Part shown: positions 1 to 25,289 of the stretch, piece by piece
Layout of the letters: every line of letters starts with the position of its first letter
How positions within the stretch are numbered: position 1 is the first letter of the stretch
Source of the DNA: a virus
Lineage: Duplodnaviria; Heunggongvirae; Uroviricota; Caudoviricetes
Length of the DNA stretch: 25,289 nucleotides
IMG/VR virus record: IMGVR_UViG_2698536647_000005
Strand: one strand, 5' to 3'
Made by a program: the position numbers and the translations under genes
The notes under the pieces: model-generated
What the model was told of the DNA's origin: nothing
The model's input: the letters and a program-made list of their open reading frames with translations, nothing else
Database searches by the model: none

Positions 1-7855: not shown

Positions 7856-8419
7856 ATGGTAGACAGCATAAATACAGCAATCCGCCTGATGTGTAAGGCA
7901 CACAAGCATGGTCGCTTAGGTATGGCTTCCGATTTAGGGATGACTATCGACCAGTTCCACAACCACCTGTACCAGAAGTGTGGCAGTCGGTTCTTTACCT
8001 TGGCAGAACTGGAACGGATGGAGGACCTGTCTGGTTCTTGTTACTTGGCCGAGTACCAGGCGAACCGAAAAGGGAAATGGCTGGTGGATGTTCCAACTGC
8101 TGAGAGCCTGGATAACGTTGAGCTGTACAGCATTGAGATGAAAGCGGCAGCAGCATCTGGTGAGCTGGCTAATGCCAAGATGGCAGCAGCGGCTGATGGG
8201 GTAATTGATTCATCAGAGCGCAAAACGCTTTCAGAATTATTCAGTAAGAAGCTCCGCCACCAGATTCACGGGTTCCTGGGATTTATGGCGCTTTATGGGG
8301 TTGGTGTTTCAGATCAGGCGATTGACGTATTCGTTTCAACAGGCAGAAAAGGTGACGCCCGCGAGTGTGCAGCTCCGGGCGCCTTGGCGTGTCGTATCAG
8401 TGGAGAAACTAACGCATGA
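7856..8419 (+). CDS. YdaT-like or CII-like early regulator candidate, about 187 aa
   Basis: Internal ATG 7856 with a GAGGGAAA ribosome-binding site. Occupies the position of cII, directly after the Cro/YdaS-like gene. The family assignment is from memory and is weak. Confidence 0.4.
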   Translation: MVDSINTAIRLMCKAHKHGRLGMASDLGMTIDQFHNHLYQKCGSRFFTLAELERMEDLSGSCYLAEYQANRKGKWLVDVPTAESLDNVELYSIEMKAAAASGELANAKMAAAADGVIDSSERKTLSELFSKKLRHQIHGFLGFMALYGVGVSDQAIDVFVSTGRKGDARECAAPGALACRISGETNA

Positions 8420-8754
8420 ACAGTGTAAACCGATTCAGACCAGCTAAGCAATTCAGATGTTTGCCGCTGGTGGGTAAAGATGCCCAGTTCGGCTATGTGG
8501 AAATCATAAATAACGCGGCTGATGGAGGCAACTACCAGCCAGCAGACTTGATGGTAGAAGCATTTGTTCAGATGAACGAGAAGGGGCGCGAGGAATGGCT
8601 GAAGTTAACCGGCGGTTCAGAGATCACTACGGAGTTCCCGTCAGAGTTGTCCGCTGGGAGCCAGATACACAGCGCGTTATATACCTTCGCGAAGGGTACG
8701 ATCATGAGTGCTTCAGCCCTCTTGAACAATTCCAGCGTAAATTTACAGAATTAA
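8416..8754 (+). CDS. Hypothetical protein, 112 aa
   Basis: ORF with ATGA start/stop overlap with the upstream gene and a GGAG about 10 nt upstream. Confidence 0.5.
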   Translation: MNSVNRFRPAKQFRCLPLVGKDAQFGYVEIINNAADGGNYQPADLMVEAFVQMNEKGREEWLKLTGGSEITTEFPSELSAGSQIHSALYTFAKGTIMSASALLNNSSVNLQN

Positions 8755-8763
8755 AGGACGACC

Positions 8764-9618
8764 ATGAGCACTAAATTAACCGGTTACGTATGGGATGCAT
8801 GCGCTTCGTCAGGCATGAAGTTATCCAGCGTTGCCATCATGGCGCGTCTGGCAGACTTCAGCAGTGATGAAGGGGTTAGCTGGCCTTCCATCGCTACCAT
8901 CGCGCGCCAGATTGGTGCTGGTGAGAGCACGGTTCGTACAGCCATATCTCAGCTGGAAAAAGATGGTTGGTTAACCCGCCAGCAGCGCCGTAAAGGCAAC
9001 CGAAATGCATCGAACGTTTACCAGCTCAATGTTGCGAAATTGCAGGCTGCTGCCTTTTCTCACCTGTCAGATTCTGACGCATCAAAATCTGATGCCTCAA
9101 AAACAGACGCGTCAAAATCTGAGGCATCAAAAAACGATGAAAAAGGCGGTTTTCACCCGTCAGAATCTGGGGGGGATCCGTCAGTAAATACAACTACTGA
9201 TCCATCAGTTAAAAAACCTTCTTGTCCGGTTGCGCCGCAACCAGACCCTGAAGTGATGATCACCGATAACGCCATCCTAGTTCTGAATCATCTGAACCTG
9301 GTTAGTGGCTCACGATACCAAAAATCAAAAACTTCTCTGGAAAACATCCGTGCTCGTCTGCGTGAAGGTTACACCGTTAGCGACTTACAGCTGGTGATCG
9401 ACCTTAAGCATGAGCACTGGAACGGCAATGACGTGCAGTACCAGTACATGCGTCCTGAAACGCTCTTCGGTCCGAAAAAATTTGAAGGTTATCTGCAAAG
9501 CGGGATCCGCTGGGACAAGAAGGGGCGGCCACCGCGTGACAGCTGGGGTGAAAAGAAACATGACCCGATGAAGTTCGGTCCGGTTGATAGCAAGATTCCA
9601 GAGGGGTTCAGAGGATGA
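8764..9618 (+). CDS. Replication initiation protein (O-like; N-terminal helix-turn-helix, iteron-encoding linker, conserved phage C-terminal domain), 284 aa
   Basis: AAGGA ribosome-binding site. N-terminal helix-turn-helix (SWPSIATIARQIGAGESTVRTAISQLEKDGWL). The central linker is encoded by four tandem 15-bp repeats. The C-terminal region resembles the conserved C-terminus of phage replication proteins. Position is equivalent to lambda O. Confidence 0.7.
   Translation: MSTKLTGYVWDACASSGMKLSSVAIMARLADFSSDEGVSWPSIATIARQIGAGESTVRTAISQLEKDGWLTRQQRRKGNRNASNVYQLNVAKLQAAAFSHLSDSDASKSDASKTDASKSEASKNDEKGGFHPSESGGDPSVNTTTDPSVKKPSCPVAPQPDPEVMITDNAILVLNHLNLVSGSRYQKSKTSLENIRARLREGYTVSDLQLVIDLKHEHWNGNDVQYQYMRPETLFGPKKFEGYLQSGIRWDKKGRPPRDSWGEKKHDPMKFGPVDSKIPEGFRG
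9074..9133 (+). repeat. Four tandem 15-bp iteron-like repeats inside the replication gene, followed by an A-rich stretch: putative origin of replication
   Basis: Units CTGACGCATCAAAAT, CTGATGCCTCAAAAA, CAGACGCGTCAAAAT and CTGAGGCATCAAAAA, each with a dyad core of the form TGACGCGTCA. Followed by AAAAACGATGAAAAAGG. This mirrors the lambda arrangement of the origin inside gene O. Confidence 0.55.
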
Positions 9619-10946
9619 TGGAAAATAAATACTGCCGTGCACTGGCTGAACTCCGTTCAAAACCAGCACACGAGTTGAAAGAGGTCGGTGATCAATGGCG
9701 CACTCCGGATCTGTTGTTTTGGGGGATCAATGCGATGTTCGGCCCTCTGGTGTTGGACCTTTTTGCCGACGACAGCAACGCGAAGAGCCCAGCATGGTAC
9801 ACGGCTGAAGATAATGCCCTGACGCAGGATTGGTCAGAGCGGCTGGCAGAACTCGGTGGTGCCGGGTTTGGCAACCCGCCTTACAGCCGCTCTCAGTACC
9901 ACGACAAGCAGGCCGTTACCGGAATGACCCACATCATTAACCACGCTATGGCCATGCGAGAAAAGGGTGGTCGGTACGTTTTTCTCATTAAGTCTGCGAC
10001 GAGTGAAACGTGGTGGCCGGAAGAGGCAGATCACGTCACATTCATCCGTGGCCGAATTGGTTTCGATCTTCCTACATGGTTCGTGCCGAAAGACGAAAAG
10101 CAGCAGCCCACCAGCGCATTTTTTGCTGGCGCTATCGTGGTCTTCGACAAAACATGGCGGGGTGAGCGTTTCAGTTACATCAACCGCACCGACCTGGAGG
10201 CCAAAGGCCGTGCTGCGATGTCGCTGGCCCAATTTGCCGTGGGAAGAACGCAAACTGATGCGGCGCCAGAGCTGGACGCTGAGGTAGTGCCGAAGAAATC
10301 AGAGGCAGAACTGCCATTAACCCAAAAAGCCATTCTGGAAACCAGCGGTGTAGAGGCTTGGGCCTGTGTTGTCGCGGCGTTCGGCGAGAAAGACGAGTAC
10401 ACCTTCAGCGAGTCAAAGTTTGGTCATACCTGGGCTGCCGACTCTCTGGAAAACCCTGAATTTACCAATGTTTCACCGCTGACGATCGACAGAGCGAAAA
10501 AGCTGATCAGCGAGAGCATCCTGGTGGGTGTTAATGCATGGCTGGAAACATTGCCCTTTGATAGCGATGACGTGAAACAAGACATGTCAGAGCGGTTACG
10601 CACGGTTGCCGTTGAGTCTGCGAAAGAATACGGCATTAACCACAGTGAATTCATCGCGACCATGGAAAGCCTGGATAAAGCCAAATGGTCAAATATTCGG
10701 GGGATCCGCGCCCATGTCCGTGAGACGCAGGAATCAAAGGACAAGGCGTTAAACGAATCGCGCGTTTGGCCTCTTGAGGTTGGACTGGTGTTTAACCAGA
10801 TTGAAGGGGCTGACGCTCTACCTGTTTCGCAGCAGAACAAGCTGAAAGCCAACATCAATCAACTCTGGCTGGAACGAACGGCCACCAGCGAAATCATTAC
10901 TGCCGCTTCTGAACTTGTTCGCAATATGCGGGGAGAGGCCGCGTGA
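9615..10946 (+). CDS. Phage Dam-type N6-adenine DNA methyltransferase (N-terminal about 190 aa) fused to a roughly 250-aa domain of unknown function, 443 aa
   Basis: DQWRTP and LDLFAD motifs and the catalytic NPPY motif (GFGNPPYS) in the N-terminal half. Single uninterrupted ORF. ATGA overlap with the replication gene. The C-terminal half has no motif I recognise. Confidence 0.75.
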   Translation: MMENKYCRALAELRSKPAHELKEVGDQWRTPDLLFWGINAMFGPLVLDLFADDSNAKSPAWYTAEDNALTQDWSERLAELGGAGFGNPPYSRSQYHDKQAVTGMTHIINHAMAMREKGGRYVFLIKSATSETWWPEEADHVTFIRGRIGFDLPTWFVPKDEKQQPTSAFFAGAIVVFDKTWRGERFSYINRTDLEAKGRAAMSLAQFAVGRTQTDAAPELDAEVVPKKSEAELPLTQKAILETSGVEAWACVVAAFGEKDEYTFSESKFGHTWAADSLENPEFTNVSPLTIDRAKKLISESILVGVNAWLETLPFDSDDVKQDMSERLRTVAVESAKEYGINHSEFIATMESLDKAKWSNIRGIRAHVRETQESKDKALNESRVWPLEVGLVFNQIEGADALPVSQQNKLKANINQLWLERTATSEIITAASELVRNMRGEAA

Positions 10947-11329
10947 AACTGATCCTGCCTTTTCCTCCGAGCGTGAACACTTACTGGCGCGCCCCTAATA
11001 AGGGGCCGCTGGCCGGTCGTCACCTCATTAGCGCTGATGGTCGTAAATACCAGAGCGCTGCCTGCGTGGCGATCATTGAGCAATTACGACGTCTCCCGAA
11101 GCCATCGACTGAACTGGCAGCGGTTGAAATCACTCTGTACCCGCCGGATGCGCGCCGCCGGGATATCGATAATTACAACAAAGCCCTGTTTGACGCGCTG
11201 ACGCATGCGGGTGTCTGGGAAGACGACAGCCAGATTAAGCGCATGCTGGTGGAATGGGGACCCGTAGTGCCGAAAGGTCGGGTAGAGATAACGATCAGCA
11301 GATATGAACCGGCGGGTGCAGCCGCCTGA
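10943..11329 (+). CDS. rusA: RusA Holliday-junction resolvase, 128 aa
   Basis: GTG start overlapping the methyltransferase stop. LPFPPSVNTYW N-terminus and the acidic catalytic region RRDIDNYNKALFDAL ... DDSQI match the RusA family. Confidence 0.85.
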   Translation: MKLILPFPPSVNTYWRAPNKGPLAGRHLISADGRKYQSAACVAIIEQLRRLPKPSTELAAVEITLYPPDARRRDIDNYNKALFDALTHAGVWEDDSQIKRMLVEWGPVVPKGRVEITISRYEPAGAAA

Positions 11330-11342
11330 TATGGAGAAAAGT

Positions 11343-12026
11343 ATGAGCCAATTAGCAACAACAGCATTAACCATGTCCAGCAGCGATATTGCTGAGCTGG
11401 TGGAATCACGACATGACCATGTTAAACGGTCCATTGAACGCCTGGCAGAGCGCGGTGTTATTGAACTCCCCCCAATGGGGGAAGTTAAAAATCACCTCAA
11501 TCAGTCGGTATCGGTTTATCTGATAGGGAAGCGGGACAGTTATATCGTTGTCGCGCAGCTGTCGCCGGAGTTTACCGCGCGTCTGGTTGATCGCTGGCAG
11601 GAGCTTGAGCAGGCACAGCAGCAGACGATTCCTCAATCATTCTCTGAAGCCCTACGTCTTGCAGCTGACCTTGCAGAACAAAAACAACAGTTGACTAACG
11701 AACTGGCTGCCGCTGCGCCGAAGGTAGCGTTTGTTGATCGGTACTGTACAGCCAGTGGGTCAATGTCATTCCGCCAGGTGGCAAAACTGCTTAAGGCCAA
11801 AGAGCCAGATCTGCGGTTATTCCTCCTTGAGAACGACATCATGTATCGCCTTGGCGGAACGATGACCCCACGGCATCAGCATATTGATGCGGGCCGTTTT
11901 GAAATGAAAACCGGCACATCCGTAACCTCAAATCATGCATTCAGCCAGGCACGTTTCACGGCGAAAGGCGTACGCTGGATTGGTGGACTGTGGGCAGAAC
12001 ACATTGCCAGGGGGCAGGTCGCGTGA
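11343..12026 (+). CDS. Rha-family regulatory protein / antirepressor with a KilA-C-like C-terminal domain, about 227 aa
   Basis: GGAGA ribosome-binding site before ATG 11343. N-terminal Rha-like region (SSDIAELVESRHDHVKRSIERLAERGVIE) and a C-terminal KilAC-like region (AFVDRYCTASGSMSFRQVAKLLK ... DIMYRLGG). Confidence 0.6.
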   Translation: MSQLATTALTMSSSDIAELVESRHDHVKRSIERLAERGVIELPPMGEVKNHLNQSVSVYLIGKRDSYIVVAQLSPEFTARLVDRWQELEQAQQQTIPQSFSEALRLAADLAEQKQQLTNELAAAAPKVAFVDRYCTASGSMSFRQVAKLLKAKEPDLRLFLLENDIMYRLGGTMTPRHQHIDAGRFEMKTGTSVTSNHAFSQARFTAKGVRWIGGLWAEHIARGQVA

Positions 12027-13018
12027 GAGCTCTGCTTACCCCCGAGATCGCCCATCGTATGGGGATTGTGCTGTTCCGTCCCGGTACGGAACTGATGCAC
12101 CTCTTCATGCGTGGTCGCGTTCTGCTCGAGCCTGAACCAGAAGAAATGGCGTCATTCAGTACCGGGGCTGTTCCGGCAGCCATTCAGCCGCTAGCTGATG
12201 ATCCGGTAATGCGTCAGGTCTTCGAGAATGAGAGGGTTATTCAGCGTGCCGGTGGGCTTCCTTCCCTTGAGCAATGGTTGAGTAATCGGTTTGAATGCCA
12301 GTGGCCACATTCAACGTGGCACGACAAGAACTTCACAACAATGCGGCACCCACCAGGAAGTATTCGCCTGTGCTGGCATTGCGATCACACTTTGTCGGGG
12401 CAGCATACCGAACAGCTTGCAGGTATAGCGGCCGGAAACCTGGTATCCTGGATTCTGGAAGTCATTCGGCGTGATTCTGGTTTTCCCGAGTCGCATATCC
12501 TGACGCTTCCTGAACTGTGCTGGTGGATGGTCAGAAACGACCTGGCTGATGTTATTCCGGAAAGCGTTGCGCACAAAGGGTTGCGCCTTCCGGATGAGAA
12601 GATCCGTTCTGTCATGAGGGAAAGCGACATAGTGCCTTCCTCGTCAGCAACCAGACTCGTGCAGGAGAAGGCGAAGAAGATCCTCACGCTCTCTGTTGAT
12701 CCGGAGTCGCCAGAGTCTTTTATGCTCAGGCCAAAACGTCGCCGCTGGATAAATGAGACGTACACCCGCTGGGTTAAAACACAACCCTGTGAGTGTTGCA
12801 GACGGCCAGCAGATGATCCGCACCATATCGTAGGGCACGGTATGGGTGGTACAGCAACAAAAGCCCATGACCTCTTCGTGATCCCTCTGTGCAGAGAGTG
12901 CCACGACGAGTTACACGCCGATGTACCAGCATTCGAGCAGAAGCATGGTACGCAGCTTGAGCTGCTACTGCGTTTTATTGATCGAGCACTGGCGATCGGC
13001 GTAATTGCGACAGCTTAA
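12023..13018 (+). CDS. Nin-region DUF968-like protein with an HNH-like Cys/His motif at the C-terminus (putative nuclease)
   Basis: GTG at 12023 overlaps the upstream stop. C-terminal CECC ... HHIVGHG ... CRECHDELH resembles a zinc-bound HNH fold. The exact start is uncertain: in-frame ATG codons lie at 12059 and further downstream. Confidence 0.5.
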   Translation: MRALLTPEIAHRMGIVLFRPGTELMHLFMRGRVLLEPEPEEMASFSTGAVPAAIQPLADDPVMRQVFENERVIQRAGGLPSLEQWLSNRFECQWPHSTWHDKNFTTMRHPPGSIRLCWHCDHTLSGQHTEQLAGIAAGNLVSWILEVIRRDSGFPESHILTLPELCWWMVRNDLADVIPESVAHKGLRLPDEKIRSVMRESDIVPSSSATRLVQEKAKKILTLSVDPESPESFMLRPKRRRWINETYTRWVKTQPCECCRRPADDPHHIVGHGMGGTATKAHDLFVIPLCRECHDELHADVPAFEQKHGTQLELLLRFIDRALAIGVIATA

Positions 13019-13034
13019 GAAGTATGGAGACCGT

Positions 13035-13127
13035 ATGAATCTGGACAATGTTTTAAAGTTTTTTGCGCCTAAAGGCATGCACATCTCAGATACCAGCAGA
13101 GCGACAGCAATCTTCCTGCCTCAATGA
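13035..13127 (+). pseudogene. 30-codon ORF whose product resembles the N-terminus of the downstream Q-like protein; likely a recombination remnant
   Basis: My translation MNLDNVLKFFAPKGMHISDTS compared with MKLEASLKHFSPQGMHISDDV at 13307 (same strand, about 270 bp apart). Confidence 0.3.
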
Positions 13128-13303
13128 TTCGCTTGTTGAAGCAACGAGAGGGCGAAGGGTGGATCGGTGACATCGGAGCTAATTTCGACTCTCGCTCTCA
13201 CCAGTTCCTGGAAGGCGAGAAAAAACCATTTAACTACCTGGTCGTTAAGCCGCAAAGCGAGTTTGATCTCGAGTGGGAAGCCAGCAACGTAACGAGGGTT
13301 TGA
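13124..13303 (+). CDS. Small hypothetical nin-region protein, 59 aa (below the track's length cutoff)
   Basis: ATG at 13124 overlaps the stop of the preceding short ORF (ATGA). My translation: MIRLLKQREGEGWIGDIGANFDSRSHQFLEGEKKPFNYLVVKPQSEFDLEWEASNVTRV. Confidence 0.35.
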   Translation: MIRLLKQREGEGWIGDIGANFDSRSHQFLEGEKKPFNYLVVKPQSEFDLEWEASNVTRV

Positions 13304-13306
13304 GAT

Positions 13307-14143
13307 ATGAAACTTGAAGCTTCACTAAAACACTTTAGCCCTCAGGGTATGCACATCAGCGACGACGTGAAAGGAACCTCTCCGGACCGCCTTACAGGAA
13401 CAGATGTAATGGCGGCAATTGGCACCACCAGCAGCCGTGCGCGCTTCGGACTGGCGGCGTTCTTCGGTAAAGCGGGAATCAGCAAAACGGATGAACAGCT
13501 CGCAGTTCAGGCGCTGGCGCGATATGCGATGGATGTCGCACCGAAGAATGTTCGCAAAGCAGCTGGTGGGCAGTTCGGATGGTGCATGCAGATGTTGGCA
13601 CAATTTGCCTTTGCTGATTATTCACGTTCGGCGGCTACAAGCGTGACGTGTCACAGCTGCAGTGGTACCGGACGAACAACCCGCGAACAGATTACCCGCA
13701 AGGTTTCGTACCCATGGGGTAAAGCTCCATACTGGGCCTGCCGCTCTCGTGCTGTTCGACCGTCTGACTGGGAGCAGTGGATGGAGGTAACAGAGGTTGT
13801 ACCGGCGGTCTGTGATGCTTGCGAAGGCAAGGGAACGATCAGCGCCCGTTGTCGTTGCGGCGGTAAAGGCGAGGTTCTAGACCGCAAGGCCACAAGCGAG
13901 CGCGGCGCGCCGGTGTTTAAAACCTGCGAGCGCTGCAGCGGAAATGGATTTTCTGCGGTGCCGTCTACCGCAGCCTATAAAGTGATACTGAAGCGCGTTC
14001 CGGATCTGCACGTCAGAACATGGACTCGCAACTGGAAACCGTTTCTTGAGGCGCTGGTAAGCATTTGTCAGCAGGAGGAGGGAAACGCCGCAAGAGAATT
14101 TCAATCTGCAACCAGTTTAGGCGAAGAAGGTGACGAAATTTAG
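13307..14143 (+). CDS. Putative late-gene antiterminator (Q-like), Cys-rich with DnaJ-type CxxCxGxG repeats, 278 aa
   Basis: Last gene before a promoter-plus-terminator unit and the lysis cassette, which is the Q position. Three exact CxxCxGxG repeats (CHSCSGTG, CDACEGKG, CERCSGNG) and one variant (CRCGGKG). The functional call rests on position only. Confidence 0.45.
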   Translation: MKLEASLKHFSPQGMHISDDVKGTSPDRLTGTDVMAAIGTTSSRARFGLAAFFGKAGISKTDEQLAVQALARYAMDVAPKNVRKAAGGQFGWCMQMLAQFAFADYSRSAATSVTCHSCSGTGRTTREQITRKVSYPWGKAPYWACRSRAVRPSDWEQWMEVTEVVPAVCDACEGKGTISARCRCGGKGEVLDRKATSERGAPVFKTCERCSGNGFSAVPSTAAYKVILKRVPDLHVRTWTRNWKPFLEALVSICQQEEGNAAREFQSATSLGEEGDEI

Positions 14144-14162
14144 CATTATTACGACATAAGGC

Positions 14163-14192
14163 TTGATTTTGTCCGAAGTTGTCGTGTATGCT
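14163..14192 (+). promoter_or_regulatory. Putative late promoter (pR'-like)
   Basis: TTGATT (14163-14168), 18-nt spacer, TATGCT (14187-14192), about 40 nt upstream of a strong terminator. Would give a transcript of roughly 50-60 nt, analogous to lambda 6S RNA. Confidence 0.35.
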
Positions 14193-14232
14193 TCTAATCA
14201 TGCGGAGTAACGCCTGAAAGATTTAAACAATA

Positions 14233-14254
14233 AGCCCCTTGCGGGGCTTTTTTA
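14233..14254 (+). terminator. Intrinsic terminator (tR'-like), possibly bidirectional
   Basis: Stem AGCCCC, loop TTGC, stem GGGGCT, then TTTTTT. Abuts the stop codon of the convergent minus-strand gene 14252-15202. Confidence 0.7.
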
Positions 14255-15202
14255 TGGCAGCGAGTTAACGAAAGAACTGAAAAGGGCCTTATCTTTATTG
14301 CTAATTGATTTTTTCAAATGTAGTTGATGATTTAAAGGTTTAAAGTTTTCCTTTGTGAGATATATACATGCTTTCTCAAAACGATCCTGAAGGAATTGAA
14401 ATCTTTCATTCAGCCTGGAAACTTTTAATCCTAATGACATGACCTTCTTCTCAGGAATATCGTCAGGATTGCAATTATTGAGTTCTTCCAGCACAAGGCG
14501 AATATCTCTTTCGAAGATTAGCGCTATGTTATAATCGTTGAGGAGGCATTCAGGATTACGAACAATGCCAATTACTTCGTCGATGAATTGTGGTTTTACA
14601 TTATCCTCAGCATTTTCATCTTCGTTATCGGAAGGTTTTTGAGACATAACATTCGACAACTGCATTTCTTCCTTGGTTTTCCTTCTGGGAAGTAAAACTT
14701 TTCCATCTCCTAAAGCAGCCATACGTTTCAAAGCTTGACTCCCGGCTCGGCCAACTACTTTAGAATCTCTTAAATCTAAAATTTTATGTGCGACCCATTC
14801 TAATGATGGTTCACTGGCTTCGATTTTGGCTTTTGCTTGGTAATGGAGAAAAATATTTTTCTTGGCTTCCTTGAGGGCTGTTAGATATCTGTGGAAATTT
14901 GCCTTTTTCTCGAGGTCAGTGGCTAGGTTTTCAAATGCTATACCGAAGACTTTTGTACCGCAAACGTGACCCAGGTTCGTCTCCAGACCATCCTCAGTAA
15001 GAACAAGAAACCCTTTTTTATGGCCTGTTCGACAGCTCGACTTGCCACACGGGATTTCTTCCGGGAGGTCATCATAATAACCAAAAACATCGGATAATTG
15101 TTGATCGGTCAGTTCCAGCCTGGAATGATAGCTTTCCCGAGCTTGAATTTCTGTCCAGTCATTAATGCGATCAAAGCTATTGCCGTTTTTAATAAAAATC
15201 AT
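14252..15202 (-). CDS. Orphan hypothetical protein, 316 aa, low GC, antisense to the late operon (cargo gene)
   Basis: Uninterrupted 951-nt ORF with an AAGGGA ribosome-binding site. Visibly more AT-rich than flanking phage DNA (my estimate; not computed). Opposite orientation to all neighbours. Contains a C-x4-C ... H ... H-x-C cluster but no motif I recognise. Confidence 0.6.
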   Translation of the reverse strand: MIFIKNGNSFDRINDWTEIQARESYHSRLELTDQQLSDVFGYYDDLPEEIPCGKSSCRTGHKKGFLVLTEDGLETNLGHVCGTKVFGIAFENLATDLEKKANFHRYLTALKEAKKNIFLHYQAKAKIEASEPSLEWVAHKILDLRDSKVVGRAGSQALKRMAALGDGKVLLPRRKTKEEMQLSNVMSQKPSDNEDENAEDNVKPQFIDEVIGIVRNPECLLNDYNIALIFERDIRLVLEELNNCNPDDIPEKKVMSLGLKVSRLNERFQFLQDRFEKACIYLTKENFKPLNHQLHLKKSISNKDKALFSSFVNSLP

Positions 15203-15317
15203 ATCTTCCCTTGCTCTGGTTAGATTGAAAGCACTGCCGCTTGATATTTAACCATTTCCCTGATTGTTTTTCATCATAAAACCATATTATTGCAAGGGTA
15301 GTTTTACCTATGTATCT

Positions 15318-15394
15318 TCTTGCTCCCGGCCCTTTAGCTCAGTTGGTTAGAGCGTGCGACTCATAATCGCCCGGTCGCTGGTTCAAGTCCAGCA
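15318..15394 (+). tRNA. tRNA with CAU anticodon, ileX-like (tRNA-Ile2; tRNA-Met not excluded)
   Basis: Cloverleaf folded by hand: acceptor stem GGCCCTT/AAGGGCC, D-arm GCTC..GAGC, anticodon loop CTCATAA, T-arm GCTGG TTCAAGT CCAGC, 3' CCA. Close to E. coli ileX as recalled from memory. Confidence 0.8.
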
Positions 15395-15396
15395 AG

Positions 15397-15470
15397 GGCC
15401 ACCAGACCGCCACTAGCTCATCGGGAAGAGCGGCAACCCAGGTGTTGTGGTACGGGGTTCGAGGCTCCGG
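15397..15470 (+). tRNA. tRNA-like element with a non-canonical anticodon loop (possible pseudo-tRNA)
   Basis: Perfect acceptor stem CCGCCAC/GTGGCGG with discriminator and CCA, a D-arm GCTC-ATCGGGAA-GAGC and a T-arm CGGGG-TTCGAGG-CTCCG. The anticodon arm folds only as stem GCAAC/GTTGT with a 6-nt loop CCAGGT, or as a 4-bp stem with an 8-nt loop; no 7-nt loop is possible. Confidence 0.5.
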
Positions 15471-15482
15471 TGGCGGACCACT

Positions 15483-15558
<76 letters not shown>

Positions 15559-15561
15559 TAT

Positions 15562-15636
<75 letters not shown>

Positions 15637-15831
15637 GTTTAAGCTTTTCGGTCTGCGATGATGGGGTCCCCGGAGTGACTGAAAAGCGACCTAGTTTTGA
15701 ATGGGCGCTGCTTTTTGCAAAATTGCTGTGTGAAAATGCTGACCTTTGGGTTCAGCGCTCATCCAAAAGCATCTCGTTAAAATCCAGTTAACCTCGGGTG
15801 GTTTGTTGGGTGAGGTGCCTCAAATTCAAAT

Positions 15832-15856
15832 AGCCTCGCTTCGGCGAGGTTTTTTC
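15832..15856 (+). terminator. Intrinsic terminator
   Basis: Stem AGCCTCGC, loop TTCG, stem GCGAGGT, then TTTTTT. Confidence 0.65.
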
Positions 15857-16073
15857 ATTTGTAAGACAACCATCAGGAAGCAATGGCTAATCTCATTGAC
15901 TGCAGGAATAAGTTCGGCGTAATTTATTTCTGTGGTGAATCCTTTCTAAGCGAAAGGGCGTTCCAGCCAACTGCTATCTGCAGGTATGCGCGCGACTTTG
16001 CTGGCTGGAGTAGAGTCACCGGGAGGCACCCGGCACCATGACAACTACAATACAAGTTTCAAATTCCTTGAGA

Positions 16074-16101
16074 GCCTGCCATTAAACGCAGGCCTTTTTT
16101 T
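16074..16101 (+). terminator. Intrinsic terminator
   Basis: Stem GCCTGC, loop CATTAAAC, stem GCAGGC, then CTTTTTTT. Confidence 0.6.
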
Positions 16102-16240
16102 ATGGTTTTGCAAACTGCTGCTACGCTTTGAGTTGTGGGAAGTAACTGAATGCCCGGTGGTTCTCCTGGACCGATAGTGAATCAGCCGATACAGCTTCAC
16201 CTCTGAGCATAAGTCTTACTCACACCTACCTTACAAATAG

Positions 16241-16269
16241 TCAACTCATTAGCCCGCTATCAAAAGCGG
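16241..16269 (+). terminator. Intrinsic terminator immediately upstream of the lysis cassette
   Basis: Stem AGCCCGCT, loop ATCAAA, stem AGCGGGCT, then TTTTTTT. Confidence 0.7.
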
Positions 16270-16380
16270 GCTTTTTTTATTTCAGGCTCCGGGAACCATC
16301 ATCGACATGACTGCTTGTTAAATCGTCCCGAGGGCCTGACCCCTTACACACAGCTCCCGCCATTACGCGAGGAGATAGAG

Positions 16381-16629
16381 ATGATCCGATATATGCCTGA
16401 CAAAATTGCATCCGCAGTCTCGTATTGCGTGTCCGGCAGTCTTATTTGTGGAGGCGGCATTTTGCAATGGTTGCACGACCTCGACTGGAACAAGGTTGCA
16501 GTGATTGGCGGATTTCTTATCGGCATCGCCACATACCTGACCAACCTTTACTTCAAAAGACGCCAGACCAAGGCATACGAGAAGGCCCTAAAGAAGGGCT
16601 ACATCACCGCGCCACCACAGGATAACTAA
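16381..16629 (+). CDS. S: Pinholin, S21-like, with a dual-start motif (second ATG at 16393), 83 or 79 aa
   Basis: GAGGAG ribosome-binding site. Two transmembrane segments and a basic C-terminus; IATYLTNLYFKRR matches the P21 S21 pinholin signature LTYLTNLYFK recalled from memory. The MIRYM double start is typical of holin/antiholin pairs. Immediately followed by a SAR endolysin. Confidence 0.8.
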   Translation: MIRYMPDKIASAVSYCVSGSLICGGGILQWLHDLDWNKVAVIGGFLIGIATYLTNLYFKRRQTKAYEKALKKGYITAPPQDN

Positions 16630-16630
16630 C

Positions 16631-17170
16631 ATGGCATCGATCAGAGCAAAACTAAGCGCAGCTATGCTATCCCTGATCGCCGCTGGTGCTTCAGCTCCTG
16701 TGCTGTTTGACCAGTTCATCAGTGAGAAGGAAGGCAATGCGCTCGTTGCTGTGATGGATCCCGGTGGCGTCTGGTCACTATGCCATGGCGTAACAGTTAT
16801 CGACGGCAAGCGTGTCGTAAAAGGCATGACTGCTACCGAAGCGCAATGTAAGAAGGTGAACGCGATTGAGCGTGACAAAGCGCTTGTATGGGTCGATAGG
16901 AATATCAAGGTTCCACTGACAGCGCCACAAAAGGTAGGCATTGCGTCCTTCTGCCCGTACAACATTGGTCCAGGTAAATGCTATCCATCGACCTTCTACC
17001 AGCGAATCAATGCCGGTGACCGGAAAGGGGCCTGTGAAGCTATCCGCTGGTGGATTAAAGACGGTGGCCGCGATTGCCGCCTAACCAAAGGCCAGAAGAA
17101 TGGCTGCTATGGTCAGGTTGAGCGACGGGACCAGGAAAGCGCGCTGGCGTGCTGGGGGTTAGACCAATGA
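16631..17170 (+). CDS. R: SAR endolysin (phage lysozyme with N-terminal signal-anchor-release domain), R21-like, 179 aa
   Basis: N-terminal hydrophobic Gly/Ala-rich segment (LSAAMLSLIAAGASAPVL). Catalytic Glu ... Asp ... Thr spacing (EGNALVAVMDPGGVWSLCHGVT) as in T4 lysozyme and P21 R. Start is 1 nt after the holin stop. Confidence 0.85.
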   Translation: MASIRAKLSAAMLSLIAAGASAPVLFDQFISEKEGNALVAVMDPGGVWSLCHGVTVIDGKRVVKGMTATEAQCKKVNAIERDKALVWVDRNIKVPLTAPQKVGIASFCPYNIGPGKCYPSTFYQRINAGDRKGACEAIRWWIKDGGRDCRLTKGQKNGCYGQVERRDQESALACWGLDQ

Positions 17171-17682
17171 AAATTAATCCGGGTCTTATAGGCGTTGTTG
17201 TTATTGCTGTCCTTTCGGTCGCTCTCGCTAAGAGTTGCTCCAACGCCAGTCGCCTTCAGAGCGATAACGACGTTCTGCGAAGTGACAACTCTATGCAGGG
17301 GCAGGTGATCGCCACCCAGGCATTCAACTTCAATCGATTCAATCAGGTTGCAGAACATGCCAACAGGCTAAACTCCCTGATCGACACCAGCACCGAAGAA
17401 ACTGTAATCGAATACCGGGAGATTCTCCGCCGTGAAAAAACCTGTGATCTGCCTGTTCCTGCTGACATTGCTGGTGGGCTGCTCGAATACGCGTACCGTT
17501 TACGTTCCAGCGCAATGCACGCCGATACCGACGGACCTGACGCAGCCGATGATAGTACCGCTGCCGCCGGCTCAATAACGTACTGCCAGGCTGTGCTCTG
17601 GATTAAGCCGCTGCTGGCCGTGATTGAAAAGGGCAATAACAATTTCGCTGGAATTCGTCAAATAGAGAGCGAGCGTCAATAG
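17167..17682 (+). CDS. Rz: Rz-like inner-membrane spanin, about 171 aa
   Basis: ATG at 17167 overlaps the endolysin stop. N-terminal transmembrane helix (LIGVVVIAVLSVALA) followed by a coiled-coil periplasmic domain. Contains an embedded +1-frame Rz1 gene. Confidence 0.8.
   Translation: MKINPGLIGVVVIAVLSVALAKSCSNASRLQSDNDVLRSDNSMQGQVIATQAFNFNRFNQVAEHANRLNSLIDTSTEETVIEYREILRREKTCDLPVPADIAGGLLEYAYRLRSSAMHADTDGPDAADDSTAAAGSITYCQAVLWIKPLLAVIEKGNNNFAGIRQIESERQ
17432..17578 (+). CDS. Rz1: Rz1-like outer-membrane lipoprotein spanin embedded in Rz (+1 frame), 48 aa
   Basis: My translation: MKKPVICLFLLTLLVGCSNTRTVYVPAQCTPIPTDLTQPMIVPLPPAQ, from a GTG start. Lipobox LVGC and a proline-rich C-terminus, typical of Rz1. 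Below the track's length cutoff. Confidence 0.7.
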   Translation: MKKPVICLFLLTLLVGCSNTRTVYVPAQCTPIPTDLTQPMIVPLPPAQ

Positions 17683-17683
17683 T

Positions 17684-17732
17684 CTTTATCCCTAGCAAGG
17701 GATAAAGCAACCATTATCCCCGCTAAGGGATA
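17684..17732 (+). repeat. Two adjacent hairpins sharing the stem core TATCCC / GGGATA, directly after Rz
   Basis: Hairpin 1 (17684-17707): CTTTATCCCT, loop AGCA, AGGGATAAAG, a perfect 10-bp stem. Hairpin 2 (17715-17732): TATCCC, loop CGCTAA, GGGATA. Neither has a U-tail. Confidence 0.4.
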
Positions 17733-17789
17733 GGCGTTACAGCAGACACTCACCTAATGCCTGTTGCCATTCAGCCAAGGAGCCAGCCT

Positions 17790-18035
17790 ATGAAAAAAGT
17801 TAAAGTTACAATTGCTCACCTTGAAGAGCACTACGAGGGTATTGTTCGAGCCGCAAACGTCACATTCCAGGTTATTCAGAATGAAAGTGTGATAGTGAAG
17901 GATTCTTTATCCGGTAAAGCTTCCCATCCCTTCACTAAAATTTACGCTGTCGATGTTGATGAATCAGCTGTACATGTGATGCATGATCGGCCTGATTTGA
18001 GCTGGTTAACAATTACAGCAGAGCTTGTTGAATAG
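17790..18035 (+). CDS. Hypothetical small protein, 81 aa (cargo cassette gene 1)
   Basis: AGGAG ribosome-binding site 6 nt before ATG 17790; the track ORF extends upstream. No motif recognised. Confidence 0.5.
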   Translation: MKKVKVTIAHLEEHYEGIVRAANVTFQVIQNESVIVKDSLSGKASHPFTKIYAVDVDESAVHVMHDRPDLSWLTITAELVE

Positions 18036-18094
18036 TATTTATTTTGCAGCTTCAATTGCTTAGCATTATCTCCGGGTACCCAAAGGAGATAAAT

Positions 18095-18316
18095 ATGTTT
18101 GTTGCAGAAGGCTTGAAGCCTGACCTTGATAATATAGGTTGGGTTATGGGGTGGGGGGTTGTAAGGAATGCCCCGTGGCATTTAGTCGGTGTTTACGCCA
18201 CCAAAGATGTGGCCGAAACTAAGGCAGCCTCACTAGGTGAGGGCTATGAAGCCCATTATGGCTCACATCGGTTAGGCTCTGACGACTTCATCCACCACAA
18301 CTTCACGCGCAGTTAA
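18095..18316 (+). CDS. Hypothetical small protein, 73 aa (cargo cassette gene 2)
   Basis: AAGGAG ribosome-binding site before ATG 18095. Trp/Gly-rich; followed by an intrinsic terminator. Confidence 0.5.
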   Translation: MFVAEGLKPDLDNIGWVMGWGVVRNAPWHLVGVYATKDVAETKAASLGEGYEAHYGSHRLGSDDFIHHNFTRS

Positions 18317-18338
18317 CAAAAGAAGTTGTTCGATATTT

Positions 18339-18364
18339 AGCCTCGCTTATGCGGGGCTTTTTTA
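18339..18364 (+). terminator. Intrinsic terminator
   Basis: Stem AGCCTCGC, loop TTAT, stem GCGGGGCT, then TTTTTT. Confidence 0.65.
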
Positions 18365-18477
18365 TGCGCATCGCACGCGCACACCGTAGAAAGTCTTTCA
18401 GTTGTGAGCCTGGGCAAACCGTTAACTTTCGGCGGCTTTGCTGTGCGACAGGCTCACGTCTAAAAGGAAATGAAAAA

Positions 18478-19155
18478 ATGAATAAAGATATGGTGCTCAT
18501 ATTACGTGACGATGGCCATGAGCTTCAAACGGCTGAGTATACAGCCCGTTATGATCGTGATGGGAAAAGAACGATTGCCATGGGGCTTTATGAAAAGAGT
18601 CCATTCAGTTTCCGCATTGAACGAGTAACAGAAGATAAAGCCACGGGATGGGCTATTGGCGTCAAAGATGGCAAGGTCTTTATCAAAGATGCCTTTATTG
18701 GTAGTGGCATTGTATCTGCGAACTATAACGTGAAGTTGAATATCAACAATAATGGCATAGAGCACGCTGCCGGTATGGCTGTTGGAGTTGAAGATGGGCA
18801 AAGAAAGGCCGAGTTTAAAGCTGAATCCTTGAAGGTAAATGAAGCCGCTCGATCAACCGTCGGAAACGCCGTGGTATCAGCCTCGAAGGTGAAGTTTAAG
18901 CTTGGCGATGAAATGACGCAGGCCGTCATTGATGCTGTACGTGAAAGCGATCTGCTCACGGCAATACAAGTAAATATCGATGCACAAACAGCCTCACTCA
19001 CCGGCCTGAAACAAGCGATGCACGATGCTGTAAACGATGCAATCCGCAACGCGCTAAAGCCTGGAGGCGCTCTCTTGGGGGCTATCTCGCACCGTCTGAC
19101 GATGGACGTTTGGACGTCTAAATGGGTTGGTTTTCGTGTGTCGATGTGTAAGTGA
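18478..19155 (+). CDS. Hypothetical protein, about 225 aa (cargo cassette gene 3, directly upstream of cos)
   Basis: Start at the internal ATG 18478 with an AGGA ribosome-binding site; the track ORF start at 18349 lies inside the upstream terminator. Appears lower in GC than neighbours (not computed). No signal peptide or catalytic motif recognised. Confidence 0.55.
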   Translation: MNKDMVLILRDDGHELQTAEYTARYDRDGKRTIAMGLYEKSPFSFRIERVTEDKATGWAIGVKDGKVFIKDAFIGSGIVSANYNVKLNINNNGIEHAAGMAVGVEDGQRKAEFKAESLKVNEAARSTVGNAVVSASKVKFKLGDEMTQAVIDAVRESDLLTAIQVNIDAQTASLTGLKQAMHDAVNDAIRNALKPGGALLGAISHRLTMDVWTSKWVGFRVSMCK

Positions 19156-19194
19156 TAATTATTATCGTTTGCGGGTCCTTTCCGGCGATCCGCC

Positions 19195-19370
19195 TTGTTA
19201 CGGGGCGGCGTCCGCGCAGATTCTCGCTATTTATGAAAATTTTCAGGCATTTGCCGTTTCCGTTCTTCTTCTCGCTAATTCATTGTTTTAACTGTAAACA
19301 CCCCCTGAAAAGAAAGGAAATGATAAGCCTTAAAAACGGCTAAATAGCCAGAGGGCGTTTCCTTTCTCTG
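19195..19370 (+). other. cos site (cosN plus cosB) of lambda type
   Basis: TTGTTACG GGGCGGCGTCCG at 19195-19214 compared with lambda CGTTACG GGGCGGCGACCT (12-nt cohesive end). Downstream lambda-like elements: GCTATTTATGAAAATTTTC, R3-like CGTTTCCGTTCTTCTTC (19254-19270), CTGAAAAGAAAGGAAA, R2-like CGTTTCCTTTCTCTGTTTTTGT. The nu1 ATG lies 189 nt after the cosN start; lambda has 190. Confidence 0.75.
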
Positions 19371-19391
19371 TTTTTGTGTATGGAGTGAGCT

Positions 19392-19937
19392 ATGGAGGTC
19401 AACAAAAAGCGTCTTTCTGAAATATTTGGGGTCAGCGTGCGAACCATTCAGAACTGGCAGGATCAGGGAATGCCTGTAGCACGTGGCGGTGGAAAAGGTA
19501 ATGAGGTCCTCTATGAATCTTCCGCGGCTATCGAATGGTATTCCGCACGCGACGCGGCGATTGAGAATGAGAAATTACGGAAGGAGGTGGAAGACCTTCG
19601 TCTTGCATCGGAATCCGACCTTCAGCCTGGTACGATTGACTATGAGCGTCACCGCCTCACCCGAGCGCAGGCAGATGCCCAGGAACTAAAAAATGCAAAA
19701 GATTCCGCTGAGGTGGTGGAAACCGCATTCTGCACGTTCGTGCTGTCGCGGATGGCCGGAGAAGTAGCCAGCATTCTTGATGGAGTTCCTCTGTCGGTTC
19801 AGCGGCGCTTCCCGGAGCTGGAAAACCGACATATTGATTTCCTCAAGAAGGACATCATTAAAGCCATGAACAAAGCAGCTGCGCTGGATGAAATAATACC
19901 GGGGTTGCTGAGTGAATATATCGAACAGTCAGGTTAA
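19392..19937 (+). CDS. nu1: Terminase small subunit Nu1, 181 aa
   Basis: Near full-length match to lambda Nu1 as recalled: MEVNKK ... IRTIQNWQ ... GMPV ... RGGGKGNEVLY ... LSEYIEQSG. Confidence 0.9.
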   Translation: MEVNKKRLSEIFGVSVRTIQNWQDQGMPVARGGGKGNEVLYESSAAIEWYSARDAAIENEKLRKEVEDLRLASESDLQPGTIDYERHRLTRAQADAQELKNAKDSAEVVETAFCTFVLSRMAGEVASILDGVPLSVQRRFPELENRHIDFLKKDIIKAMNKAAALDEIIPGLLSEYIEQSG

Positions 19938-21834
19938 GGGGCTGCAGCACTCTGCGCGCGCGGGTCTACTTTCGCTGTACCGACCTGAGCCGCAAACGGC
20001 GGTTGAATGGGCAGACGATAATTACTATCTCCCCAAAGAGTCGGCCTACCAGGAAGGGCGCTGGGAAACGTTGCCGTTTCAACGCGCGATCATGAATGCG
20101 ATGGGTAACGATTACATACGTGAGGTCAACGTTGTTAAGTCTGCCCGTGTTGGCTATTCAAAAATGTTGCTGGGTGTTTATGCGTATTTTATTCAGCACA
20201 AGCAGCGAAATTCCCTTATCTGGCTGCCTACTGATGGTGACGCCGAAAACTTTATGAAGTCGCATGTTGAGCCGACGATTCGCGATATTCCGTCACTTCT
20301 GGCGCTGGCCCCCTGGTATGGAAAAAAGCACCGGGACAATACGCTCAGTATGAAACGCTTCTCCAACGGTCGCGGGTTCTGGTGTCTGGGTGGTAAAGCG
20401 GCGAAAAACTATCGTGAGAAATCGGTCGATGTCGCCGGTTACGATGAACTGGCGGCGTTCGATGAAGATATTGAGAAAGAGGGATCCCCGACGTTCCTGG
20501 GTGATAAACGTATTGAGGGGTCTGTCTGGCCCAAATCTATTCGCGGCTCAACGCCAAAAACAAAGGGGACCTGCCAGATTGAGCGTGCTGCCAGCGAGTC
20601 CGGGCATTTCATGCGTTTTCATGTTGCCTGTCCGCACTGTGGTGAAGAGCAGTACCTTAAATTCGGCGACAAAGAGACCCCGTTCGGGCTGAAATGGACA
20701 CCGGGCGAACCCTCCAGCGTCTTTTACCTGTGTGAACATAATGCCTGCGTCATTAAGCAGCAGGAGCTGGATTTCACTGAAGCTCGTTACATCTGCGACA
20801 CCACCGGGATCTGGACGCGCGACGGTTTATCCTGGTTTTCATCAACAGGCACCGAAATCGACCCGCCAGACAGCGTGACGTTTCACATCTGGACGGCATA
20901 CAGCCCGTTTACCACCTGGGTTCAGATCGTTAAAGACTGGCTAAAAACGAAAGGGGATACAGGAAAGCGTAAAACCTTCGTGAACACCACTCTGGGCGAA
21001 ACATGGGAGCCTAAAATTGGTGAACGGCCTGACGCGGAGCTCATGGCCGAACGCAAAGAGTTCTTCGGGGCATCCGTACCGGAGCGTGTTGCTTATCTGA
21101 CAGCCGGGATCGACTCCCAACTGGATCGATATGAAATGCGCGTCTGGGGATGGGGGCCCGGTGAGGAAAGCTGGCTGATTGACCGGCAGATCATTATGGG
21201 CCGTCATGATGATGAAGCGACCCTCGTCAGGGTGGACGAGGCGATTAACAAAACCTATCTCCGAAAGAATGGCGTGGAAATGTCGGTATCCCGTATCTGC
21301 TGGGATATCGGCGGTATTGACCCCACCATTGTCTACAATCGCTCAAAAAAGCATGGTTTGTTTCGCGTGATCCCGATTAAAGGGGCTTCCGTTTACGGTA
21401 AGCCTGTCGCGAATATGCCGCGTAAACGCAACAAGAACGGCGTTTATCTGACGGAAGTGGGGACTGATACCGCAAAGGAGCAGATTTATAACCGCTTCAC
21501 ACTTCAGCCGGAAGGGAGTGAACCTCTTGCCGGTGCCGTGCATTTTCCCAATAACCCCGAAATTTATGATCTGGCTGAGGCGCAGCAGCTTACTGCTGAG
21601 GAGCAGGTTGAAAAATGGGTGGACGGGCGTAAGAAAATCGTCTGGGACAGCAAAAAGCGACGAAATGAGGCGCTGGACTGCTTCGTGTACGCGCTGGCTG
21701 CCCTGCGGATCAGTATTTCGCGATGGCAACTGAATCTTGATTCACTGCTCGCGAGCCTACTGGAGGAAGAGGGGAACCGGACCAATAACAAAACCCTGGC
21801 TGATTATGCCAGGGCATTATCTGGAGATGAATAA
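19912..21834 (+). CDS. A: Terminase large subunit A, 640 aa
   Basis: Collinear high similarity to lambda gpA (MNISNSQV ... PQTAVEWAD ... [28 protein letters not shown] ...). GTG start 26 nt inside the nu1 3' end, as in lambda. Confidence 0.95.
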
Positions 21835-22040
21835 TGGCGACACAGACTGATCTGGATGCCGCCCGCGCTGCGTTGCACGATCTCATGATGGGAAAGCGGG
21901 TGGCAACGGTGCAAAAAGACGGCCGGCGGGTTGAGTTTACCGCGACCTCCGTCAGTGACCTGAAAAAATACATTGCCGAACTTGAGTCACAGGTTGGCAC
22001 CACTCCACGACGCCGGGGACCGGCAGGATTTTACGCATGA
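21834..22040 (+). CDS. W: Head-tail joining protein W, 68 aa
   Basis: Matches lambda gpW ([42 protein letters not shown]). TAATG overlap with A. Confidence 0.9.
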
Positions 22041-23629
22041 AAACACCTGCTTTGTTAGGACCGGACGGTAAAACCGCTCTGCGGGATTATGCCGGATACC
22101 ATGGCGGTGCTGGTGGCTTTGGCGGTCAGCTCCGCGCCTGGAATCCACCGAGTGAAAGCGCAGATGCTGCGTTATTGCCTAATTTTTCCCGTGGTAACGC
22201 GCGCGCTGACGATCTGGTCCGCAATAACGGCTATGCGGCAAACGCGGTACAGCTCCATCAGGACCACATTGTAGGGTCGTTTTTCCGGCTCAGTTATCGG
22301 CCCAGCTGGCGTTTTCTTGGCATTGGAGAGGAAGAGGCCCGGGCGTTCTCCCGTGAAGTTGAGGCGGCCTGGAAAGAATTTGCGGAGGATGATTGCTGCT
22401 GCATTGATGCGGAACGTAAGCGTACATTCACCATGATGATCCGTGAAGGTGTATCCATGCATGCGTTTAACGGTGAGTTATGTGCACAGGCCACCTGGGA
22501 CAGTGATTCCACGCGTCTTTTCCGCACACAGTTCAAAATGGTGAGCCCGAAACGCATCAGCAACCCCAATAACGCCGGAGACACGCGAAACTGTCGGGCG
22601 GGGGTCAGAACAAATGACAGTGGCGCCGCGCTGGGATATTACGTCAGCGAAGATGGCTATCCGGGGTGGATGGCGCAGAAGTGGACCTACATCCCGCGTG
22701 AGCTGCCAGGCGGGCGGCCTTCCTTTATCCACGTATTTGAACCCCTGGAAGATGGGCAGACACGCGGTGCTAACGTGTTTTACAGCGTCATGGAGCAAAT
22801 GAAAATGCTCGATACACTGCAGAATACGCAGCTCCAGAGCGCGATTGTCAAGGCGATGTATGCCGCCACGATTGAAAGTGAGCTGGATACGCAAACCGCG
22901 ATGGACTTTATTCTCGGCTCAGACAGTAAAGAGCAGCAAAGCAAGATGACCGGCTGGCTGGGGGAGATGGCCTCGTACTATACCGCTGCGCCGGTTCGTC
23001 TCGGCGGCGCGAAGGTGCCGCATCTGATGCCGGGCGACTCCCTGAATCTTCAGTCAGCGCAGGATACTGATAACGGCTATTCGACGTTTGAACAATCTCT
23101 GCTGCGCTACATTGCTGCAGGGCTGGGTGTGTCGTATGAGCAACTCTCTCGCAACTATTCGCAGATGAGTTATTCCACCGCCCGCGCCAGTGCTAACGAG
23201 TCCTGGGCGTACTTTATGGGGCGCCGCAAATTTGTTGCCTCCCGCCAGGCCTGTCAGATGTTTTTATGCTGGCTGGAAGAGGCCATTGTTCGCCGGGTGG
23301 TGACACTACCGTCTAAAGCCCGATTCAGTTTTCAGGAGGCGAGAAGCGCCTGGGGAAATGCAGACTGGATCGGCTCCGGGAGAATGGCCATTGACGGTCT
23401 GAAGGAGGTGCAGGAGGCTGTCATGCTCATTGAGGCTGGGCTGAGCACCTATGAGAAGGAATGCGCCAAACGGGGGGAAGATTATCAGGAAATCTTTGCC
23501 CAGCAGGTTCGCGAAACGATGGAGCGTCGCGCAGCGGGACTTAAACCGCCAGCGTGGGCGGCTTCGGCCTTTGAGTCTGGAGTGAAAAAATCGAATGAGG
23601 AGGGGACCGATGACGCCAGAGCTGCGTAA
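22037..23629 (+). CDS. B: Portal protein B, 530 aa
   Basis: Collinear match to lambda gpB (MKTP ... LLGPDG ... YAGYHGG ... FGGQLR.WNPPSES ...). ATGA overlap with W. Confidence 0.95.
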
Positions 23630-24947
23630 TCTCCCGCACATTGCCAGTATGGCCTTCAATGAGCCGCTTTTACTTGAACCCGCCTATGCGCGGGTTTTCT
23701 TTTGTGCTCTCGCTGGTCAGTTAGGTATCACCCGTCTGACCGACACCGTGTCGGGCGTGACGCTAGGTGCAGAGCAGATGGCTGAACCGCTGGCTCTCTT
23801 TGGTGATGATGAGGACATGGGCCCAAAACCAGCGCGAAGCTACCAGGTTACTGATGGTATCGCGGTGCTGCCTGTTTCCGGGACGCTGGTCAGTAAAACC
23901 CGCTCACTCCAGCCGTATTCGGGGATGACGGGGTACAACGGCATCATCGCCCGCCTCCAGCAGGCAATCAGCGATCCGGGTGTAGACGGCATTCTTCTGG
24001 ATATGGATACGCCAGGTGGAATGGTGGCGGGTGCCTTTGACTGTGCGGACATCATCGCCCGCATGCGGGATATCAAACCCATCTGGGCGTTAGCCAACGA
24101 TATGAACTGCAGCGCTGGCCAGCTGATTGCCAGTGCGGCATCACGTCGGCTTGTGACCCAGACGGCCAGAACGGGATCCATCGGGGTCATGATGGCCCAC
24201 AGCAATTACGGCGCCGCCCTTAAAACCAGCGGCGTTGAGGTCACGCTGATTTACAGCGGCGATCACAAGGTGGACGGGAACCCCTACGAGAAATTACCCA
24301 AAGAGGTACGCGCAGATTTTCAGGCGCGTATCGACGCTACCCGGCAGATGTTCGCTGAAAAGGTGGCGGGTTATACCGGCATGTCGGTTCAGGCCGTTCT
24401 TGATACTGAAGCAGCTGTGTTTTCAGGCCAGGAATCAGTTGACAACGGCCTGGCGGAGCAGCTGGTCAACAACATGGATGCGCTGAACGTTATGCGCGAT
24501 GCAATTAACAAACGAACGATGATTTCCCGAGGAGGAAGCATGAAAGGTACTACTGCATCCGCAGATACCACTCAACCAGCAGCATCTGCTGACCAGACCG
24601 TGACCACCGTTGACGTGCCTGCTGCGGTCGTTACTGACCCTGCAGCGGGCGCAACTGTTGATATCAGCAGCCAGGTGGCAGCGGCGGTCGCAGCCGAAAA
24701 CGGTCGCATTATGGGGATCCTGAACTGTGAAGAGGCGAAAGGGCGTGAATCACAGGCGCGCGCGCTGGCGGAAACGCCCGGGATGACGGTGGAAAGTGCC
24801 CAGCGCATCCTTGCCGCGGCTCCTCTGAGTGCTCAGGCGCGTACGGATACCGCGCTGGATCGTCTGATGGAAACCGCACCCGGCACCATAACGGCAGGTA
24901 GCGCTTCTGCCGAAGCGGGTGACGATTTGTTAAATACGCCTGTTTAA
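23610..24947 (+). CDS. C: Head maturation protease / minor capsid protein C (ClpP/S49-like), about 445 aa
   Basis: Matches lambda gpC from [18 protein letters not shown] onward. Start at ATG 23610 with a GGAGGGG ribosome-binding site; the track ORF starts 5 codons upstream. Confidence 0.9.
   Translation: MTPELRNLPHIASMAFNEPLLLEPAYARVFFCALAGQLGITRLTDTVSGVTLGAEQMAEPLALFGDDEDMGPKPARSYQVTDGIAVLPVSGTLVSKTRSLQPYSGMTGYNGIIARLQQAISDPGVDGILLDMDTPGGMVAGAFDCADIIARMRDIKPIWALANDMNCSAGQLIASAASRRLVTQTARTGSIGVMMAHSNYGAALKTSGVEVTLIYSGDHKVDGNPYEKLPKEVRADFQARIDATRQMFAEKVAGYTGMSVQAVLDTEAAVFSGQESVDNGLAEQLVNNMDALNVMRDAINKRTMISRGGSMKGTTASADTTQPAASADQTVTTVDVPAAVVTDPAAGATVDISSQVAAAVAAENGRIMGILNCEEAKGRESQARALAETPGMTVESAQRILAAAPLSAQARTDTALDRLMETAPGTITAGSASAEAGDDLLNTPV
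24540..24947 (+). CDS. nu3: Putative scaffold protein Nu3, nested in frame within the 3' third of C, about 135 aa
   Basis: Internal in-frame ATG at 24540 with a strong GAGGAGGAAGC ribosome-binding site. A nested in-frame scaffold gene is the known lambda arrangement. Confidence 0.55.
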   Translation: MKGTTASADTTQPAASADQTVTTVDVPAAVVTDPAAGATVDISSQVAAAVAAENGRIMGILNCEEAKGRESQARALAETPGMTVESAQRILAAAPLSAQARTDTALDRLMETAPGTITAGSASAEAGDDLLNTPV

Positions 24948-24956
24948 GAGGTCAAC

Positions 24957-25289
24957 ATGTCTAACACTGAACAATTTACGCACAACCAGCCCCTCGGGAA
25001 CAGTGATCCGGCGCATACCGGTTTTGCACCTGGTGAACTGACGAAAGCAGTACCGGCGATGACGCCCCTGATGCTGGATGCCACTTCCGGCAAGCTGACC
25101 GTCTGGGATGGTGCTCATGCTGGCGCGGCAATGGGCATCCTGGCTGTAACCGCAGACCAGAACAGCGCGGAACTGGCATATTACAAATCTGGCTCTTTCC
25201 GTATTGAAGATGTCCTCTGGCCATCTGCCGTCACCGACGACAACATTAAACGTAACGCGTTCGCCGGTACTGCAATCAGCATCGTTTAA
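24957..25289 (+). CDS. D: Head decoration protein D, 110 aa
   Basis: Matches lambda gpD ([13 protein letters not shown] ... AMTPLMLD ... [10 protein letters not shown]). Complete, with stop at 25287-25289. Confidence 0.9.

Follow-up and report, generated by a model that had tools for sequence, protein, structure and literature searches.

A phage orphan Dam methyltransferase with two separable C-terminal modules in the gene slot behind a DnaD-like replication initiator

We analysed a window of 25,289 nucleotides from a Caudoviricetes virus (IMG/VR record IMGVR_UViG_2698536647_000005). An ORF with an ATG start at 9615..10946 on the plus strand encodes a 443-aa protein identical to WP_077816020.1, which RefSeq names 'phage N-6-adenine-methyltransferase'. 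It is preceded by the gene for an O-like replication initiator (8764..9618, plus strand) with an N-terminal winged HTH (HTH_36 / DnaD_N-like) and a C-terminal Phg_2220_C domain. This assignment comes from Pfam (Phg_2220_C 4.7e-23, HTH_36 1.9e-9, DnaD_N 2.8e-5), from the NCBIfam model TIGR02220 and from PHROGs families annotated as 'primosomal protein', 'replication initiation O-like' and 'DnaD-like helicase loader'. Within the initiator gene, Tandem Repeats Finder detects four copies of a 15-bp tandem repeat (9073..9132; period 15, 77% matches) that direct-repeat family D1 covers too and that, by analogy with the lambda origin inside O, are probably origin iterons. The gene that follows encodes a RusA Holliday-junction resolvase (10943..11329, plus strand; PF05866, 4.3e-16). 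The initial annotation had the methyltransferase gene coupled to an O-like initiator and ahead of rusA, and both statements hold at the nucleotide level: its ATG overlaps the initiator TGA as ATGA (9615-9618), and its own TGA overlaps the GTG start of rusA as GTGA (10943-10946). A pR-like promoter lies upstream at 7491-7520 and no convincing terminator was found downstream of it. Because of this promoter, the lack of a convincing terminator and the overlaps with both neighbors, we assign the gene to the early rightward operon.

The N-terminal part is a complete phage Dam of the PF05869 / TIGR01712 family, as had been proposed from its NPPY motif. The catalytic domain is of the T1/HP1 type and spans residues 16-199 (9660..10211, plus strand), with scores above the curated cut-offs for both PF05869 (residues 19-199, profile positions 3-167 of 169, E 4.5e-42, 144 bits against 28.1) and TIGR01712 phage_N6A_met (199 bits against 97.05). 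DQWRTP (residues 26-31) is invariant in the homologue alignment, as is motif IV NPPY (residues 87-90, nt 9873-9884) across the 23 homologues aligned. NPPY lines up with NPPYSR of T1 Dam, to which the window domain is 28% identical (E 1e-9). The orphan Dams of the T1/HP1 type share the full-length profile and the DxWxTP and NPPY motifs; T1 Dam itself (237 aa) lacks the extension, whereas the window protein carries ∼240 further residues in two modules. The dN/dS of the Dam domain is 0.037 relative to the homologue in Nissle 1917. The T1-Dam relatives M.EcoT1Dam and M.Btr190III act on GATC and, to some extent, off target (PMC4996451), and from such characterized relatives the predicted target of the window enzyme is probably GATC-like. 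A 'PAPS reductase' assignment was rejected: it derives from PHROG 33262, a family of PAPS-reductase-Dam fusions that matches only the Dam part, and such labels on genes of this kind in several phage records are wrong.

Beyond Dam, the protein has a hypervariable linker and then two independent, mobile modules, separable from each other, that we call mid and tail. The linker (residues 200-232, 10212..10310, plus strand) varies in length and sequence in the alignment, is modeled at pLDDT <50 and is only 52% identical in amino acids to the Nissle 1917 homologue. The ORF had been described as running on uninterrupted without a recognizable motif, and residues ∼200-443 indeed match nothing in Pfam at E<=10, nothing in NCBIfam and nothing significant in sequence and profile searches of the PDB; they match no known target-recognition domain, which had been considered as a possible identity. 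A full-length model had no Foldseek match in the PDB or in BFVD, and its Dam part was poorly modeled (pLDDT 57.6) owing to a shallow alignment. In PADLOC, mid and tail match nothing beyond a Dam+tail architecture model, and literature searches that covered PF05869, T1 and HP1 Dam, phage methyltransferases of the orphan kind and prophage 3 of Nissle gave no account of the extension. Mid and tail stand as two small domain families absent from current library descriptions, and hhalign gives a probability <1% that they are related to each other.

Proteins of 437-448 aa with this architecture are found in Escherichia, Citrobacter, Salmonella, Klebsiella, Erwinia and Enterobacter. In comparison with the homologue of Nissle 1917, dN/dS is 0.05 (0.051) for the N-terminal half of mid (mid-A), 0.24 for its C-terminal half (mid-B) and 0.18 for the tail, values that argue for purifying selection on both modules of the extension. 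Conservation across genera and this selection rule out a sequencing frameshift that joined two genes, a possibility raised with the initial annotation. The modules are also found apart: the 23-homologue alignment includes Dam+tail forms of 292 aa and a Dam+mid form lacking the tail, and profile searches found mid neither in LLS nor in ST64B and the tail in none of the AH07-type loci. A single domain of ∼250 aa, as first envisaged, is ruled out by these separate occurrences.

Mid (residues ∼233-379) is all-helical, with a pI of 4.9 and a net charge of −8 over 148 aa, and it is acidic in nearly all members (pI 4.4-5). Mid-A (residues 233-282, 10311..10460, plus strand) is modeled at pLDDT ∼89 as three helices plus a small beta bridge and carries the motifs WAC..AAFG.K.EYTF.ESKF(G/A)HTWAADS; it is common to ParB-like proteins and to proteins in which Dam and mid-A are followed by another segment. 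Mid-B (residues 283-379, 10461..10751, plus strand) is helical with a terminal W.NIR..R motif and occurs alone in the small proteins P0142 and P0166. The whole module makes up the C-terminal domain in the ParB-like proteins P0122, P0125, P0128, P0129 and AH07 gp48. These come from lambdoid phages of the Pantoea/Erwinia type, share mid with the window protein at ∼40% identity and occupy the slot behind the same initiator family; they differ in having an N-terminal ParB/Srx domain and HTH_ParB instead of Dam, and in lacking the tail. Some of the ParB-like genes adjoin DpdA; DpdA/DpdB are associated with 7-deazaguanine DNA modification (PMC10164549). An initiator of the window type directly precedes the gene in 23/25 ParB loci in IMG/VR and in 78/80 Dam-mid loci. 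P0127 is a standalone mid protein in an unrelated island. The P0125 query found no viral loci, and a profile query and a ParB-mid query against an index of 5.8 billion proteins each yielded no more than a few fragments. We discarded second matches of the mid profile within the ParB HTH region, which scored below zero.

No similarity was detected between mid and known ParB C-terminal domains in Pfam, in the PDB or by fold comparison. Self-association of mid is predicted from position only, because the module stands where ParB proteins usually carry their dimerization domain. Mid is most likely a protein-protein module that serves self-association or the docking of a partner, and most likely has no part in catalysis or DNA recognition. 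Common ancestry, and not function, may explain its constant linkage to one initiator family.

The tail (residues 380-443, 10752..10943, plus strand) is modeled as three helices at pLDDT 83-91 and shows the invariant residues W-P-x-E-V, L and L-E in its alignment. In Klebsiella phages and in 47 enterobacterial genomes it is a free-standing gene of ∼85 aa, and in 41/47 enterobacterial species sampled a homologue of the E. coli CX21 C5 methyltransferase begins −3 to +12 nt behind the tail ORF. The pair of tail and prophage C5 methyltransferase is very conserved across many enterobacterial genera. This C5 methyltransferase is also the next gene in 43/80 Dam-mid-tail loci. The tail is fused to, or overlaps, three unrelated upstream families: PF05869 Dam, a methyltransferase with a DPPH motif and an N6/N4 methyltransferase with DPPY. 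Given this repeated fusion to upstream adenine methyltransferases, the tail most likely acts with methyltransferases, as an adaptor or a regulator, and the conserved pairing and the fusions hint, in Rosetta-stone fashion, at a complex of several methyltransferases or at a regulator. Close known relatives are proteins of the ST64B Sb44 and LLS gp45 type (∼292-297 aa; PADLOC MTase_II PDLC03332, PHROG 111), which have the same Dam, the same tail and the same position after the initiator region but lack the ∼150-aa mid that separates Dam from tail in the window protein. In the window, Nissle, ST64B and LLS the tail is under selection with no C5 methyltransferase adjacent, and it must therefore either have another role besides partnering with the C5 enzyme or be a relic in slow decay.

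The position of the gene directly behind the initiator, where lambda P lies, had led to the proposal that the C-terminal half recruits DnaB or loads the helicase in place of lambda P or DnaC. The observation behind it is sound: neither Pfam scans of the early-region ORFs nor tblastn, with three lambda-P-like proteins and a single DnaC as queries, found a P- or DnaC-like gene in the window. The likeness to lambda P and DnaC loaders ends with gene position, and the modules do not resemble them in sequence, profile or fold. By hhalign, mid and tail match lambda-P-like proteins and the initiator at a probability <1%, and no fold similarity of the modules to lambda P, to solved loaders or to the initiator was found. 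Escherichia phage LLS, an isolated phage with mapped cos ends, has the same initiator (89% nt identity) with Dam+tail behind it and no mid, and neither P nor DnaC is found anywhere in its genome. In Pantoea phage AH07, which also has neither P nor DnaC, mid is carried on the ParB-like protein and there is no tail. Contig L037 has a Phg_2220_C initiator followed by a genuine Phage_lambda_P gene, with a Dam-midA protein further downstream, and the tail occurs alongside lambda-P-like or DnaC-like genes in 36/47 genomes. Phages with this type of initiator function without P, without DnaC and without one or other of the modules. These comparisons show that neither module, each being dispensable in related phages, replaces a helicase loader; the loader proposal is largely refuted and retains hardly any probability. 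The tempting inference from position thus gives way to a group of loader-less lambdoid phages with a DnaD-like initiator (the window, LLS and AH07). The slot behind that initiator holds Dam, ParB-like proteins with or without DpdA, or other methyltransferases in the relatives, not loaders, and is a hotspot of DNA modification.

The same slot suggests that mid could hold its DNA-modifying protein at the phage origin by tethering it to the Phg_2220_C-type initiator or to the replisome, so that nascent DNA is modified during its synthesis. In ∼100 loci mid comes straight after this initiator family, whereas the part N-terminal to it alternates between Dam and a ParB-like protein, and the distant Dam-midA protein of L037 is also encoded behind a Phg_2220_C initiator. 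Translational coupling of the gene to the initiator and the acidity of mid, which gives it a protein-binding-like character, point the same way. Yet common descent of one phage group can account for the linkage, which parts of the initiator are replaced varies among loci so that no single initiator segment is constant, and LLS functions with the same initiator and no mid. Moreover, mid is unrelated to the initiator by hhalign and P0127 has it in an unrelated island, and we regard such tethering as unlikely, though it deserves to be kept in view. A DNA-binding or target-recognition role, in which the extension sets the specificity or processivity of Dam, draws on its presence on DNA enzymes (Dam, ParB-like proteins and other methyltransferases) and on the helix-rich core of mid-A with its highly conserved polar residues. 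We consider it quite improbable, given that the Pfam Dam model is complete without the extension, that many PF05869 members are only ∼170-240 aa long, T1 Dam among them, that mid is acidic and that the modules are found separately and on proteins other than methyltransferases; neither fold comparison nor Pfam linked the extension to known recognition domains or to HTH families. The net negative charge of nearly all mid members, in a slot that holds DNA-modification genes of the anti-restriction type, would suit a decoy that inhibits a host restriction or defense protein and adds a second protective activity. The charge of the window mid is modest, however, neither PADLOC nor known anti-restriction folds gave a match, and nothing ties mid to a particular defense system; a decoy is accordingly very improbable.

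We favor, with somewhat better than even confidence, the reading that the gene product is an orphan phage Dam, mosaic and built of three parts, with accessory interaction modules, expressed from the early operon and self-protective. The Dam part would be made in the early rightward operon in translational coupling with the replication initiator, and phage DNA would be methylated during replication after induction or infection. Methylation that keeps pace with rapid replication would shield progeny genomes from restriction. Mid would contribute self-association or the docking of a partner. The tail would have its home form in the small free-standing protein translationally coupled to the large prophage C5-cytosine methyltransferase, and would have been fused repeatedly to whichever adenine methyltransferase stands upstream, as an adaptor or regulator. 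A bolder and rather doubtful version makes docking adaptors of both modules, which would build a DNA-modification machine at the replication fork: mid would link the Phg_2220_C-type initiator, or the replisome, to the enzyme of the slot (Dam, or a ParB-like protein with DpdA), and the tail would bridge the adenine methyltransferase to the neighboring C5-cytosine methyltransferase. If the adaptor reading is true, phage DNA would undergo replication-coupled self-marking on two bases, and if the modules are targeting adaptors, they would reveal the way in which phages tie epigenetic self-protection to replication.

Enzymes of the phage P1 Dmt type combine an adenine and a cytosine methyltransferase. 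A similar m6A + m5C cassette is seen in the close relatives CX21, Flotzy and Eeyore, where the genes for Dam-mid-tail and for a C5 methyltransferase overlap; there the two activities are on separate genes joined by the tail, and the window has rusA instead of the C5 methyltransferase. A mismatch map against E. coli CX21 places a recombination joint within the tail (10853..10946, plus strand). Upstream of 10853 the gene is near-identical to CX21, with a single mismatch at 9786, and from 10853 on it diverges into an ST64B-like block that comprises the end of the tail and rusA; ST64B and the window share 83% nt identity over 10755-11339. The next gene in CX21 is the C5 methyltransferase in place of rusA, and the map points to a recombination at ∼10853 that swapped the C5 methyltransferase for rusA in the window.

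The window is, by gene content and Pfam matches, a lambdoid enterobacterial prophage. Its gene order runs from integrase, exonuclease, Ead/Ea22, RdgC, a ClpX-zinc-finger protein, a CI-like repressor, Cro-like, YmfL/CII-like and DUF4222 to the replication initiator, ORF 9615-10946 (443 aa), RusA, Ant, DUF968, Q, lysis genes, terminase and portal. As described in the initial annotation, the ORF is coupled to the initiator and precedes rusA: its ATG shares ATGA (9615-9618) with the initiator stop codon, and its stop codon shares GTGA (10943-10946) with the rusA GTG. No convincing terminator was found downstream of a pR-like promoter at 7491-7520, which places the ORF in the early rightward operon. 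The protein is exactly WP_077816020.1, present on 26 contigs and public as 'phage N-6-adenine-methyltransferase'. It is already annotated as a phage Dam; new is that the half lacking annotation divides into two mobile modules, with their gene contexts.

Residues 16-199 match the whole PF05869 profile (144 bits versus the Pfam cut-off of 28.1), and the Dam part also matches TIGR01712 (199 bits versus 97). NPPY (residues 87-90), named in the first reading as part of the phage Dam signature, and DQWRTP (26-31) are invariant across 23 aligned homologues (alignment A1). The Dam of phage T1 (237 aa) is 28% identical to the window Dam part and has the same motifs. On the profile evidence, the window Dam part belongs to the phage T1-type Dam family (PF05869/TIGR01712). 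We infer its target sequence; M.EcoT1Dam was called GATC-specific in a methylome study, and a prophage relative showed GATC methylation with off-target activity (PMC4996451). The Dam genes of ST64B (sb44, 4295-5188 of its locus) and phage Flotzy (5913-7247) are labelled 'phosphoadenosine phosphosulfate reductase' in RefSeq/Pharokka-style records, a label seemingly inherited from a family of PAPS-reductase-Dam fusions, PHROG 33262, whose match to these proteins is confined to their Dam part.

Residues 200-443 have no Pfam match even at E≤10, and NCBIfam, PADLOC and PDB searches were empty except for models merely describing a Dam+tail architecture, in agreement with the uninterrupted, motif-free extension reported initially. 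A frameshift artefact joining two genes was rejected, since proteins of this architecture (437-448 aa) are found in Escherichia, Citrobacter, Salmonella, Klebsiella, Erwinia and Enterobacter and dN/dS relative to the Nissle 1917 homologue shows purifying selection (Dam 0.037; mid-A, residues 233-282, 0.051; mid-B, 283-379, 0.24; tail, 380-443, 0.18). Residues 206-232, part of the linker, are hypervariable in this comparison. The extension is thus real, but the proposal of one 250-aa domain did not hold, as alignment A1 and phmmer show it to be a composite of modules separable in relatives. Many relatives of ~292 aa consist of Dam and the last ~64 residues only, and one has Dam and the middle part without the tail (A1). 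An exhaustive phmmer search with the C-terminal 248 aa against 1.84 billion cluster representatives returned only 45 matches, in two non-overlapping sets, indicating that the families are small.

Outside Dam proteins, the middle module (mid, about residues 233-379) forms the C-terminus of ParB-like proteins with a ParB N-domain and HTH_ParB, such as Pantoea phage AH07 gp48. It is present in 23 of 25 IMG/VR ParB-like loci. In 23 of the 25, all those with upstream sequence, the ParB-like gene closely follows a window-type initiator, in some cases separated from it by a PerC-like gene. A window-type initiator is directly upstream in 78 of 80 IMG/VR Dam-mid loci. The ParB-like gene is followed by DpdA in six loci and AH07 itself, and elsewhere by RusA, other methyltransferases or various accessory genes. 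Mid is acidic in almost all members (pI 4.4-5.0), which speaks for a protein and not DNA as its binding partner, and comprises two sub-modules, each also found apart from the other: mid-A, with the motif WAC..AAFG..EYTF.ESKFxHTWAADS, and mid-B, which ends with W.NIR..R. In Pantoea-type phages (AH07, L004 5125-7199; L005, L006, L007, L022, L023 and L026) the DpdA directly after the ParB-like mid gene is archaeosine tRNA-guanine transglycosylase-like, which suggests that the ParB-like protein and DpdA are a 7-deazaguanine DNA-modification pair in the slot of the window gene.

The tail (about residues 380-443) forms three helices, in which W-P-x-E-V, L and L-E are invariant. In other genomes it is a separate gene of ~85 aa; the Klebsiella phages ST13-OXA48phi12.4 and 5 LV-2017 carry it in this form and also encode a DnaC or lambda-P-like loader. 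A scan with one genome per species gave 47 loci from more than 20 enterobacterial genera. In E. coli CX21, Dam-mid-tail precedes a large C5-cytosine methyltransferase, and in 41 of the 47 loci a homologue of this enzyme begins within -3 to +12 nt of the end of the tail ORF. In 8/47 loci the tail forms a fusion with a small methyltransferase that has a DPPH motif; it overlaps a DPPY N6/N4 methyltransferase in Citrobacter murliniae (L073) and comes after an NPPF-motif protein in another locus (L086). Of the 80 Dam-mid-tail loci, 43 have the C5 methyltransferase as the next gene, 26 RusA and 5 Ant. The C. murliniae prophage has its own DnaB-type helicase; in it the genes for the DPPY enzyme, the tail protein (90 aa) and the large C5 methyltransferase overlap in a chain (3802-7273). 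The 90%-identity cluster of the window protein (9615-10943) has 1680 members, and its representative, a C5-cytosine methyltransferase of 645 aa, has no similarity to the window protein; the cluster is presumably bridged by read-through or fused Dam-mid-tail::C5-methyltransferase members, and one fragment (P0143) has an in-frame tail-methyltransferase junction.

No P or DnaC gene was found in the window, as first noted, and the extension, lying in the loader slot, had been proposed as a possible replication-recruitment or anti-restriction domain. In Escherichia phage LLS, isolated on K-12 and with mapped cohesive ends, Dam+tail comes after a window-type initiator (89% nt identity); mid is absent by profile search and no loader is annotated anywhere in its genome. 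AH07 carries mid on its ParB-like protein and has neither tail nor loader. Each module is thus dispensable for replication. In contig L037 the gene after a Phg_2220_C initiator is a true Phage_lambda_P, with a Dam-midA protein two genes further, and tail and loader coexist in most genomes, a lambda-P-like or DnaC-like gene lying within 5 kb upstream of the tail in 36/47 loci. When profiles were compared, probabilities stayed below 1% against both lambda-P-like proteins and the initiator. The helicase-loader reading is not supported on these grounds and is among the less likely ones, as are a recognition domain and an anti-defence function for the extension. The initiator resembles DnaD-type proteins (a DnaD_N match and PHROG 'DnaD-like helicase loader' matches), and this likeness may account for helicase recruitment.

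We favor a self-protective Dam of the early operon whose two C-terminal modules would be accessory interaction domains. Mid would serve in self-association or docking, because it is placed where ParB proteins normally carry their dimerisation domain and because of its charge. For the tail, we propose a role as an adaptor or regulator working with methyltransferases, since its pairing with the C5 methyltransferase is conserved and it has repeatedly become fused to adenine methyltransferases, of three unrelated families. In the chief alternative, mid would tether modification enzymes to the initiator or the replisome; its constant linkage to one initiator family speaks for this, but shared ancestry can account for that linkage.

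The window gene equals that of CX21 up to nt 10852, except at position 9786, and diverges after it, while from 10755 on it matches the tail-plus-rusA block of ST64B at 83%. Together these matches place a recombination joint inside the tail, by which rusA has replaced the C5 methyltransferase.

Within the initiator gene, four tandem 15-bp repeats (9073-9132, consensus TCTGACGCATCAAAA) encode a DASKSDASK... stretch, and an inverted repeat (I1) spans 9068-9169. By analogy with the lambda ori inside O, the repeat region is probably the phage origin. Initiators of the window (9595-9615), AH07 (gp45), ST64B (Sb42) and phi12.4 (rep) end in a common IPxGFRG motif; their N-terminal and central parts differ, and the motif, kept with or without a DnaC gene after it, may be a conserved contact site.

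Two minus-strand ORFs, 2221-3000 (259 aa) and 14252-15202 (316 aa), have no Pfam match. The latter, flanked by Q and the lysis genes, sits where GC is low (0.40-0.44), the usual location for a moron or defence gene. Downstream of Q, CX21 (12285-13293), Nissle 1917 (11165-11320) and phage LLS (10289-11341) have a further DNA methyltransferase gene of ~350 aa, so that some relatives encode up to three methyltransferases; the matching region of the window holds the unannotated 316-aa minus-strand ORF instead.

Follow-up and report, generated by a model that had tools for sequence, protein, structure and literature searches.

A probable composite replication origin in the linker-coding part of a prophage initiator gene

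Origins inside phage initiator genes

In lambda and the Stx phages, the replication origin lies inside the initiator gene, with four iterons in lambda and six in the Stx phages (PMC7466680). Origins inside initiator genes are also described for TP901-1, Tuc2009 and r1t (PMC8965321), and oriL of SPP1 is located in gene 38 (PMC6316719). In the latter four phages, the initiator (ORF13 of TP901-1, Rep2009 of Tuc2009, ORF11 of r1t, gp38 of SPP1) binds direct repeats within its own gene, next to which an A/T-rich unwinding element is found (PMC8965321, PMC6316719). Putative iteron origins were also located inside gene 18 of P22 and L, the repeat of L being present in six imprecise 11-bp copies (PMC8022706).

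The present analysis concerns a prophage initiator gene carried by a stretch of 25,289 nucleotides, hereafter the window (IMG/VR record IMGVR_UViG_2698536647_000005). An initial annotation had proposed that this gene, like lambda gene O, contains the origin, in the form of four 15-bp iterons with a palindromic core, encoding an SDASK-like linker and followed by an A-rich tract. Comparison with related loci suggests, with a probability that we put at about 0.7, that positions 9055-9246 form a composite, lambda-like origin of about 190 bp in the linker-coding part of the prophage's own initiator gene. Repeat-based origins are also those of iteron plasmids (pPS10, F, R6K, RK2), where a winged-helix Rep protein binds tandem direct repeats located by an unwinding element, GATC sites being involved in several cases. 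Unlike the array described here, plasmid iterons (about 17-22 bp) are helix-phased and lie outside the rep gene.

The initiator gene and its repeat array

The gene (8764-9618, plus strand, 284 aa) belongs to a lambdoid early-right operon, in which it comes after cI, cro and cII. Family annotation indicates that the encoded protein is an initiator. A winged-helix HTH_36 domain (PF13730, aa 23-70, E = 1.9e-09, 37.6 bits for a cut-off of 25) is followed by a Phg_2220_C domain (PF09524, aa 173-245, E = 4.7e-23, 81.5 bits for a cut-off of 27), both exceeding the Pfam gathering score. The protein also belongs to PHROG families, with matches to phrog_11896 ("primosomal protein", 1e-77) and phrog_428 ("replication initiation protein", 2.8e-68); the label of PHROGs 391 is "replication initiation O-like". 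The Pfam list further includes GntR, PaaX and others. With respect to solved structures, only weak matches to winged-helix regulators were obtained, none closer than E = 0.02. The N-terminal DNA-binding domain corresponds to codons 1-97 (8764-9054) and the C-terminal, Phg_2220_C-containing domain to 9247-9618; the latter presumably recruits the replication machinery. Between them, residues 104-161 (nucleotides 9073-9246) show no secondary structure in an AlphaFold model of low confidence (mean pLDDT 47.5, shallow alignment), which was used for the secondary-structure boundary only. The block 9055-9246 coincides with this predicted unstructured linker.

As had been proposed, the linker-coding part contains four 15-bp repeats. 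Tandem Repeats Finder identifies 9073-9132 as an array of period 15 (4.0 copies, 77% matches, score 78) and also reports a period of 30 (1.9 copies, 89% matches), while a separate repeat search yields four copies spaced by 15 bp (family D1). Within the open reading frame, the array is translated as DASKS / DASKT / DASKS / EASKN, in agreement with the SDASK-like linker of the initial annotation; in the D-x-S-K-S register, the four units occupy 9076-9135 on the plus strand. The gene thus carries at least three direct repeats between its DNA-binding and C-terminal domains, a trait of the embedded-origin class.

The palindromic core needs to be revised. The exact 10-mer initially quoted, TGACGCGTCA, is a consensus that is absent from the window. 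Its variants in units 1 to 4, TGACGCATCA (9075), TGATGCCTCA (9090), AGACGCGTCA (9105) and TGAGGCATCA (9120), are each self-complementary at 8 of 10 positions, and a perfect 8-bp palindrome, GACGCGTC, is found in unit 3 only. Moreover, within each unit, conservation is lowest in the middle of this 10-mer. It is the motif TCARAWTCTGA(C) that forms the conserved core, shifted by half a unit from the register first chosen. Good cores are found in the array at 9082-9092 and 9112-9122 (TCAAAATCTGA), and degenerate ones at 9097-9107 (two mismatches) and 9127-9137 (three mismatches). The leftmost core, Box 0 (TCAGATTCTGA, 9067-9077), is a perfect 11-bp palindrome that overlaps the start of the array and is kept in relatives. 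Unit 2 is the exact reverse complement of unit 4 (inverted repeat I18). With at most one mismatch, TCARAWTCTGA is restricted to four positions of the 25-kb window, 9067, 9082, 9112 and 9160; this corresponds to 8 strand-hits for 2.08 expected, all inside 104 bp.

Constraint on the DNA among relatives

A set of 78 loci from many Enterobacterales genera was compared, codon statistics being calculated on 54 non-redundant relatives. The array is kept in all true relatives among the 78 loci, with 3-9 copies, and near-identical proteins may differ in their number of units (2, 3, 4 or 6). Overall, the repeat number varies freely, from 2 to 9, with an unchanged N-terminal domain, and does not follow the DNA-binding domain; it is the repeat sequence that tracks the type of this domain. 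Such freedom in copy number does not refute an origin, since lambda has four iterons and Stx phages six (PMC7466680).

A position weight matrix built from 352 units of the relatives gives GACnCnTCAAAATCT. Within units, the first Ser is encoded by TCA in 90% of cases (16% for Ser in the remainder of these genes), the Lys codon is AAA in 264 of 264 (64% elsewhere), the second Ser codon is TCT in 75% (13% elsewhere) and the Asp codon is GAC in 80% (44% elsewhere), whereas the middle codon varies freely. Codon choice within the units is therefore fixed far beyond the needs of the protein. Each element contains a median of five cores, spaced by 15, 30 and 48 bp, and a single further core is found in all the rest of the 54 genes.

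The constraint extends well outside the array. The identical-codon fraction was defined as the share of same codons among pairs of same residues in the 54 relatives. In the N-terminal domain, the protein is conserved (amino-acid identity 0.79) but synonymous sites are saturated, with an identical-codon fraction of 0.417 and mostly 4-6 codons in use at degenerate sites. From codon 98 to the 37th codon after the array, the fraction rises to 0.82-0.87, although amino-acid identity there (0.52-0.64) is below that of the N-terminal domain (Mann-Whitney p = 7e-17 for the codon contrast). Past this block, synonymous sites of the C-terminal domain are free again (0.50). Suppressed synonymous variation thus delimits the putative origin at 9055-9246. 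The 60-bp array initially proposed is present, but the constrained element measures about 190 bp and continues for about 110 bp of non-repeated sequence after the array, where the identical-codon fraction is 0.87. This stretch is conserved as DNA, not as protein. Concerted evolution of tandem units could explain part of the codon uniformity inside the array, not that of the non-repeated flanks.

To the right of the array, several parts can be distinguished. The A-rich tract of the initial annotation exists (about 9127-9145), but it falls where relatives vary most (amino-acid identity 0.29) and is a poor candidate for an unwinding element. The columns at 9136-9150 are unconserved and correspond to a spacer of fixed length and free sequence, A-rich here: the step between the last good core and the distal one is constant, at 48 bp, in 26 loci. 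The distal box that follows (TTTCACCCGTCAGAATCTGGGGGG, 9151-9174, with a core at 9160-9170) is made of nearly invariant columns. It forms an inverted repeat with 9068-9087 (I3, 85% complementary), and in Proteus relatives is itself present in tandem (33 bp x 2.6). Then come two A/T-rich 24-bp repeats headed by GATC, GATCCGTCAGTAAATACAACTACT and GATCCATCAGTTAAAAAACCTTCT (9175-9222), which represent a better candidate for the DNA-unwinding element. The least stable 40-mer of the 8600-9700 region is located at 9181-9225 (99th percentile of the window), and the lowest duplex stability in the neighborhood is reached 5-50 bp past the distal core. A 24-bp tandem repeat is also found in phiP27 and in Proteus relatives, and in three copies in P0093. 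As for the GATC sites, at 9175 and 9199, the window as a whole contains 104 of them for about 99 expected, with no significant local cluster; what is notable is only the conservation of these two across relatives, the Asp codon at both being GAT in 100% of the sequences. Finally, the right edge of the block is an inverted repeat, GTCCGGTTGCG / CGCAACCAGAC (9224-9246; I19, 91% complementary), whose pairing at alignment columns 207-221 is accompanied by compensatory changes in 2-7 sequences.

This right edge is also the joint where N- and C-terminal modules are swapped. In SfII and in two other relatives (L004 and L006), the same N-terminal domain and repeats are associated with an unrelated C-terminal domain. 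Conversely, a different type of N-terminal domain is found on the same C-terminal domain, with different repeats (22 bp x 4.8), and both types meet this C-terminal domain at the sequence PSCPVAPQPD. In HTH_36 initiators that are more distant, this position is occupied by still other repeats. As far as domain types are concerned, the repeat sequence goes with the DNA-binding domain, independently of the C-terminal domain.

A lambda-like origin and the alternatives

Taken as comparative sequence evidence, the constraint at the DNA level, the repeat type that tracks the N-terminal domain while C-terminal domains are swapped, and the family annotation strongly support the idea of an embedded origin. 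Conservation of the repeat DNA past the requirement of the protein is a further trait of this class. It can be proposed that the repeated core is the binding site of the winged-helix domain at the N-terminus (aa 1 to about 100). This core is recognisable five times, at 9067, 9082, 9097 (weak), 9112 and, after a fixed step of 48 bp, at the distal position 9160, the period being 15 bp. Several bound initiators would then form a nucleoprotein complex resembling the lambda O-some. This complex would strain and open the adjacent, poorly stable pair of GATC-headed repeats, and the exchangeable C-terminal domain would recruit the helicase. As none of the genes adjacent to the initiator gene of this phage is P-like, DnaC-like or DnaB-like, the helicase is presumably the DnaB protein of the host.

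It should, however, be noted that several features count against an origin. The 15-bp period represents about 1.4 helical turns, which places neighboring sites on different faces of the helix, in contrast to the lambda iterons of roughly 20 bp, and two of the four units of the window have degenerate cores. With a GC content of 0.38, the candidate unwinding region is A/T-rich to a moderate degree only, the initiator gene has no helicase-loader gene beside it, and an antisense frame is open through the array in relatives.

The resemblance to lambda concerns the layout. As in the lambda ori and gene O, direct repeats with internal dyad symmetry are found in the middle of the gene, in a linker-coding region followed by an exchangeable C-terminal domain. 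In lambda, a palindrome is also present to the right of the A/T-rich region, to which the inverted repeat at 9224-9246 would be the parallel. A less stable region after the repeats and an iteron number that varies among relatives are two more shared features (PMC7466680). On the other hand, the N-terminal domain is of the HTH_36 type, and the lambda O family (Phage_rep_O) is absent from the Pfam matches of the protein at E <= 0.01; the period is 15 bp with a core of 11-12 bp, as compared with about 19 bp for lambda iterons; an additional distal core follows a fixed spacer; and the A/T-rich part is the pair of GATC-headed 24-bp repeats. The lambda arrangement invoked in the initial annotation is thus retained for the position of the repeats between the two domains, with comparative support, but not for homology to O nor for a neighboring P gene. 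Instead of the latter, a Dam-type methyltransferase fusion is encoded, whereas in the relative L055 a lambda-P-like gene follows the initiator gene, as judged by eye from its translation.

Other phages offer partial parallels. P22 and L are lambdoid, and their distantly related gene 18 initiators each have their own in-gene repeats, the 11 bp of the L repeat being the size of the present core (PMC8022706). The L repeat, TGTCCAACGGA, differs from this core, and P22 and L encode a DnaB-type helicase (gene 12) beside the initiator, which the prophage lacks. With the replisome organisers of phages of Gram-positive bacteria (TP901-1, Tuc2009, r1t and SPP1), the initiator shares weak profile matches to DnaD_N (PF21984) and to "DnaD-like helicase loader" PHROG families, a similarity that remains under family thresholds (24.7 bits for DnaD_N, cut-off 27). 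These phages have a dedicated helicase loader, a helicase or both, none of which is found beside the initiator here. Moreover, SPP1 has a second copy of its origin, whereas no second cluster of cores exists in the 25-kb window. In the literature searched, no mapped origin was found for replication modules of the SfII, SfV, e14 or CPS-53 type.

Could the same observations be explained without an origin? The sites are located inside the early-right transcript, and initiators of iteron replicons often autoregulate their synthesis through their own sites. The cores might therefore bind the initiator, or another regulator, for autoregulation or as a transcriptional roadblock ahead of the downstream nin-region genes, rather than for origin firing. 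This is improbable: the conserved low-stability repeat pair and the terminal dyad would be superfluous in a simple operator, and in all characterised phages with such a gene layout, the origin is formed by the internal repeats (PMC7466680, PMC8965321, PMC6316719, PMC8022706). Slightly less credit can be given to the view that the repeats only encode a flexible linker of low complexity, (SDxSK)n, prone to slippage and without a role as DNA, whose codon uniformity would result from units being repeatedly duplicated and homogenised. The gain or loss of entire units between near-identical genes, the predicted lack of structure of the linker and the four identical units of L006, where homogenisation is visible, are in line with it. 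However, the synonymous constraint in the non-repeated DNA after the array is not accounted for, nor is the fact that AAG never replaces AAA in the 264 Lys codons, across genera whose N-terminal domains are synonymously saturated. In addition, the middle residue of the unit is free both as protein and as DNA, which fits a binding site plus a spacer better than a peptide repeat.

An overlapping second coding sequence or RNA (an antisense ORF of 55 aa at 9193-9026, a structured mRNA or a small RNA) as the source of the constraint is very improbable. In 53 of the 54 relatives, no stop interrupts the antisense frame across the array or over the 58 nt that follow, but the upstream stop of this frame wanders from +58 to +127 while the constraint reaches +110 in all relatives; moreover, variation within the unit is greatest at the first and second positions of the antisense codons and lowest at the third, the reverse of a coding pattern. 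Given these inconsistent boundaries and this pattern of variation, the antisense ORF was rejected. The sequence of the window folds much better than shuffled sequences on both strands (z = -5.6 and -5.9), because the units are mutually inverted repeats, as noted for the lambda iterons (PMC7466680). Since, in addition, the RNAalifold consensus is weak (-18.4 kcal/mol, covariation term -0.72), a conserved RNA structure was also rejected, and a variable copy number is ill-suited to a defined RNA fold. No Rfam match was obtained for 8400-9800 (E <= 1). A scan of the block for promoters and terminators revealed no promoter-like site and only a weak terminator-like site on the minus strand (9158-9144), the counts not being above those of shuffled sequences. 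Least probable of all is that the block is a module-boundary sequence that looks conserved through frequent recent recombination between lambdoid phages, with no role in replication. Its right end, with PSCPVAPQPD, is indeed the exact joint of the N- and C-terminal modules. Nevertheless, the invariant motifs alternate with middle codons that are free and with a spacer whose length is fixed but whose sequence is hypervariable (amino-acid identity 0.29), which argues for an old divergence and a site-specific constraint rather than a recent ancestry, and the N-terminal domain that always accompanies the block is synonymously saturated.

If the block is an origin, methylation might take part in its control. 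Directly downstream, a gene whose start overlaps the initiator stop codon (9615-10946, plus strand) encodes an N6-adenine methyltransferase of the Dam type, extended by about 240 aa at its C-terminus. Phages of this kind often bring a methyltransferase gene directly downstream of the initiator gene. An obligatory tie to the phage Dam gene was rejected, as a Dam-domain gene is found downstream in just 27 of 51 relatives and SfIV has no methylase (PMC3851460). An unlikely but conceivable scenario is that of a loader-less, methylation-gated origin, in which the two GATC-headed repeats would be the unwinding element, the C-terminal domain would recruit host DnaB alone, with no phage P-like or DnaC-like partner, and firing would be timed by adenine methylation or by sequestration of the SeqA type. 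If true, this would be a control circuit undescribed for lambdoid phages.

Implications for lambdoid prophages

The composite origin proposed here most likely has a lambda-like layout, but its initiator belongs to an unrelated family and its repeats differ in sequence. This type of initiator, with more than 2,000 homologues, is common in prophages of Enterobacterales, including the serotype-converting Shigella phage SfII, a prophage of E. coli Nissle 1917, phiP27 and Klebsiella and Enterobacter prophages. Delimited to 190 bp and provided with a clear core motif, the origin candidate would improve the annotation of such initiator genes, would let prophage replication be measured or blocked, and would serve as a direct handle for building replicons or phage-derived vectors. 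It would also allow one to test how a lambdoid replicon operates in the absence of a helicase loader of its own. More generally, the locus offers a natural example of a single stretch of DNA that is both a coding sequence and a putative cis-acting site.

The initiator gene and its repeat array

The window is a lambdoid prophage. An integrase (1-1314, minus strand) and a cI-like repressor (6778-7497, minus strand) are followed by cro-like and cII/YmfL-like genes, a DUF4222-region ORF, the initiator ORF (8764-9618, plus strand, 284 aa), a Dam-type methyltransferase fusion (9615-10946), RusA, an antirepressor, DUF968 and the Q antiterminator (13307-14143). E. coli chromosomes and the phages Flotzy, LLS and Eeyore carry near-identical copies, and Shigella phage SfII and a prophage of Nissle 1917 are among the relatives that are about 80% identical. 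The initiator ORF contains both an HTH_36 winged-helix domain (aa 23-70) and a Phg_2220_C domain (aa 173-245), the DnaD_N score being below its threshold. Its PHROGs families are 'primosomal protein', 'replication initiation protein' and 'replication initiation O-like'.

Within this ORF, Tandem Repeats Finder detects an array at 9073-9132 with a period of 15 and 4.0 copies (77% matches), also scored with a 30-bp period (89% matches), and a separate repeat search gives four copies at 15-bp spacing. The four tandem 15-bp units of the initial annotation are thus borne out, as is its SDASK-like repeated linker, read in frame as DASKS, DASKT, DASKS and EASKN. However, the dyad core TGACGCGTCA assigned to these units is absent from the window as an exact string; only the variants TGACGCATCA, TGATGCCTCA, AGACGCGTCA and TGAGGCATCA, each with a self-complementarity of 8/10, are present. 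Unit 2 is the exact reverse complement of unit 4. A global dyad also covers the iteron region (9063-9174, centre about 9109/9110). Its arms pair 9068-9087 with 9150-9169 (85% complementary) and 9090-9099 with 9120-9129 (100%), so that the DNA, when single-stranded or supercoiled, could form a large hairpin or cruciform. At the end of the last unit, TCA AAA AAC creates in the zero frame the heptamer A_AAA_AAC (9129-9135), which matches the classic pattern for -1 slippage. Ribosomes shifted by -1 there would read CGA, then a TGA stop at 9138-9140, and the truncated product of about 126 aa would end after the DNA-binding domain and the repeats. Only the lineage close to the window has this heptamer (unit GAGGCATCAAAAAAC, 12 of 352 units); in other relatives it is not conserved.

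A constrained block of about 190 bp

A position weight matrix built from 352 units has the consensus G-A-C-n-C-n-T-C-A-A-A-A-T-C-T. Its middle codon varies almost freely, and third codon positions hardly vary. Compared with the rest of the same genes, one Ser is TCA in 90% of cases (16% elsewhere) and the other TCT in 75% (13%), Lys is AAA in 264/264 (64%) and Asp is GAC in 80% (44%). The conserved core, TCA(A/G)A(A/T)TCTGA(C), runs across unit boundaries. The repeated unit first described stands, but in another register: the conserved core lies half a unit off, and the centre initially proposed is the free codon.

In a codon alignment of 54 relatives sharing <92% nucleotide identity, the fraction of identical codons among same-residue pairs is 0.417 in the DNA-binding N-domain (codons 1-97; amino-acid identity 0.79). 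It rises to 0.82 in pre-array codons 98-104 (identity 0.52) and 0.87 in post-array codons 6-37 (0.64), and is 0.50 past post-array codon 37 (0.47). The per-codon difference between block and N-domain is highly significant (Mann-Whitney p = 7e-17). These fractions delimit a constrained block at 9055-9246, three times as long as the 60-bp array first taken as the element. Judged from the alignment, the constraint acts on the DNA, not on the peptide. In a low-confidence structure model, helices extend to aa 103 and resume from aa 162, aa 104-161 being without secondary structure; the block thus coincides with the predicted unstructured linker of the initiator.

The block begins with Box 0 (9067-9077, TCAGATTCTGA), a perfect 11-bp palindrome. 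The four units follow (9076-9135), with good cores at 9082 and 9112 and degenerate ones at 9097 and 9127. The next segment (9136-9150) is a spacer of fixed length and free sequence (amino-acid identity 0.29); the A-rich tract noted after the array is indeed present, but it is this spacer and not the candidate unwinding element. Then come a nearly invariant distal box (9151-9174, TTTCACCCGTCAGAATCTGGGGGG, core at 9160-9170), two 24-bp repeats each headed by GATC (9175-9198 and 9199-9222), and an inverted repeat (9224-9234 / 9236-9246) showing compensatory changes in some relatives. The least stable 40-mer of 8600-9700 lies at 9181-9225, in the 99th percentile of the window. Among the 54 relatives, each element has a median of 5 cores (at most one mismatch), spaced by 15 bp (166 cases), 30 bp (10 cases) or 48 bp (26 cases); outside the element, all 54 genes contain one core in total.

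Variation among relatives

The comparison of repeat number across relatives was made with the N-domain as query and one genome per species, giving 78 loci (N-domain identity 64-99%) from Escherichia, Enterobacter, Citrobacter, Kluyvera, Pantoea, Erwinia, Yersinia, Rahnella, Providencia, Proteus and other genera. The (S-D-x-S-K)n array is kept in nearly all true homologues, with 3 copies in 5 loci, 4 in 40, 5 in 21, 6 in 10 and 9 in one; three loci have a single recognisable unit. Copy number is labile, since proteins >94% identical to that of the window have versions with 2, 3, 4 and 6 units; in one such protein the 24-bp unit downstream is present three times. Iteron number also differs between lambda and Stx phages (PMC7466680). 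The distal box and the 24-bp unit vary in copy number too: in a Proteus locus (L075, 2903-2988 and 2993-3050) the distal box is itself repeated in tandem (33 bp, 2.6 copies) and the 24-bp unit occurs 2.4 times, and protein P0093 has the latter three times (DPSVNTTT twice, then DPSDKK).

The core is retained by relatives with 63-67% N-domain identity, such as phiP27 (TGAACCGTCAAAATC, 3.3 copies, plus the 24-bp repeat, 2.5 copies), Trabulsiella (CAGATTCCGAACGTT, 4.3 copies) and Proteus with its repeated distal box. HTH_36 initiators at <=41% identity have unrelated repeats at the same position: 21-24 bp in the mEp460/SfV type, 24 bp (2.9 copies) in Stx2a_F403. In loci L004 and L006 and in SfII, the N-domain and block are common with the window and the C-domain is unrelated. 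A second initiator type, in L007 and 17 viral contigs (L121-L126 and 11 more IMG/VR loci), combines the window's C-domain with an unrelated N-domain lacking any Pfam hit; its linker has its own 22-bp repeat (4.8 copies, consensus CGCAAAATCGCGGAACCGAAAA; L007 2346-2454). The joint of both types is PSCPVAPQPD, at the terminal dyad. The phiP27 record (AJ298298.1, gene L17, L088 1501-2427) encodes the present HTH_36 type with 15-bp and 24-bp repeats, whereas the O protein of 'phage P27' is described as two residues off lambda O, with six lambda-type iterons (PMC7466680); the two may be one phage, or different phages with a shared name.

The downstream partner gene also varies. In the window's methyltransferase fusion (443 aa), whose start overlaps the initiator stop codon, aa 19-199 form a Dam-type N6-adenine methyltransferase domain, and the roughly 240 residues after it have no Pfam match. 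A Dam-domain gene is downstream in 27 of 51 relatives, hence frequent, not universal; the others often have another methyltransferase there, MT-A70-like or cytosine-C5, as judged by eye from translations. That methylation of the two conserved GATC sites plays any role is speculative. A lambda-P-like protein (by eye) follows the initiator in a Lonsdalea prophage (L055, about 3325-4062) and an annotated DnaC-like protein in phiP27 (L18, L088 2558-3291), whereas the window has no loader at all there: no P-like, DnaC-like or DnaB-like gene was found after its initiator.

A putative origin within its own initiator gene

A linker that matters solely as peptide fails to explain the block, as synonymous sites are frozen also in the non-repeated flanks. 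An antisense ORF could impose such a constraint, and in all relatives an antisense frame runs through the array without a stop; however, the upstream stop of this frame shifts between relatives and the constraint stays in place, and variation would be greatest at codon positions 1 and 2 of the frame. An RNA element would agree with the single-sequence fold, which is strong (z about -5.7): its predicted energy is -63.8 kcal/mol for the plus strand and -76.3 kcal/mol for the minus strand, where shuffled sequences give about -40 and -49. But this fold arises because the units are inverted repeats of one another; the consensus RNA fold is weak, and neither an Rfam hit nor a promoter-like site was found. 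Recent recombination cannot be the source of the conservation, because a hypervariable spacer and free middle codons are interspersed among invariant motifs. An operator role of the cores, with an autoregulatory or roadblock function, is a less likely reading and would leave the low-stability repeats and the terminal dyad unaccounted for.

We favor, with a probability of roughly 0.7 and from sequence comparison, the reading of the block as a replication origin embedded in the initiator gene. The substance of the initial annotation is thereby retained, with the core register, element extent and candidate unwinding element corrected. The winged-helix N-domain would bind the cores and form a multimeric complex, the 24-bp repeats alongside would open, and the C-domain would recruit the helicase. 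In this it would resemble lambda ori with O (PMC7466680). The initiator falls outside the lambda O family, since it has no match to that family in Pfam, the repeats differ in period and core, and no P gene lies downstream in the window. P22 and L, with putative origins in gene 18 and, in L, an 11-bp iteron, are similar (PMC8022706), and the replisome organisers of TP901-1, Tuc2009, r1t and SPP1 offer further parallels (PMC8965321, PMC6316719). No publication mapping this putative origin was found in the literature searched. An origin inside its own initiator gene is an already-known arrangement, of which the block, as read here, is a further example.

Follow-up and report, generated by a model that had tools for sequence, protein, structure and literature searches.

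In lambdoid phages, gene fragments left at abrupt mosaic borders where homology is absent or minimal are the classic hallmark of illegitimate recombination, and from HK97 and HK022 Juhala, Hendrix and colleagues reportedly put forward, in 2000, an illegitimate-recombination model of lambdoid mosaicism with gene remnants at the "novel joints". Illegitimate recombination is the prevalent hypothesis for mosaic borders, and it has been estimated that illegitimate and homeologous recombination are about equal contributors to phage mosaicism (Martinsohn, Radman & Petit 2008, PMC2327257). A search of the literature for truncated-Q scars found no specific report. The window analyzed here, that is, the whole stretch of 25,289 nucleotides from a virus of the Caudoviricetes (IMG/VR record IMGVR_UViG_2698536647_000005), carries at positions 13035-13306 two short ORFs between a DUF968 gene and an intact antiterminator gene of the lambda Q family (hereafter Q_B), and this segment is a scar of two gene relics, one from the 5' end of another Q gene (Q_A) and the other from the 3' end of a primase-helicase gene. 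We hold, with a probability of roughly 80%, that the scar is non-functional and was left by a deletion in a prophage that carried both Q genes.

Two gene relics in front of Q_B

Q_B (13307..14143, plus strand; 278 aa), with a GAGG at 13294-13297, is the only complete Q in the window. It matches Pfam PF03589 with E = 6e-54 and 180.6 bits (gathering threshold, 26.7), lambda Q in PDB 7UBM with E = 3e-39, and phrog_127 with E = 4e-101, and the exact protein is found on 164 contigs. The intact part of the early (nin-like) operon ends on the left flank with the DUF968 gene (11990..13018, plus strand; PF06147, E = 6e-78), whose homologue in Escherichia coli VREC0761 is directly followed in RefSeq by Q_A, the 276-aa antitermination protein WP_001046976.1. 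Q_A lies directly 3' of the same DUF968 gene in E. coli MB06232 as well, and the VREC0761 locus (hereafter L006) was used as the reference for the joint described below.

The first of the two ORFs (13035-13127, plus strand) has 30 codons, from an ATG at 13035 to a TGA stop at 13125-13127. Its first 25 codons, MNLDNVLKFFAPKGMHISDTSRATA (13035..13110), share 100% DNA identity (L006 491-566) with codons 1-25 of Q_A, the RefSeq start of which at L006 491 corresponds to window 13035, and by this identity the stub descends from a Q gene. The five remaining codons, IFLPQ, are read out of frame from the primase relic before the stop. The Shine-Dalgarno sequence of the lost Q_A gene, GGAG, can be read at 13026..13029 (plus strand), 5 nt 5' of the stub ATG. 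What is left comprises 25 of ~276 residues and nothing of the Antiterm domain PF03589, the Zn-binding and DNA/RNAP-binding body of the protein, so that the product, 30 aa in all, cannot be an antiterminator.

The stub also resembles the start of Q_B. Residues 1-25 of the stub and of Q_B (MKLEASLKHFSPQGMHISDDVKGTS) are identical in register at 13 of 25 positions, including 12 of 21 within the 21-residue stretch quoted in the first-pass annotation of this DNA, and their ungapped BLOSUM62 score of 68 compares with 26 for the best other 25-mer in the six-frame translation of the window and with a maximum of 36 over 40 shuffled windows; the likeness is real and far above chance. In addition, the stub matches the "Q-like" profile phrog_127 (residues 1-25 on profile positions 1-25 of 253), and residues 1-25 of lambda Q align with its N-terminal segment. 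At the DNA level, on the other hand, the two 5' ends (aligned with MAFFT) are identical in register at 35 of 63 positions (~56%), with a common 12-nt block (ATGCACATC plus flanking bases), a degree of identity that argues for an old allelic relation and not for a recent duplication of the resident Q_B 5' end. Nor is the similarity limited to the start context: full-length Q_A is 46% identical to Q_B over 269 aa (E = 1e-84), both belong to PF03589, and the best-scoring PF03589 stretch covers residues 175-262 in each. The similar N-termini are simply the conserved start of one protein family. The first-pass annotation, which placed both ORFs correctly, was thus right to see in the first a relic of another antiterminator allele, whereas its description of the relic as a duplicated N-terminus of the resident Q does not fit a stub that is fully identical to Q_A and far less so to Q_B.

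The second ORF (59 aa; 13124-13303, plus strand) starts at an internal Met of a longer frame. This frame, a primase-helicase gene of the Toprim/AAA (DnaB-like) type reduced to its 64 final codons and the stop (13108..13303, plus strand), is identical from 13109 onward at 62 of 64 amino acids (97%) to residues 560-623 of the primase/helicase XNS37645.1 of Escherichia phage SaltyDalty (E = 2e-42), and it also matches phrog_23248, "DNA primase". The full SaltyDalty protein has 623 aa, with Toprim_2 at residues 206-293 and AAA_25 at residues 353-505; the Toprim and AAA_25/DnaB_C domains are absent from 13108-13303, where just residues 560-623 are kept. In SaltyDalty the primase stop and the Q start are separated by 3 nt, the same spacing as between the 59-aa ORF and Q_B. 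Publicly, the exact 59-aa sequence goes under the name "replication protein", and close relatives in its cluster are called "twinkle protein" and "bifunctional DNA primase/helicase, partial". The 59-aa ORF is the last 59 of the 64 retained codons and a second relic, not a gene; the earlier proposal that it may be incoming cargo gives way to that of a gene tail. Both ORFs belong marked as pseudogene fragments in annotation, and not as hypothetical proteins or cargo.

Two PHROG families of ~58 aa and "unknown function" also match here: phrog_21867 (matching window 13307-13474) covers the Q N-terminus only, and phrog_32971 (matching window 13124-13300) covers the primase C-terminal tail only, and both seem to have been assembled from relic ORFs and not from real proteins.

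The joint and the tandem-Q composites

When the window, L006 536-596, and L006 3473-3533 are brought into one three-way alignment, the joint falls at 13108..13110. Window 12545-13110 corresponds to L006 1-566 and window 13108-14300 to L006 3501-4693, each at 99.8% identity, and across the CAA that is common to both parents at 13108-13110 the identity switches from the left to the right one. The window equals the VREC0761 arrangement minus 2,934 bp (L006 567-3500) with this 3-nt overlap: the flanks are collinear with a longer relative, the middle is absent, and few bases are shared, as in a microhomology deletion joint. Codon 25 of Q_A is thereby connected to codon 560 of the primase-helicase, 199 nt 5' of Q_B. 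Outside the gap, the window and VREC0761 differ at 2 positions in ~2.2 kb on the left (~10950-13110) and at 2 in ~3.9 kb on the right. Q_A codons 26-276 and a HemY_N-like ORF lie in the missing segment, as do the genes for two holins and the GH19 endolysin, the stub of an Rz-like spanin (its first ~38 codons, in frame with the primase tail), and 54 nt of primase relic. Also lost is a pair of sites found 3' of Q_A in the undeleted relatives, one promoter-like (L006 1337-1365) and the other terminator-like (L006 1409-1428), so that no orphan Q_A target is left. An Rfam search of 12800-15800 returned nothing within the scar.

Two other leads on the joint and its left parent were rejected. Several genomes start matching at 13108, which could make this position a recurrent module boundary, but primase homology continues upstream in E. 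coli AW1.7 (relic of 669 nt) and VREC0761 (250 nt), and 13108 is therefore just the window's own breakpoint. The prophage of Nissle 1917 was considered as the Q_A donor; its DUF968 homology stops at 13029 and is followed by an unrelated Q allele of 229 aa.

Both Q genes stand in tandem in the complete E. coli genomes VREC0761 and MB06232, the latter sharing with VREC0761 the undeleted gene order as well as identical Q_A and lysis-cassette proteins, and FAM21845 is a composite of the same type with another first Q. The exact Q_A allele, the donor for which comparison with related prophages had been suggested, occurs in 2 of 5,426 complete E. coli genomes, both of them tandem-Q composites, and a "pure" Q_A parent was not found in this set. 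In VREC0761, FAM21845, and MB06232, primase homology starts at L006 3447, 54 nt upstream of its start in the window (L006 3501); since the composites keep 54 nt more of the primase gene, the window type cannot be their ancestor. The VREC0761 prophage is collinear with the window from the integrase to the head genes except for the immunity region and the Dam allele, and on account of these two differences VREC0761 itself should be taken as a relative and not as the direct ancestor of the window. In one further contig (L014) the scar is found together with a Dam allele of the VREC0761 type, a combination that a direct deletion derivative should show.

An older joint can be seen within the composites. 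In VREC0761 (L006 3346-3696), and also in FAM21845 and MB06232, an annotated 116-aa "hypothetical protein" is an in-frame fusion, the first ~38 residues of which are those of an Rz-like spanin (phrog_1026) and the remainder those of the primase tail (phrog_23248). This fusion marks a joint at approximately L006 3447-3457, the origin of the composite with tandem Q genes and two lysis cassettes.

These data suggest a probable history in two steps, an illegitimate join followed by a microhomology deletion that trimmed the redundant first module. In the first step, a prophage with the order DUF968-Q_A-holin-holin-GH19-Rz would have recombined illegitimately and out of register with a phage of the order primase-Q_B-tRNA-lysis-head, the breaks falling inside Rz and at a point that left the primase gene with its final 250 nt, and the product would be the composite, doubled for Q and for the lysis cassette, that survives in VREC0761, MB06232, and FAM21845. 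In the second step, a 2,934-bp microhomology-mediated deletion between two CAA triplets, by slippage or end-joining, would have yielded a streamlined prophage with a single Q, Q_B, in the customary position behind the nin-like genes. This direction and order of events is favored by the longer form having intact genes and the longer primase relic, together with the missing "pure" Q_A parent. The first-pass annotation had taken a direct swap of alleles as the simplest route; the net outcome, Q_B where Q_A stood, and the illegitimate nature of the mosaic joint, with its 3-nt microhomology, agree with our reading, whereas a deletion in a prophage with tandem Q genes and two lysis cassettes fits better than a swap.

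The same sequence would result exactly if a DUF968-Q_A phage, broken at Q_A codon 25, and a phage with the primase-Q_B module intact, broken at primase codon 560, had been fused in a single event, the composites having arisen independently from the same two parental types. Such intact modules do exist in phages and prophages (SaltyDalty, MS 115-1), and AW1.7 offers a case in which Q_B and a primase relic came independently to stand behind a different truncated Q, so that inter-phage joints of this kind recur. Our comparison of 13108-14252 across 16 relatives revealed no site uniquely common to the window and the composites, and no diagnostic SNP therefore ties the two together; moreover, all carriers, even those whose primase gene is intact or truncated in another way, agree in the Q_B module at 99.4-99.8% identity, and for this reason identity of the right flank alone does not discriminate. 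However, this one-step route needs two independent and rare inter-molecular illegitimate events between the same two lineages, and it has to accommodate an exact Q_A allele confined to composites among the complete E. coli genomes, a primase relic in the window that is a strict subset of the composite's, and two arms near-identical to the composite over ~6 kb (4 mismatches) within a wholly collinear prophage. We consider it improbable, though the best placed of the alternatives.

Possible expression and roles, and spread of the scar

No terminator-like site is predicted on the plus strand from 12900 to the end of Q_B, and from DUF968 to the end of Q_B transcription is presumably continuous with the early operon, Q_B being read in the former place of Q_A. 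Because the Shine-Dalgarno and ATG of Q_A are intact, the 30-aa stub is probably translated from this GGAG-ATG, and ribosomes may pass from the stub over the point where its TGA overlaps the ATG of the 59-aa ORF (ATGA), into the primase-relic frame and on to Q_B, preserving the native primase-to-Q_B coupling. Functional domains are missing from both peptides, the 59-aa ORF lacks its own Shine-Dalgarno sequence, and we infer that neither has a function of its own.

It is very unlikely, in our judgment, that the stub, the 59-aa ORF, or both have been kept for a function, whether as leader ORFs coupling Q_B translation or as a peptide modulating Q or RNA polymerase. The intact start signals of the stub and its ATGA overlap would suit such a role, as would the 3-nt gap between the relic ORF and Q_B, which the native primase-Q_B order also has, the identity of the scar in at least 10 fetched contigs with several mosaic backgrounds, and the existence of ~58-aa PHROG families that match the Q N-terminus alone and the primase tail alone. 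This identity, however, reflects recent common descent and provides no substitutions with which to test selection, and the sole substitution fixed among the scar carriers, G to T at 13245, is non-synonymous, replacing Gly by Val in the relic frame. The lack of a Shine-Dalgarno for the 59-aa ORF and the loss of the whole PF03589 domain from the stub also speak against a function, and relatives with an intact primase or with relics of other lengths (669 and 250 nt) have the same Q_B context without the stub. To a more specific version, in which the relic ORFs are kept as a translational relay (GGAG-ATG of Q_A, re-initiation at ATGA, then Q_B) or the 25-residue peptide hinders Q loading, we give slightly less credence still; if the relay were true, a leader built from two dead genes would govern the late-gene switch in its dosage and timing. 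Least credible is the first-pass version, in which short homology of the Q 5' ends drove an allele replacement with the 59-aa ORF as cargo: the Q_A and Q_B N-termini are truly homologous and have the 12-nt block in common, but the three-way junction alignment contradicts it, with a joint that runs from Q_A codon 25 to primase codon 560, well 5' of Q_B, on just 3 shared nt, and with a supposed cargo that starts at an internal Met of a gene whose full-length homologue has 623 aa.

Downstream of the scar, a hairpin with a T run (14232..14249, plus strand), terminator-like on both strands, lies 89 nt 3' of Q_B as a candidate for the tR' of a late promoter region belonging to Q_B itself, in analogy to the promoter-like and terminator-like pair 3' of Q_A; a consensus scan for sigma-70-like promoters found none between 12900 and 14400, and the Q_B late promoter was not located. 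Close by, position 14225 is A in the window and C in all 11 close relatives compared at this site. Between the Q_B terminator and the tRNA cluster, the classic position of a "moron", the minus strand carries a 316-aa gene (14252-15202; phrog_7003, no Pfam match) that opposes the late operon and is replaced in relatives (contig L007 and AW1.7) by a 306-aa or shorter variant. Farther on, at 15407-15480, ARAGORN reports a "tRNA-???" with a 2-base anticodon between tRNA-Met/Ile(CAT) and tRNA-Thr(TGT); this element has no Rfam tRNA model match at E <= 1 and no RefSeq annotation in relatives, and is probably a degenerate tRNA.

The scar itself is present in at least 24 public contigs with several mosaic backgrounds. 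It was located only by way of its exact 59-aa product, among the assemblies of ENA, Logan, and NCBI; in the assembly collection 35 blocks are indexed for this product, from which 24 contigs were read. The product is recorded on 19 contigs (GCY95919.1), one of them 804 kb long, and NCBI gives E. coli as its source. A 34-nt junction-spanning query had no exact match in one-genome-per-species GTDB, IMG/VR viral, or JGI metagenome contigs. All 10 scar contigs that were fetched have an identical junction and are identical over the 331 bases of 13000-13330, which argues for a single event. Beyond these bases the carriers differ: two of them (L007 and L010) diverge inside and 3' of Q_B and have another lysis cassette, a third (L011) is recombinant within Q_B at ~13400-13670, and in L014 the Dam region is 9% diverged. 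Position 13245 is T in all scar carriers and G in every non-scar relative covering the site (the composites, AW1.7, and SaltyDalty), and the resulting Gly-to-Val change in the primase frame is what neutral drift in the tail of a dead gene could produce. The unique junction can be used as a lineage marker for a prophage segment moving through mosaic backgrounds.

Further mosaic borders lie to the left of DUF968. By megablast, the immunity region (window 5989-9603) finds no counterpart in the VREC0761 prophage, which is near-identical elsewhere, the Dam methyltransferase allele that follows (9603-10950) is ~70-80% identical to that of VREC0761, and near-identity resumes sharply at ~10950, so that the edges of the immunity and Dam regions are themselves mosaic borders.

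The locus among known lambdoid systems

With respect to the lambda Q family (PF03589; PDB 4MO1 and 7UBM), Q_A and Q_B are full-length members and the stub has the conserved N-terminal segment. Unlike lambda Q, Q_B carries an insert of ~53 aa at residues 126-178 (window 13682-13840) with extra CxxC..G.G motifs, and Q_A likewise; Pfam finds two PF03589 stretches and sub-threshold DnaJ_CXXCXGXG matches, and the insert may be a duplicated zinc-binding element.

The closest counterpart of the scar is found in E. coli AW1.7 (NZ_CP073624.1; locus L005, 2602-3696), where the same Q_B (99.7%) is preceded by a primase/ATPase relic and, further 5', by the 5' part of another Q gene; RefSeq flags the truncated Q and the AAA ATPase there as partial pseudogenes (KD735_RS07335 and KD735_RS07340). 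In contrast to the window, however, AW1.7 carries a third Q allele (MNLENTVKYHF...), of which 124 codons are retained against 25, its ATPase relic measures 669 nt against 199 nt, and its upstream genes are NinB, NinE, RusA, and YlcG. The AW1.7 scar is an independent event.

From a broader point of view, the scar opens no new biology and answers no long-standing question; it is a well-resolved further case of the known lambdoid illegitimate-recombination joints. As in other lambdoid novel joints, identity at the joint in the window jumps from ~100% to no homology, inside genes and with 3 nt shared, and, again as in these systems, an out-of-register join duplicates functions that are later trimmed while homologous recombination reshuffles the neighboring modules. 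The locus thus illustrates lambdoid mosaicism in two steps, a join that creates redundancy and a microhomology deletion that trims it, with both stages in public genomes. It differs from the described joints in nothing of kind, but here the intermediate and the trimmed product have both been sequenced, and because the tandem-Q intermediate and its trimmed product are both available, the deletion can be reconstructed to the base.

Follow-up and report, generated by a model that had tools for sequence, protein, structure and literature searches.

A phage Q gene of the lambda Q family with four conserved cysteine motifs, probably folded as two tandem zinc ribbons, in a lambdoid prophage

Results

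Identity and family of the gene

The open reading frame at positions 13307 to 14143 (plus strand) of the window, by which is meant the whole stretch of 25,289 nucleotides analysed here (Caudoviricetes record IMGVR_UViG_2698536647_000005), is very probably the late antiterminator Q of a lambdoid prophage. It would be a Q of the phi80 type within lambda Q's own family, equipped with tandem zinc ribbons and working by a lambda-like mechanism. The membership of the family, the conservation of the cysteine motifs, the position of the gene, and the conserved layout of the promoter and terminator that follow it are established, and antitermination activity would be expected from the homology with lambda Q. 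As a member of the Q-lambda family, the gene is already annotated in E. coli genomes. The features discussed below are collected in Table 1.

The reading frame is intact, starts with ATG and encodes 278 amino acids. It matches the Pfam family PF03589 (Antitermination protein Q) with 180.6 bits (cut-off 26.7, E = 6e-54) and PHROG 127 ('anti-termination protein Q-like') over its full length (E = 4e-101). When the protein is compared by phmmer with the sequences of solved structures, the only significant matches are lambda Q chains (7UBM, E = 3e-39; 4MO1, E = 1e-28; 7UBJ, E = 2e-22). In the alignment with 7UBM_Q, residues 1–125 correspond to lambda Q 1–128 and residues 179–262 to lambda Q 115–199. 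The identity with phi80 gp17 (Q) is 40% over 263 amino acids (E = 3e-67). The same gene is present on E. coli chromosomes at 99.8% DNA identity, where its RefSeq name is 'antitermination protein'. Homologues of 260–278 amino acids are widespread in the Enterobacteriaceae; the domain precomputed for them is PF03589, often accompanied by PF00684.

PF03589 is the Q-lambda family, one of three unrelated Q families, the others being Q21 (PF06530) and Q82 (PF06323) (Yin et al. 2022, PMC9388147). The first-pass annotation of this DNA had taken the gene for a Q antiterminator situated upstream of a promoter-terminator unit and the lysis genes, and on both counts the evidence agrees: the former with the PF03589, PHROG 127, lambda Q and phi80 Q matches, the latter with the genes found around it. 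Its two alternatives fare differently. A distinct Q family is rejected on the strong homology to PF03589, lambda Q and phi80 Q, as the bit score of 180.6 and the E value of 3e-39 place the gene in the lambda Q family, and a different late regulator is likewise not supported. Of the checks that it proposed, the Pfam comparison of the Q families with the DnaJ cysteine-rich domain puts PF03589 above its cut-off and PF00684 below. In a Foldseek search of the PDB with the full-length AF2 model, the top eight matches are all Q-lambda, with local similarity and high rmsd; the confidence of this model is poor (pLDDT 62.8, pTM 0.28), that of a model of the arm only is moderate (pLDDT 69), and matches to DnaJ-type folds are weak. 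A role in anti-phage defence was also considered and rejected, PADLOC having no match for Q or for the neighbouring 316-aa ORF.

Table 1. Coordinates of the Q gene, its parts, and the late promoter region in the window
Feature	Position	Strand	Description
Q gene, late-gene transcription antiterminator (very probable)	13307..14143	+	Q-lambda family, phi80-type long-arm form, 278 aa
N-terminal ~60 residues	13307..13486	+	homologous to the disordered lambda Q N-terminal segment (phmmer 1-125 vs lambda 1-128)
Motif 1 CHSCSGTG (aa 115-122)	13649..13672	+	predicted first knuckle of the extra zinc ribbon; C115, C118, G120, G122 invariant in 98 homologues
Insert between motifs 1 and 2 (aa 123-168)	13673..13810	+	predicted long beta-hairpin; contains KVSYPWGKAPYW...RAVRPSDWEQW
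Motif 2 CDACEGKG (aa 169-176)	13811..13834	+	predicted second knuckle of the extra zinc ribbon; invariant cysteines
Motif 3 CRCGGKG (aa 182-188)	13850..13870	+	counterpart of the lambda Q C118/C121 knuckle (MAFFT alignments)
Motif 4 CERCSGNG (aa 207-214)	13925..13948	+	counterpart of the lambda Q C144/C147 knuckle
C-terminal body region (aa 215-262)	13949..14092	+	homologous to the part of lambda Q holding the QBE-recognising helix-turn-helix; aligned to lambda Q 152-199
PR'-like late promoter	14163..14192	+	-35 TTGATT 14163-14168, 18-bp spacer, -10 TATGCT 14187-14192; read from the sequence
Candidate Q-binding element subsite TGTCCGA	14170..14176	+	1 nt past the -35 hexamer; by position relative to the phi80 Q site
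Candidate sigma-dependent pause element	14196..14205	+	-10-like AATCAT (14196-14201), then GCGG; pattern AAnnnT + GGG
tR'-like intrinsic terminator	14232..14255	+	7-bp GC-rich stem AAGCCCC/GGGGCTT, 4-nt loop, T run
First late genes, presumed to depend on Q read-through	16315..17170	+	P21-type holin 16315-16629 (PF04971), lysozyme 16631-17170 (PF00959)

Genomic context

The window is a lambdoid prophage, in which the gene order is KilAC antirepressor, DUF968 gene, Q, PR', tR', an AT-rich gene on the opposite strand, a tRNA cluster, an STnc100-like RNA, a P21-type holin, lysozyme, and the Nu1 and gpA terminase genes. Between PR' and the holin and lysozyme genes there are three further terminator-like hairpins (15832–15851, 16074–16093 and 16251–16272).

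Upstream of Q, a 30-codon ORF at 13035–13127 (plus strand; MNLDNVLKFFAPKGMHISDTSRATAIFLPQ*) resembles the N-terminus of the Q-lambda family, its first residues matching those of the intact Q at 13 of 24 positions. It breaks off at 13108, where near-identity to the DNA of E. coli FAM21845 begins (position 209 of the query 12900–14400), and this break is probably the scar of the recombination that swapped in the present Q module. In FAM21845, Q is preceded by a hypothetical gene of 116 aa, whose tail may be represented in the window by a 59-aa ORF at 13124–13303. In that strain (NZ_CP017220; L003 7946–16704), a Q module 99.8% identical to the present one lies right after a complete second late-control and lysis set consisting of DUF968, a DUF1133 protein, two holins and a GH19 lysin, and is followed by its own holin and lysozyme. 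Since two late-control regions are present, the prophage of FAM21845 must be tandem or mosaic.

Downstream of Q, the 316-aa ORF at 14252–15202 (minus strand) abuts the tR' hairpin and has a GC content of 0.36–0.42, compared with 0.52–0.58 in Q. It has no match in Pfam or PADLOC. Its E. coli counterparts are named 'hypothetical protein' in RefSeq; for one strain an 'AAA family ATPase' is listed under the match, which may be the same gene. It has the look of a moron, with its insertion site between tR' and the tRNA genes. Because it lies on the opposite strand directly after the terminator, a Q-modified transcript would have to cross it in the antisense direction.

The tRNA cluster (15328–15636, plus strand) contains a tRNA with a CAT anticodon (Met according to ARAGORN; Ile in RefSeq at the homologous E. 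coli locus), Thr(TGT) and Gly(TCC). An odd tRNA-like gene with an unassignable anticodon, at 15407–15480, is called by ARAGORN only and is absent from Rfam and RefSeq. Between the cluster and the holin gene, at 15899–16105 (plus strand), Rfam finds an STnc100 sRNA (53.1 bits, gathering score 47). A 2026 preprint describes STnc100 as a relative of PasD and reports that, in most cases, PasD sRNAs are linked to Q genes of PF03589; the commonest prophage neighbours of STnc100 listed there include a 'Fels-1 prophage chaperone'. This neighbour may be a long-arm Q that was misnamed through the DnaJ-like motif.

Four cysteine motifs

The first-pass annotation had described three exact and one degenerate CxxCxGxG repeats in the central region of the protein, and exactly these are found in the translation: motifs 1, 2 and 4 are exact, while motif 3 is CxCxGxG, one residue shorter between the cysteines. 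When the protein's own residues were shuffled 200,000 times, one exact motif arose 572 times, two arose twice, and three never arose; the motifs are therefore not due to chance. In an alignment of 98 non-redundant homologues, all eight cysteines are invariant, as are G120, G122, G174, G186, G188, G212 and G214. The cysteine motifs are thus real and under selection. The four are predicted to be zinc knuckles.

The same annotation treated the feature as one not known from the lambda, 82 or 21 Q proteins. For lambda this is mistaken: lambda Q and P22 Q (207 aa) each have two exact CxxCxGxG motifs, CRDCHGTG at 118 and CGRCKGVG at 144, the cysteine pairs in lambda Q being C118/C121 and C144/C147. 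This pair of motifs forms a zinc ribbon known as the 'Q-lambda arm' (residues 114–152), in which residues near the zinc ligands touch positions 11–13 of the Q-binding element, the tip touches the repositioned sigma region 4, and, in the pre-engaged complex, the beta' zinc-binding domain is touched by the ribbon (PMC9388147). In the window protein, the cysteines of motifs 3 and 4 (C182, C184, C207 and C210) are invariant and align with lambda C118, C121, C144 and C147, and the segment between the two motifs (EVLDRKATSERGAPVFKT) is homologous to that of the lambda arm (RAVDIAKTELWGRVVEKE). By this alignment, the single zinc ribbon of lambda Q has its counterpart in motifs 3 and 4. The shortened form of motif 3 is typical of the family, and many short-form Qs share the context 'ARCRC.G.G', with the same one-residue deficit.

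Pairing of the motifs

Relative to lambda Q, the window protein has an extra segment of about 67 residues, which holds motifs 1 and 2 and is shorter in other long forms. Short-form Qs keep only the counterparts of motifs 3 and 4, and across the family motifs 1 and 2 either occur together or are both missing. The spacing is nearly constant from motif 2 to motif 3 (13 residues) and from motif 3 to motif 4 (25–26; 25 in the window and 26 in lambda), whereas 3 to 52 residues are inserted between motifs 1 and 2, depending on the family member.

The AF2 models contain two 12-residue strands between motifs 1 and 2 (123–134 and 157–168) and, between motifs 3 and 4, a short strand-helix-strand like that of the lambda arm. 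For the hairpin (123–168), the mean pLDDT of 10-residue blocks is 73–89 in the two models, full-length and arm-only. The two strands can pair only with each other, and so would bring knuckles 1 and 2 together. When the module of motifs 1 to 2 is aligned by hhalign to that of motifs 3 to 4, motif 1 falls on motif 3 and motif 2 on motif 4 (92% probability, E = 5e-7), a match that is driven largely by the short Cys/Gly motifs.

Two arrangements of the zinc ligands may be weighed with these data. In the E. coli DnaJ cysteine-rich domain, studied by Martinez-Yamout and colleagues in 2000, zinc is reportedly held by the motif pairs 1+4 and 2+3 of a nested hairpin. A Q antiterminator with a true DnaJ-type domain would likewise hold its zincs by 1+4 and 2+3 in a nested, V-shaped hairpin, and lambda Q would then be a form from which the distal zinc module was deleted. 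Such an arrangement appears improbable, as the indel pattern, the spacing, the AF2 secondary structure and the hhalign result favour pairing of 1+2 and 3+4 over nested ligation. On these grounds and that of homology, the likely architecture is two tandem zinc ribbons. Motifs 1 and 2 would most likely constitute a second ribbon, which arose by internal duplication, was inserted just before the lambda-type arm, and carries a long variable beta-hairpin.

Likeness to DnaJ

The likeness to DnaJ is confined to the knuckle motif, and the protein is not a chaperone. The DnaJ cysteine-rich domain PF00684 scores 27.8 bits, below its cut-off of 32.7. The NCBIfam DnaJ models match only residues 165–215 (about 50), at 14–22 bits against cut-offs of 338–502 (TIGR02349, 21.9 against 377). 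No J domain (PF00226, HPD motif) is found at E ≤ 1 in the Pfam scan of the protein, and neither the DnaJ C-terminal domain nor the G/F region was found in it. In the Foldseek search of the full model, DnaJA2 appears only at E = 0.69, below eight Q-lambda chains. The protein therefore differs from DnaJ/Hsp40 proteins in having neither the J domain nor the C-terminal domain and, with its sub-cut-off score, from the PF00684 domain itself and its small relatives anti-TRAP and BSD2. The motif spacing is 54/13/25 residues in the window Q and 17/22/14 in E. coli DnaJ.

It is accordingly extremely improbable that the protein is a DnaJ-like chaperone or a thiol-redox zinc-finger protein instead of a transcription factor, despite the sub-threshold model matches, the chaperone names borne by two homologues in NCBI/UniRef, and the chaperone listed by the preprint among the common neighbours of STnc100. 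Besides the missing domains and the short, weak matches, a true chaperone is contradicted by the strong, full-length homology to lambda Q, by a gene position and a downstream promoter-terminator unit which are those of Q, and by the Pfam domain of the chaperone-named homologues, which is PF03589. These homologues are long-arm Q-lambda proteins (P0131 and P0154, called 'molecular chaperone' and 'Putative chaparone') that have no J domain, and their names probably reflect a drift of annotation from the CxxCxGxG motifs. The literature on QuuQ/ydfT and on the chaperone-named homologues yielded nothing on protein architecture.

Late promoter, Q site, pause element and terminator

Following the stop codon of Q, the elements occur in the order TTGATT, 18-bp spacer, TATGCT, TCT, AATCAT, GCGG, and a hairpin with a T run. 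The unit was compared with those of lambda, P22, phi80 and seven other phages, the elements being assigned by similarity. Its layout matches the annotated pR' of phi80 and the PR' of lambda and P22. Both promoter hexamers, and the spacer in part, are conserved in SaltyDalty, YP3 and Klebsiella phi15.1, phages with Qs 67–88% identical to the window Q. In a generic promoter scan, the site at 14163–14192 was not listed.

In lambda and P22, PR' reads TTGACT-17-TAAATT TGACTC AACGAT, followed by GGG (lambda) or GGA (P22). The corresponding sequences are TAAATT CGTCAT AATGAT GGG in mEp460, TAAGAT TTTCCC AACGAT GGG in the Stx2k phage, and TTGCAT-17-TAGATT CATCTCT AACGCT GGG in phi80; close relatives have AATCGT followed by GGG or GGA. 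In lambda, this recurring AAnnnT+GGG constitutes the sigma-dependent pause element (PMC9388147). From the start of the -35 hexamer to the pause-like element, the distance is 33 bp in the window and 33–36 bp elsewhere. In contrast, the gap between the -10 hexamer and this element is only 3 bp in the window, as against 5–7 bp in Pm34, lambda, P22, mEp460, the Stx2k phage and phi80. With a gap of 3 bp the pause-like element would overlap the expected start site, and the assignment of either the -10 hexamer or the pause element may therefore be off. Alternative -10 hexamers giving a lambda-like offset of 6 bp were sought, and no candidate combines an A at position 2 with a T at position 6, as would be required.

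The first-pass annotation had raised the question of a Q-utilisation site overlapping the promoter at 14163–14192. A candidate is provided by TGTCCGA, which is at the place equivalent to the annotated gp17(Q) site of phi80, TCGCGGA, likewise beginning 1 nt past the -35 hexamer; related TCCGRA words are at the same place in YP3, Pm34 and mEp460. The assignment of TGTCCGA as a subsite of the Q-binding element, like that of AATCAT GCGG as the pause element, is inferred from position and similarity, and both are to be regarded as candidates.

Among the close relatives, changes in the C-terminal body of Q go with changes in the promoter spacer, the window and YP3 having one version, and SaltyDalty and Klebsiella phi15.1 the other (spacer GCATAAAA in SaltyDalty or Klebsiella phi15.1). 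This co-variation fits a Q/QBE module, and physical linkage alone could give the same pattern.

The 60-nt leader folds at -17 kcal/mol, and the fold of the terminator is modestly better than those of shuffled sequences (z = -1.9). An equivalent hairpin and T run are present in SaltyDalty, Klebsiella phi15.1, Pm34, mEp460, the Stx2k phage, ES18, P22 and phi80.

Discussion

Proposed mechanism

By homology with lambda Q, the protein would bind the Q-binding element in the spacer of the late promoter (14163–14192; candidate subsite TGTCCGA) and engage RNA polymerase held by sigma70 at the promoter-proximal, -10-like pause element (AATCAT GCGG, 14196–14205). Its N- and C-terminal segments would then refold into a nozzle at the RNA-exit channel, and Q would travel with the polymerase, allowing read-through of the terminator at 14232–14255 and of the later hairpins, and thereby expression of the tRNA, lysis and morphogenesis genes. 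In lambda Q, the N-terminal segment refolds into the nozzle, and the body and its helix-turn-helix have been described (PMC9388147). A nozzle role for the N-terminus of the window Q, where the AF2 pLDDT is 30–47 over residues 1–42, would follow from this homology.

By region, the identity to phi80 Q is 60% in the insert hairpin, 65% between motifs 2 and 3, 31% in the motif 1 knuckle, and 34–46% in the other regions. The hairpin is more conserved than most of the rest. It is conceivable, if rather doubtful, that the second zinc ribbon and the hairpin make a contact which lambda Q lacks; the candidate partners are NusA, the beta' zinc-binding domain, sigma region 4 and an additional DNA subsite. 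In that case, the geometry with which long-arm Qs are loaded onto the paused polymerase would be a different one, which could fit the unusually small gap that separates the pause-like element from the -10 hexamer in the window.

The cysteine motifs thus appear to be the known zinc-binding arm of the family, present twice. The gene is a routine Q, and its importance lies mainly in correct annotation, since the DnaJ-like motif has led some databases to misleading 'chaperone' names for its homologues.

Comparison with known Q proteins

Four-knuckle Qs are also found in ES18 (gp73), mEp460, a Stx2k phage, Vibrio phage Pm34, and others. Among 59 full-length representatives of 50%-identity clusters, drawn from a search of 1.84 billion proteins and biased to relatives of the query, 31 have at least four CxxC/CxC knuckles and 13 have two. 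The long-arm form, which includes phi80 Q, thus makes up about half of the sampled clusters of the family. Q-loading structures so far cover only the short-arm Q of lambda, and a search of solved structures returned lambda Q chains only, with no long-arm Q among them. The structures of lambda Q are 4MO1 and 7UBJ–7UBN. Vorobiev and colleagues are said to have reported 4MO1 in 2014, and phi80 Q was reportedly the subject of work by Guo and Roberts in 2004.

The window Q is homologous to lambda Q and P22 gp23 in the N-terminal segment, in the zinc ribbon and in the two halves of the body, and with lambda it also shares the gene position and the PR'-SDPE-tR' cassette. It differs from lambda Q, which has 207 residues and one zinc ribbon, in having about 67 more residues, which add two knuckles and the long hairpin.

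The likeness to phi80 Q (gp17, JX871397) is closer in form. This protein has 269 residues, compared with 278 in the window Q, and is annotated as a late antiterminator with a mapped Q site in pR'. Its knuckles are at the positions of those of the window Q (CDCCDGGG at 115, CKPCNGKG at 169, CRCHGKG at 182 and CDRCGGRG at 207), motif 3 being CxC here as well, and it shares the insert hairpin KVSYPWGK.PYW...RAVRPSDWE.W, which is 60% identical. The promoter of phi80 has a spacer of 17 bp with the pause-like element 7 bp past the -10 hexamer, whereas that of the window has a spacer of 18 bp and a gap of 3 bp. The C-terminal body and the promoter spacer also diverge between the two (TCGCGGA in phi80, TGTCCGA in the window), and a different DNA specificity is therefore expected.

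Follow-up and report, generated by a model that had tools for sequence, protein, structure and literature searches.

Behind the antiterminator gene of the phage DNA analysed here (a stretch of 25,289 nt, hereafter the window), a promoter-like element is followed at short distance by a hairpin with a T-tract, and the stop codon of a convergently transcribed gene overlaps that T-tract. The question raised by this arrangement is whether the short unit serves as the switch for late transcription, the RNA that it yields being incidental, or whether that RNA has a regulatory role of its own, as the first-pass annotation of the sequence had suggested.

The Q gene and the conserved block behind it

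The upstream part of the unit comprises the following features:
13307..14143, + strand: Q antiterminator gene, 278 aa, Q-lambda family, with an enlarged zinc-binding arm
14163..14168, + strand: candidate pR' -35 hexamer TTGATT, read from the sequence, matching the consensus at 4 of 6 positions
14187..14192, + strand: candidate pR' -10 hexamer TATGCT, with T1, A2 and T6 invariant in 54 of 54 variants
14199..14200, + strand: predicted transcription start, C14199 or A14200, 7-8 nt past the -10 hexamer

The gene at 13307-14143 encodes a lambda-family antiterminator. Its product matched Pfam PF03589 (Antiterm; E 6e-54), was assigned to PHROG 127 (anti-termination protein Q-like) and was aligned with the lambda Q structure 7ubm over residues 1-125 and 179-262 (phmmer, E 3e-39), while comparison with DLP12 QuuD revealed no similarity. 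The zinc arm of the protein is doubled, with four Cys-pair motifs. From the end of the gene to the -35 hexamer (14163) there are 20 bp.

The candidate promoter consists of TTGATT, an 18-bp spacer and TATGCT (14163-14192), together matching the consensus at 8 of 12 positions, and was not called by a promoter scanner operating with a threshold of 9/12. Sites of 8/12 quality occurred in the window at about 1.3 per kb per strand, and the pR' hexamers are thus, by consensus alone, not beyond chance. So weak and common a match is what would be expected if the hexamers were a chance occurrence, if there were no short transcript unit, and if the hairpin did no more than terminate the convergent accessory gene at its 3' end. 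That reading is very unlikely, given the distribution of the unit among prophages. A 40-bp block (14162-14201) was found to be near-invariant after relatives of Q in prophages of many Enterobacteriaceae (more than 100 loci), the 54 distinct variants coming from Escherichia, Citrobacter, Enterobacter, Atlantibacter, Raoultella, Trabulsiella, Buttiauxella, Klebsiella and Salmonella, and the identity of Q in block-bearing loci reaching down to 53%. When IMG/VR was scanned with the DNA motif alone, 66 of the 67 usable loci had a Q homologue immediately in front of it, and 61 of the 67 a terminator with its T-tract at +47 to +64. Among 56 units of the family, a T-tract fell within the same limits in 54, with differing hairpin sequences. 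Block and equidistant terminator recur where the downstream genes are entirely different, many of these genes being co-oriented with the unit, and where the terminators use other hairpins.

Among the 54 variants, the -35 region CTTG(A/C)TT was nearly invariant (CTTG and TT invariant or nearly so), the -10 hexamers included TAAGCT, TATATT and TAGTAT, and position 14200 was always a purine (A in 36, G in 18). On the strength of this conservation, rather than of the consensus score, the predicted pR' promoter is judged to be real. Its activity in lysogens is assumed to be constitutive by analogy with lambda, pR' being described as constitutive and terminated at tR' in lysogens (PMC9388147, PMC7547250, PMC5001585). 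A paper describing the pR' block 14162-14201 was not found in the literature. The block also precedes stxAB in the Stx2f phage phi467 and is present in Salmonella Fels-1; with stx2f in phi467 and the late genes of Fels-1 presumably under the control of the Q/pR' block, start site, pause and terminator efficiency would bear on toxin and lysis expression.

Taken together, the unit is very probably the late-gene control cassette (pR', Q-utilisation site and tR') of a lambdoid prophage with a lambda-Q-family antiterminator. Such pR'-qut-tR' cassettes are a well-known kind of element.

Candidate sites for Q binding and pausing

Within and just past the promoter, three further elements were located:
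14169..14183, + strand: candidate Q-binding element TTGTCCGAAGTTGTC in the promoter spacer, containing TTG-N7-TTG
14196..14201, + strand: -10-like repeat AATCAT, candidate sigma-dependent pause element (compare lambda AACGAT), with G-rich positions 14202-14204 next to it
14211..14212, + strand: predicted promoter-proximal pause site, a Y-G dinucleotide at about +12/+13

Q loads where a Q-binding element is combined with a sigma-dependent pause element (PMC9388147, PMC7547250, PMC5001585), and the lambda Q site spans 13 bp, with contacts at positions 1-4 and 11-13 (PMC9388147). In the unit studied here the spacer sequence TTGTCCGAA was invariant in all 54 variants, and TGTC after it nearly so. 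TTG-N7-TTG is also found in lambda (TTGAATAAAATTG) and P22 (TTGAATAAAGTTG), starting 27 bp ahead of the pause element, as here, and we infer that 14169-14183 is the Q-binding element. The A at position 2 and the T at position 6 of AATCAT were likewise invariant (54/54). The pause hexamer in lambda, P22 and mEp460 is AACGAT, with GGG after it in lambda and mEp460 and GGA in P22, and that of ES18 is AACAGT. The Y-G dinucleotide at 14211-14212 is as far from the pause element as C+16/G+17 is in lambda, with a pyrimidine at 14211 in 54 of 54 variants and a G at 14212 in 40 of 54. The block, lambda pR' and P22 pR' accordingly have one motif layout in common: TTG-N7-TTG starting 27 bp ahead of an AAYNRT hexamer, GG next to that hexamer, and a Y-G 10 nt past it. 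Against the lambda reading, the identity of the pR' DNA to lambda was 23/71 in the register anchored on the pause element, no better than in shifted registers; DNA similarity to lambda is thus statistically undetectable, and the correspondence with lambda rests on the short motifs.

The spacing of these motifs is peculiar in one respect. AATCAT starts 9 bp past the start of the -10 hexamer, compared with 12-13 bp in lambda, P22, mEp460 and ES18, and the predicted start therefore falls inside the hexamer, which occupies about -4 to +2 relative to it (the lambda pause element occupies +1 to +6). To our knowledge, a start inside the pause hexamer has not been documented for any studied Q. Two other placements of the -10 hexamer were considered and rejected. 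GTGTAT (14184-14189), which would restore the 12-bp spacing of lambda, has T at its second position and a variable last position, and the near-consensus TAGTAT carried by one locus (L031) at the 9-bp position was counted against it; in TCTAAT (14193-14198), position 2 was never A in the family. A Q82-type arrangement (pause at +25, with a -10-like TAnnnC at +7 to +12 followed by GCC) was also rejected, since Q belongs to the lambda family and not to Q82/Q21, and the hexamer at +7 to +12 had no conserved A at position 2 and no conserved T at position 6.

Two further possibilities, taken together, are rather unlikely. One is that Q proteins of the subfamily with the doubled zinc arm load at an unusually early pause (about +12), owing to the overlap of the sigma-binding repeat with the start site, which would be a new loading geometry for Q-lambda; the other is that the RNA of about 55 nt has been recruited as a riboregulator. 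In the latter case this RNA, with its A-rich linker and U6 tail, may be a chaperone-binding riboregulator, the version in Stx2f phages included. The 9-bp spacing between -10 and pause element amounts to a natural experiment on how early Q proteins of the lambda type can load.

The terminator, the predicted short RNA and the convergent gene

Downstream of the pause site, the following features were delineated:
14232..14253, both strands: tR' intrinsic terminator, stem 14232-14249, loop TTGC, T-tract 14248-14253
14200..14256, + strand: predicted terminated pR' RNA of about 54-57 nt, AUGCGGAGUAACGCCUGAAAGAUUUAAACAAUAAGCCCCUUGCGGGGCUUUUUU(AUG), start at 14199/14200 and end at about 14253-14256
14252..15202, - strand: convergent accessory gene, 316 aa, phrog_7003 (no assigned function), from the ORF list
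15328..15636, + strand: tRNA cluster in the predicted late transcript (a CAT anticodon tRNA annotated as Ile, Thr-TGT and Gly-TCC; ARAGORN, Rfam and RefSeq annotation)
15832..15851, + strand: second terminator-like hairpin, found by the scan, which Q-modified polymerase would have to pass
16315..17682, + strand: lysis genes for holin, lysozyme and Rz-like spanin (Pfam Phage_lysozyme; PHROG holin and Rz-like spanin)

On the plus strand, the terminator scan called AAGCCCCTTGCGGGGCTT (14232-14249) followed by TTTTATGG, and on the minus strand the same hairpin at 14232-14249 followed by ATTGTTTAAA. The hairpin starts 40 nt past the end of the -10 hexamer. The first-pass annotation had proposed a pR'-to-tR' unit, with a promoter-like element and a terminator about 40 nt apart and a transcript of 50-60 nt; these distances were right, the terminator being called by the scan and the promoter upheld by conservation, and the coordinates give an RNA of 54-57 nt. 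Folded alone, the 57-nt RNA gave the tR' hairpin (MFE -15.8 kcal/mol), preceded by a weak 5' stem and an A-rich linker.

The accessory gene matched phrog_7003 with an E value of 3.5e-118 and had no match in Pfam, PADLOC, NCBIfam or PDB. Homologues were present in 22 other loci, in the same place and orientation and always convergent by this type of terminator. The TAA stop codon of the gene (14254-14252) overlaps the T-tract of tR', which, with the hairpin called on the minus strand too, bears out the earlier proposal of a terminator common to unit and convergent gene. The proposed coupling of accessory gene expression to the antitermination state is a reasonable inference from this layout. 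At their 3' ends, the RNA of about 55 nt and the convergent gene are antisense to each other.

That hairpins of the type AAGCCCC..GGGGCTT are found exactly in the loci with a phrog_7003 homologue would suit a terminator belonging to the accessory gene only. The T-tract is, however, stronger on the plus strand (TTTTTT) than on the minus strand (ATTGTTT), and high identity runs through the hairpin to end past the T-tract, which places the hairpin on the Q side.

If the unit is the late-gene cassette, then transcription by sigma-70 RNA polymerase from TTGATT-18-TATGCT would begin, in a lysogen, at about 14199/14200, and sigma would re-bind at AATCAT, pausing the polymerase about 12 nt into the transcript. 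Without Q, the polymerase would halt at tR', the hairpin with its T-tract (14232-14253), and set free an RNA of about 55 nt. Once the prophage is induced, Q would attach to the spacer element TTGTCCGAAGTTGTC and join the polymerase held at the pause, which would then resist tR' and read through, antisense across the accessory gene, into the tRNA genes, past the second hairpin and on to the lysis and structural genes. The hairpin at 14232-14249 would also end the transcript of the accessory gene from the opposite side. The lysis genes (16315-17682) are the first late genes downstream of pR' on the same strand, and further on are large ORFs that align with the terminase and portal genes found in related E. 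coli prophages. As such, the cassette would mark the start of late transcription in this prophage family, and its sequence is one to keep intact when nearby genes are engineered or deleted.

The RNA itself is most likely mainly a by-product of this switch. A different view, that it is a functional and probably Hfq-binding sRNA, acting in trans on host or phage mRNAs in lysogens in the manner of StxS or IsrK, is unlikely. It can draw on the precedents for riboregulators derived from pR', namely StxS (PMC7547250) and IsrK (PMC4825925), and on the form of the RNA, in which an unstructured A-rich linker with AAC-AAU-AAG leads into a predicted Rho-independent terminator with six U. Within the sub-lineage bearing phrog_7003, moreover, the RNA was 73-98% identical and the adjacent gene about 30-50% identical at the nucleotide level, the drop in identity coming exactly past the T-tract. 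Across the family, however, the linker was variable from about +17 to the hairpin, linker and hairpin being swapped wholesale, and signals at the DNA level already explain the 5' 16 nt. Covariation in the 5' stem (+1 to +18) was weak, with 67.5% of cells paired compared with 63.6% in shuffles. When +1 to +32 of the RNA was searched for targets against the window, with shuffled controls, the best non-self duplex reached -24.3 kcal/mol, inside the shuffled range of -21 to -27. No Rfam family came near its threshold, and the RNA did not resemble StxS, IsrK, lambda 6S or the P22 leader in sequence. The suggestion of an StxS-like small RNA consequently found no backing in similarity to StxS, IsrK or 6S, in Rfam, in the variable linker or in a target within the window. 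Rfam STnc420 was considered as a Salmonella homologue and rejected (18.6 bits relative to a threshold of 70, with a consensus that maps to non-prophage DNA); its gathering score was reached by 0 of 20 related loci. Should the RNA prove functional, the short list of antitermination by-products known to have turned into regulators (StxS, IsrK) would grow by one.

Next to no weight can be given to a tiny-peptide leader, in which a 5-codon ORF starting with the ATG at 14200 (ATG CGG AGT AAC GCC TGA) would control termination by attenuation. ATG or GTG does stand at the predicted +1 in many variants, as this view would have it, but the final two bases of the conserved hexamer, together with the G-rich tract, account for the RTG, and several variants start with GTA or ATA and have no start codon. 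Neither length nor sequence of the ORF was conserved (1 to more than 20 codons), and the RNA had no ribosome-binding site and no alternative antiterminator structure.

Comparison with known systems

IsrK of Salmonella Gifsy-1 is a short terminated RNA with a promoter just 3' of a Q-like antiterminator gene (PMC4825925), and read-through of its terminator leads to a longer mRNA (PMC4825925). By its annotation, the Gifsy-1 Q resembles that of phage 82, a different family from the Q described here, and because of this 82-like Q IsrK was rejected as a homologue of the unit and is regarded as an analogue only. The Rfam isrK model (RF01394) scored 10.8 bits on the unit compared with a threshold of 50, and blastn of the unit against Gifsy-1 IsrK gave no similarity beyond the terminator tail.

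The first-pass annotation was correct in stating that, in Stx phages, the terminated transcript from pR' to tR' acts as a regulatory sRNA (PMC7547250). RNase E cuts StxS, 74 nt long, from a primary transcript of 258 nt, and the binding of StxS to Hfq and its targets rpoS and stx1B have been demonstrated (PMC7547250). In the StxS phages (Sp5, 933W), pR' is likewise terminated at tR' in lysogens, with tRNA and late genes downstream (PMC7547250). The Stx phage Q is of the Q21/933W family (the 933W Q being annotated as similar to those of H19B and DLP12), unrelated to the Q-lambda family found here, and a blastn-short search of the 933W interval from Q to tRNA yielded a 12-nt match in the terminator tail only. 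As the primary transcript of the present unit is predicted to be only about 55 nt, processing from a long precursor is not expected. The Stx2f phage phi467, unlike Stx phages of the 933W type, uses the Q/pR' block found here.

In P22, the gene 23 product belongs to the same protein family (34% identity to the present Q by tblastn), and the order of Q gene, promoter, pause element and early terminator is the same as here. The annotated P-late, qut and t-late of P22 imply an RNA of about 59 nt (L124; TSS 1402 to terminator end 1460), near the 55 nt or so predicted here, and the terminated RNA of mEp460 is about 66 nt, so that the length of the short RNA is ordinary. P22 differs in that its DNA has no detectable similarity to the unit except for the GGGGCTTTTT terminator tail, its pause hexamer AACGAT starts at +1, 12 bp past the start of -10 (9 bp here), its Q has 207 aa and a single zinc ribbon (278 aa and four Cys-pair motifs here), and no convergent gene follows t-late. 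The archetype of the cassette is the pR'-qut-tR' of lambda, the Q of which is homologous to the present one. In lambda, pR' is constitutive, a sigma-dependent pause follows, and the terminated short RNA accumulates in lysogens (PMC7547250, PMC9388147). The lambda RNA measures about 194 nt (L042; TSS 788, T-tract about 975-981) relative to about 55 nt here, no sequence similarity extends beyond the terminator tail, and the pause geometry is off by 3 bp. Running from pR' to tR' in a cassette of the Q-lambda family, the predicted RNA is nevertheless the positional equivalent of lambda 6S and of the P22 late leader.

Candidate promoter, terminator and genomic setting

The window represents a lambdoid prophage of E. 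coli, in which the Q antiterminator gene is followed by a short unit (14163-14257) and, further on, by the remaining features of this list:

13307-14143, plus strand: Q antiterminator ORF, ending 20 bp upstream of the unit (Pfam PF03589, E 6e-54; PHROG 127)
14163-14168, plus strand: -35-like hexamer TTGATT, read from the sequence
Between TTGATT and TATGCT, plus strand: promoter spacer of 18 bp, TTGTCCGAAGTTGTCGTG, read from the sequence
14187-14192, plus strand: -10-like hexamer TATGCT, read from the sequence
Between TATGCT and the hairpin, plus strand: TCTAATCATGCGGAGTAACGCCTGAAAGATTTAAACAAT, read from the sequence
14232-14249, both strands: hairpin AAGCCCC-TTGC-GGGGCTT, terminator-like by consensus scan
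Directly 3' of hairpin 14232-14249, plus strand: TTTTATGG, read from the sequence
14252-15202, minus strand: convergent ORF of 316 aa, from the ORF list
Downstream of the unit, plus strand: three tRNA genes
15832-15851, plus strand: terminator-like hairpin, by scan
15899-16105: match to the Rfam family STnc100 at 53 bits (threshold 47), between hairpin 15832-15851 and the holin gene

The lysis genes (holin, lysozyme, spanin) follow the STnc100 match on the plus strand (Pfam, PHROG), large ORFs beyond them align to the terminase/portal region of related E. coli prophages, and the stretch from Q to the tRNA genes was found at 99.9% identity in five complete E. coli genomes. Fels-1 and other related prophages also have STnc100, with one to three copies in the corresponding position (comparison loci L039, L003, L011, L013, L041 and L081). 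Among the tRNA genes, ARAGORN reported a tRNA-like gene with a two-base anticodon (15407-15480) between a tRNA with anticodon CAT (annotated as Ile) and tRNA-Thr, which is absent from the RefSeq annotation and received no Rfam call. A 71-aa ORF (15576-15791) with a phrog_30175 match (E 3e-51) shares DNA with the tRNA-Gly gene (15562-15636), and probably represents tRNA DNA called as a protein family, not a real gene.

The Q protein aligned to the lambda Q structure 7ubm (E 3e-39), with the zinc-ribbon arm region matched twice around an insertion of approximately 55 residues, and its translation carries four Cys-pair motifs, compared to two pairs in lambda Q. The enlarged arm holds the pairs C115/C118, C169/C172, C182/C184 and C207/C210, most of them within CxxCxGxG, as is seen in DnaJ; the Pfam DnaJ_CXXCXGXG match was weak and under the cut-off. 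PF03589 is the Q-lambda family, separate from the Q21/933W and Q82 families (bioRxiv 10.1101/651190). A search for similarity between DLP12 QuuD and the window Q gave none.

A promoter-like element and a strong terminator had been proposed here in the first-pass annotation, and both were confirmed at sequence level, the hairpin by the scan and the promoter by conservation across loci. For the terminator half of the observation the scan call is enough by itself. With only 8 of 12 positions matched, the hexamers TTGATT-18-TATGCT fell short of a promoter call in the same scan; the window has about 1.3 such matches per kb on each strand, and the promoter half therefore needed further evidence.

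Conservation of the block and candidate Q-utilisation elements

Loci with relatives of the window Q (32 from species-representative genomes and 80 from IMG/VR, plus annotated E. coli and phage records) were aligned using the spacer motif as anchor, giving 54-59 distinct unit variants. Positions 14162-14201 were almost invariant (CTTGATTTTGTCCGAA-n-TGTC-n-TGTA-GCTTC-n-AATC-R-T), with variable DNA on both sides (from the Q stop codon to the -35, and beyond about +17). An intrinsic terminator was found in 54 of 56 units, its T-tract beginning 47-64 nt past position 14200 and its stem being of several unrelated types (including CCCGCC..GGCGGG, CCCTGCC..GGCGGGG and GCCCC..GGGGC). IMG/VR was also scanned by the DNA motif alone, with the protein left aside; out of 80 loci, 67 had usable flanks, and in these a Q homologue (62-100% identity) ended just upstream in 66 and a terminator T-tract lay at +47 to +64 in 61. 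A constant Q neighbour, an invariant 40-bp block and an exchangeable, ever-present terminator at a set distance make up the pattern expected of a promoter/Q-utilisation site/tR' cassette, and this pattern is not explained by chance. In TATGCT, every variant keeps the initial T, the A and the closing T (alternatives TAAGCT, TATATT and TAGTAT), which is the pattern expected for a putative -10 element, and TTGATT or TTGCTT sits 18 bp 5' of it. Transcription is predicted to start at C14199 or A14200, a purine being present at 14200 in every variant.

Among characterised elements, the block also follows the Q genes of Salmonella Fels-1 and Klebsiella prophages. An Atlantibacter prophage (L008, 4026-4450) has a cspA thermoregulator leader (Rfam, 215 bits) in the slot that follows the unit, presumably together with a cold-shock gene. 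In E. coli S1 (L005, 2766-3916) a TnpB/IS insertion follows the unit and no terminator was found at the locus, which appears to be a decayed prophage remnant between IS1 copies. Relative to the window, E. coli MB06232 (L001, 2276-5208) has 2.9 kb of extra DNA inserted between the DUF968 gene and Q, which encodes another antiterminator, a GH19 lysin and two holins.

The block was compared with the lambda sequence and the annotated P22 late region, in both of which the promoter spacer has a TTG-N7-TTG that begins 27 bp ahead of AACGAT, the sigma-dependent pause hexamer, itself followed by GG; the lambda pause is at C+16/G+17. In the window, TTGTCCGAAGTTG begins at 14169 and AATCAT at 14196, 27 bp on, with A2 and T6 invariant in 54/54 variants, a G-rich 14202-14204 directly after it, and a pyrimidine-G pair at 14211-14212 (pyrimidine in 54/54 variants) at lambda's distance from the hexamer. 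In published structures, monomeric lambda Q sits on a 13-bp element, with contacts at positions 1-4 and 11-13, beside sigma on the pause element (PMC9388147). Based on the shared motifs and spacing and on the lambda Q structures, 14169-14183 is a likely candidate Q-binding element and 14196-14201 a likely candidate pause element, both assigned at the level of motifs; overall DNA identity to lambda in the hexamer register is 23/71, and shifted registers do as well.

The distance from -10 to pause is one geometric peculiarity of the unit. The pause hexamers of lambda, P22, mEp460 and ES18 begin at +1, 12-13 bp past the -10 start, whereas in the window (14187-14201) AATCAT begins 9 bp past it, and the predicted start would therefore fall within the hexamer. 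GTGTAT as -10 would restore 12 bp, and was rejected because the wrong positions are conserved; in the family member that diverges most, the 9-bp position is taken by a near-consensus TAGTAT. If the element assignment is right, transcription would begin inside the pause hexamer, and sigma would bind again once the RNA is about 9 nt long, with a pause near +12.

A terminator shared with the convergent gene

The TAA stop of the convergent gene (14254-14252) overlaps the tR' T-tract; read on the minus strand, the hairpin precedes AUUGUUUAAAUC, and there too the scan counts it as terminator-like. The encoded protein has a single match, phrog_7003, which covers its full length (E 3.5e-118); Pfam, PADLOC, NCBIfam and PDB gave none. 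Homologues occur in 22 other loci (22-100% amino-acid identity), all convergent and immediately after the unit, and these are exactly the loci with the AAGCCCC..GGGGCTT terminator type. The overlap and its recurrence thus bear out the earlier suggestion that the terminator is physically shared with this gene. Because of this layout, Q-modified polymerase would run antisense through the convergent gene, and may affect its expression.

Across the window and loci L040, L041 and L051-L062 the gene falls to 22% amino-acid identity between loci while its slot is constant, and nucleotide identity changes from ~75-95% to ~30-50% exactly past the T-tract. In Stx2f phage phi467 (L040, 2508-5089) Q and the pR' block are as in the window, and tR' is separated from stxAB by two minus-strand ORFs, the first with 38% identity over 90 aa to the N-terminus of the phrog_7003 gene. 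STEC strain 90-3040 has a 306-aa phrog_7003-type gene convergent after the block.

The predicted short RNA and its relatives

The predicted product, AUGCGGAGUAACGCCUGAAAGAUUUAAACAAUAAGCCCCUUGCGGGGCUUUUUU, is 54-57 nt long, in keeping with the pR'-to-tR' element and the 50-60 nt transcript originally proposed, and its predicted fold consists of a weak stem at the 5' end, then an unpaired A-rich linker, then the terminator hairpin. A regulatory function for this transcript is speculative, and action in trans is improbable. The A-rich linker and U6 terminator module do resemble chaperone-binding sRNAs, and in the sub-lineage with the convergent gene the RNA is 73-98% identical while the adjacent gene is down to ~30-50% nucleotide identity, the drop falling exactly past the T-tract. 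However, recombination at the terminator would explain this retained identity equally well, the first ~16 nt of the RNA are already accounted for by DNA signals, and linker and hairpin are swapped among family members. Covariation in the 5' stem was marginal (67.5% of cells paired, 63.6% in shuffles), and for RNA positions +1 to +32 no site in the window paired better than with shuffled versions.

No Rfam family came near threshold for the unit; a weak resemblance to STnc420 was rejected as unrelated core-genome DNA. Compared with the 933W, Gifsy-1, lambda and P22 units, it has nothing in common except terminator tails. Of the small RNAs to which it had been likened, lambda 6S is a correct parallel by position, whereas the parallel to StxS is functional only, as StxS arises beside a different Q family. 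StxS, 74 nt long, is cut by RNase E from a 258-nt transcript, and its Hfq binding and targets have been demonstrated (PMC7547250), and the analogous IsrK of Gifsy-1 is produced next to an 82-like Q (PMC4825925). The window's cassette is an uncharacterised addition to a well-known kind of system. Short pR' RNAs are ordinary in the Q-lambda family: the annotated start and terminator of P22 give an RNA of ~59 nt and that of mEp460 is ~66 nt, while the lambda RNA, from sequence, is ~194 nt, compared to the 54-57 nt predicted here.

Follow-up and report, generated by a model that had tools for sequence, protein, structure and literature searches.

The window analysed here is the whole stretch of 25,289 nucleotides of DNA from a virus of the Caudoviricetes. 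On its minus strand, a protein-coding gene at 14252..15202 (ORF call, ATG start) encodes a protein of 316 aa (36.2 kDa). The gene is tail-to-tail with the antiterminator Q gene (13307..14143, plus strand, annotated as 'antitermination protein'). On its other side is a tRNA cluster (15328..15636, plus strand; ARAGORN, Rfam, and PGAP annotation), which contains a tRNA with a CAT anticodon (annotated Ile), a degenerate tRNA-like sequence, Thr-TGT, and Gly-TCC. As the first-pass annotation of this DNA had described, the gene is placed in antisense between the pR'/tR' unit and the tRNA cluster; both Q and the tRNAs run opposite to it. That annotation had also given the minus-strand 316-aa ORF a ribosome-binding site of its own, and both were found: a Shine-Dalgarno sequence, AAGGGA (15207..15212, minus strand), stands 4-6 nt before the ATG, and an alignment of 8 homologous upstream regions shows its AAGG core unchanged throughout.

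Signals for transcription in both directions can be read around the gene. A putative promoter of its own (15246..15274, minus strand) would consist of a -35-like ATGAAA (15269-15274), a 17-nt spacer, and an extended -10 TGgTTAAAT (15246-15254), giving a predicted 5'UTR of about 37 nt. This block is kept in homologs down to 62% protein identity, and the surrounding intergenic DNA has diverged. On the plus strand, the putative late promoter pR' (14163..14192) has TTGATT (14163-14168), an 18-nt spacer, and TATGCT (14187-14192). Neither promoter reaches the threshold of the consensus promoter scan. The expectation of a promoter within 15203-15317 thus found no match in the scan, but a conserved extended -10 can be read there. 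Between Q and the gene, a GC-rich tR'-like hairpin (14232-14249, dG -13.5 kcal/mol) with its T-run (14232..14255) was called as a terminator on both strands. The stop codon of the gene (14252-14254) overlaps the T-run, in agreement with the earlier remark that the two abut. For transcripts that start downstream of Q and run rightward, the hairpin would act as a terminator; read from the opposite strand, it would close the antisense gene. The putative pR' is about 40 nt upstream of the hairpin, a spacing like that of the annotated pR'/QBE/terminator of phi80. Judged from this layout, late transcription would get to the tRNA cluster after traversing the antisense gene. DNA homology with the Stx phage phi467 spans Q to 14251 and ends there. 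Locus L001 was rejected as a stand-in for the window because it has two Q genes and two lysis cassettes; the window has a single Q and is without the ~2.9-kb insert of L001 (BLAST mapping).

The gene has a GC content of 0.391 and a GC3 of 0.360, compared with 0.554 in Q, 0.547 in the DUF968 gene, 0.541 in the lysozyme gene, and 0.511 in the remaining window. It is the lowest-GC 951-nt stretch of the window (sliding mean 0.505, sd 0.041), and the visual estimate (about 40% versus about 52%) proved accurate when computed (39.1% vs 51.1%). DNA of 39% GC is a typical target of H-NS silencing in E. coli, and thus expression in the lysogen could be low. A related junction between Q and the tRNAs (L003) has the same Q type without the gene and is 348 bp long, against 1125 bp in the window, which bears out the suggestion that the gene is horizontally acquired cargo.

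The gene is real and under purifying selection. Its product is identical to WP_016240226.1 ('hypothetical protein'), and the identical CDS is annotated in 5 complete E. coli genomes. In four comparisons dN/dS was 0.07-0.08, indicating a functional gene rather than a chance ORF. The protein is a full-length member of PHROG 7003 (E=3.5e-118; residues 1-315 against profile positions 1-308/309). Since this PHROG carries no functional annotation, membership supplies a name and not a function.

The best-conserved part of the superfamily is the N-terminal domain of residues 1-87 (14942..15202, minus strand), delimited by block conservation and beta-rich in the AlphaFold secondary structure, with invariant Y43, C52, C57, G64, G78, C81, and G82. 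The Cys/His cluster that had been pointed out (C-x4-C...H...H-x-C) is present as C52-x4-C57-x3-H61 ... H79-x-C81 and is invariant in 16 close homologs. Among 69 diverse members, C52, C57, and C81 are 100% and H61 98% conserved, and H79 is not conserved. The codons of the putative zinc site span 14960..15049 on the minus strand (C52, 15047-15049; C57, 15032-15034; H61, 15020-15022; C81, 14960-14962), with the codon of the variable H79 also in this region (14966-14968). The AlphaFold secondary structure predicts a knuckle, a beta-hairpin, and a helix here. In this the region resembles a treble-clef or His-Me (HNH-type) finger, which likewise has a Cys-x3-4-Cys knuckle, a conserved His, a beta-hairpin (here with a near-invariant N76), and a helix (here from C81), with the predicted secondary structure in matching order. 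Unlike in HNH or His-Me nucleases, the conserved residues of ligand type are limited to C52, C57, H61, and C81. All four would probably be used for zinc, leaving no catalytic His over, so an HNH reading was rejected. A HEPN reading (Rx4-6H) was also rejected because position 58 is variable.

The AlphaFold model of the whole protein is elaborate, well folded, and multi-helical, and two basic helical segments have pI values of 9.7 and 9.0. The highest 19-aa Kyte-Doolittle hydropathy is 0.82 (threshold about 1.6) and the N-terminus is hydrophilic; none of 69 relatives exceeds 1.6. The protein is therefore predicted to be soluble and cytoplasmic. The earlier statement that no motif could be assigned held: the protein has no match in Pfam (E<=1), NCBIfam, or PADLOC, with no hit at E<=1 among the 5027 models of PADLOC-DB 2.0.0. 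Its 69 diverse relatives have no Pfam match and only three scattered single-member PADLOC matches (E>1e-3), and 33 isolated N-terminal domains match no Pfam model, HNH and zinc-finger models included, at E<=10. Against PDB sequences, the protein itself, the profile of its full length, and that of the N-domain produced chance matches only (E>0.1). No HTH or other known DNA-binding domain was detected with Pfam, and no catalytic or effector motif was found in the protein. Going by the predicted model, the fold appears to be novel.

Although called an orphan in the first-pass annotation, the gene is part of a superfamily that numbers at least 568 representative clusters (50% identity), nearly all of ~300 aa with full-length matches. 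The family occurs in Beta- and Gammaproteobacteria, including soil and water bacteria, and the exact protein is on 522 contigs across E. coli, Enterobacter, and Salmonella. Its carriers are temperate phages, a P4-like satellite, plasmids, and chromosomal defence islands. A tblastn search of 50,697 phage records found the gene in seven, all temperate, and in no virulent phage. Twenty plasmids carry family members. On a Vibrio vulnificus plasmid, an antirestriction protein, a zincin-like (ArdC-type) protein, Hok/Gef, ParA, and a topoisomerase are encoded within a few kb. On a P. putida megaplasmid the gene adjoins DUF4942 and a Y-family polymerase, and on a Burkholderia plasmid it lies past the 3' end of traI, which is not an obvious leading position. 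In the P4-like satellite (L012) it is beside TacAT, and a HigBA-type TA system is near the family gene of phi644-2. The gene has no conserved partner: when 47 loci were clustered, no neighbour cluster was common beyond close relatives, and downstream ORFs of ~300 aa were mutually unrelated (DUF58, DUF4942, HEPN_LA2681, and unknowns). No paper in the literature search mentions the family identifiers used as queries (about six to seven).

The gene is not free-floating cargo in a variable slot. In 24 of 26 enterobacterial loci with a readable downstream flank, its tail-to-tail neighbour is a Q of one and the same type, and the gene is antisense to late transcription. The linkage holds even at 62% protein identity of the gene and 78% of Q, indicating that the gene travels as a Q-tR'-gene module, and the gene is kept across related prophages. 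E. coli AW1.7 has a copy truncated at the 5' end and phi467 a frameshifted one, both in late regions that are apparently intact. The locus had also been likened to the position of toxin cargo in Stx phages. The interval between Q and stx is indeed the same, but the gene coexists with the toxin genes and does not replace them, as family members lie between Q and stxA in STEC308, phi467, and L033. The STEC308 relative adjoins stx2 (e/i/l/k subtype), and the phi467 relative adjoins the stx genes of that phage.

Other relatives are associated with repressors. In Klebsiella, Serratia, and two Pseudomonas Hollowayvirus genomes, the gene lies between the early-left operon and cI and is antisense to the left operon. 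At six Pseudomonas loci it directly follows a co-oriented repressor of the cI type (HTH+S24), which is the arrangement of rexAB in lambda. At two loci (L050 and L055) it is directly 3' of HTH+M78 pairs. The regulators beside family members are of the cI, Cro, or ImmA/ImmR type.

Known defence genes also occur beside the family. At L051 the gene adjoins GajA (E=8e-236) and GajB (5e-241), with a type IIG RM enzyme nearby, and at L062 it adjoins PDC-S06 and a DUF262/SspE-like protein. A type III REase (L070), a type IIG RM enzyme (L042), and an LA2681-like HEPN protein (L055) are encoded near other copies. Among 134 neighbours, PADLOC matches at E<=1e-10 include CapP-like (4), mad3 (3), type IIG (2), GajB (2), and PD-T4-6 (2). 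Repressors, integrases, and defence genes are the recurrent neighbours, and many chromosomal neighbours are housekeeping genes. The association with defence systems is anecdotal, consisting of clear cases at individual loci, MADS components among them. The DefensePredictor supplements list none of the four E. coli family accessions looked for there.

Thus, the gene is horizontally mobile, antisense to lytic transcription units, and recurrently beside repressors and known defence systems. Our tentative reading, to which we give slightly less than an even chance, is that it encodes a lysogen-expressed, stand-alone, cytoplasmic immunity protein that is silenced by antisense late transcription after induction. 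Such a protein would most likely protect the lysogen from other phages, either as an immunity or exclusion factor or by abortive infection. In the prophage state, leftward transcription would start at the weak extended -10 promoter and end at the hairpin. After induction, Q-modified RNA polymerase from pR' would pass the hairpin and traverse the gene antisense along its full 951 nt, and polymerase collision together with antisense RNA may shut the gene off, so that the late development of the prophage itself would be spared. We infer a division of labour between two domains, in which the N-terminal Cys2-His-Cys domain would be a structural zinc module holding a constant partner or effector surface, and the faster-evolving helical C-terminal two-thirds would set target specificity. 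The protein would probably act by binding, without any known catalytic domain; because no catalytic or effector motif was found, this mechanism is a guess. A broader version, in which the family is a widespread, undescribed group of single-protein anti-phage factors with a new zinc-binding, non-catalytic fold, gated by Q-dependent head-on antisense transcription, is possible but rather doubtful. The observation of the first-pass annotation is therefore confirmed and its interpretation partly supported. Of the virulence, exclusion, or defence function that it proposed, the genomic context favours exclusion or defence, while a virulence role is unsupported, as signal peptide, membrane segment, and toxin domain are all lacking from the protein.

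An anti-defence or establishment factor that neutralises host immunity or aids a newly arrived mobile element seems unlikely to us, even though the family is on 20 plasmids and some of these copies have antirestriction, ArdC-like, Hok/Gef, and DUF4942 genes nearby. Plasmid leading regions are reported to be rich in anti-defence genes (PMC11541004), which would fit such a role, and a binding protein without an enzymatic domain is typical of anti-defence proteins. However, the Burkholderia copy beyond traI is not in an obvious leading position, and phage copies are antisense to early or late lytic operons or co-oriented with cI, so their timing would be wrong for the infection stage. The absence of the family from virulent phages among the 50,697 phage records, its presence in chromosomal defence islands, and the lack of Pfam similarity to ArdA, ArdB, ArdC, or KlcA argue in the same direction. 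The proximity to Q could also mean that the protein regulates phage development, as a zinc-binding protein that acts on nucleic acid or polymerase and tunes late transcription, the lysis-lysogeny decision, or induction. The recurrence of a single Q type as tail-to-tail neighbour (24 of the 26 assessable enterobacterial loci), the relatives beside cI, Cro, or ImmA/ImmR-type genes, and the combination of a Cys2-His-Cys domain with basic helical segments are all consistent with this. A regulator would nevertheless be hard to reconcile with the same Q type occurring without the gene in L003, with truncated and frameshifted copies that persist beside apparently intact late regions, or with plasmids, a satellite, and non-phage chromosomal islands that carry the family and have no Q or cI to regulate. 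Since no HTH or other known DNA-binding domain was detected either, we regard regulation as improbable, on a par with anti-defence.

The anatomy of the gene is that of a classical moron, with low GC, a putative promoter of its own, a terminator, and the opposite orientation, and it might therefore serve lysogenic conversion or host fitness unrelated to phages, such as stress tolerance, metabolism, or virulence modulation. Stx phages house stx in this interval between Q and lysis, relatives are directly beside stx2, and the exact protein is shared by E. coli, Enterobacter, and Salmonella. We think a fitness role quite unlikely. The protein lacks a signal peptide and a membrane segment, and toxin, adhesin, and enzyme domains are likewise missing. 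Occurrence in Beta- and Gammaproteobacteria of soil and water speaks against host-specific virulence, and the genes repeatedly found nearby are those for repressors, integrases, and defence rather than metabolic or virulence loci. Least probable of all, and in our view very unlikely, is a selfish addiction or toxin-like module that stabilises its element, for which the antidote would be the antisense late transcript or a small RNA encoded nearby. Known small toxins do not resemble a protein of 316 aa with an elaborate multi-helical predicted structure. Neither a conserved antitoxin gene nor a match to a PADLOC or Pfam toxin model was found, and truncated and frameshifted copies are tolerated. 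These points stand against the mobility of a single gene among phages, plasmids, and satellites, its frequent proximity to TA systems (TacAT in L012, the HigBA type in phi644-2, and Hok/Gef on the Vibrio plasmid), and a full antisense overlap with an abundant transcript that resembles type I TA logic.

If the gene is an immunity gene, as we tentatively favour, the known repertoire of bacterial immunity would gain a new protein fold and, probably, a new mechanism as well. Single genes inside prophage regulatory regions are a class poorly handled by island-based computational screens. The family is large, a confident structural model could guide mutagenesis, and a single 951-bp gene makes it easy to test. 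In Stx2 phages with a copy between Q and stx, every toxin transcript would cross a 1-kb antisense element, and the gene, its promoter, and convergent transcription could affect toxin expression after induction. Such an effect would be medically interesting regardless of the function of the protein. If the role is anti-defence or regulatory instead, the family is uncharacterised all the same, under strong selection, and novel in its fold.

Like other cargo between Q and lysis (stxAB, tRNAs, and other morons), the gene has moron features: deviant GC (0.391 vs 0.511), a hairpin terminator, a conserved putative promoter, and absence from L003. While stx and the tRNAs are co-oriented with pR' late transcription and depend on it, the gene is opposed to it, and in contrast to stx its product has no toxin or secretion features. 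ArdA, ArdB/KlcA, and ArdC gave no Pfam or NCBIfam match to the protein, and such genes are merely neighbours on one plasmid. The membrane exclusion proteins SieA/SieB, Cor, and the Imm type differ from the protein, which has no transmembrane segment or lipoprotein signal. RexAB of lambda consists of two genes with a membrane component, whereas the protein described here acts alone and has no membrane segment. BstA is closer, as it is also a single protein of ~300 aa encoded by a repressor-linked prophage defence gene. It reportedly has an N-terminal KilA-N-like domain (work attributed to Owen et al. 2021), and neither KilA-N nor any other Pfam domain at E<=1 nor a PADLOC model was matched by our protein. 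The Pseudomonas, Klebsiella, and Serratia relatives are repressor-adjacent, as BstA is, while the copy in the window adjoins Q and not cI.

The nearest parallel in arrangement is the tail assembly inhibition gene taiEcA of phi80 (He et al. 2024). Homology between the two proteins was rejected (phi80 orf63; BLASTP E=2.3, hhalign probability 0.08%), and phi80 was not among the tblastn matches of our protein. taiEcA is lysogen-expressed and lies antisense inside the Q-dependent late operon (PMC11364771). The level of TaiEcA declines once Q is expressed, and the arrangement was termed a 'noncontiguous operon' (PMC11364771). TaiEcA is a protein of ~204 aa encoded close to cos, a long way past the lysis genes, whereas our gene comes right after tR', and no conserved candidate for an Ati-like counter-defence gene adjoins the family. 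In both cases, TaiEcA/AtiEcA and the gene described here, a single prophage gene (an immune gene in phi80) is reversed within a Q-controlled late unit, and Tai systems (PMC11364771) and our family both occur in P4-like satellites. If our reading is true, the gene would be a second case, unrelated to Tai, in which a 'noncontiguous operon' solves the problem of prophage self-immunity, and two unrelated cases would suggest that antisense placement is a general design principle.

The window is a lambdoid prophage. Its genes run in the order integrase, excisionase, exonuclease, rdgC, cI-type repressor, cro, and N6-methyltransferase, followed by RusA, Ant, DUF968, the late antiterminator Q, the antisense gene, tRNAs, the lysis cassette, and head genes. 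The first-pass annotation had described the antisense gene as a low-GC ORF with its own ribosome-binding site, and this description was upheld in all particulars. The ORF lies at 14252..15202 on the minus strand, starts with ATG, and encodes 316 aa. It is placed between Q (13307-14143, plus strand) and the tRNA cluster (15328-15636, plus strand), beyond which are holin, lysozyme, and Rz-like genes and then terminase and portal genes. A Shine-Dalgarno sequence, AAGGGA, is found at 15207-15212, and the stop codon (14252-14254) is inside the T-run that follows a GC-rich hairpin (14232-14249). This terminator-like element was positive on both strands in a terminator scan, with a folding energy of -13.5 kcal/mol. 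The GC content of the gene is 0.391 (GC3 0.360) against 0.511 for the remainder of the window and 0.554, 0.547, and 0.541 for the Q, DUF968, and lysozyme genes, and the GC comparison found no other stretch of equal length in the 25 kb that is as low. The enterobacterial homologs are all low in GC (0.355-0.399), and thus the composition belongs to the family and not to the window copy.

Several other features of the prophage were observed. Two E. coli loci, L001 and L081, have approximately 2.9 kb extra between DUF968 and Q, containing a second antiterminator (Q or DUF1133 type) and a holin-holin-GH19 cassette, so that they carry tandem late modules. BLAST mapping showed that this insert, with its mosaic junction at about window position 13108, is missing from the window; therefore the window has a single Q gene, and L001 was rejected as its equivalent. 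Just upstream of Q, a 59-aa ORF (13124-13303, plus strand) is apparently what is left of the C-terminus of a gene of roughly 630 aa. In E. coli AW1.7 that gene is annotated as an "AAA family ATPase" (pseudogene), and several IMG/VR loci have it in full length. A second low-GC patch (<0.44) is at about 5900-6600, between rdgC and the cI-type repressor. The 127-aa ORF at 6168-6551 (minus strand) corresponds to a gene annotated "ClpX C4-type zinc finger protein" in the near-identical prophage of E. coli FAM21845. It is a further gene of moron-like character, in the immunity region. The first tRNA, with a CAT anticodon, is Met according to ARAGORN and Ile according to PGAP. Between it and tRNA-Thr, ARAGORN called a tRNA-like gene whose anticodon loop has two bases (15407-15480, plus strand). 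This gene scored below the Rfam tRNA gathering score, has no PGAP annotation in E. coli copies that are identical, and is probably a degenerate tRNA. After the tRNA cluster and before the holin gene, there is a full-length Rfam match to the sRNA STnc100 (15899-16105, plus strand; 53.1 bits, with the gathering score at 47), with terminator-like hairpins nearby at 15832-15851, 16074-16093, and 16251-16272.

The antisense gene is real and functional. Pairwise Nei-Gojobori comparisons with four homologs at 89-99% protein identity gave dN/dS of 0.071-0.081 at dS of 0.05-0.68. The identical protein is present on 522 contigs, which come from E. coli, Enterobacter, and Salmonella; its label in every source is "hypothetical protein". 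The window allele was found in 5 of 5,426 complete E. coli genomes, and an allele at 62% protein identity was found in 22 complete E. coli genomes. One of the five is E. coli MS 115-1 (H5, NZ_CP146665.1, 1179549-1182019), a strain that commonly serves as a source of CBASS and CapH/CapP defense genes, so that lysogen material for experiments may already be available in laboratories. In E. coli AW1.7 (L002, 6953-7528), there is a 5'-truncated copy of 191 aa (WP_225858608.1). Homology of AW1.7 to the window stops at about 14759, past which tRNA-Asn and tRNA-Arg replace the tRNA cluster, indicating a recombination breakpoint within the coding sequence.

The gene is acquired cargo, yet linked to Q. 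In E. coli D53-1 the junction between Q and tRNA(Ile/Thr/Gly) is 348 bp long and the gene is absent, while the window equivalent is 1125 bp, and DNA homology to Stx phage phi467 extends from Q to 14251, the end of the terminator, with none beyond. We inspected 24 IMG/VR loci and three others from Enterobacterales. The gene was tail-to-tail with the same Q type in 24 of the 26 loci with a readable downstream flank, and this linkage was kept at 62% (gene) and 78% (Q) protein identity. The gene therefore travels as a module of Q, tR', and antisense gene and not by random slot filling. The position had been likened in the first-pass annotation to that of toxin cargo in Stx phages. The locus is indeed the same, but the family gene sits beside the toxin genes and does not substitute for them. 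The order in STEC308 is Q, antisense homolog, tRNA-Arg, and stxA2 (e/i/l/k subtype); there (L041, 1960-5945), the homolog between Q and stx2 is the 62% one, and IS2 splits stxA2 from stxB2. In phi467 (L007, 2278-4875), the homolog between Q and stxA, likewise the 62% one, is frameshifted into ORFs of 133 and 174 aa, which match profile positions 1-126 and 120-274. An O157 strain has a homolog between Q and tRNA-Arg genes, and IMG/VR locus L033 has a StxA-sized ORF of 319 aa in the same position, putative by size. The pR'-driven toxin transcripts of STEC308 and phi467 must all cross about 1 kb of convergent gene.

We aligned 150 nt upstream of eight homologs whose protein identity is 57-100%. 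All eight share the AAGG of the ribosome-binding site, and a block of ATGAAA, 17 nt, and TGnTTAAAT was kept down to the 62% homologs despite the diverged surrounding DNA. In the window, these elements are at 15269-15274 and 15246-15254 on the minus strand. The block falls below the threshold of a consensus scan, and we infer a sigma-70 promoter of the extended -10 type whose -35 is weak, with a predicted 5'UTR of approximately 37 nt. On the plus strand, TTGATT (14163), 18 nt, and TATGCT (14187), read from the sequence about 40 nt upstream of the hairpin, form a putative pR'; the annotated spacing of pR', Q-binding element, and terminator in phi80 matches that between this element and the hairpin.

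The sole match of the protein was to PHROG 7003, which has a function-less label (full length, E=3.5e-118). Pfam, NCBIfam, and PADLOC gave no match, in line with the first reading that no motif could be assigned, and PDB sequence matches were at chance level only. An exhaustive HMMER profile search of 1.84 billion representative proteins identified 568 family proteins at E<=1e-3, of which 304 reached E<=1e-10; almost all have about 300 aa and aligned end to end. Among 69 diverse members, there was no consistent Pfam or PADLOC model match and no membrane segment or signal peptide, nor were the latter two found in the protein itself. With the 69-sequence alignment, AlphaFold gave a confident model (pLDDT 95.8, pTM 0.85) in which an N-terminal beta-rich domain (residues 1-87) is followed by long helices (88-165), then by a beta-hairpin pair either side of an acidic loop (166-225), and finally by a C-terminal helical bundle (226-314). 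The Cys/His cluster noticed at first, C52-x4-C57-x3-H61 ... H79-x-C81, is present in the N-terminal domain. Y43, C52, C57, G64, G78, C81, and G82 are invariant in the superfamily and H61 (98%), N76 (95%), F86 (98%), and N286 (98%) are nearly so; H79 is variable, and C-x3-C replaces C-x4-C in some members. The domain has a Cys knuckle, a His, a beta-hairpin, and a helix starting at C81, the same element order as a treble-clef zinc site, and C52, C57, H61, and C81 are the likely ligands of this putative site. An HNH/His-Me assignment was rejected because the conserved residues leave no His over for catalysis and because HNH profiles gave no match even at E<=10. Conservation peaks at residues 41-80 and is lowest at 101-160 and 241-280, a pattern that reads as an N-terminal module that stays constant joined to a helical body that evolves faster.

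Family members sit in several kinds of elements, and all seven phage records with the family gene are temperate. The gene is antisense between Q and the lysis genes in the window, vB_EcoS-611R1, and Ewingella. In Klebsiella phage ST13-OXA48phi12.2, a Serratia prophage, and Pseudomonas Hollowayvirus Atpa001 and D14S, it separates the early-left operon from cI and is antisense to that operon. At six Pseudomonas loci, it is directly downstream of a cI-type HTH+S24 repressor on the same strand, and in Cupriavidus and a gammaproteobacterium it directly follows HTH+M78 peptidase pairs. A P4-like satellite (integrase, AlpA, Toprim/AAA_25 primase) has the family gene adjoining a TacAT toxin-antitoxin pair. 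Twenty plasmids carry the family, with neighbors including Hok/Gef, an antirestriction protein, a zincin-like protein, TraI relaxase, and DUF4942. Other members lie in chromosomal defense islands. In L051, a type IIG RM enzyme and a complete Gabija system (GajA E=8e-236, GajB E=5e-241) flank the gene; in L062, it adjoins PDC-S06 and a DUF262/SspE-like protein; L070 has a type III restriction enzyme nearby, and L042 has a type IIG RM enzyme nearby; and in L055, it is followed by an LA2681-like HEPN protein. No family-wide conserved neighbor was found. The most frequent Pfam families among 134 neighbor ORFs were phage integrase (4), M78 peptidase (4), S24 peptidase (3), AAA_21 (3), and HTH_3 (3), and others included MmeI, UvrD, and protein kinase (2 each). 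PADLOC matches at E<=1e-10 among the same neighbors (raw counts) included CapP-like (4), mad3 (3), RmrA (3), type IIG (2), GajB (2), PD-T4-6 (2), and mad6 (2). In Pseudomonas agarici LMG 2112 (L073-L076), four or more near-identical copies sit on different contigs, each about 9.5 kb long, and share flanking genes (a cI-like repressor, a DUF1654 protein, and others), which suggests a multi-copy prophage or a repeat element breaking the assembly. Members from MAGs labelled Micrococcales, Eremiobacterota, and Acidobacteria (L054, L056, L063) are 51-53% identical to proteobacterial N-terminal domains and could reflect contig mis-binning or genuine cross-phylum transfer.

We tentatively propose, as the most likely function, that the gene encodes an immunity or abortive-infection protein that acts alone, is produced in the lysogen, and is silenced by the prophage during its own late phase. 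The placement antisense to lytic genes or co-oriented with a repressor, the temperate-only elements, and the defense-island neighbors point to this reading. From the geometry of the gene, Q-modified polymerase starting at pR' would read through the hairpin and have to traverse the whole gene in antisense before reaching the tRNAs and lysis genes. An anti-defense or establishment factor would suit the plasmid surroundings, which are rich in antirestriction-type genes, but it is unlikely because in phages the gene is antisense or repressor-linked, because virulent phages lack the family, and because copies lie in defense islands. We consider a role in regulating the late or immunity circuits of the phage itself equally unlikely: the linkage to Q and the basic helical segments would fit, but the family also occurs on plasmids, satellites, and chromosomal islands, and truncated or frameshifted copies are tolerated. 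A conversion gene unrelated to phages is improbable, and an addiction module even more so. For an immunity or abortive-infection protein, the conserved putative zinc domain would offer an interaction surface that stays constant, and specificity would come from the variable helical body. Since no catalytic motif is recognizable, the protein would more probably act by binding than as an enzyme.

The literature and defense catalogs that we searched had no mention of the family, which is absent from PADLOC 2.0.0 and may go by another name; four of its E. coli accessions were absent from the DefensePredictor supplements. The family is without annotation or structural relative, while its type, a low-GC antisense prophage moron with a candidate defense role, is already familiar. 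It is a well-defined and cheap-to-test candidate that is not surprising in itself. The repressor-then-gene arrangement at the six Pseudomonas loci is the same as that of lambda rexAB. The phi80 gene taiEcA, divergent inside a Q-dependent late operon, is active in the lysogen, and supplying Q lowers the level of its protein (PMC11364771). While TaiEcA has no homology to the family protein, the logic of placement is the same, and for taiEcA it has been shown experimentally.

What the first reader, a model, noticed from the sequence alone, without database searches (positions are those of the whole stretch)
15397..15470. tRNA-like gene with a 6-nt or 8-nt anticodon loop inside the phage tRNA cluster
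This element sits between a canonical ileX-like tRNA and tRNA-Thr. It has a perfect 7-bp acceptor stem, an encoded CCA, and normal D- and T-arms, but its anticodon arm can only be folded with a 6-nt loop (CCAGGU) or an 8-nt loop. An 8-nt loop is the architecture of frameshift-suppressor tRNAs; otherwise this is a decayed pseudo-tRNA or a tRNA-derived regulatory RNA.
Basis: seen in the sequence. Interest (0 to 1): 0.55.

Follow-up and report, generated by a model that had tools for sequence, protein, structure and literature searches.

The report
Conserved non-decoding tRNA look-alike in prophages
A prophage tRNA gene cluster holds a perfectly tRNA-shaped RNA gene with a too-short anticodon loop; it belongs to a widespread, unannotated family whose body is as conserved as real tRNAs while the "anticodon" varies freely, so it is probably a working tRNA mimic and neither a decoder nor plain junk.

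Summary
The element is real but lies at 15407-15480 (+), 10 nt right of the reported coordinates. It has a 7-bp acceptor stem, normal D- and T-arms, an encoded CCA and an anticodon stem GCAAC/GUUGU closing a 6-nt loop CCAGGU. ARAGORN calls it "tRNA-???". Rfam's tRNA model and PGAP do not call it.

It occupies the "argN slot" of lambdoid late-region tRNA clusters (ileZ-argN-argO in Stx phages). In relatives the same scaffold carries normal 7-nt loops: Arg UCU/UCG, or Lys UUU. A third class, to which the window belongs, has only 5- or 6-nt loops. I found at least 27 different loop sequences on an almost invariant 68-nt scaffold in prophages of about ten enterobacterial genera.

Loop positions vary as much as unconstrained spacer bases (π about 0.5-0.6). 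The scaffold is as conserved as the neighbouring real tRNAs (π 0.02-0.055), with compensatory stem changes. Intact copies also stand alone behind a consensus-like promoter sequence, and an 81-nt version sits between yahL and yahM in about 96% of complete E. coli genomes.

A frameshift-suppressor reading is not supported, and simple decay is unlikely. The best reading is a selected, non-decoding tRNA mimic. Its target is unknown; a decoy role in tRNA-targeting conflicts is inferred only.

The parts
15407..15480 (+). The tRNA-like gene ('X'), 74 nt: a short-loop member of the phage argN-slot tRNA scaffold family
   Evidence: ARAGORN 'tRNA-???'. Sequence read. Identical copies occur in 26 fetched loci and in 5 of 5426 complete E. 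coli genomes.
15407..15413 (+). Acceptor stem 5' strand, CCGCCAC; pairs with 15470-15476
   Evidence: Seven Watson-Crick pairs. Helix 99.4% paired across 69 family sequences, with a C-G to U-A double change at pair 7-66.
15416..15431 (+). D-arm: GCUC / AUCGGGAA / GAGC
   Evidence: Helix 98.9% paired, with a G-C to A-U double change at 10-25 in L303.
15433..15437 (+). Anticodon stem 5' strand, GCAAC
   Evidence: RCAAC is invariant in 39 unique short-loop sequences; one copy in the 3'-anchored scan has CAAU.
15438..15443 (+). 6-nt loop CCAGGU. This is the hypervariable part of the family, with general format [C]NNN-R-U.
   Evidence: At least 27 different 5- or 6-nt loops on the same scaffold. 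Per-site diversity is 0.49-0.61 for the first five positions and 0 for the last U.
15444..15448 (+). Anticodon stem 3' strand, GUUGU
   Evidence: GTTGT in 38 of 39 unique sequences.
15449..15452 (+). 4-nt variable region, GGUA
   Evidence: AGUA in most relatives.
15453..15469 (+). T-arm: CGGGG / UUCGAGG / CUCCG
   Evidence: Pair 51-63 occurs as A-U (6 sequences), G-C (20, including the window), G-U (2) and unpaired (41). By sequence these are the Arg forms, the window clade and the Lys plus most short-loop forms, the last with A.C.
15470..15480 (+). Acceptor stem 3' strand GUGGCGG, discriminator A, encoded CCA
   Evidence: CCA is present in all family members retrieved (the retrieval patterns required it). 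The discriminator varies: A 29, U 9, G 1.
15328..15404 (+). tRNA-Ile2 type (anticodon CAU; PGAP names it tRNA-Ile), first gene of the cluster, 2 nt upstream of X
15483..15558 (+). tRNA-Thr(UGU), 2 nt downstream of X
15562..15636 (+). tRNA-Gly(UCC), last gene of the cluster
15832..15851 (+). Intrinsic-terminator-like hairpin plus T run downstream of the cluster
   Evidence: This is a consensus match only.
13307..14143 (+). Antiterminator Q gene. It places the cluster in the late region of a lambdoid prophage, between Q and the holin and lysozyme genes.
   Evidence: ORF. The identical region in E. coli MB06232 is annotated 'antitermination protein Q', followed by holin and lysozyme.

Best explanation
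X is a disarmed but selectively maintained member of the phage 'argN-slot' tRNA family. It is a tRNA-shaped RNA that is no longer a decoder.

Shown:
- It derives from the same scaffold that in related prophages carries functional-looking tRNA-Arg (UCU/UCG) or tRNA-Lys (UUU).
- One nucleotide has been lost from each of the D-loop, the anticodon loop and the variable loop.
- In its class the anticodon loop is always 5 or 6 nt, and no register gives both U33 and a purine at 37.
- The central loop bases drift like unconstrained sequence, while the remaining 68 nt are held as tightly as in the neighbouring genuine tRNAs.

Inferred:
- It is transcribed with the cluster, either as late transcription from Q-modified polymerase or from a weak promoter-like site just upstream.
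- It is cut out by RNase P and 3' trimming like its neighbours, and it folds into the L-shape. U8, A14, G18 G19, the G53-C61 pair and the T-loop UUCGA are all present.
- It acts through its body (acceptor-T-arm-elbow) rather than through codon reading.

The most likely role, inferred only, is as a tRNA mimic or decoy. It would occupy a tRNA-binding factor without being usable in translation or being a substrate for anticodon-loop cleavage. Candidates are tRNA-directed nucleases or other tRNA-targeting toxins, since published work shows such enzymes targeting host tRNA-Thr(UGU) and tRNA-Lys, the types these clusters encode. The short loop makes it safe, because a charged tRNA with a drifting anticodon would miscode.

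Sub-probabilities: about 0.75 that it is a selected non-decoding tRNA-like RNA; about 0.3 that the decoy role is the reason for selection.
For: Homology and derivation. In prophages with ~91% identical tRNA clusters, the slot between tRNA-Ile2 and tRNA-Thr holds a 77-nt tRNA-Lys(UUU) with the same acceptor, D and T arms. In Stx2 phages the same scaffold is annotated argN.

Family survey. Scans anchored on the 5' half and, independently, on the 3' half return the same picture:
- at least 27 loop sequences of 5 or 6 nt, and none of 7 nt;
- a scaffold whose segments are nearly invariant. The acceptor 5' strand and both D-stem strands are identical in 39 of 39 unique sequences, GTGGCGG in 38 of 39, and the T-loop in 35 of 39.

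Diversity in 43 non-redundant Ile2-X-Thr loci:
- X scaffold π = 0.022 and 0.055 (5' and 3' halves)
- tRNA-Ile2 0.052
- tRNA-Thr 0.003
- X loop positions 0.49-0.61
- free spacer bases 0.56-0.61

Structure. 95.7% of cloverleaf cells are paired, against 33-50% when slid. Double changes occur at pairs 7-66, 10-25 and 51-63. RNAalifold recovers the acceptor, D and T helices on its own.

Decay is visible but rare, which shows what neutral loss looks like here. Examples are L039 with many pair-breaking changes, a 66-nt form lacking the anticodon arm, and T-arm deletions.

Autonomy. Of 88 non-redundant loci, 9 have no adjacent tRNA and 31 have one on one side only. In Buttiauxella, Dryocola and Pluralibacter, intact X follows a conserved sequence that I read by eye as a sigma-70 promoter (TTGCAT-17-TATTAT) plus a leader hairpin. 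Some of these sites look chromosomal, next to ORFs that I recognised from memory as thrS-infC and ttcA.

E. coli core copy. An 81-nt version with a compensated acceptor stem (U7-A66) lies between yahL and yahM in 5192 of 5426 complete E. coli genomes. A yahM transcription start site has been reported (10.1101/2025.05.13.653802).

Context. P2 Old destroys host tRNA-Thr(UGU) and phage tRNA-Thr(UGU) rescues (PMC12445682). [quoted passage not shown] PARIS is neutralised by a phage tRNA, and phage tRNAs are proposed to escape anticodon nucleases through loop mutations (PMC11464382 and PMC10264068).
Against: There is no direct evidence that X is made, processed, stable or bound by anything.

No partner was found:
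- The loop has no complementary sequence nearby beyond chance (33 observed against 29.6 +/- 3.5).
- No neighbouring protein gene is consistently linked.
- The adjacent 316-aa ORF matches nothing in Pfam or PADLOC.

Loop diversity equals that of neutral spacers. It therefore shows absence of constraint, not positive selection, and it argues against a decoy that must imitate one particular anticodon loop.

All homologues were retrieved with exact 14-26-nt words taken from X or its neighbours. More diverged or decayed copies are therefore under-sampled, and scaffold conservation is overestimated to an unknown degree.

Most copies are wedged 1-3 nt from real tRNAs, so part of the conservation could be a cis requirement for clean processing of the polycistronic precursor.

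The discriminator base varies (A, U, G), which argues against a role needing one specific aminoacyl-tRNA synthetase.
Confidence: 0.5

Rival explanations
1. Trapped, inactivated tRNA kept only for cis reasons. X lost decoding through the loop deletion. Because it lies 1-3 nt from functional tRNAs in one precursor, it must still fold as a tRNA and be cut by RNase P so that the neighbours mature correctly. It has no function of its own.
For: - Spacers of 1-3 nt on both sides of X.
- 48 of 88 non-redundant loci have tRNAs on both sides.
- Conservation is concentrated in the acceptor, T-arm, elbow and CCA. From established knowledge, these are the features RNase P recognises, and the anticodon arm is dispensable for it.
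- Loop diversity is neutral-like.
Against: - Clusters where tRNA-Ile2 directly abuts tRNA-Thr exist (L366), so X is not needed as a spacer.
- Intact X persists with no tRNA neighbour in 9 loci and with only one neighbour in 31. Some of these follow a promoter-like sequence of their own at chromosomal sites.
- The yahL-yahM copy stands alone in nearly all E. coli.
- Loop length stays at 5-6 nt and the anticodon stem sequence is invariant. RNase P processing would not require either.
Confidence: 0.2
2. Plain pseudogene. X is a recently inactivated tRNA copy drifting neutrally. The apparent scaffold conservation would be due to young age and to the way homologues were retrieved.
For: - Rfam and PGAP do not recognise it.
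- Clearly decayed relatives exist: L039, the 66-nt and 67-nt deletion forms, and L349/L354/L373 without CCA.
- Retrieval by exact words biases toward conserved copies.
Against: - The same scaffold with different loops is found in prophages or chromosomes of Escherichia, Enterobacter, Citrobacter, Buttiauxella, Dryocola, Pluralibacter, Cedecea, Yokenella, Rosenbergiella and Pseudescherichia.
- Loop and spacer positions are near saturation (π 0.5-0.6) while the scaffold π is 0.02-0.055.
- Anchoring the search on one half leaves the other half just as conserved.
- Double compensatory changes occur in three helices.
Confidence: 0.08
3. Unusual decoder. The C31-G39 pair opens to give a 4-bp stem with an 8-nt loop (7 nt in the 5-nt-loop relatives), and X reads a quadruplet or an unusual codon as a frameshift or nonsense suppressor.
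For: - ARAGORN can force the 5-nt-loop relatives into 7-nt loops and names them Phe(aaa), Leu(taa), Ser(tga), Pro(agg) and even Stop(tta).
- Natural tRNAs with non-standard loop sizes exist but are very rare (PMC5009743).
Against: - The inferred 'anticodons' differ between nearly identical scaffolds that would share the same synthetase identity, which would cause miscoding.
- In the forced 7-nt register of the 5-nt-loop relatives, position 37 is U rather than a purine. In the 8-nt reading of X, U33 is absent.
- The loop bases are as variable as spacers, whereas the anticodon loops of the neighbouring tRNAs are invariant.
- The long ORFs downstream of the lysis genes are uninterrupted in the mechanical ORF list.
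Confidence: 0.05
4. DNA-level site. The invariant palindrome CAAC-N5/6-GTTG, with a free spacer, is a protein-binding or recombination site. Anticodon stem-loops of tRNA genes are classic integrase targets. On this view the RNA is irrelevant.
For: - The anticodon stem sequence does not covary in the short-loop class although the spacer is free.
- Standalone copies lie at sites that look like insertion hot spots, by my own reading of the flanking ORFs: next to ttcA, upstream of thrS, and in the yahL-yahM region.
Against: - A DNA site would not require conservation of the whole cloverleaf, CCA and tertiary-interaction bases, nor compensatory changes in the acceptor and D stems.
- No integrase gene or repeat of the element was seen flanking the standalone copies. 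Only a coarse ORF look was made.
Confidence: 0.05

Closest known systems
argN (with ileZ and argO): the tRNA genes between Q and stx or the lysis genes in Stx-converting and other lambdoid phages
   Same: - Same genomic slot: second gene of the cluster, directly after the CAU tRNA-Ile2.
- Same scaffold: acceptor stem CCGCCA(C/U), D-arm GCUC-AUC(G/A)GGA..-GAGC, T-arm CGAGG-UUCGAG(U/G)-CCCCG, encoded CCA.
- About 75% identity over 96% of X.
   Different: - argN has a normal 7-nt loop (CUUCGAA, anticodon UCG), a 9-nt D-loop and a 5-nt variable loop.
- X has lost one nucleotide from each of these three loops, and no register of its loop gives both U33 and a purine at 37.
Prophage tRNA-Lys(UUU) of PPompW-type prophages, PhiR47_1 and phage Evi
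   Same: Direct positional homologue in clusters about 91% identical to the window (Ile2-Lys-Thr-Gly). It shares the anticodon stem core CAAC/GUUG and, with most short-loop copies, the A51.C63 T-stem mismatch.
   Different: It has a 7-nt loop CCUUUAA (unusual C33) and is called tRNA-Lys by PGAP and ARAGORN. It is plausibly a nuclease-escape tRNA in the sense of PMC10264068 and PMC11464382. X cannot decode.
Frameshift-suppressor tRNAs with 8-nt anticodon loops (sufD, sufA6, sufJ type; from established knowledge and PMC5009743)
   Same: A non-7-nt anticodon loop in an otherwise normal tRNA.
   Different: - Suppressors have a base inserted into a loop that keeps U33 and a purine 3' of the anticodon, and they act at defined codons.
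- X has a deletion, reaches 8 nt only by melting a C-G pair, lacks U33 in that register, and its loop sequence is not conserved among homologues.
tRNA-like RNAs that are processed like tRNAs but do not decode. Examples from my own knowledge are the T4 stable RNAs C and D in its tRNA cluster. Another is mascRNA from MALAT1 (paper listed).
   Same: A tRNA-shaped body, probable RNase P processing, co-location with tRNA genes (T4), and no decoding role.
   Different: No sequence relationship, and Rfam gives no match to any such family. X keeps a complete canonical cloverleaf and CCA.
RNA decoys used by phages against RNA-guided or RNA-targeting immunity, such as RNA anti-CRISPRs that mimic CRISPR repeats. 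This is a conceptual analogue from my own knowledge.
   Same: The idea of a non-functional mimic of the cellular RNA that an immune effector binds.
   Different: This is purely an analogy. No effector that binds X is known.

Membership tests
Canonical elongator tRNA (Rfam RF00005) | Cloverleaf with a 7-bp acceptor stem, D-arm, T-arm (UUCRA loop) and a 3' CCA or discriminator | tested here: met
   Read from the sequence. ARAGORN detects it. The helices are conserved across 69 family sequences.
Canonical elongator tRNA (Rfam RF00005) | 7-nt anticodon loop with U33 and a purine at 37 | tested here: not met
   The loop is CCAGGU (6 nt). No register gives both U33 and R37. Homologues of the class have 5 or 6 nt.
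Canonical elongator tRNA (Rfam RF00005) | Score at or above the family's gathering threshold | tested here: not met
   No RF00005 match at the gathering score or at E<=10 on 15395-15490. The three neighbouring tRNAs score 65-74 bits.
Canonical elongator tRNA (Rfam RF00005) | Anticodon conserved among orthologues | tested here: not met
   Loop π is 0.49-0.61 per site, against 0 in the anticodon loops of the neighbouring tRNA-Ile2 and tRNA-Thr.
Canonical elongator tRNA (Rfam RF00005) | Aminoacylation and use on the ribosome | not testable with these tools
   Needs acid-urea Northern blotting, tRNA-seq or ribosome association experiments.
Frameshift-suppressor tRNA (8-nt loop) | Stable 8-nt loop formed by insertion next to the anticodon, with U33 retained | tested here: not met
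   An 8-nt loop requires opening C31-G39, and the loop C-CCAGGU-G has no U33. Relative to 7-nt-loop relatives the change is a deletion.
Frameshift-suppressor tRNA (8-nt loop) | Defined quadruplet target, hence a conserved extended anticodon | tested here: not met
   At least 27 different loops on the same scaffold.
Frameshift-suppressor tRNA (8-nt loop) | Suppression activity | not testable with these tools
   Needs reporter assays.
Phage argN-slot tRNA scaffold family (ileZ-argN-argO clusters) | Position directly downstream of the CAU tRNA-Ile2 in the lambdoid late region between Q and the lysis or stx genes | tested here: met
   Searches compared.
Phage argN-slot tRNA scaffold family (ileZ-argN-argO clusters) | Shared scaffold sequence (acceptor stem CCGCCAY/RUGGCGG, D- and T-arms) | tested here: met
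   Alignments A1 and A2. blastn gives 75-81% identity over 96% of X to annotated argN and tRNA-Lys genes.
Phage argN-slot tRNA scaffold family (ileZ-argN-argO clusters) | Arg (or Lys) anticodon in a 7-nt loop | tested here: not met
   See the loop description. X is a derived, non-decoding offshoot of the family.
Neutral tRNA pseudogene | Substitutions spread over the whole gene at the neutral rate, with stems not maintained | tested here: not met
   Scaffold π is 0.02-0.055 against 0.5-0.6 for spacers and loop. Compensatory pairs occur. Caveat: retrieval bias.

The most novel reading that the evidence does not exclude
Enterobacterial prophages, and the E. coli core genome at yahL-yahM, carry a previously undescribed class of expressed, non-decoding tRNA mimics. 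The class evolved from a phage tRNA-Arg/Lys scaffold by shortening the anticodon loop to 5-6 nt. These RNAs would act as decoys or sponges for tRNA-directed nucleases, toxins or other tRNA-binding factors. That would make them an RNA-based counter-defence (or host-protective) device sitting beside the 'replacement' tRNAs (Thr UGU, Lys UUU) that published work shows can rescue cells or phages from P2 Old and PARIS.
Probability: 0.25. Interest if true: 0.85.

Novelty: new variant of a known kind. Interest (0 to 1): 0.66.

Why it matters
Phage-encoded tRNAs were long explained by codon usage. They are now being reinterpreted as replacements for host tRNAs destroyed by anticodon nucleases such as PrrC, PARIS, retron effectors, P2 Old and HepS.

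A conserved family member that cannot decode, yet is held under tRNA-grade constraint, would add a second strategy to that picture: mimicry rather than replacement. It is spread over many genera, and a version is present in about 96% of complete E. coli genomes.

At minimum the finding shows that tRNA-shaped RNAs with another job are being missed. The family is invisible to Rfam's tRNA model and to PGAP, and ARAGORN mislabels its members as Phe(AAA), Leu(UAA), Ser(UGA), Pro(AGG) or 'Stop' tRNAs. That mislabelling can mislead codon-usage and suppressor-tRNA surveys of phage genomes.

The family also offers a natural experiment on what a tRNA body does when it is freed from the anticodon.

Tried and rejected
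1. Local base-pairing partner for the loop (kissing-loop or antisense idea). The reverse complement of each locus's own loop within +/-300 nt is no more frequent than with loops shuffled among loci: 33 against 29.6 +/- 3.5, and 112 of 500 shuffles reach the observed value. Rejected.

2. Linked protein partner. tblastn of seven window ORFs around the cluster against all fetched loci gave no gene that tracks the short-loop class. The 316-aa reverse ORF occurs only in 18 short-loop loci, probably near-identical prophages (not checked). It has no Pfam or PADLOC match.

3. Known RNA families. Rfam gives nothing for X or for the E. coli yahL-yahM copy. The only weak hit on the X stretch is a chance c-di-GMP-II match on the opposite strand (14 bits).

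4. Single-sequence thermodynamics. The MFE fold is not the cloverleaf and is not better than shuffles. This is uninformative for tRNAs.

5. Flank identity against loop difference, as a test of positive selection. Pairs with 94-97% identical 400-nt flanks differ throughout the loop. However, the scaffold differences show that whole X alleles are reshuffled by recombination, so the test is not clean. I rely on per-site diversity instead.

6. P2 Old substrate motif (paired CNG in the anticodon stem, PMC12445682). It is absent from GCAAC/GUUGU, so X is not an Old target mimic in that specific sense.

7. Literature. Searches for lambdoid tRNA-like elements, ileZ/argN/argO, yahM, and tRNA decoys or mimics found no description of this family. 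The library lacks most subscription-journal papers, so this is weak negative evidence.

It could only be used qualitatively.
Full report
WHAT IS THERE. The window is a lambdoid prophage of Escherichia coli. The 451 nt around the finding are 100% identical to chromosomal prophage DNA of E. coli MB06232 and two other complete genomes, and 99.3-99.6% identical to FAM21845 and MS 115-1. In MB06232 the region is annotated as antiterminator Q, a hypothetical gene on the opposite strand, three tRNAs, then holin and lysozyme. ARAGORN finds four genes in a tight row:
- tRNA-Ile2 type (CAU), 15328-15404
- a 'tRNA-???' with a two-base anticodon, 15407-15480
- tRNA-Thr(UGU), 15483-15558
- tRNA-Gly(UCC), 15562-15636

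- a perfect 7-bp acceptor stem CCGCCAC/GUGGCGG
- D-arm GCUC-AUCGGGAA-GAGC
- anticodon stem GCAAC/GUUGU closing the 6-nt loop CCAGGU
- a 4-nt variable region
- T-arm CGGGG-UUCGAGG-CUCCG
- discriminator A and an encoded CCA

The bases that build the tRNA elbow are present (U8, A14, G18 G19, U54 U55 C56, A58, G53-C61). An 8-nt loop exists only if the C31-G39 pair is opened. Rfam's tRNA model scores the three neighbours at 65-74 bits. It does not report this element at the gathering score or at E<=10 on the isolated stretch. PGAP leaves the 78-nt gap unannotated.

WHAT IT IS RELATED TO. In E. coli prophages and phages whose tRNA cluster is about 91% identical (strain SLK172, phage PhiR47_1 and others), the same slot holds a 77-nt gene that both PGAP and ARAGORN call tRNA-Lys(UUU). 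The alignment shows the same acceptor, D and T arms. The window copy is shorter by one base in the D-loop, one in the anticodon loop and one in the variable loop, and the anticodon-loop region differs. In Stx2-converting phages the same scaffold, at the same position after ileZ, is the annotated argN tRNA-Arg (anticodon UCG), followed by argO. The element is therefore a derivative of the argN-slot tRNA of lambdoid late-region clusters.

THE FAMILY SURVEY. I scanned IMG/VR, one genome per GTDB species, and JGI metagenomes with short exact words from the scaffold and parsed the hits. The scaffold occurs in three states:
1. 7-nt loop CUUCUAA or CUUCGAA (Arg).
2. 7-nt loop CCUUUAA (Lys, with an unusual C33).
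3. A 73-74-nt class with a 5- or 6-nt loop, to which the window belongs.

In the third class I found at least 27 different loops.
- 6 nt: CCAGGU (the window), CCAGAU, CAGGAU, CACGGU, CACGAU, UACGAU, CACAGU, CACAGG, AGCAGU, CUCAGU, CAUAGU, CAUGGU, CUUGGU, CUUGGG, CUUGAG, CUUAGC, CGUUAU.
- 5 nt: UAAAU, UUAAU, AUAAU, GUAAU, UGAAU, AUGAU, GUGAU, UUUAU, CAGGU, CAUAG.

The loops form a network connected by single-base steps, with the general format [C]-NNN-purine-U. None has 7 nt. By contrast the other 68 nt hardly change. Among 39 unique sequences the acceptor 5' strand and both D-stem strands are invariant. The 3' acceptor strand is GUGGCGG in 38, the T-loop UUCGAGG in 35, and the anticodon stem RCAAC/GUUGU in 38.

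Because the first scans were anchored in the 5' half, I repeated them anchored in the 3' half. The 5' half came back equally invariant, so the conservation is not simply imposed by the search word. It remains true that strongly diverged copies cannot be found this way. The hosts named in the GTDB hits are Enterobacter, Citrobacter, Buttiauxella, Dryocola, Pluralibacter, Cedecea, Yokenella, Rosenbergiella and Pseudescherichia, in addition to Escherichia.

CONSTRAINT, QUANTIFIED. In 43 non-redundant loci with the arrangement Ile2-X-Thr, mean pairwise diversity per site is as follows:
- 5' and 3' halves of the X scaffold: 0.022 and 0.055
- tRNA-Ile2: 0.052
- tRNA-Thr: 0.003
- first five positions of the X loop: 0.49-0.61, and 0 for the final U
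- free base of each 2-nt spacer: 0.56-0.61

The anticodon loops of the two neighbouring tRNAs are invariant. The X loop therefore behaves like unconstrained sequence, and the X body behaves like a working tRNA.

On an alignment of 69 unique family sequences, the acceptor, D and T helices are 95.7% paired, against 33-50% for slid registers. There are double (compensatory) changes at pair 7-66 (C-G to U-A), at 10-25 (G-C to A-U) and at 51-63. At 51-63 the Arg forms have A-U, the Lys and most short-loop forms have A.C, and the window clade has G-C. RNAalifold recovers the three helices on its own.

Decayed copies do exist. L039 has many pair-breaking substitutions. A 66-nt form lacks the anticodon arm (16 contigs). 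There are T-arm deletions, and Lys-like copies without CCA. They are a small minority of what was retrieved.

AUTONOMY. Of 88 non-redundant short-loop loci with at least 200 nt of flank, 48 have tRNAs on both sides, 31 on one side, and 9 have none. In Buttiauxella, Dryocola and Pluralibacter the element is the first or only gene behind a conserved sequence, TTGCATGG-TAATTT-ACTTATGTATTAT. I read this by eye as a sigma-70 promoter with a TTGCAT -35 element, a 17-nt spacer and a TATTAT -10 element. A leader hairpin ending in ...ACCA-AA follows it. Some of these sites look chromosomal rather than prophage. Two copies lie upstream of ORFs whose N-termini I recognised from memory as thrS and infC (Pluralibacter). 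Others lie next to an ORF I recognised as ttcA (Buttiauxella, Dryocola). No homology search was run on these ORFs.

An 81-nt version lies between yahL and yahM in 5192 of 5426 complete E. coli genomes, K-12 included. It reads CCGCCAU...AUGGCGG, with pair 7-66 compensated, extra bases beside the anticodon arm, and loop CAGGAUU. That loop resembles the CAGGAU loop of the Enterobacter and Dryocola copies. A TTGACA-16-CATAAT promoter-like site lies about 80 nt upstream (my reading). A recent reporter study confirms a yahM transcription start site (10.1101/2025.05.13.653802), but I could not check its exact coordinate. These standalone, intact copies are hard to reconcile with a purely cis 'spacer' role.

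WHAT IT IS NOT.

A frameshift suppressor would need a stable 8-nt loop with U33 and a conserved extended anticodon aimed at a defined site. Here the 8-nt form requires melting a C-G pair and has no U33. Relatives have 5 or 6 (that is, 7 or 8) bases with unrelated sequences. The long ORFs downstream of the lysis genes are uninterrupted in the mechanical ORF list. Natural tRNAs with non-standard loop sizes are very rare, and none is known to mediate frameshifting (PMC5009743).

ARAGORN's forced 7-nt readings of the 5-nt-loop relatives are Phe(aaa), Leu(taa), Ser(tga), Pro(agg) and Stop(tta). They have U at position 37 and change anticodon on an unchanged identity scaffold. Those labels are almost certainly artefacts.

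A plain pseudogene is contradicted by the constraint data above, with the caveat about retrieval bias.

HOW IT MOST LIKELY WORKS.

Shown:
- derivation from the argN/Lys scaffold
- loss of a decodable loop
- tRNA-grade constraint on the body
- free drift of the central loop bases
- fixed loop length of 5-6 nt
- persistence without neighbours

Inferred: the RNA is made with the cluster. A weak promoter-like TTGCAA-17-TATCTT lies at 15290-15318 by eye but falls below the scan's threshold. The whole region lies downstream of Q, and a terminator-like hairpin lies at 15832-15851. The RNA would be released by RNase P and 3' trimming, would fold as an L-shaped tRNA, and would act through its body.

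The neighbourhood suggests what for. These clusters carry the isoacceptors that tRNA-directed defences destroy:
- P2 Old degrades host tRNA-Thr(UGU), and phage tRNA-Thr(UGU) rescues (PMC12445682).
- PARIS is neutralised by a phage tRNA, and phage tRNAs are proposed to escape nucleases by loop mutations (PMC11464382 and PMC10264068).

A tRNA body that cannot be used by the ribosome, and offers no normal anticodon loop to cut, is what a decoy or sponge for a tRNA-binding effector would look like. The short loop would also prevent miscoding by a charged tRNA with a drifting anticodon. I put about 0.75 on 'selected, non-decoding tRNA-like RNA' and about 0.3 on the decoy role specifically.

The main rival, at about 0.2, is that X is an inactivated tRNA kept foldable only so that the tightly packed precursor is processed cleanly.

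I found no partner. There is no complementary sequence near the loop beyond chance. No consistently linked gene was found, and the adjacent 316-aa ORF has no family match.

COMPARISON AND NOVELTY. The closest known things are argN of Stx phages and the prophage tRNA-Lys(UUU), which share the slot and scaffold but have normal loops. Functionally the closest are tRNA-shaped, RNase P-processed, non-decoding RNAs. Examples are the T4 stable RNAs C and D in its tRNA cluster and mascRNA, cited from my own knowledge. I found no description of this short-loop family in Rfam or in the searchable literature. The latter is weak negative evidence.

I classify it as a new variant of a known kind: a tRNA-derived, non-decoding RNA. 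The interest is moderately high because the conservation pattern is striking, the family is widespread and unannotated, and it bears on the current re-reading of phage tRNAs as players in tRNA-targeted immunity. Its function remains untested.

Noticed in passing
L304:2502-2582 (E. coli K-12 MG1655, about 344.56 kb, between yahL and yahM): An 81-nt homologue of the scaffold is present in 5192 of 5426 complete E. coli genomes. It has a compensated acceptor pair U7-A66, loop CAGGAUU and extra bases flanking the anticodon arm. It overlaps the annotated yahM start codon and follows a TTGACA-16-CATAAT promoter-like site. ARAGORN calls it tRNA-Ser(GGA); PGAP and Rfam call nothing.
   Followed up: partly
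window 15899-16105 (+): Rfam match to the sRNA family STnc100 (53.1 bits against a gathering score of 47), just downstream of the tRNA cluster and its terminator-like hairpin and upstream of the holin gene. A 2026 preprint reports STnc100 hits as frequent near prophage Pas sRNAs.
   Followed up: no
L382:1202-1278 (argN of Stx2a phage F349): The annotated argN tRNA-Arg(UCG) of Stx2 phages has a G3.U70 wobble pair in its acceptor stem (CCGCCAU/GUGGUGG). This is the classical alanine identity element, so it might be mischarged with Ala. It also has the A51.C63 T-stem mismatch.
   Followed up: no
L002:1588-1664, L003:1585-1661, and about 55 IMG/VR contigs: The prophage tRNA-Lys(UUU) in the same slot has C33 instead of the near-universal U33 (loop CCUUUAA) and an A51.C63 mismatch in the T stem. 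It is plausibly an anticodon-nuclease escape variant. A related form has A33 and no CCA (L349, L354, L373).
   Followed up: partly
L320, L341, L357 and about 40 other loci (about 60 nt before tRNA-Thr); L240, L250, L237 (before X): Where no tRNA precedes the first gene of such clusters, the transcript seems to start with a conserved leader. The leader is a long hairpin ending in ...ACCA followed by a 2-nt spacer (for example CGGUUCUGAGGGGG...CCCCUGAAGAACCA-AU). It resembles an acceptor-stem minihelix and lies behind a strong promoter-like site. Its function is unknown.
   Followed up: no
window 14252-15202 (-), with hairpin 14232-14249: A 316-aa ORF on the opposite strand is inserted between Q and the tRNA cluster, next to a bidirectional terminator-like hairpin. 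It has no Pfam or PADLOC match. It was found only in 18 short-loop loci, probably near-identical prophages (not checked). It looks like a moron of unknown function.
   Followed up: partly
L009, L023, L025 and 13 more contigs: A 66-nt derivative of the scaffold has the whole anticodon arm deleted (CCGCCAC...GAACGUCACCCUGUGCGAGAUUCGGAGUCCCCGGUGGCGGUCCA). It sits between tRNA-Ile2(CAU) and tRNA-Arg(UCU) and is identical in 15 contigs. It is either a recent deletion or another maintained form.
   Followed up: no
window 15483-15558 (+): The cluster's tRNA-Thr(UGU) is the isoacceptor whose host version P2 Old destroys, and which phage copies can replace (PMC12445682). Its anticodon stem still carries a paired CUG/CAG motif of the kind Old is reported to cut. 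Whether this copy is Old-resistant is unclear.
   Followed up: no

Follow-up and report, generated by a model that had tools for sequence, protein, structure and literature searches.

A probable row of three terminator-bounded non-coding RNA units in the late-operon leader of a lambdoid prophage of Escherichia coli

The non-coding stretch of approximately 740 bp between the tRNA-Gly and holin genes of an E. coli lambdoid prophage is probably a row of three non-coding RNA units on the plus strand, each with a terminator of its own. The prophage was analysed as a 25,289-nt stretch of DNA (IMG/VR record IMGVR_UViG_2698536647_000005; hereafter the window), in which the interval (15637-16380) fills precisely the space between the last base of tRNA-Gly (15636) and the holin ATG (16381), as a first-pass annotation of the DNA had described it. 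The region is the leader of a lambdoid late operon, with the antiterminator gene Q, the late promoter and terminator pR'/tR' and then a P21-type holin gene in succession. For the most part it is an ordinary feature of lambda-like prophages; the two RNAs on either side of the middle unit have no database name. The features of the window that bear on this reading are as follows.

14163-14192, plus strand: late promoter pR' (TTGATT-N18-TATGCT), 20 nt past the Q stop codon, read from the sequence
14232-14256, plus strand: bidirectional terminator hairpin tR' (-12.1 kcal/mol, then U6), the first in the late leader
15290-15318, plus strand: promoter of the tRNA operon (TTGCAA-N17-TATCTT), 9 nt from the tRNA 5' end
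15328-15636, plus strand: tRNA cluster of tRNA(CAT), a degenerate tRNA-like element, tRNA-Thr(TGT) and tRNA-Gly(TCC) (ARAGORN, Rfam, PGAP)
15643-15687, plus strand: trailer hairpin A, with an 11-bp stem, a conserved internal loop and a GGG/CCC tip
15695-15818, plus strand: trailer core, a two-domain structured RNA (alignment A3)
15832-15856, plus strand: T1, terminator of the tRNA operon and its trailer (stem 15832-15851, T-run ending at 15855/6)
15883-16041: ORF of 52 aa with an AGGA ribosome-binding site
15896-15925, plus strand: sigma70-like promoter of the STnc100 unit (TTGACT-N18-TAATTT)
15899-16105, plus strand: STnc100-family sRNA, Rfam RF02076 (cmscan, model positions 1-206)
15986-16177: ORF of 63 aa
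16074-16101, plus strand: T2, terminator of STnc100 (stem 16074-16093, T7 run to 16101)
16119-16127, plus strand: extended -10 element of the third unit (TGC-TACGCT)
16128-16278, plus strand: unnamed RNA of the third unit (U3), with a long-range helix, P1, two small hairpins, a C/U-rich tract and a terminator
16251-16278, plus strand: T3, terminator of the third unit (stem 16251-16272, T7 run to 16278)
16279-16380, plus strand: short leader with the holin ribosome-binding site GAGGAG
16381-16629, plus strand: P21-type class II holin, the first late gene (Pfam PF04971, 76.3 bits; PGAP)

The terminators stand out from chance when strict rules are applied. A scan that demanded a stem of at least six pairs, with at least four G-C and at most one G-U, and at least six T in eight found seven sites on the plus strand of the window, compared with 0.55 +/- 0.63 in 40 dinucleotide shuffles, and placed three sites within 500 nt, where any shuffle had at most one; a loose scan was not enriched over shuffles (six found, 5.6 expected). 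The hairpins of T1, T2 and T3 fold at -13.4, -12.8 and -15.1 kcal/mol, respectively, with z-scores of -4 to -5 against shuffles, and all three are annotated as terminators by the depositors of phage HK639. The first-pass annotation had placed three strong plus-strand terminators here, ending near 15856, 16101 and 16269, and had suggested RNAfold on each segment that they close; the hairpins proved stable and the first two ends hold, while the third terminator is present with its end at approximately 16278, position 16269 falling inside the 3' arm of its stem.

The genes on either side place these terminators in a late operon. The product of Q belongs to the Qlambda family (Pfam PF03589), homologues of pR' occur directly after Q in Fraca and SaltyDalty, and a lysozyme gene lies downstream of the holin gene. 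T3 is the last barrier before holin, and no promoter-like site was found between the two (16279-16380), a stretch that is conserved with the class II holins of other prophages and not with the RNA block. Because T1-T3 lie between pR'/tR' and lysis genes that have no promoter, they must be read through for late expression, and Q-loaded polymerase has been reported to ignore terminators across thousands of base pairs (PMC9388147).

The first segment (15637-15856), from tRNA-Gly through T1, is no gene in its own right but the 3' trailer of the tRNA operon. The operon promoter is kept as TTGC[AG]N-N17-TAT[TC][AT]T-N9 in 41 of 43 distinct upstream variants, with varying spacers, and the tRNA(CAT) of the cluster is called Ile by PGAP in the annotation of an identical genome. 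On the evidence of covariation, which had been proposed as a check and was run across homologues, the trailer is a conserved structured RNA. Alignment A3 of the trailer core has 42 consensus pairs, ten of them with compensatory changes, and 97.3% of its cells are paired compared with 36-50% when the partners are slid, while hairpin A (-20.2 kcal/mol; z, -3.25) has three pairs with compensatory changes across 16 variants. A palindrome, GGGGTCCCC, had also been singled out in this segment; it is present at 15663-15671, inside hairpin A. Relatives have GGG-N3/4-CCC at this site, the loop between the two triplets varying, and the element is therefore a hairpin tip in the RNA rather than a palindrome conserved as DNA.

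In 59 of 91 variants the trailer lies directly 3' of tRNA-Gly, and the terminator of the operon closes it, as would suit an element that serves tRNA maturation and termination only, through 3' processing sites and the terminator, with no regulatory role. Such a restricted function is nonetheless unlikely: a two-domain fold of 125 nt kept by covariation exceeds the needs of processing, the core occurs without an upstream tRNA at six loci (L032, L079, L089, L161, L123 and L158), hairpin A is absent from some relatives, including some tRNA-linked copies, and part of the core is found in Fels-1, away from tRNAs. The closest known counterparts of the trailer are 3'ETS-leuZ (of glyW-cysT-leuZ) and RtT RNA (of the tyrT operon), non-coding RNAs from the 3' external spacer of tRNA operons. 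Like these, the trailer comes after the last tRNA in an operon with its own promoter and before the intrinsic terminator of that operon; unlike these, it is phage-borne, longer (approximately 220 nt) and built as a covarying two-domain fold, and it has no sequence or Rfam relationship with them.

The middle unit belongs to a named family. The cmscan against Rfam that the first-pass annotation had advised identified the segment as STnc100 (RF02076) above the curated threshold (53.1 bits; gathering score, 47; E-value, 5.8e-9) over the full-length model, with the copy in HK639 scoring 52.6 bits, and the sequences collected include 47 distinct close variants. The probable extent of the RNA body is about 15932-16101, with a predicted transcription start near 15932, and an A/C-rich (AAN)n-like tract precedes the terminator; the first 30 or so positions of the Rfam model align here to promoter-like DNA. 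Conservation of the block begins exactly at the -35 element of this unit, and three upstream sequence families with no relation to one another all keep the pattern TTGAC-N17/18-TAnnnT. Elsewhere the family is transcribed, with 11 copies in EDL933, one of which is Northern-confirmed (PMC5331693), RpoD occupies the promoters of STnc100 in Salmonella (PMC10794520), and STnc100 overlaps the Hfq-bound EcOnc27 downstream of stx2B (PMC12711010). The earlier suggestion that the corresponding region of Stx phages encodes small RNAs is borne out, with STnc100 on record both downstream of stx2 and from the late regions of other prophages, and Fels-1 carries three tandem copies between Q and holin. Like STnc100/EcOnc27/sRNA103 of E. 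coli O157:H7, the unit lies in a lambdoid late region and has an intrinsic terminator (T2, with a U7 tail). It differs from other STnc100 as a distinct subfamily with a modest score (53 bits, compared with 138 for a Fels-1 copy), in its promoter region and, in the collected loci, in being paired with the third unit.

The third unit is predicted to give an RNA of approximately 145 nt (about 16133-16278). A covariance model of U3 (R1) scores 179.6 bits at the site and found a match at every one of the 81 loci to which it was applied. Minimum-energy folding of 30 variants gave P1 in 23, although its inner sequence differs between types, and the C/U-rich tract at 16223-16250 is predicted to be single-stranded. 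In the model-fitted alignment, which leans towards the fitted structure, 86.9% of cells are paired compared with 35-45% when slid, and six P1 pairs change on both sides; in a plain MAFFT alignment, where the variable P1 arms are misaligned, RNAalifold found no compensatory pair. The -10 element occurs as TACGCT, TACTCT, TATGCT and TACACT, always keeping the TG together with T1, A2 and T6. There was no Rfam match to U3, and at permissive E-values both this RNA and the trailer gave only weak, terminator-driven matches, all far below threshold (istR at 26 bits, isrB at 22.5 and Trp_leader at 23.2). A scan of species-representative genomes with the U3 core returned one match only, in Enterobacter sichuanensis. 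The 3' halves of U3 and STnc100 are similar (local score 32, compared with 15.3 +/- 1.8 in shuffles), and U3 is probably a diverged paralogue of STnc100.

The same resemblance could be read as a sign that U3 is not an independent gene, being instead a 3' extension of a longer STnc100 isoform produced by read-through of T2, or an inactive tandem duplicate. The proposed promoter is an extended -10 element alone, with a -35 element absent upstream of it, and the STnc100 core lies approximately 140 nt upstream of the U3 core in 56 of 58 distinct variants (77 viral contigs), a linkage measured only in loci chosen for U3. A dependent U3 is still improbable, given that T2 is strong, with its U7 tail, that the pattern TGnTAnnnT keeps exactly the positions that a promoter needs while the others vary, and that the body is conserved, with P1 kept across sequence types and the terminator of U3 itself intact in all 79 full-length matches to R1.

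Together, STnc100 and U3 form one conserved block of approximately 385 nt (15896-16281) between non-conserved flanks, with edges exactly at the STnc100 -35 element and the T-run of T3, and both the Q family before the block and the lysis cassette after it differ among phages. The homologue sets were drawn with exact seed patterns of the window, such that the seeds are invariant by construction and close relatives are over-represented. In its sequence, the block has the properties of a moron, namely a self-contained unit with sharp promoter and terminator edges in varied flanking contexts. The promoter prediction suggested in the first-pass annotation gave promoter-like elements with conserved hexamers upstream of each unit; by consensus these are weak, matching at 8-9 of 12 positions, and a general promoter scan did not list them. 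Phage HK639 (GenBank HM208537) has the same three-terminator array, with segments 1, 2 and 3 being 100%, 98% and 78% identical, respectively. It differs in having a Q21-family Q, a different lysis cassette, no annotated RNA genes and, in place of the four-tRNA cluster, tRNA-Asn and a tRNA-Gly with a diverged 5' half. The array follows a Q of the Q21 family there and one of the Qlambda family here, and is thus not bound to a single antiterminator.

The array is therefore best described, with good though incomplete confidence, as three plus-strand non-coding RNA units that are 'morons' in the late-operon leader, their anatomy visible in the DNA and their transcription and Q read-through predicted from it. 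Unit 1 would consist of the tRNA operon with its own sigma70 promoter, a structured 3' trailer and an end at T1; unit 2 of the STnc100-family sRNA with its own promoter and T2; and unit 3 of the ~145-nt RNA with its extended -10 promoter and T3. In the lysogen, each unit would be transcribed alone and stopped by its own terminator, with T1-T3 keeping both this transcription and leak from pR' out of the holin gene, and after induction Q-modified polymerase from pR' would ignore tR', T1, T2 and T3 to reach the lysis and structural genes. A tandem small-RNA cluster and terminators passed by Q-modified polymerase had originally been offered as alternatives; the evidence fits both at once, since STnc100 membership, the conserved flanking RNAs and the position of the terminators upstream of promoter-less lysis genes support the two readings. 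By analogy with STnc100/EcOnc27 and the Pas sRNAs, the RNAs would most likely be trans-acting, chaperone-bound base-pairing regulators, and the RNA ends, Hfq binding and action in trans are predictions for the array.

Four serial terminators before a holin gene without a promoter of its own, annotated as nothing but terminators by the depositors of HK639, might suggest that selection acts only on the terminators, which would silence the lysis genes in the absence of Q, and that the DNA between them consists of spacers or decaying remnants. This is quite unlikely, as conservation spans the whole bodies and not the hairpins alone, the bodies show compensatory base-pair changes, the promoter hexamers are conserved for each unit while the spacers vary, and the middle body is a member of an sRNA family that is expressed and associated with Hfq. 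Moreover, in many related prophages the tRNA trailer is followed by just one terminator, which argues that a stack of three is not required.

Short terminated transcripts, predicted here, in the interval from Q to holin recall the pR'-6S-tR' cassette of lambda, and the STnc100 promoter has in common with lambda pR' the hexamers TTGACT and TAAWTT and a GAAT 4 nt past the -35 element, which most upstream variants keep; the resident Q, too, is of the Qlambda family. That the promoter is what remains of a lambda-type late promoter, or a second copy of one, with STnc100 as a 6S-like leader and Q perhaps loading onto or repressing it, is nevertheless highly improbable. The real pR'/tR' of the phage lies elsewhere, directly after Q (14163-14256), and the sigma-dependent pause element, a -10-like sequence at the very start of the transcript (in lambda, AACGAT at +1 to +6), has no counterpart after the STnc100 start, in contrast to the pR' of locus L003, which carries AACGATGGG. 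The conserved GUGGUGAAUCC that follows the STnc100 start pairs within the RNA. Further, HK639 has an identical STnc100 unit together with a Q from an unrelated family, Q21, and in Stx2 phages STnc100 lies downstream of stx2 and not at pR'. Lambda 6S RNA, tried as a relative of STnc100, was rejected, its region giving no match.

The annotations of three identical E. coli genomes and of phage HK639 place no ORF in the region. That it encodes one or more small proteins is barely conceivable: the 52-aa and 63-aa ORFs do exist in the window, some EDL933 copies of STnc100 show ribosome footprints (PMC5331693) and the SaltyDalty record annotates small hypothetical CDSs here, but these two longest local ORFs are intact (start codon, frame and freedom from premature stops all kept together) in only 10 of 58 and 3 of 58 homologous variants, neither has an excess of third-position substitutions in those variants or a Pfam match, and the start at 15883 lies outside the conserved block, so the conserved small ORF that the first-pass annotation had named as a competing explanation of the region was not found. 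A put-like RNA antiterminator, of the kind in the early operons of HK022 and HK639, was rejected for the array: given a promoter of its own upstream of holin, a unit that antiterminates itself would make the lysis genes constitutive.

Prophage small RNAs encoded at such a position, among them STnc100/EcOnc27, the Pas sRNAs, AgvB and AsxR, reprogramme the expression of host genes and virulence genes in pathogenic E. coli. The Pas sRNAs adjoin the holin/lysozyme operon in EPEC prophages (bioRxiv 10.64898/2026.05.13.724894); PasA, PasC and PasD1/2 of EPEC E2348/69 are Hfq-dependent and lie between Q and the holin/lysozyme operon of lambdoid prophages, and PasD is reportedly related to STnc100. 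Sensitive blastn of segments 1-3 against the PasD, PasA and PasC loci of E2348/69 found no similarity, and the Pas loci of that strain had no STnc100 match at threshold and no U3 match. Membership of the segments in PasD, taken as similarity to PasD1/PasD2 including the reported seed pairing with CUCACA target motifs, was rejected, with nothing relevant in sensitive blastn against the two loci, and PasB, located in the tail region, was set aside as irrelevant. A full-text search for characteristic sequence strings of the region found no paper.

It is tentatively suggested that the flanking RNAs are undescribed families of regulatory RNA in enterobacterial prophages, the trailer as a chaperone-bound sponge or regulator in the manner of 3'ETS-leuZ and U3 as an STnc100 paralogue with a C/U-rich, anti-Shine-Dalgarno-like seed. 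Neither of these conserved RNAs has an Rfam family, and homologues of the trailer core occur in 536 of 5426 complete E. coli genomes (approximately 10%), where the trailer is never annotated. If expressed, they would add to the accessory sRNAs and provide a phage counterpart to regulators derived from tRNA spacers; if not, the region would be an ordinary, largely known feature. The window offers a compact example of promoter-to-terminator cassettes stacked in a late leader and exchangeable between phages with unrelated Q. Should the reading be true, the leader from Q to holin may be a general landing pad in which regulatory RNA genes are gathered and reshuffled by lambdoid phages, because the terminators of such genes do no harm once Q acts. 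Candidate pairing seeds are the U3 tract at 16223-16250, the STnc100 tract at 16040-16070 and the AAAUUGCUG loop of the trailer, and the number of CUAC repeats in U3 varies between phages.

The first-pass annotation had read the interval between tRNA-Gly and the holin start codon (15637-16380) as a small-RNA cluster or stacked terminators read through by Q-modified polymerase only, an interpretation that holds with corrections. Three plus-strand terminators (T1, T2 and T3) close three units: a tRNA operon with its predicted 3' trailer (unit 1), an STnc100-family RNA (unit 2) and a further RNA (unit 3). The middle RNA belongs to an established family, and the stacked layout is likewise known (from Fels-1, Stx phages and HK639). 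For the trailer RNA and unit 3, both of them conserved, no name was found in Rfam or the searchable literature.

The window comes from a lambdoid prophage of E. coli. Of 5426 complete E. coli genomes, three contain the 744-bp stretch at 100% identity, and in these it carries no annotation. Upstream lies a Q antiterminator of 278 aa (Pfam PF03589), called the Qlambda family (PMC9388147). The features around and within the stretch are as follows.

14163-14192, plus strand: promoter TTGATT-N18-TATGCT, starting 20 nt past the Q stop codon
14232-14256, plus strand: hairpin terminator downstream of that promoter; the hairpin is bidirectional
14252-15202, minus strand: 316-aa ORF of unknown function, antisense within the late leader, flanked by the tR' hairpin and the tRNA promoter
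15290-15295 and 15313-15318, plus strand: -35 and -10 of the putative tRNA cluster promoter, pattern kept across variants
15328-15636, plus strand: four tRNA or tRNA-like genes
15643-15687, plus strand: trailer hairpin A, with three compensatory pairs
15695-15818, plus strand: trailer core, two domains with 42 consensus pairs
15896-15925, plus strand: putative unit 2 promoter TTGACT-N18-TAATTT, upstream of the RNA body
16381-16629, plus strand: P21-type holin (PF04971), followed by lysozyme and spanins

The first promoter and hairpin are taken to be the late promoter pR' and first terminator tR', and phages Fraca and SaltyDalty have the same arrangement behind Q. A common E. coli prophage that shares the tRNA cluster (L003, 3044-3095) has a pR' that reads TTGATT-N16-TAAATT-CGTCAT-AACGATGGG and includes the exact lambda sigma-dependent pause element, which is missing from the window's own pR'. 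The 316-aa minus-strand ORF matches phrog_7003 (unknown function; E 3.5e-118) and had no match in Pfam or PADLOC searches.

The stems of T1, T2 and T3 (15832-15851, 16074-16093 and 16251-16272) are each followed by 6 or 7 T residues, with hairpin energies of -13.4, -12.8 and -15.1 kcal/mol, well under those of shuffled sequence. All three terminators had been noted from the sequence, though the third ends near 16278 and not near 16269. A loose terminator pattern showed no enrichment in the region (6 observed, 5.6 expected), whereas a stricter definition gave seven plus-strand sites across the window (shuffles, 0.55 +/- 0.63). Three of these sites fall inside 500 nt, where none of the 40 shuffles had more than one. 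Other strong intrinsic terminators in this strict scan occur at 6363-6390, 18339-18358 and 23676-23697 (plus strand) and at 6743-6760 and 21793-21815 (minus strand). The absence of a credible ORF was borne out among 58 distinct variants, none of the ORFs being conserved: a 52-aa ORF (15883-16041) is intact in 10 and a 63-aa ORF (15986-16177) in 3, and substitutions in the two have no codon-position bias across these variants. Because the ORFs are not conserved, three small hypothetical CDSs annotated across the STnc100 and unit 3 block of SaltyDalty (L010, 3092-3366) are probably over-calls.

In the middle segment, Rfam assigns 15899-16105 to STnc100 (RF02076) with 53.1 bits, over the gathering score of 47, and with the whole model covered. 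In E. coli O157:H7 EDL933, 11 transcribed copies of STnc100 have been reported, one confirmed by Northern blot (PMC5331693). Elsewhere, a copy is reported 75 nt 3' of stx2 (PMC12370729). Further, the Hfq-bound sRNA EcOnc27/sRNA103 overlaps STnc100 (PMC12711010), Salmonella STnc100 promoters are bound by RpoD (PMC10794520), and PasD of EPEC has been linked to STnc100 (bioRxiv 10.64898/2026.05.13.724894). The region upstream was compared in 41 distinct variants, which include three upstream sequences with no other relation to one another. Nearly all retain TTGAC-N17/18-TAnnnT, while the spacer and the 6-7 nt past the -10 element vary freely and conservation returns at GUGGUGAAUCC, as would be expected of a sigma70 promoter whose start lies near 15932. 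The A/C-rich tract ahead of T2 (ACAACUACAAUACAAG in the window, (CAA)n in relatives) may correspond to the ARN motifs bound by the Hfq distal face, to which it is similar.

The STnc100 promoter and lambda pR' (L203, 754-782) both possess a TTGACT -35 element, GAAT 4 nt on and a TAAWTT -10 element, and most variants retain the GAAT. Against the STnc100 promoter being a site of Q loading, it lacks the AACGAT pause element of lambda pR', a phage whose Q is of the Q21 type has the identical promoter, and a proper pR' is already present directly after Q. The STnc100 promoter and late promoters may share ancestry.

Segment 1 starts immediately past tRNA-Gly. Of the 5426 E. coli genomes, 536 contain homologues at ~76% identity, those inspected lying directly 3' of the same tRNA cluster and 5' of a terminator and holin. 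The tRNA cluster appears to have its own promoter, since among 43 distinct upstream variants 41 retain the pattern TTGC[AG]N-N17-TAT[TC][AT]T-N9-tRNA; this would make segment 1 the 3' trailer of the tRNA operon and T1 the operon terminator. The tip of hairpin A is a GGG-loop-CCC with a variable loop; a palindrome reported within 15637-15856 is present but is one version of this tip. In core homologues gathered with an 18-mer, itself invariant by construction, 10 of the 42 consensus pairs have compensatory changes and 97.3% of cells are paired, compared to 36-50% with slid partners. Copies of the core are also found that lack hairpin A or have no tRNA upstream, and part of it is present in Fels-1, all of which argues for a role past tRNA processing. 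The core 18-mer TTTTGCAAAATTGCTGTG was also seen in a group of unrelated AT-rich viral contigs (L107-L109, L129, L132, L151, L156 and L163) with no other similarity, and may there be chance or a short common motif. Within the cluster, ARAGORN reports 15407-15480 as 'tRNA-???' with an abnormal anticodon loop and no Rfam tRNA match reaches threshold; its PhiR47_1 homologue is annotated as tRNA-Lys (40.4 bits), and the copy in the window appears to be a degenerate tRNA.

An IMG/VR scan with the segment 3 core returned 77 contigs. The STnc100 core lies ~140 nt upstream of the unit 3 core in 56 of 58 distinct full-flank variants, a count drawn from loci found by the segment 3 core, and these variants share a single conserved block (15896-16281) whose sharp edges coincide with the -35 element and with the point where the T3 T-run stops. 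Just past T2, CTGCTGCTACGCT is nearly invariant; its hexamer varies (TACGCT, TACTCT, TATGCT, TACACT) with the TG and positions 1, 2 and 6 constant, the signature of a putative extended -10 promoter. A start near 16132-16135 would yield an RNA of ~145 nt. The minimum-energy folds follow one common plan in 23 of 30 distinct variants, with a long-range helix P1 (GUGGG... with ...CUCAC), two small conserved hairpins, an unpaired C/U-rich tract (ACACCUACCUUACAAAUAGUCAACUCAUUA, 16223-16250) with a variable number of CUAC repeats, and the terminator. The inner part of P1 has at least five sequence types, each retaining complementarity. A plain MAFFT alignment contained no compensatory pairs due to misalignment of the variable arms; when the alignment was fitted to a covariance model, 86.9% of cells were paired, compared to 35-45% for slid partners, and both sides had changed in six of the P1 pairs. 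As a fitted alignment leans to its model, the structure is moderately supported. An Rfam search with the unit 3 RNA returned nothing, and the local score between its 3' half and that of STnc100 (32; shuffles, 15.3 +/- 1.8) suggests that unit 3 is probably a diverged tandem paralogue. Between phages, the CUAC(C) repeats (16226-16234 in the window) range from CUACCUUAC to CUACCUACCUACCUUACUUAC, which looks like slippage within the presumed seed.

No promoter-like site was found in a scan between T3 and the holin, so the lysis and structural genes would depend on upstream transcription. Since Q-loaded polymerase passes terminators across thousands of base pairs (PMC9388147), polymerase loaded with Q at pR' should read past tR', T1, T2 and T3; without Q, transcription of each unit and leakage from pR' should halt ahead of the holin, both as expected from established knowledge of Q. 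The family to which the middle unit belongs, together with the sRNA-like architecture of the other two (structure in the 5' part, then an unpaired tract and a terminator ending in a U tail), suggests that the RNAs may regulate in trans.

The units are combined differently among phages. HK639 (L002) shares segments 1, 2 and 3 with the window at 100%, 98% and 78% identity, with the three terminators annotated by its depositors, but possesses a Q of the unrelated Q21 family (PF06530) and different tRNAs and lysis genes. In Fraca and SaltyDalty, units 2 and 3 are present and unit 1 is not. Unit 3 is missing from most prophages that have unit 1. Fels-1 (L204, 1273-3028) has three tandem STnc100 matches (138, 59 and 83 bits) in its Q-to-holin interval, along with an incomplete trailer core at 2501-2575. 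From these combinations, the units behave as exchangeable promoter-to-terminator cassettes (morons) gathering in the Q-to-holin leader. HK639 also has a tRNA-Asn (3846-3920) absent from its GenBank annotation and, at about 3925-4000, a tRNA-Gly copy, probably a pseudogene, with the 3' half of the window's and a diverged 5' half. In a viral contig (L190), the STnc100 core CACCGGGAGGCACCCGGCACC is immediately 5' of a tRNA(CAT) gene, such that the modules are also found in other orders.

Follow-up and report, generated by a model that had tools for sequence, protein, structure and literature searches.

The window analysed here is a stretch of 25,289 nucleotides from a virus of the Caudoviricetes (IMG/VR record IMGVR_UViG_2698536647_000005). 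Between the lysis gene Rz and the cohesive end site, it contains three plus-strand open reading frames, an intrinsic terminator and a structured RNA leader:

17149-17682: Rz (phrog_214), the left neighbour of ORF1-ORF3
17790-18035, plus strand: ORF1, 81 aa, preceded by AAGGAG with the start codon 7 nt further on
18095-18316, plus strand: ORF2, 73 aa, with AAAGGAGA upstream as ribosome-binding site
18339-18364, plus strand: intrinsic terminator, a stem-loop at 18339-18358 with a T-run to 18364, directly adjoining the leader
18366-18469, plus strand: structured RNA leader of 104 nt, from GCGCAUCGCACGCGCA to CUAAAAGGAA, which provides the ORF3 Shine-Dalgarno sequence
18478-19155, plus strand: ORF3, 225 aa, with AAAGGAAA upstream as ribosome-binding site
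19203-19214, no strand assigned: cosN cohesive end GGGCGGCGTCCG, the right-hand limit of the cargo slot

The position of cosN comes from aligning the window with phi80 and N15 at their base 1, the annotated sticky end there being the first 12 bases. The stop codon of ORF3 lies 48 nt from cosN, and Nu1 starts beyond it at 19392. An earlier note on this DNA had described three plus-strand ORFs with ribosome-binding sites between the lysis genes and cos, and our analysis confirms this description; because all three belong to conserved protein families, we consider them genuine genes rather than chance ORFs. The terminator proposed in that note was also recovered, with a stem of 8 bp (six of them GC pairs) followed by TTTTTT. 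In a scan with the sigma-70 consensus only, we observed no promoter-like sites in 17600-19450, where 3.1 were expected by chance. We found no downstream terminator between ORF3 and cos and no credible minus-strand gene in 17700-19200. The GC content of ORF3 (47.5%) is, as had been suggested, below that of the head genes, if modestly so (51-57% for Nu1, TerL and the downstream head genes), and that of ORF1 is 40.7%.

ORF3 is sense-oriented, with Q (13307-14143) and the lysis genes upstream of it. In phi80, Q controls the late operon to which the same Rz-cos slot (orf62-66) belongs, and the slot houses genes for Tai defence and Ati counter-defence, including taiEcA and atiEcA (PMC11364771); this bears out the proposal that the lambdoid right end is a cargo hotspot. 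From this context we infer that the segment is the accessory slot of a phi80/HK225-like lambdoid prophage, located in its Q-dependent late operon, and that its genes would be expressed late.

The three genes had been taken for a single cassette. We found instead that the Rz-cos region is a mosaic of two independently mobile modules, one consisting of the ORF1-ORF2 pair and the other of the terminator, the 104-nt leader and ORF3. The third gene after ORF1-ORF2 varies (it encodes an FRG-domain protein, a glycosyltransferase-like protein or a gp66-type protein), and the leader with ORF3-type genes is also seen without ORF1-ORF2, for example within the HK639 tail cluster. Positions 17601-19070 of the window are 99.9% identical to an E. 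coli prophage, and the sequence is phi80-like from 19145 on. Units bounded by the leader thus build up the Rz-cos slot, and this mode of assembly explains the 91-98% identical DNA upstream of unrelated genes. Morons, reportedly described by Juhala et al. in 2000, are said to be promoter-gene-terminator units between the late genes of lambdoid phages. Module 2 is moron-like in being an optional, terminator-bounded gene found at differing late-operon sites across phages, and it has the upstream terminator. Unlike a moron, it has no detectable promoter of its own (no sigma-70-like site was found, nor a downstream terminator before cos) and carries a conserved translational leader instead, with an apparent dependence on the late transcript.

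ORF3 belongs to phrog_29765 and has 359 homologues, mostly called 'DUF1983 / phage tail tip fiber protein'. It matched N15 gp59 and HK639_13 by tblastn, and the exact protein is encoded on at least 24 public contigs. We divided it into the following parts:

18484-18642, plus strand: residues 3-55, AtiEcA-homologous domain
18706-18876, plus strand: residues 77-133, resembling the C-terminal part of the central tail fibre J (PF09327)
19057-19155, plus strand: C-terminal tail KPGGALLGAISHR plus a 19-aa extension, a variant of the family ..PGGxIW..R end

The earlier note had recognised no motif in any of the three proteins. For ORF3 this is wrong, as the protein passed Pfam PF09327 (Phage_Tail_Tip, DUF1983) at 26.4 bits against a gathering cut-off of 22, and this domain is also present in the precomputed annotation of its homologues. 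ORF3 shares its position and leader with N15 gp59, phi80 gp66 (ORF x171.28), HK639_13 and mEp237_062; also common to these four are the G-VFIKDA-I fibre motif (GKVFIKDAFIG at residues 65-75 of ORF3) and the C-terminal ..PGG.. tail. The proteins differ at both ends: the N-module of ORF3 is Ati-like, whereas that of phi80 gp66 is a different one, MGHKIITLSGAA..., and the ORF3 tail is a stop-shifted variant, longer by 19 residues. Where the family ends in ..PGG(x)(I/L)(W/L/Y)..R-stop, ORF3 has KPGGALLGAISHR and the frame continues for 19 residues, in an allele that is widespread. Identity with the VREC0864 allele ends at 19070, phi80-type sequence is back at 19145, and the last 10 nt of ORF3 overlap the phi80-type cos flank, with homology from about 19145. 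A one-off junction artefact was ruled out as the source of this unusual C-terminus by its presence on the at least 24 contigs and by the same tail in HK225, where a remnant directly after Rz is identical to the last 32 aa of ORF3. We class ORF3 as a modular late protein of the N15 gp59/phi80 gp66/HK639_13 family.

The similarity of ORF3 to J was seen at the profile level only. The ORF3 profile matched residues 1079-1126 of the 1204-residue F2-pyocin tail fibre (E 4.7e-5) and residues 1031-1075 of 1172 and 920-1047 of 1148 in J-like proteins, and in solved J-like fibres the counterpart of residues 77-133 is the C-terminal fifth. J exceeds 1100 aa, whereas ORF3 has 225 aa and contains neither the hub nor the FNIII and receptor-binding domains, and so is not a structural tail tip protein. 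In keeping with this, ORF3 covers only positions 14-74 of the 139 in PF09327, and its gene lies between Rz and cos. An AF2 monomer model of ORF3 was uninformative (pLDDT 40 from a 58-sequence alignment) and was excluded from the fold search.

AtiEcA (phi80 orf64) is made late and has been shown to counteract Tai, a tail-assembly-inhibition defence (He et al. 2024, PMC11364771) whose target is the central tail fibre J. The N-terminal domain of ORF3 resembles AtiEcA over about 50 residues, to which the similarity is limited (BLASTP: 17/35 identities, E 9e-7; hhalign: 78.9%). An HMM from a curated alignment of Ati-like N-domains, built without AtiEcA, retrieved AtiEcA over the full domain (E 1.1e-8, 34.4 bits) with no false positives among 13,030 ORFs, and AtiEcA could also be aligned, without a shift in register, with the N-domains of P0224 and P0216. 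An earlier HMM, for which the heterogeneous N-terminal columns of alignment A2 were used, did not retrieve AtiEcA, and a tblastn search of the window with AtiEcA failed to pick up ORF3, although BLASTP and the HMM did. Like AtiEcA, ORF3 is encoded in the Rz-cos slot of the late operon just ahead of the packaging genes. AtiEcA is a stand-alone protein of 76 aa encoded beside a divergent tai gene, whereas ORF3 adds the J-like segment, a helical region and the C-terminal tail. The best tblastn match to TaiEcA in the window had an E value of 4, no adjacent opposite-strand tai gene was found, and a profile comparison of ORF3 with TaiEcA was negative; with no Tai homologue in the window, the autoimmunity rationale that applies in phi80 is not applicable here. 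In phi80, loss of orf66 had no effect in the Tai assay (PMC11364771); its product, the gp66 relative of ORF3, has no Ati-like domain. We propose that ORF3 is most probably produced late and would shield the assembly of tail tips from Tai-like defences, encoded either by the host or by elements that share it, which it would bind, decoy or both.

ORF3, possibly together with ORF1, could instead be a virion accessory, namely a small trimeric fibre or tail-tip decoration whose C-terminal tail docks and whose exchangeable N-modules bind surfaces. Such a role would suit the J-like fibre motif in ORF3, the many alternative N-modules of the family (including an FNIII-like 'VEWKWP' type, as in receptor-binding proteins), the location of the HK639 homologue between the major tail and tail chaperone genes, and the invariable presence of ORF3-type genes in the late operon; an intertwined trimer would also be expected to model poorly as an AF2 monomer, as ORF3 did. 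However, phi80 is viable after deletion of orf62-66 (PMC11364771), in HK225 the gene is missing or reduced to a 32-codon remnant, and the N-domain of ORF3 is homologous to a counter-defence protein that is non-structural. Given also that terminators and a translation-gating leader are unusual around stoichiometric structural genes, we consider a virion role unlikely, if still credible, and retain counter-defence as the preferred function of ORF3.

The leader scored 118.7 bits with its covariance model and is the sole full-scoring copy in the window. Its predicted elements are listed below:

18366-18380, plus strand: P0 hairpin, GCGC 18366-18369 with GCGC 18377-18380 around the 7-nt loop AUCGCAC
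18443-18448, plus strand: P1 3' strand GUGCGA, in the internal loop of the long hairpin, kissing the P0 loop at 18371-18376 (pseudoknot 1)
18389-18394, plus strand: P4 5' strand GAAAGU, pairing with the apical loop ACUUUC 18425-18430 (pseudoknot 2)
18394-18398, plus strand: anti-Shine-Dalgarno strand UCUUU, pairing with AAAGG 18463-18467 (the ORF3 Shine-Dalgarno sequence) as helix PSD, the base of the long hairpin
18404-18412, plus strand: P2 5' strand GTGAGCCTG, pairing with CAGGCTCAC at 18449-18457
18413-18442, plus strand: P3 helix, GGCAAA 18413-18418 with UUUGCU 18437-18442, surrounding the apical stem-loop

Helix P2 corresponds to a 9-bp inverted repeat that the earlier note had placed at 18407-18415 and 18448-18456 and had suggested to be an operator or attenuator. 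The repeat is real, with its arms displaced from those positions by 3 nt and 1 nt, and the idea that it is regulatory holds, but as a helix of an RNA leader and not as a DNA operator.

The MFE fold recovered P0, PSD, P2 and P3, and the nested fold was only modestly more stable than that of shuffled sequence (z -1.97). Across leader copies, P2 had two-sided changes in all nine of its pairs between subtypes and was paired in 92% of cells (in subtype C it reads GATGA.CCTTG/CAAGG.TCATC), and P3 had two-sided changes in five of six pairs, with a G.U wobble (18413/18442) that pairs on the plus strand only. PSD was 98.6% paired, and divergent copies carried the compensatory versions CCUA/UAGG and UUUUG/CAAAA. 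Although P1 was absent from the model used for aligning, 99.8% of its cells were paired, in six covarying versions (TCGCAC/GTGCGA, TCTCAC/GTGAGA, TCACAC/GTGTGA, CCGCA/TGCGG, CGCTC/GAGCG and CGCCC/GGGCG); its 5' strand (18371-18376) lies in the loop of P0. P4 had two-sided changes in 6/6 pairs and occurred in at least ten covarying versions (e.g. GAGAGT/ACTCTT, CGAGAG/CTCTCG, CCCGAG/CTCGGG, CACAGAA/TTCTGTG and CTCAGAA/TTCTGAG). The column-based value for P4, 73-75% paired, is understated because the MAFFT and CM alignments are one column out of register between subtypes, and the per-copy helix table is better evidence than the column score. P0 is without evidence from covariation because it is invariant across 72 distinct copies.

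For the leader as a whole, 91-92% of cells were paired, compared with 29-51% when the partners were slid; one alignment gave 91.3% against 30-49% with slid partners, and 91.9% were still paired in an alignment made from sequence only. Two-sided changes were observed at 26 of 35 pairs, against 14.4 ± 1.5 in shuffled controls (none of 500 as high) and 6-9 with slid partners. The leader thus has compensatory pair changes in excess of controls, as a structured cis-regulatory RNA of any kind would show, and covariation supports both the predicted long hairpin, with the Shine-Dalgarno sequence in its basal helix, and the two pseudoknots.

Copies of the leader occur in well over 150 phages, including Stx phages, and the 100 loci that we fetched contained 102 of them. 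They lie upstream of phi80 rha and in HK620, HK639 and Stx1 and Stx2 converting phages, and the genes downstream encode Rha, antirepressor, KilA-N, HNH, glycosyltransferase-like and gp59-like proteins, with 38 of 114 copies preceding genes of the N15 gp59/phi80 gp66 family. Of 110 distinct copies elsewhere, 51 have a terminator directly on their 5' side, and the start codon follows AAAGG by 7-11 nt in 105/110 copies. Rfam 15 gave no match on 18366-18469 at the gathering threshold, and at E ≤ 10 only chance-level, terminator-centred ones. The leader is absent from the annotation of GenBank records and from Rfam, and we found no literature on an RNA motif upstream of rha, although such a report may exist. 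It is thus a well-supported structured RNA that has gone unannotated inside some of the best-studied phages. Two other features were considered in the leader: a likeness to RfaH ops/JUMPStart (GGCGG...GTG) was dropped as it is missing from subtype C, and an IHF consensus checked by eye was unconvincing.

Pseudoknotted mRNA leaders that sequester the Shine-Dalgarno sequence include the T4 gene 32 leader, the S15 and S4 operators, and the SAM-II and preQ1 riboswitches. The leader described here is likewise a cis-acting 5' structure that takes in the ribosome-binding site and is stabilised by pseudoknots. It differs from the known examples in its own architecture (a 5' hairpin kissing an internal loop, and a strand paired to an apical loop), in having no match to an Rfam sequence or model and in its many unrelated downstream genes. 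We propose that the long hairpin (PSD, P2 and P3) would hold the Shine-Dalgarno AAAGG in its basal pairing with UCUUU, and that two tertiary pairings, P1 between the 5' hairpin loop and the internal loop and P4 between a 5' strand and the apical loop, would clamp this hairpin. With the Shine-Dalgarno sequence paired and the hairpin clamped, translation of ORF3 would be gated at initiation, whatever the read-through by RNA polymerase. More generally, cargo of the antirepressor and counter-defence types appears to be under the translational control of the leader.

The leader could also be more than a passive lock, acting as a ligand- or protein-responsive riboregulator, as a processing site or ribozyme, or as a put-like element that acts on RNA polymerase. 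Its long invariant unpaired segments (GCGCA, UUUCAG and CUAAAAGG) and two pseudoknots recall riboswitch or ribozyme cores, about half of its copies are directly 3' of terminators, and functionally unrelated genes are served by the same leader. Against such activity, there was no Rfam match even at E ≤ 10, the downstream genes share no ligand logic, and the leader always ends at a start codon with Shine-Dalgarno spacing, which points to initiation control. We therefore give an active role only a small chance and prefer translational gating.

From these in silico data, our best explanation of the locus is a two-module late accessory slot in which the leader gates translation of ORF3, an anti-Tai counter-defence, an account that leads the field while standing somewhat short of an even chance. 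A bolder version, which we regard as possible but doubtful, is that the leader is the first described member of a new class of doubly pseudoknotted riboregulators. Responding to a further factor, these would gate late 'arms-race' cargo (Rha, antirepressor, KilA-N, HNH, glycosyltransferase-like and gp59-like genes) across lambdoid phages, with phi80, HK620 and Stx-converting phages among them, and ORF3-type proteins would be fused Ati-plus-J-decoy counter-defences. If this were true, the large 'DUF1983 / tail tip fiber protein' family would gain a function. The homology in any case links N15 gp59, phi80 gp66 and many small proteins, numbering in the hundreds and labelled 'phage tail tip fiber / DUF1983', to the only characterised anti-Tai protein, and thereby gives a mis-named DUF1983 family a testable function. 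The Rz-cos slot also decides conflicts of phages with one another and with defences, and its location in Stx phages is the toxin-bearing late operon.

It is conceivable, though quite improbable, that ORF3 is itself a defence, a J mimic that co-assembles with and poisons the tail fibre of competitors with a Tai-like outcome. Its J-like segment does match the region that Tai systems target, and the gene sits in a known immunity hot spot. However, the gene follows a terminator within the late operon and is sense-oriented, no promoter-like site was found for it and its Shine-Dalgarno sequence is paired, so that expression in a lysogen is unlikely; the phage's own J would be poisoned as well, and ORF3 has no homology to TaiEcA. 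Counter-defence therefore remains our preferred reading of ORF3.

We give very little credence to the view that the conserved 104 bp are a DNA-level feature (a recombination linker, operator or promoter) rather than an RNA structure: they do lie at module junctions with 91-98% identity, far above that of the flanking genes, and probably promote module exchange as a by-product, but five of six helices (all except the invariant P0) have compensatory changes, G.U wobbles pair on the gene-sense strand only, divergent subtypes keep the pairing and not the sequence, and no promoter-like site was found.

ORF1 is phrog_2571, with 19 close homologues, and a profile search showed ORF1-type beta-rich domains embedded in modular N15 gp59/phi80 gp66-like proteins of 200-344 aa that also have an Ati-like N-domain and a ..PGGLLYKR tail. 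ORF1 is thus a free-standing version of a module of such proteins and probably acts in the same process as ORF3. Together with the relationships of ORF3, this shows both AtiEcA and ORF1 as free-standing modules of the N15 gp59/phi80 gp66 family. ORF2 is the conserved companion of ORF1, and its predicted fold is confident, yet similar to no known fold. Sequence-profile searches of the PDB with ORF1 and ORF2 returned nothing, and profile comparisons of both with AtiEcA and with TaiEcA were negative.

The earlier note's proposal of a toxin-antitoxin or exclusion module, made up of ORF1-ORF2 or of all three genes, is in our judgement highly improbable: two small neighbours are indeed kept as a pair in a cargo hot spot, with the upstream gene evolving faster (45-64% identity versus 81-88% for the downstream gene), but PADLOC, NCBIfam and Pfam gave no toxin-antitoxin or defence family for the three proteins (for PADLOC-DB 2.0, a library older than the description of Tai, no family at E ≤ 1, and for NCBIfam no match of any kind), ORF1 and ORF2 are separated by 59 nt with separate Shine-Dalgarno sequences and no promoter-like site in the consensus scan, the ORF1 domain is a module of fibre-like late proteins, the fold of ORF2 is unlike any toxin or antitoxin, and the signal peptides and membrane segments usual in exclusion proteins are absent. 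An apparent case of ORF1 without ORF2 in Citrobacter was dismissed, as tblastn found an uncalled, possibly interrupted ORF2 homologue there. Two existing annotations are probably artefacts, namely the phi80 CDS PHI80_65 and the label 'Fur-regulated protein' given by PGAP.

The window is a lambdoid prophage, and the three plus-strand genes ORF1, ORF2 and ORF3 lie between its Rz gene and cos.

Features of the late region (window coordinates)
13307-14143, Q antiterminator
15328-15633, three tRNA genes (annotated Ile, Thr and Gly in the near-identical VREC0864 prophage), within the pR' late leader region, after Q and before holin
15899-16105, STnc100-type late leader in the same region (Rfam match, 53.1 bits)
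16315-16629, holin
16631-17170, endolysin
17149-17682, Rz, with Rz1 embedded
17790-18035, plus strand, ORF1 (81 aa)
18095-18316, plus strand, ORF2 (73 aa)
18478-19155, plus strand, ORF3 (225 aa)
19203-19214, cosN of a phi80-type cos
19392-19937, Nu1
19912-21834, large terminase (TerL)

We confirmed that each ORF has a good Shine-Dalgarno (SD) sequence, as an earlier note had reported, and found that every one belongs to a conserved protein family. The intrinsic terminator that the note placed between ORF2 and ORF3 is present at 18339-18364, and the lower GC content it suggested for ORF3 is seen there (47.5%), and especially in ORF1 (40.7%), relative to Nu1, TerL and the head genes (51-57%). 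The 9-bp inverted repeat it described before ORF3 exists a few bases from the positions it gave, at 18404-18412 and 18449-18457.

The proposal that the three genes form one unit was not sustained, as ORF1-ORF2 and terminator-leader-ORF3 (the leader being a 104-nt structured RNA at 18366-18469) combine separately across phages. The VREC0864 prophage of E. coli is 99.9% identical over window 17601-19070, where the match ends, and from 19145 on the window matches the cos flank of phi80 at 98-99% identity. Phage mEp237 carries Rz, ORF1, ORF2, terminator and leader at 99.9% and a different gene thereafter; HK639 has leader and ORF3 between its major tail gene and tail chaperone gene, with annotated terminators on both sides. 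Yokenella-type prophages have Rz, ORF1-ORF2 and then an FRG-domain gene, and a Citrobacter prophage has ORF1-ORF2, the leader and then a 485-aa glycosyltransferase-like gene. ORF2 directly follows ORF1 in every fetched ORF1 locus and occurs without ORF1 in Pseudomonas. The exact 225-aa ORF3 with ORF1-ORF2 ahead of it was found in at least 24 public contigs differing in holin, lysozyme and Q modules. Because ORF1-ORF2 and leader-ORF3 occur in differing combinations across prophages, sequence comparison points to two modules, ORF1-ORF2 and terminator-leader-ORF3. In a Citrobacter youngae prophage (L012, 5255-5515), an ORF2 homologue missed by the gene caller seems split (an HMM spans only positions 1-32 in one ORF, and tblastn aligns 66 aa) and may be a frameshifted copy.

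The leader folds into six helices, two of which form pseudoknots.

Helices of the leader (position 1 is window 18366)
1-4 with 12-15, P0, 5' hairpin
6-11 with 78-83, P1, P0 loop with internal loop (pseudoknot 1)
24-29 with 60-65, P4, 5' strand with apical loop (pseudoknot 2)
29-33 with 98-102, PSD, UCUUU with the ORF3 SD AAAGG
39-47 with 84-92, P2, the inverted repeat
48-53 with 72-77, P3, enclosing the apical stem-loop

The MFE fold of the window leader recovered P0, PSD, P2 and P3, and the partner strands of P1 and P4 are precisely what it leaves unpaired in loops. When 61 distinct copies were aligned by MAFFT on sequence alone, 91.9% of cells paired, and sliding the partners lowered this to 29-51%. 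In a second alignment, of 72 distinct copies and fitted to nested helices only, two-sided changes occur at 26 of 35 pairs, compared with 14.4 ± 1.5 after shuffling (0 of 500 shuffles reached 26) and 6-9 after sliding, and P1 is 99.8% paired though absent from the model behind this alignment. We observed six covarying versions of P1 and at least 10 of P4, whose column counts are lowered by a one-column register shift between leader subtypes. We take the pairings, and the position of the SD in the basal helix, as shown, along with the protein homologies and the mosaic context. No family in Rfam 15 matches the leader. The window has one full-scoring copy (118.7 bits with our covariance model, whose E-values are rough); a weak match on the opposite, minus strand (18395-18467, 18.4 bits) arises because the PSD and P2 stems are near-palindromic, and is not a second element.

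The ~104 bp from terminator to ORF3 start are 91-98% identical in many phages with unrelated flanking genes. A 16-nt pattern from the leader 5' end matched at least 120 IMG/VR contigs, and a stricter pattern matched 24 species-representative genomes, nearly all Enterobacterales. Using the phi80 rha-type copy as blastn query, we matched 155 phage records, almost all leaving the site unannotated, including HK620, HK106, HK639, Sf101, CUS-3, g341c, 73 Stx2a-converting and 4 Stx1a-converting phages, and phages of Klebsiella, Enterobacter, Hafnia and Salmonella. The leader 3' end is always CUAAAAGG(A/U)A; among 110 distinct copies, a start codon lies 7-11 nt past AAAGG in 105 and a terminator abuts the leader in 51.

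Genes downstream of the leader (number of copies)
Rha family, 44
gp59/DUF1983 family, 38
GT2-like 485-aa protein, 10
HNH_3, 5
P22_AR_N antirepressor-like, 4
KilA-N/P63C, 4
T5orf172 and small proteins of no assigned function

There are at least three leader subtypes, plus copies diverged further. Two leaders of different subtypes occur in one phage in phi80 (L005/L006; before rha and before orf66, 68% identical) and at L049, L133, L095, L101, L045 and L032; their divergence may be needed against recombination between copies. In phi80 (L006; JX871397, 3230-3529, minus strand), the annotated CDS PHI80_65 lies antisense over the leader (~3236-3350) upstream of orf66 and is probably not a real gene; its deletion had no phenotype seen by He et al. 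(PMC11364771).

The 359 homologues found for ORF3 are in the main small proteins (150-350 aa) encoded by prophages of Enterobacter, Salmonella and Escherichia, and PGAP names them 'DUF1983' or 'phage tail tip fiber protein'. Relatives of ORF3 include N15 gp59, phi80 gp66 and HK639_13. Four parts make up this modular protein.

Parts of ORF3
residues 3-55, Ati-like N-domain, with homology to AtiEcA (phi80 orf64)
residues 77-133, segment like the central tail fibre J, passing Pfam PF09327
downstream of the J-like part, predicted helical segment
C-terminal tail, KPGGALLGAISHR, a variant of the family ..PGG.. tail

In solved J-like fibres, the ORF3 family profile falls on the C-terminal fifth (F2-pyocin fibre, residues 1079-1126 of 1204, E 4.7e-5; two others, 1031-1075 of 1172 and 920-1047 of 1148). 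The AF2 monomer model of ORF3 was uninformative (pLDDT 40), the kind of result that an intertwined fibre should give, and was excluded from the fold search. In the tail, the usual stop is out of frame, giving 19 extra residues that run into what is usually non-coding sequence immediately before cosQ. As the same 32 C-terminal codons occur in HK225, we conclude that this tail is an established allele and not a sequencing accident. In HK225 (L144; JQ086371, 45034-45129), an ORF3-type gene directly after Rz is reduced to its last 32 codons, 100% identical in protein to the ORF3 tail; this deletion scar shows that the ORF3-type gene is dispensable. In other E. coli genomes and at L004 (2639-3367), PGAP labels phi80 gp66 homologues 'Fur-regulated protein', a label that in the phi80 record sits on the neighbouring orf64; this looks like annotation carry-over, with no evidence behind the name.

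A profile search with ORF1 recovered 58 cluster representatives, many of them 200-344-aa proteins with an embedded ORF1 domain. This domain lies between an Ati-like N-domain and a helix followed by ..PGGLLYKR in P0221, P0224 and P0232, between a phi80-gp66-type N-domain and the tail in P0227, and with a G-VFIKDA motif in P0212, P0218 and P0211. ORF1 thus represents one module of the ORF3 family existing on its own.

Between Rz and cos, phi80 has the slot orf62-66, studied by He et al. 2024 (PMC11364771), with rha, taiEcA, atiEcA (orf64, 76 aa), orf65 and orf66. [quoted passage not shown] The ORF3 N-domain aligned to AtiEcA in BLASTP (17/35 identities, E 9e-7) and hhalign (78.9% probability), and the N-domains of two other family members, P0224 (E 5e-4) and P0216 (E 0.005), kept that register when aligned with AtiEcA. 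In a database of 13,030 stop-to-stop ORFs, an HMM of twelve Ati-like N-domains, AtiEcA left out, found AtiEcA over the whole domain (E 1.1e-8), and all its other matches were gp59-like proteins. Residues 3-55 are homologous to AtiEcA, over a short stretch of similarity. The J-like part corresponds to the J region targeted by Tai systems. We found no Tai homologue in the window. Minus-strand TaiEcA homologues (~28% identity) occur in Salmonella phage FSL SP-016 (L009, 533-2384), L131 and L167, in the order tai homologue, 96-111-aa plus-strand ORF, leader, gp59/gp66-type gene and glycosyltransferase-like gene, making the Tai locus and leader-gated cargo recurrent neighbours.

As the three genes are in sense orientation, agree with phi80 and have no promoter-like site nearby in a scan for consensus sites, they would be transcribed within the Q-antiterminated late transcript. 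The clamped leader hairpin may limit or condition 30S binding, controlling cargo at translation; ORF3 would act on Tai-like inhibitors of tail assembly, using its Ati-like domain together with a J-like segment for decoy or oligomerisation, and ORF1 would take part in the same process. We propose this combination tentatively, as a quite possible account.

It is unlikely that ORF3 is instead a non-essential virion fibre or decoration. For the leader only, and compatibly with the anti-Tai reading of ORF3, a true sensor, ribozyme or polymerase-modifying RNA is similarly doubtful. Defence by J mimicry is improbable, and the toxin-antitoxin or exclusion module raised in the earlier note is more so. 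Just as remote is a purely DNA-level linker; G.U wobbles in the leader (e.g. 18413/18442) are compatible with the gene-sense strand only.

Already known are the Rz-cos hot spot, the Tai/Ati concept and, as hypothetical proteins only, the gp59/gp66 family. New here are the homology that ties the ORF3 N-domain and AtiEcA to a single modular family, the recognition of ORF1 as a further module of that family, the J-like segment in that family context, and the structured leader, which we did not find in Rfam, GenBank annotation or searchable literature. The leader may have been partially described before, as Henthorn and Friedman (1995) reportedly discussed, with regard to IHF, sequence conservation ahead of the phi80 and P22 rha genes.

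Elsewhere in the window, a 316-aa minus-strand ORF (14252-15202) between Q and the tRNA cluster has no match in Pfam or PADLOC, and VREC0864 has the same gene, labelled hypothetical. Defence cargo expressed in lysogens typically has such a location and orientation. Directly 3' of the Rz stop (17684-17732), we observed two similar palindromic hairpins in tandem, CTTTATCCCT-agca-AGGGATAAAG with a perfect 10-bp stem and TTATCCCCGCTAAGGGATA, both lacking a T-run. They are identical in mEp237 and the VREC0864 prophage and may serve for protein binding or RNA processing.
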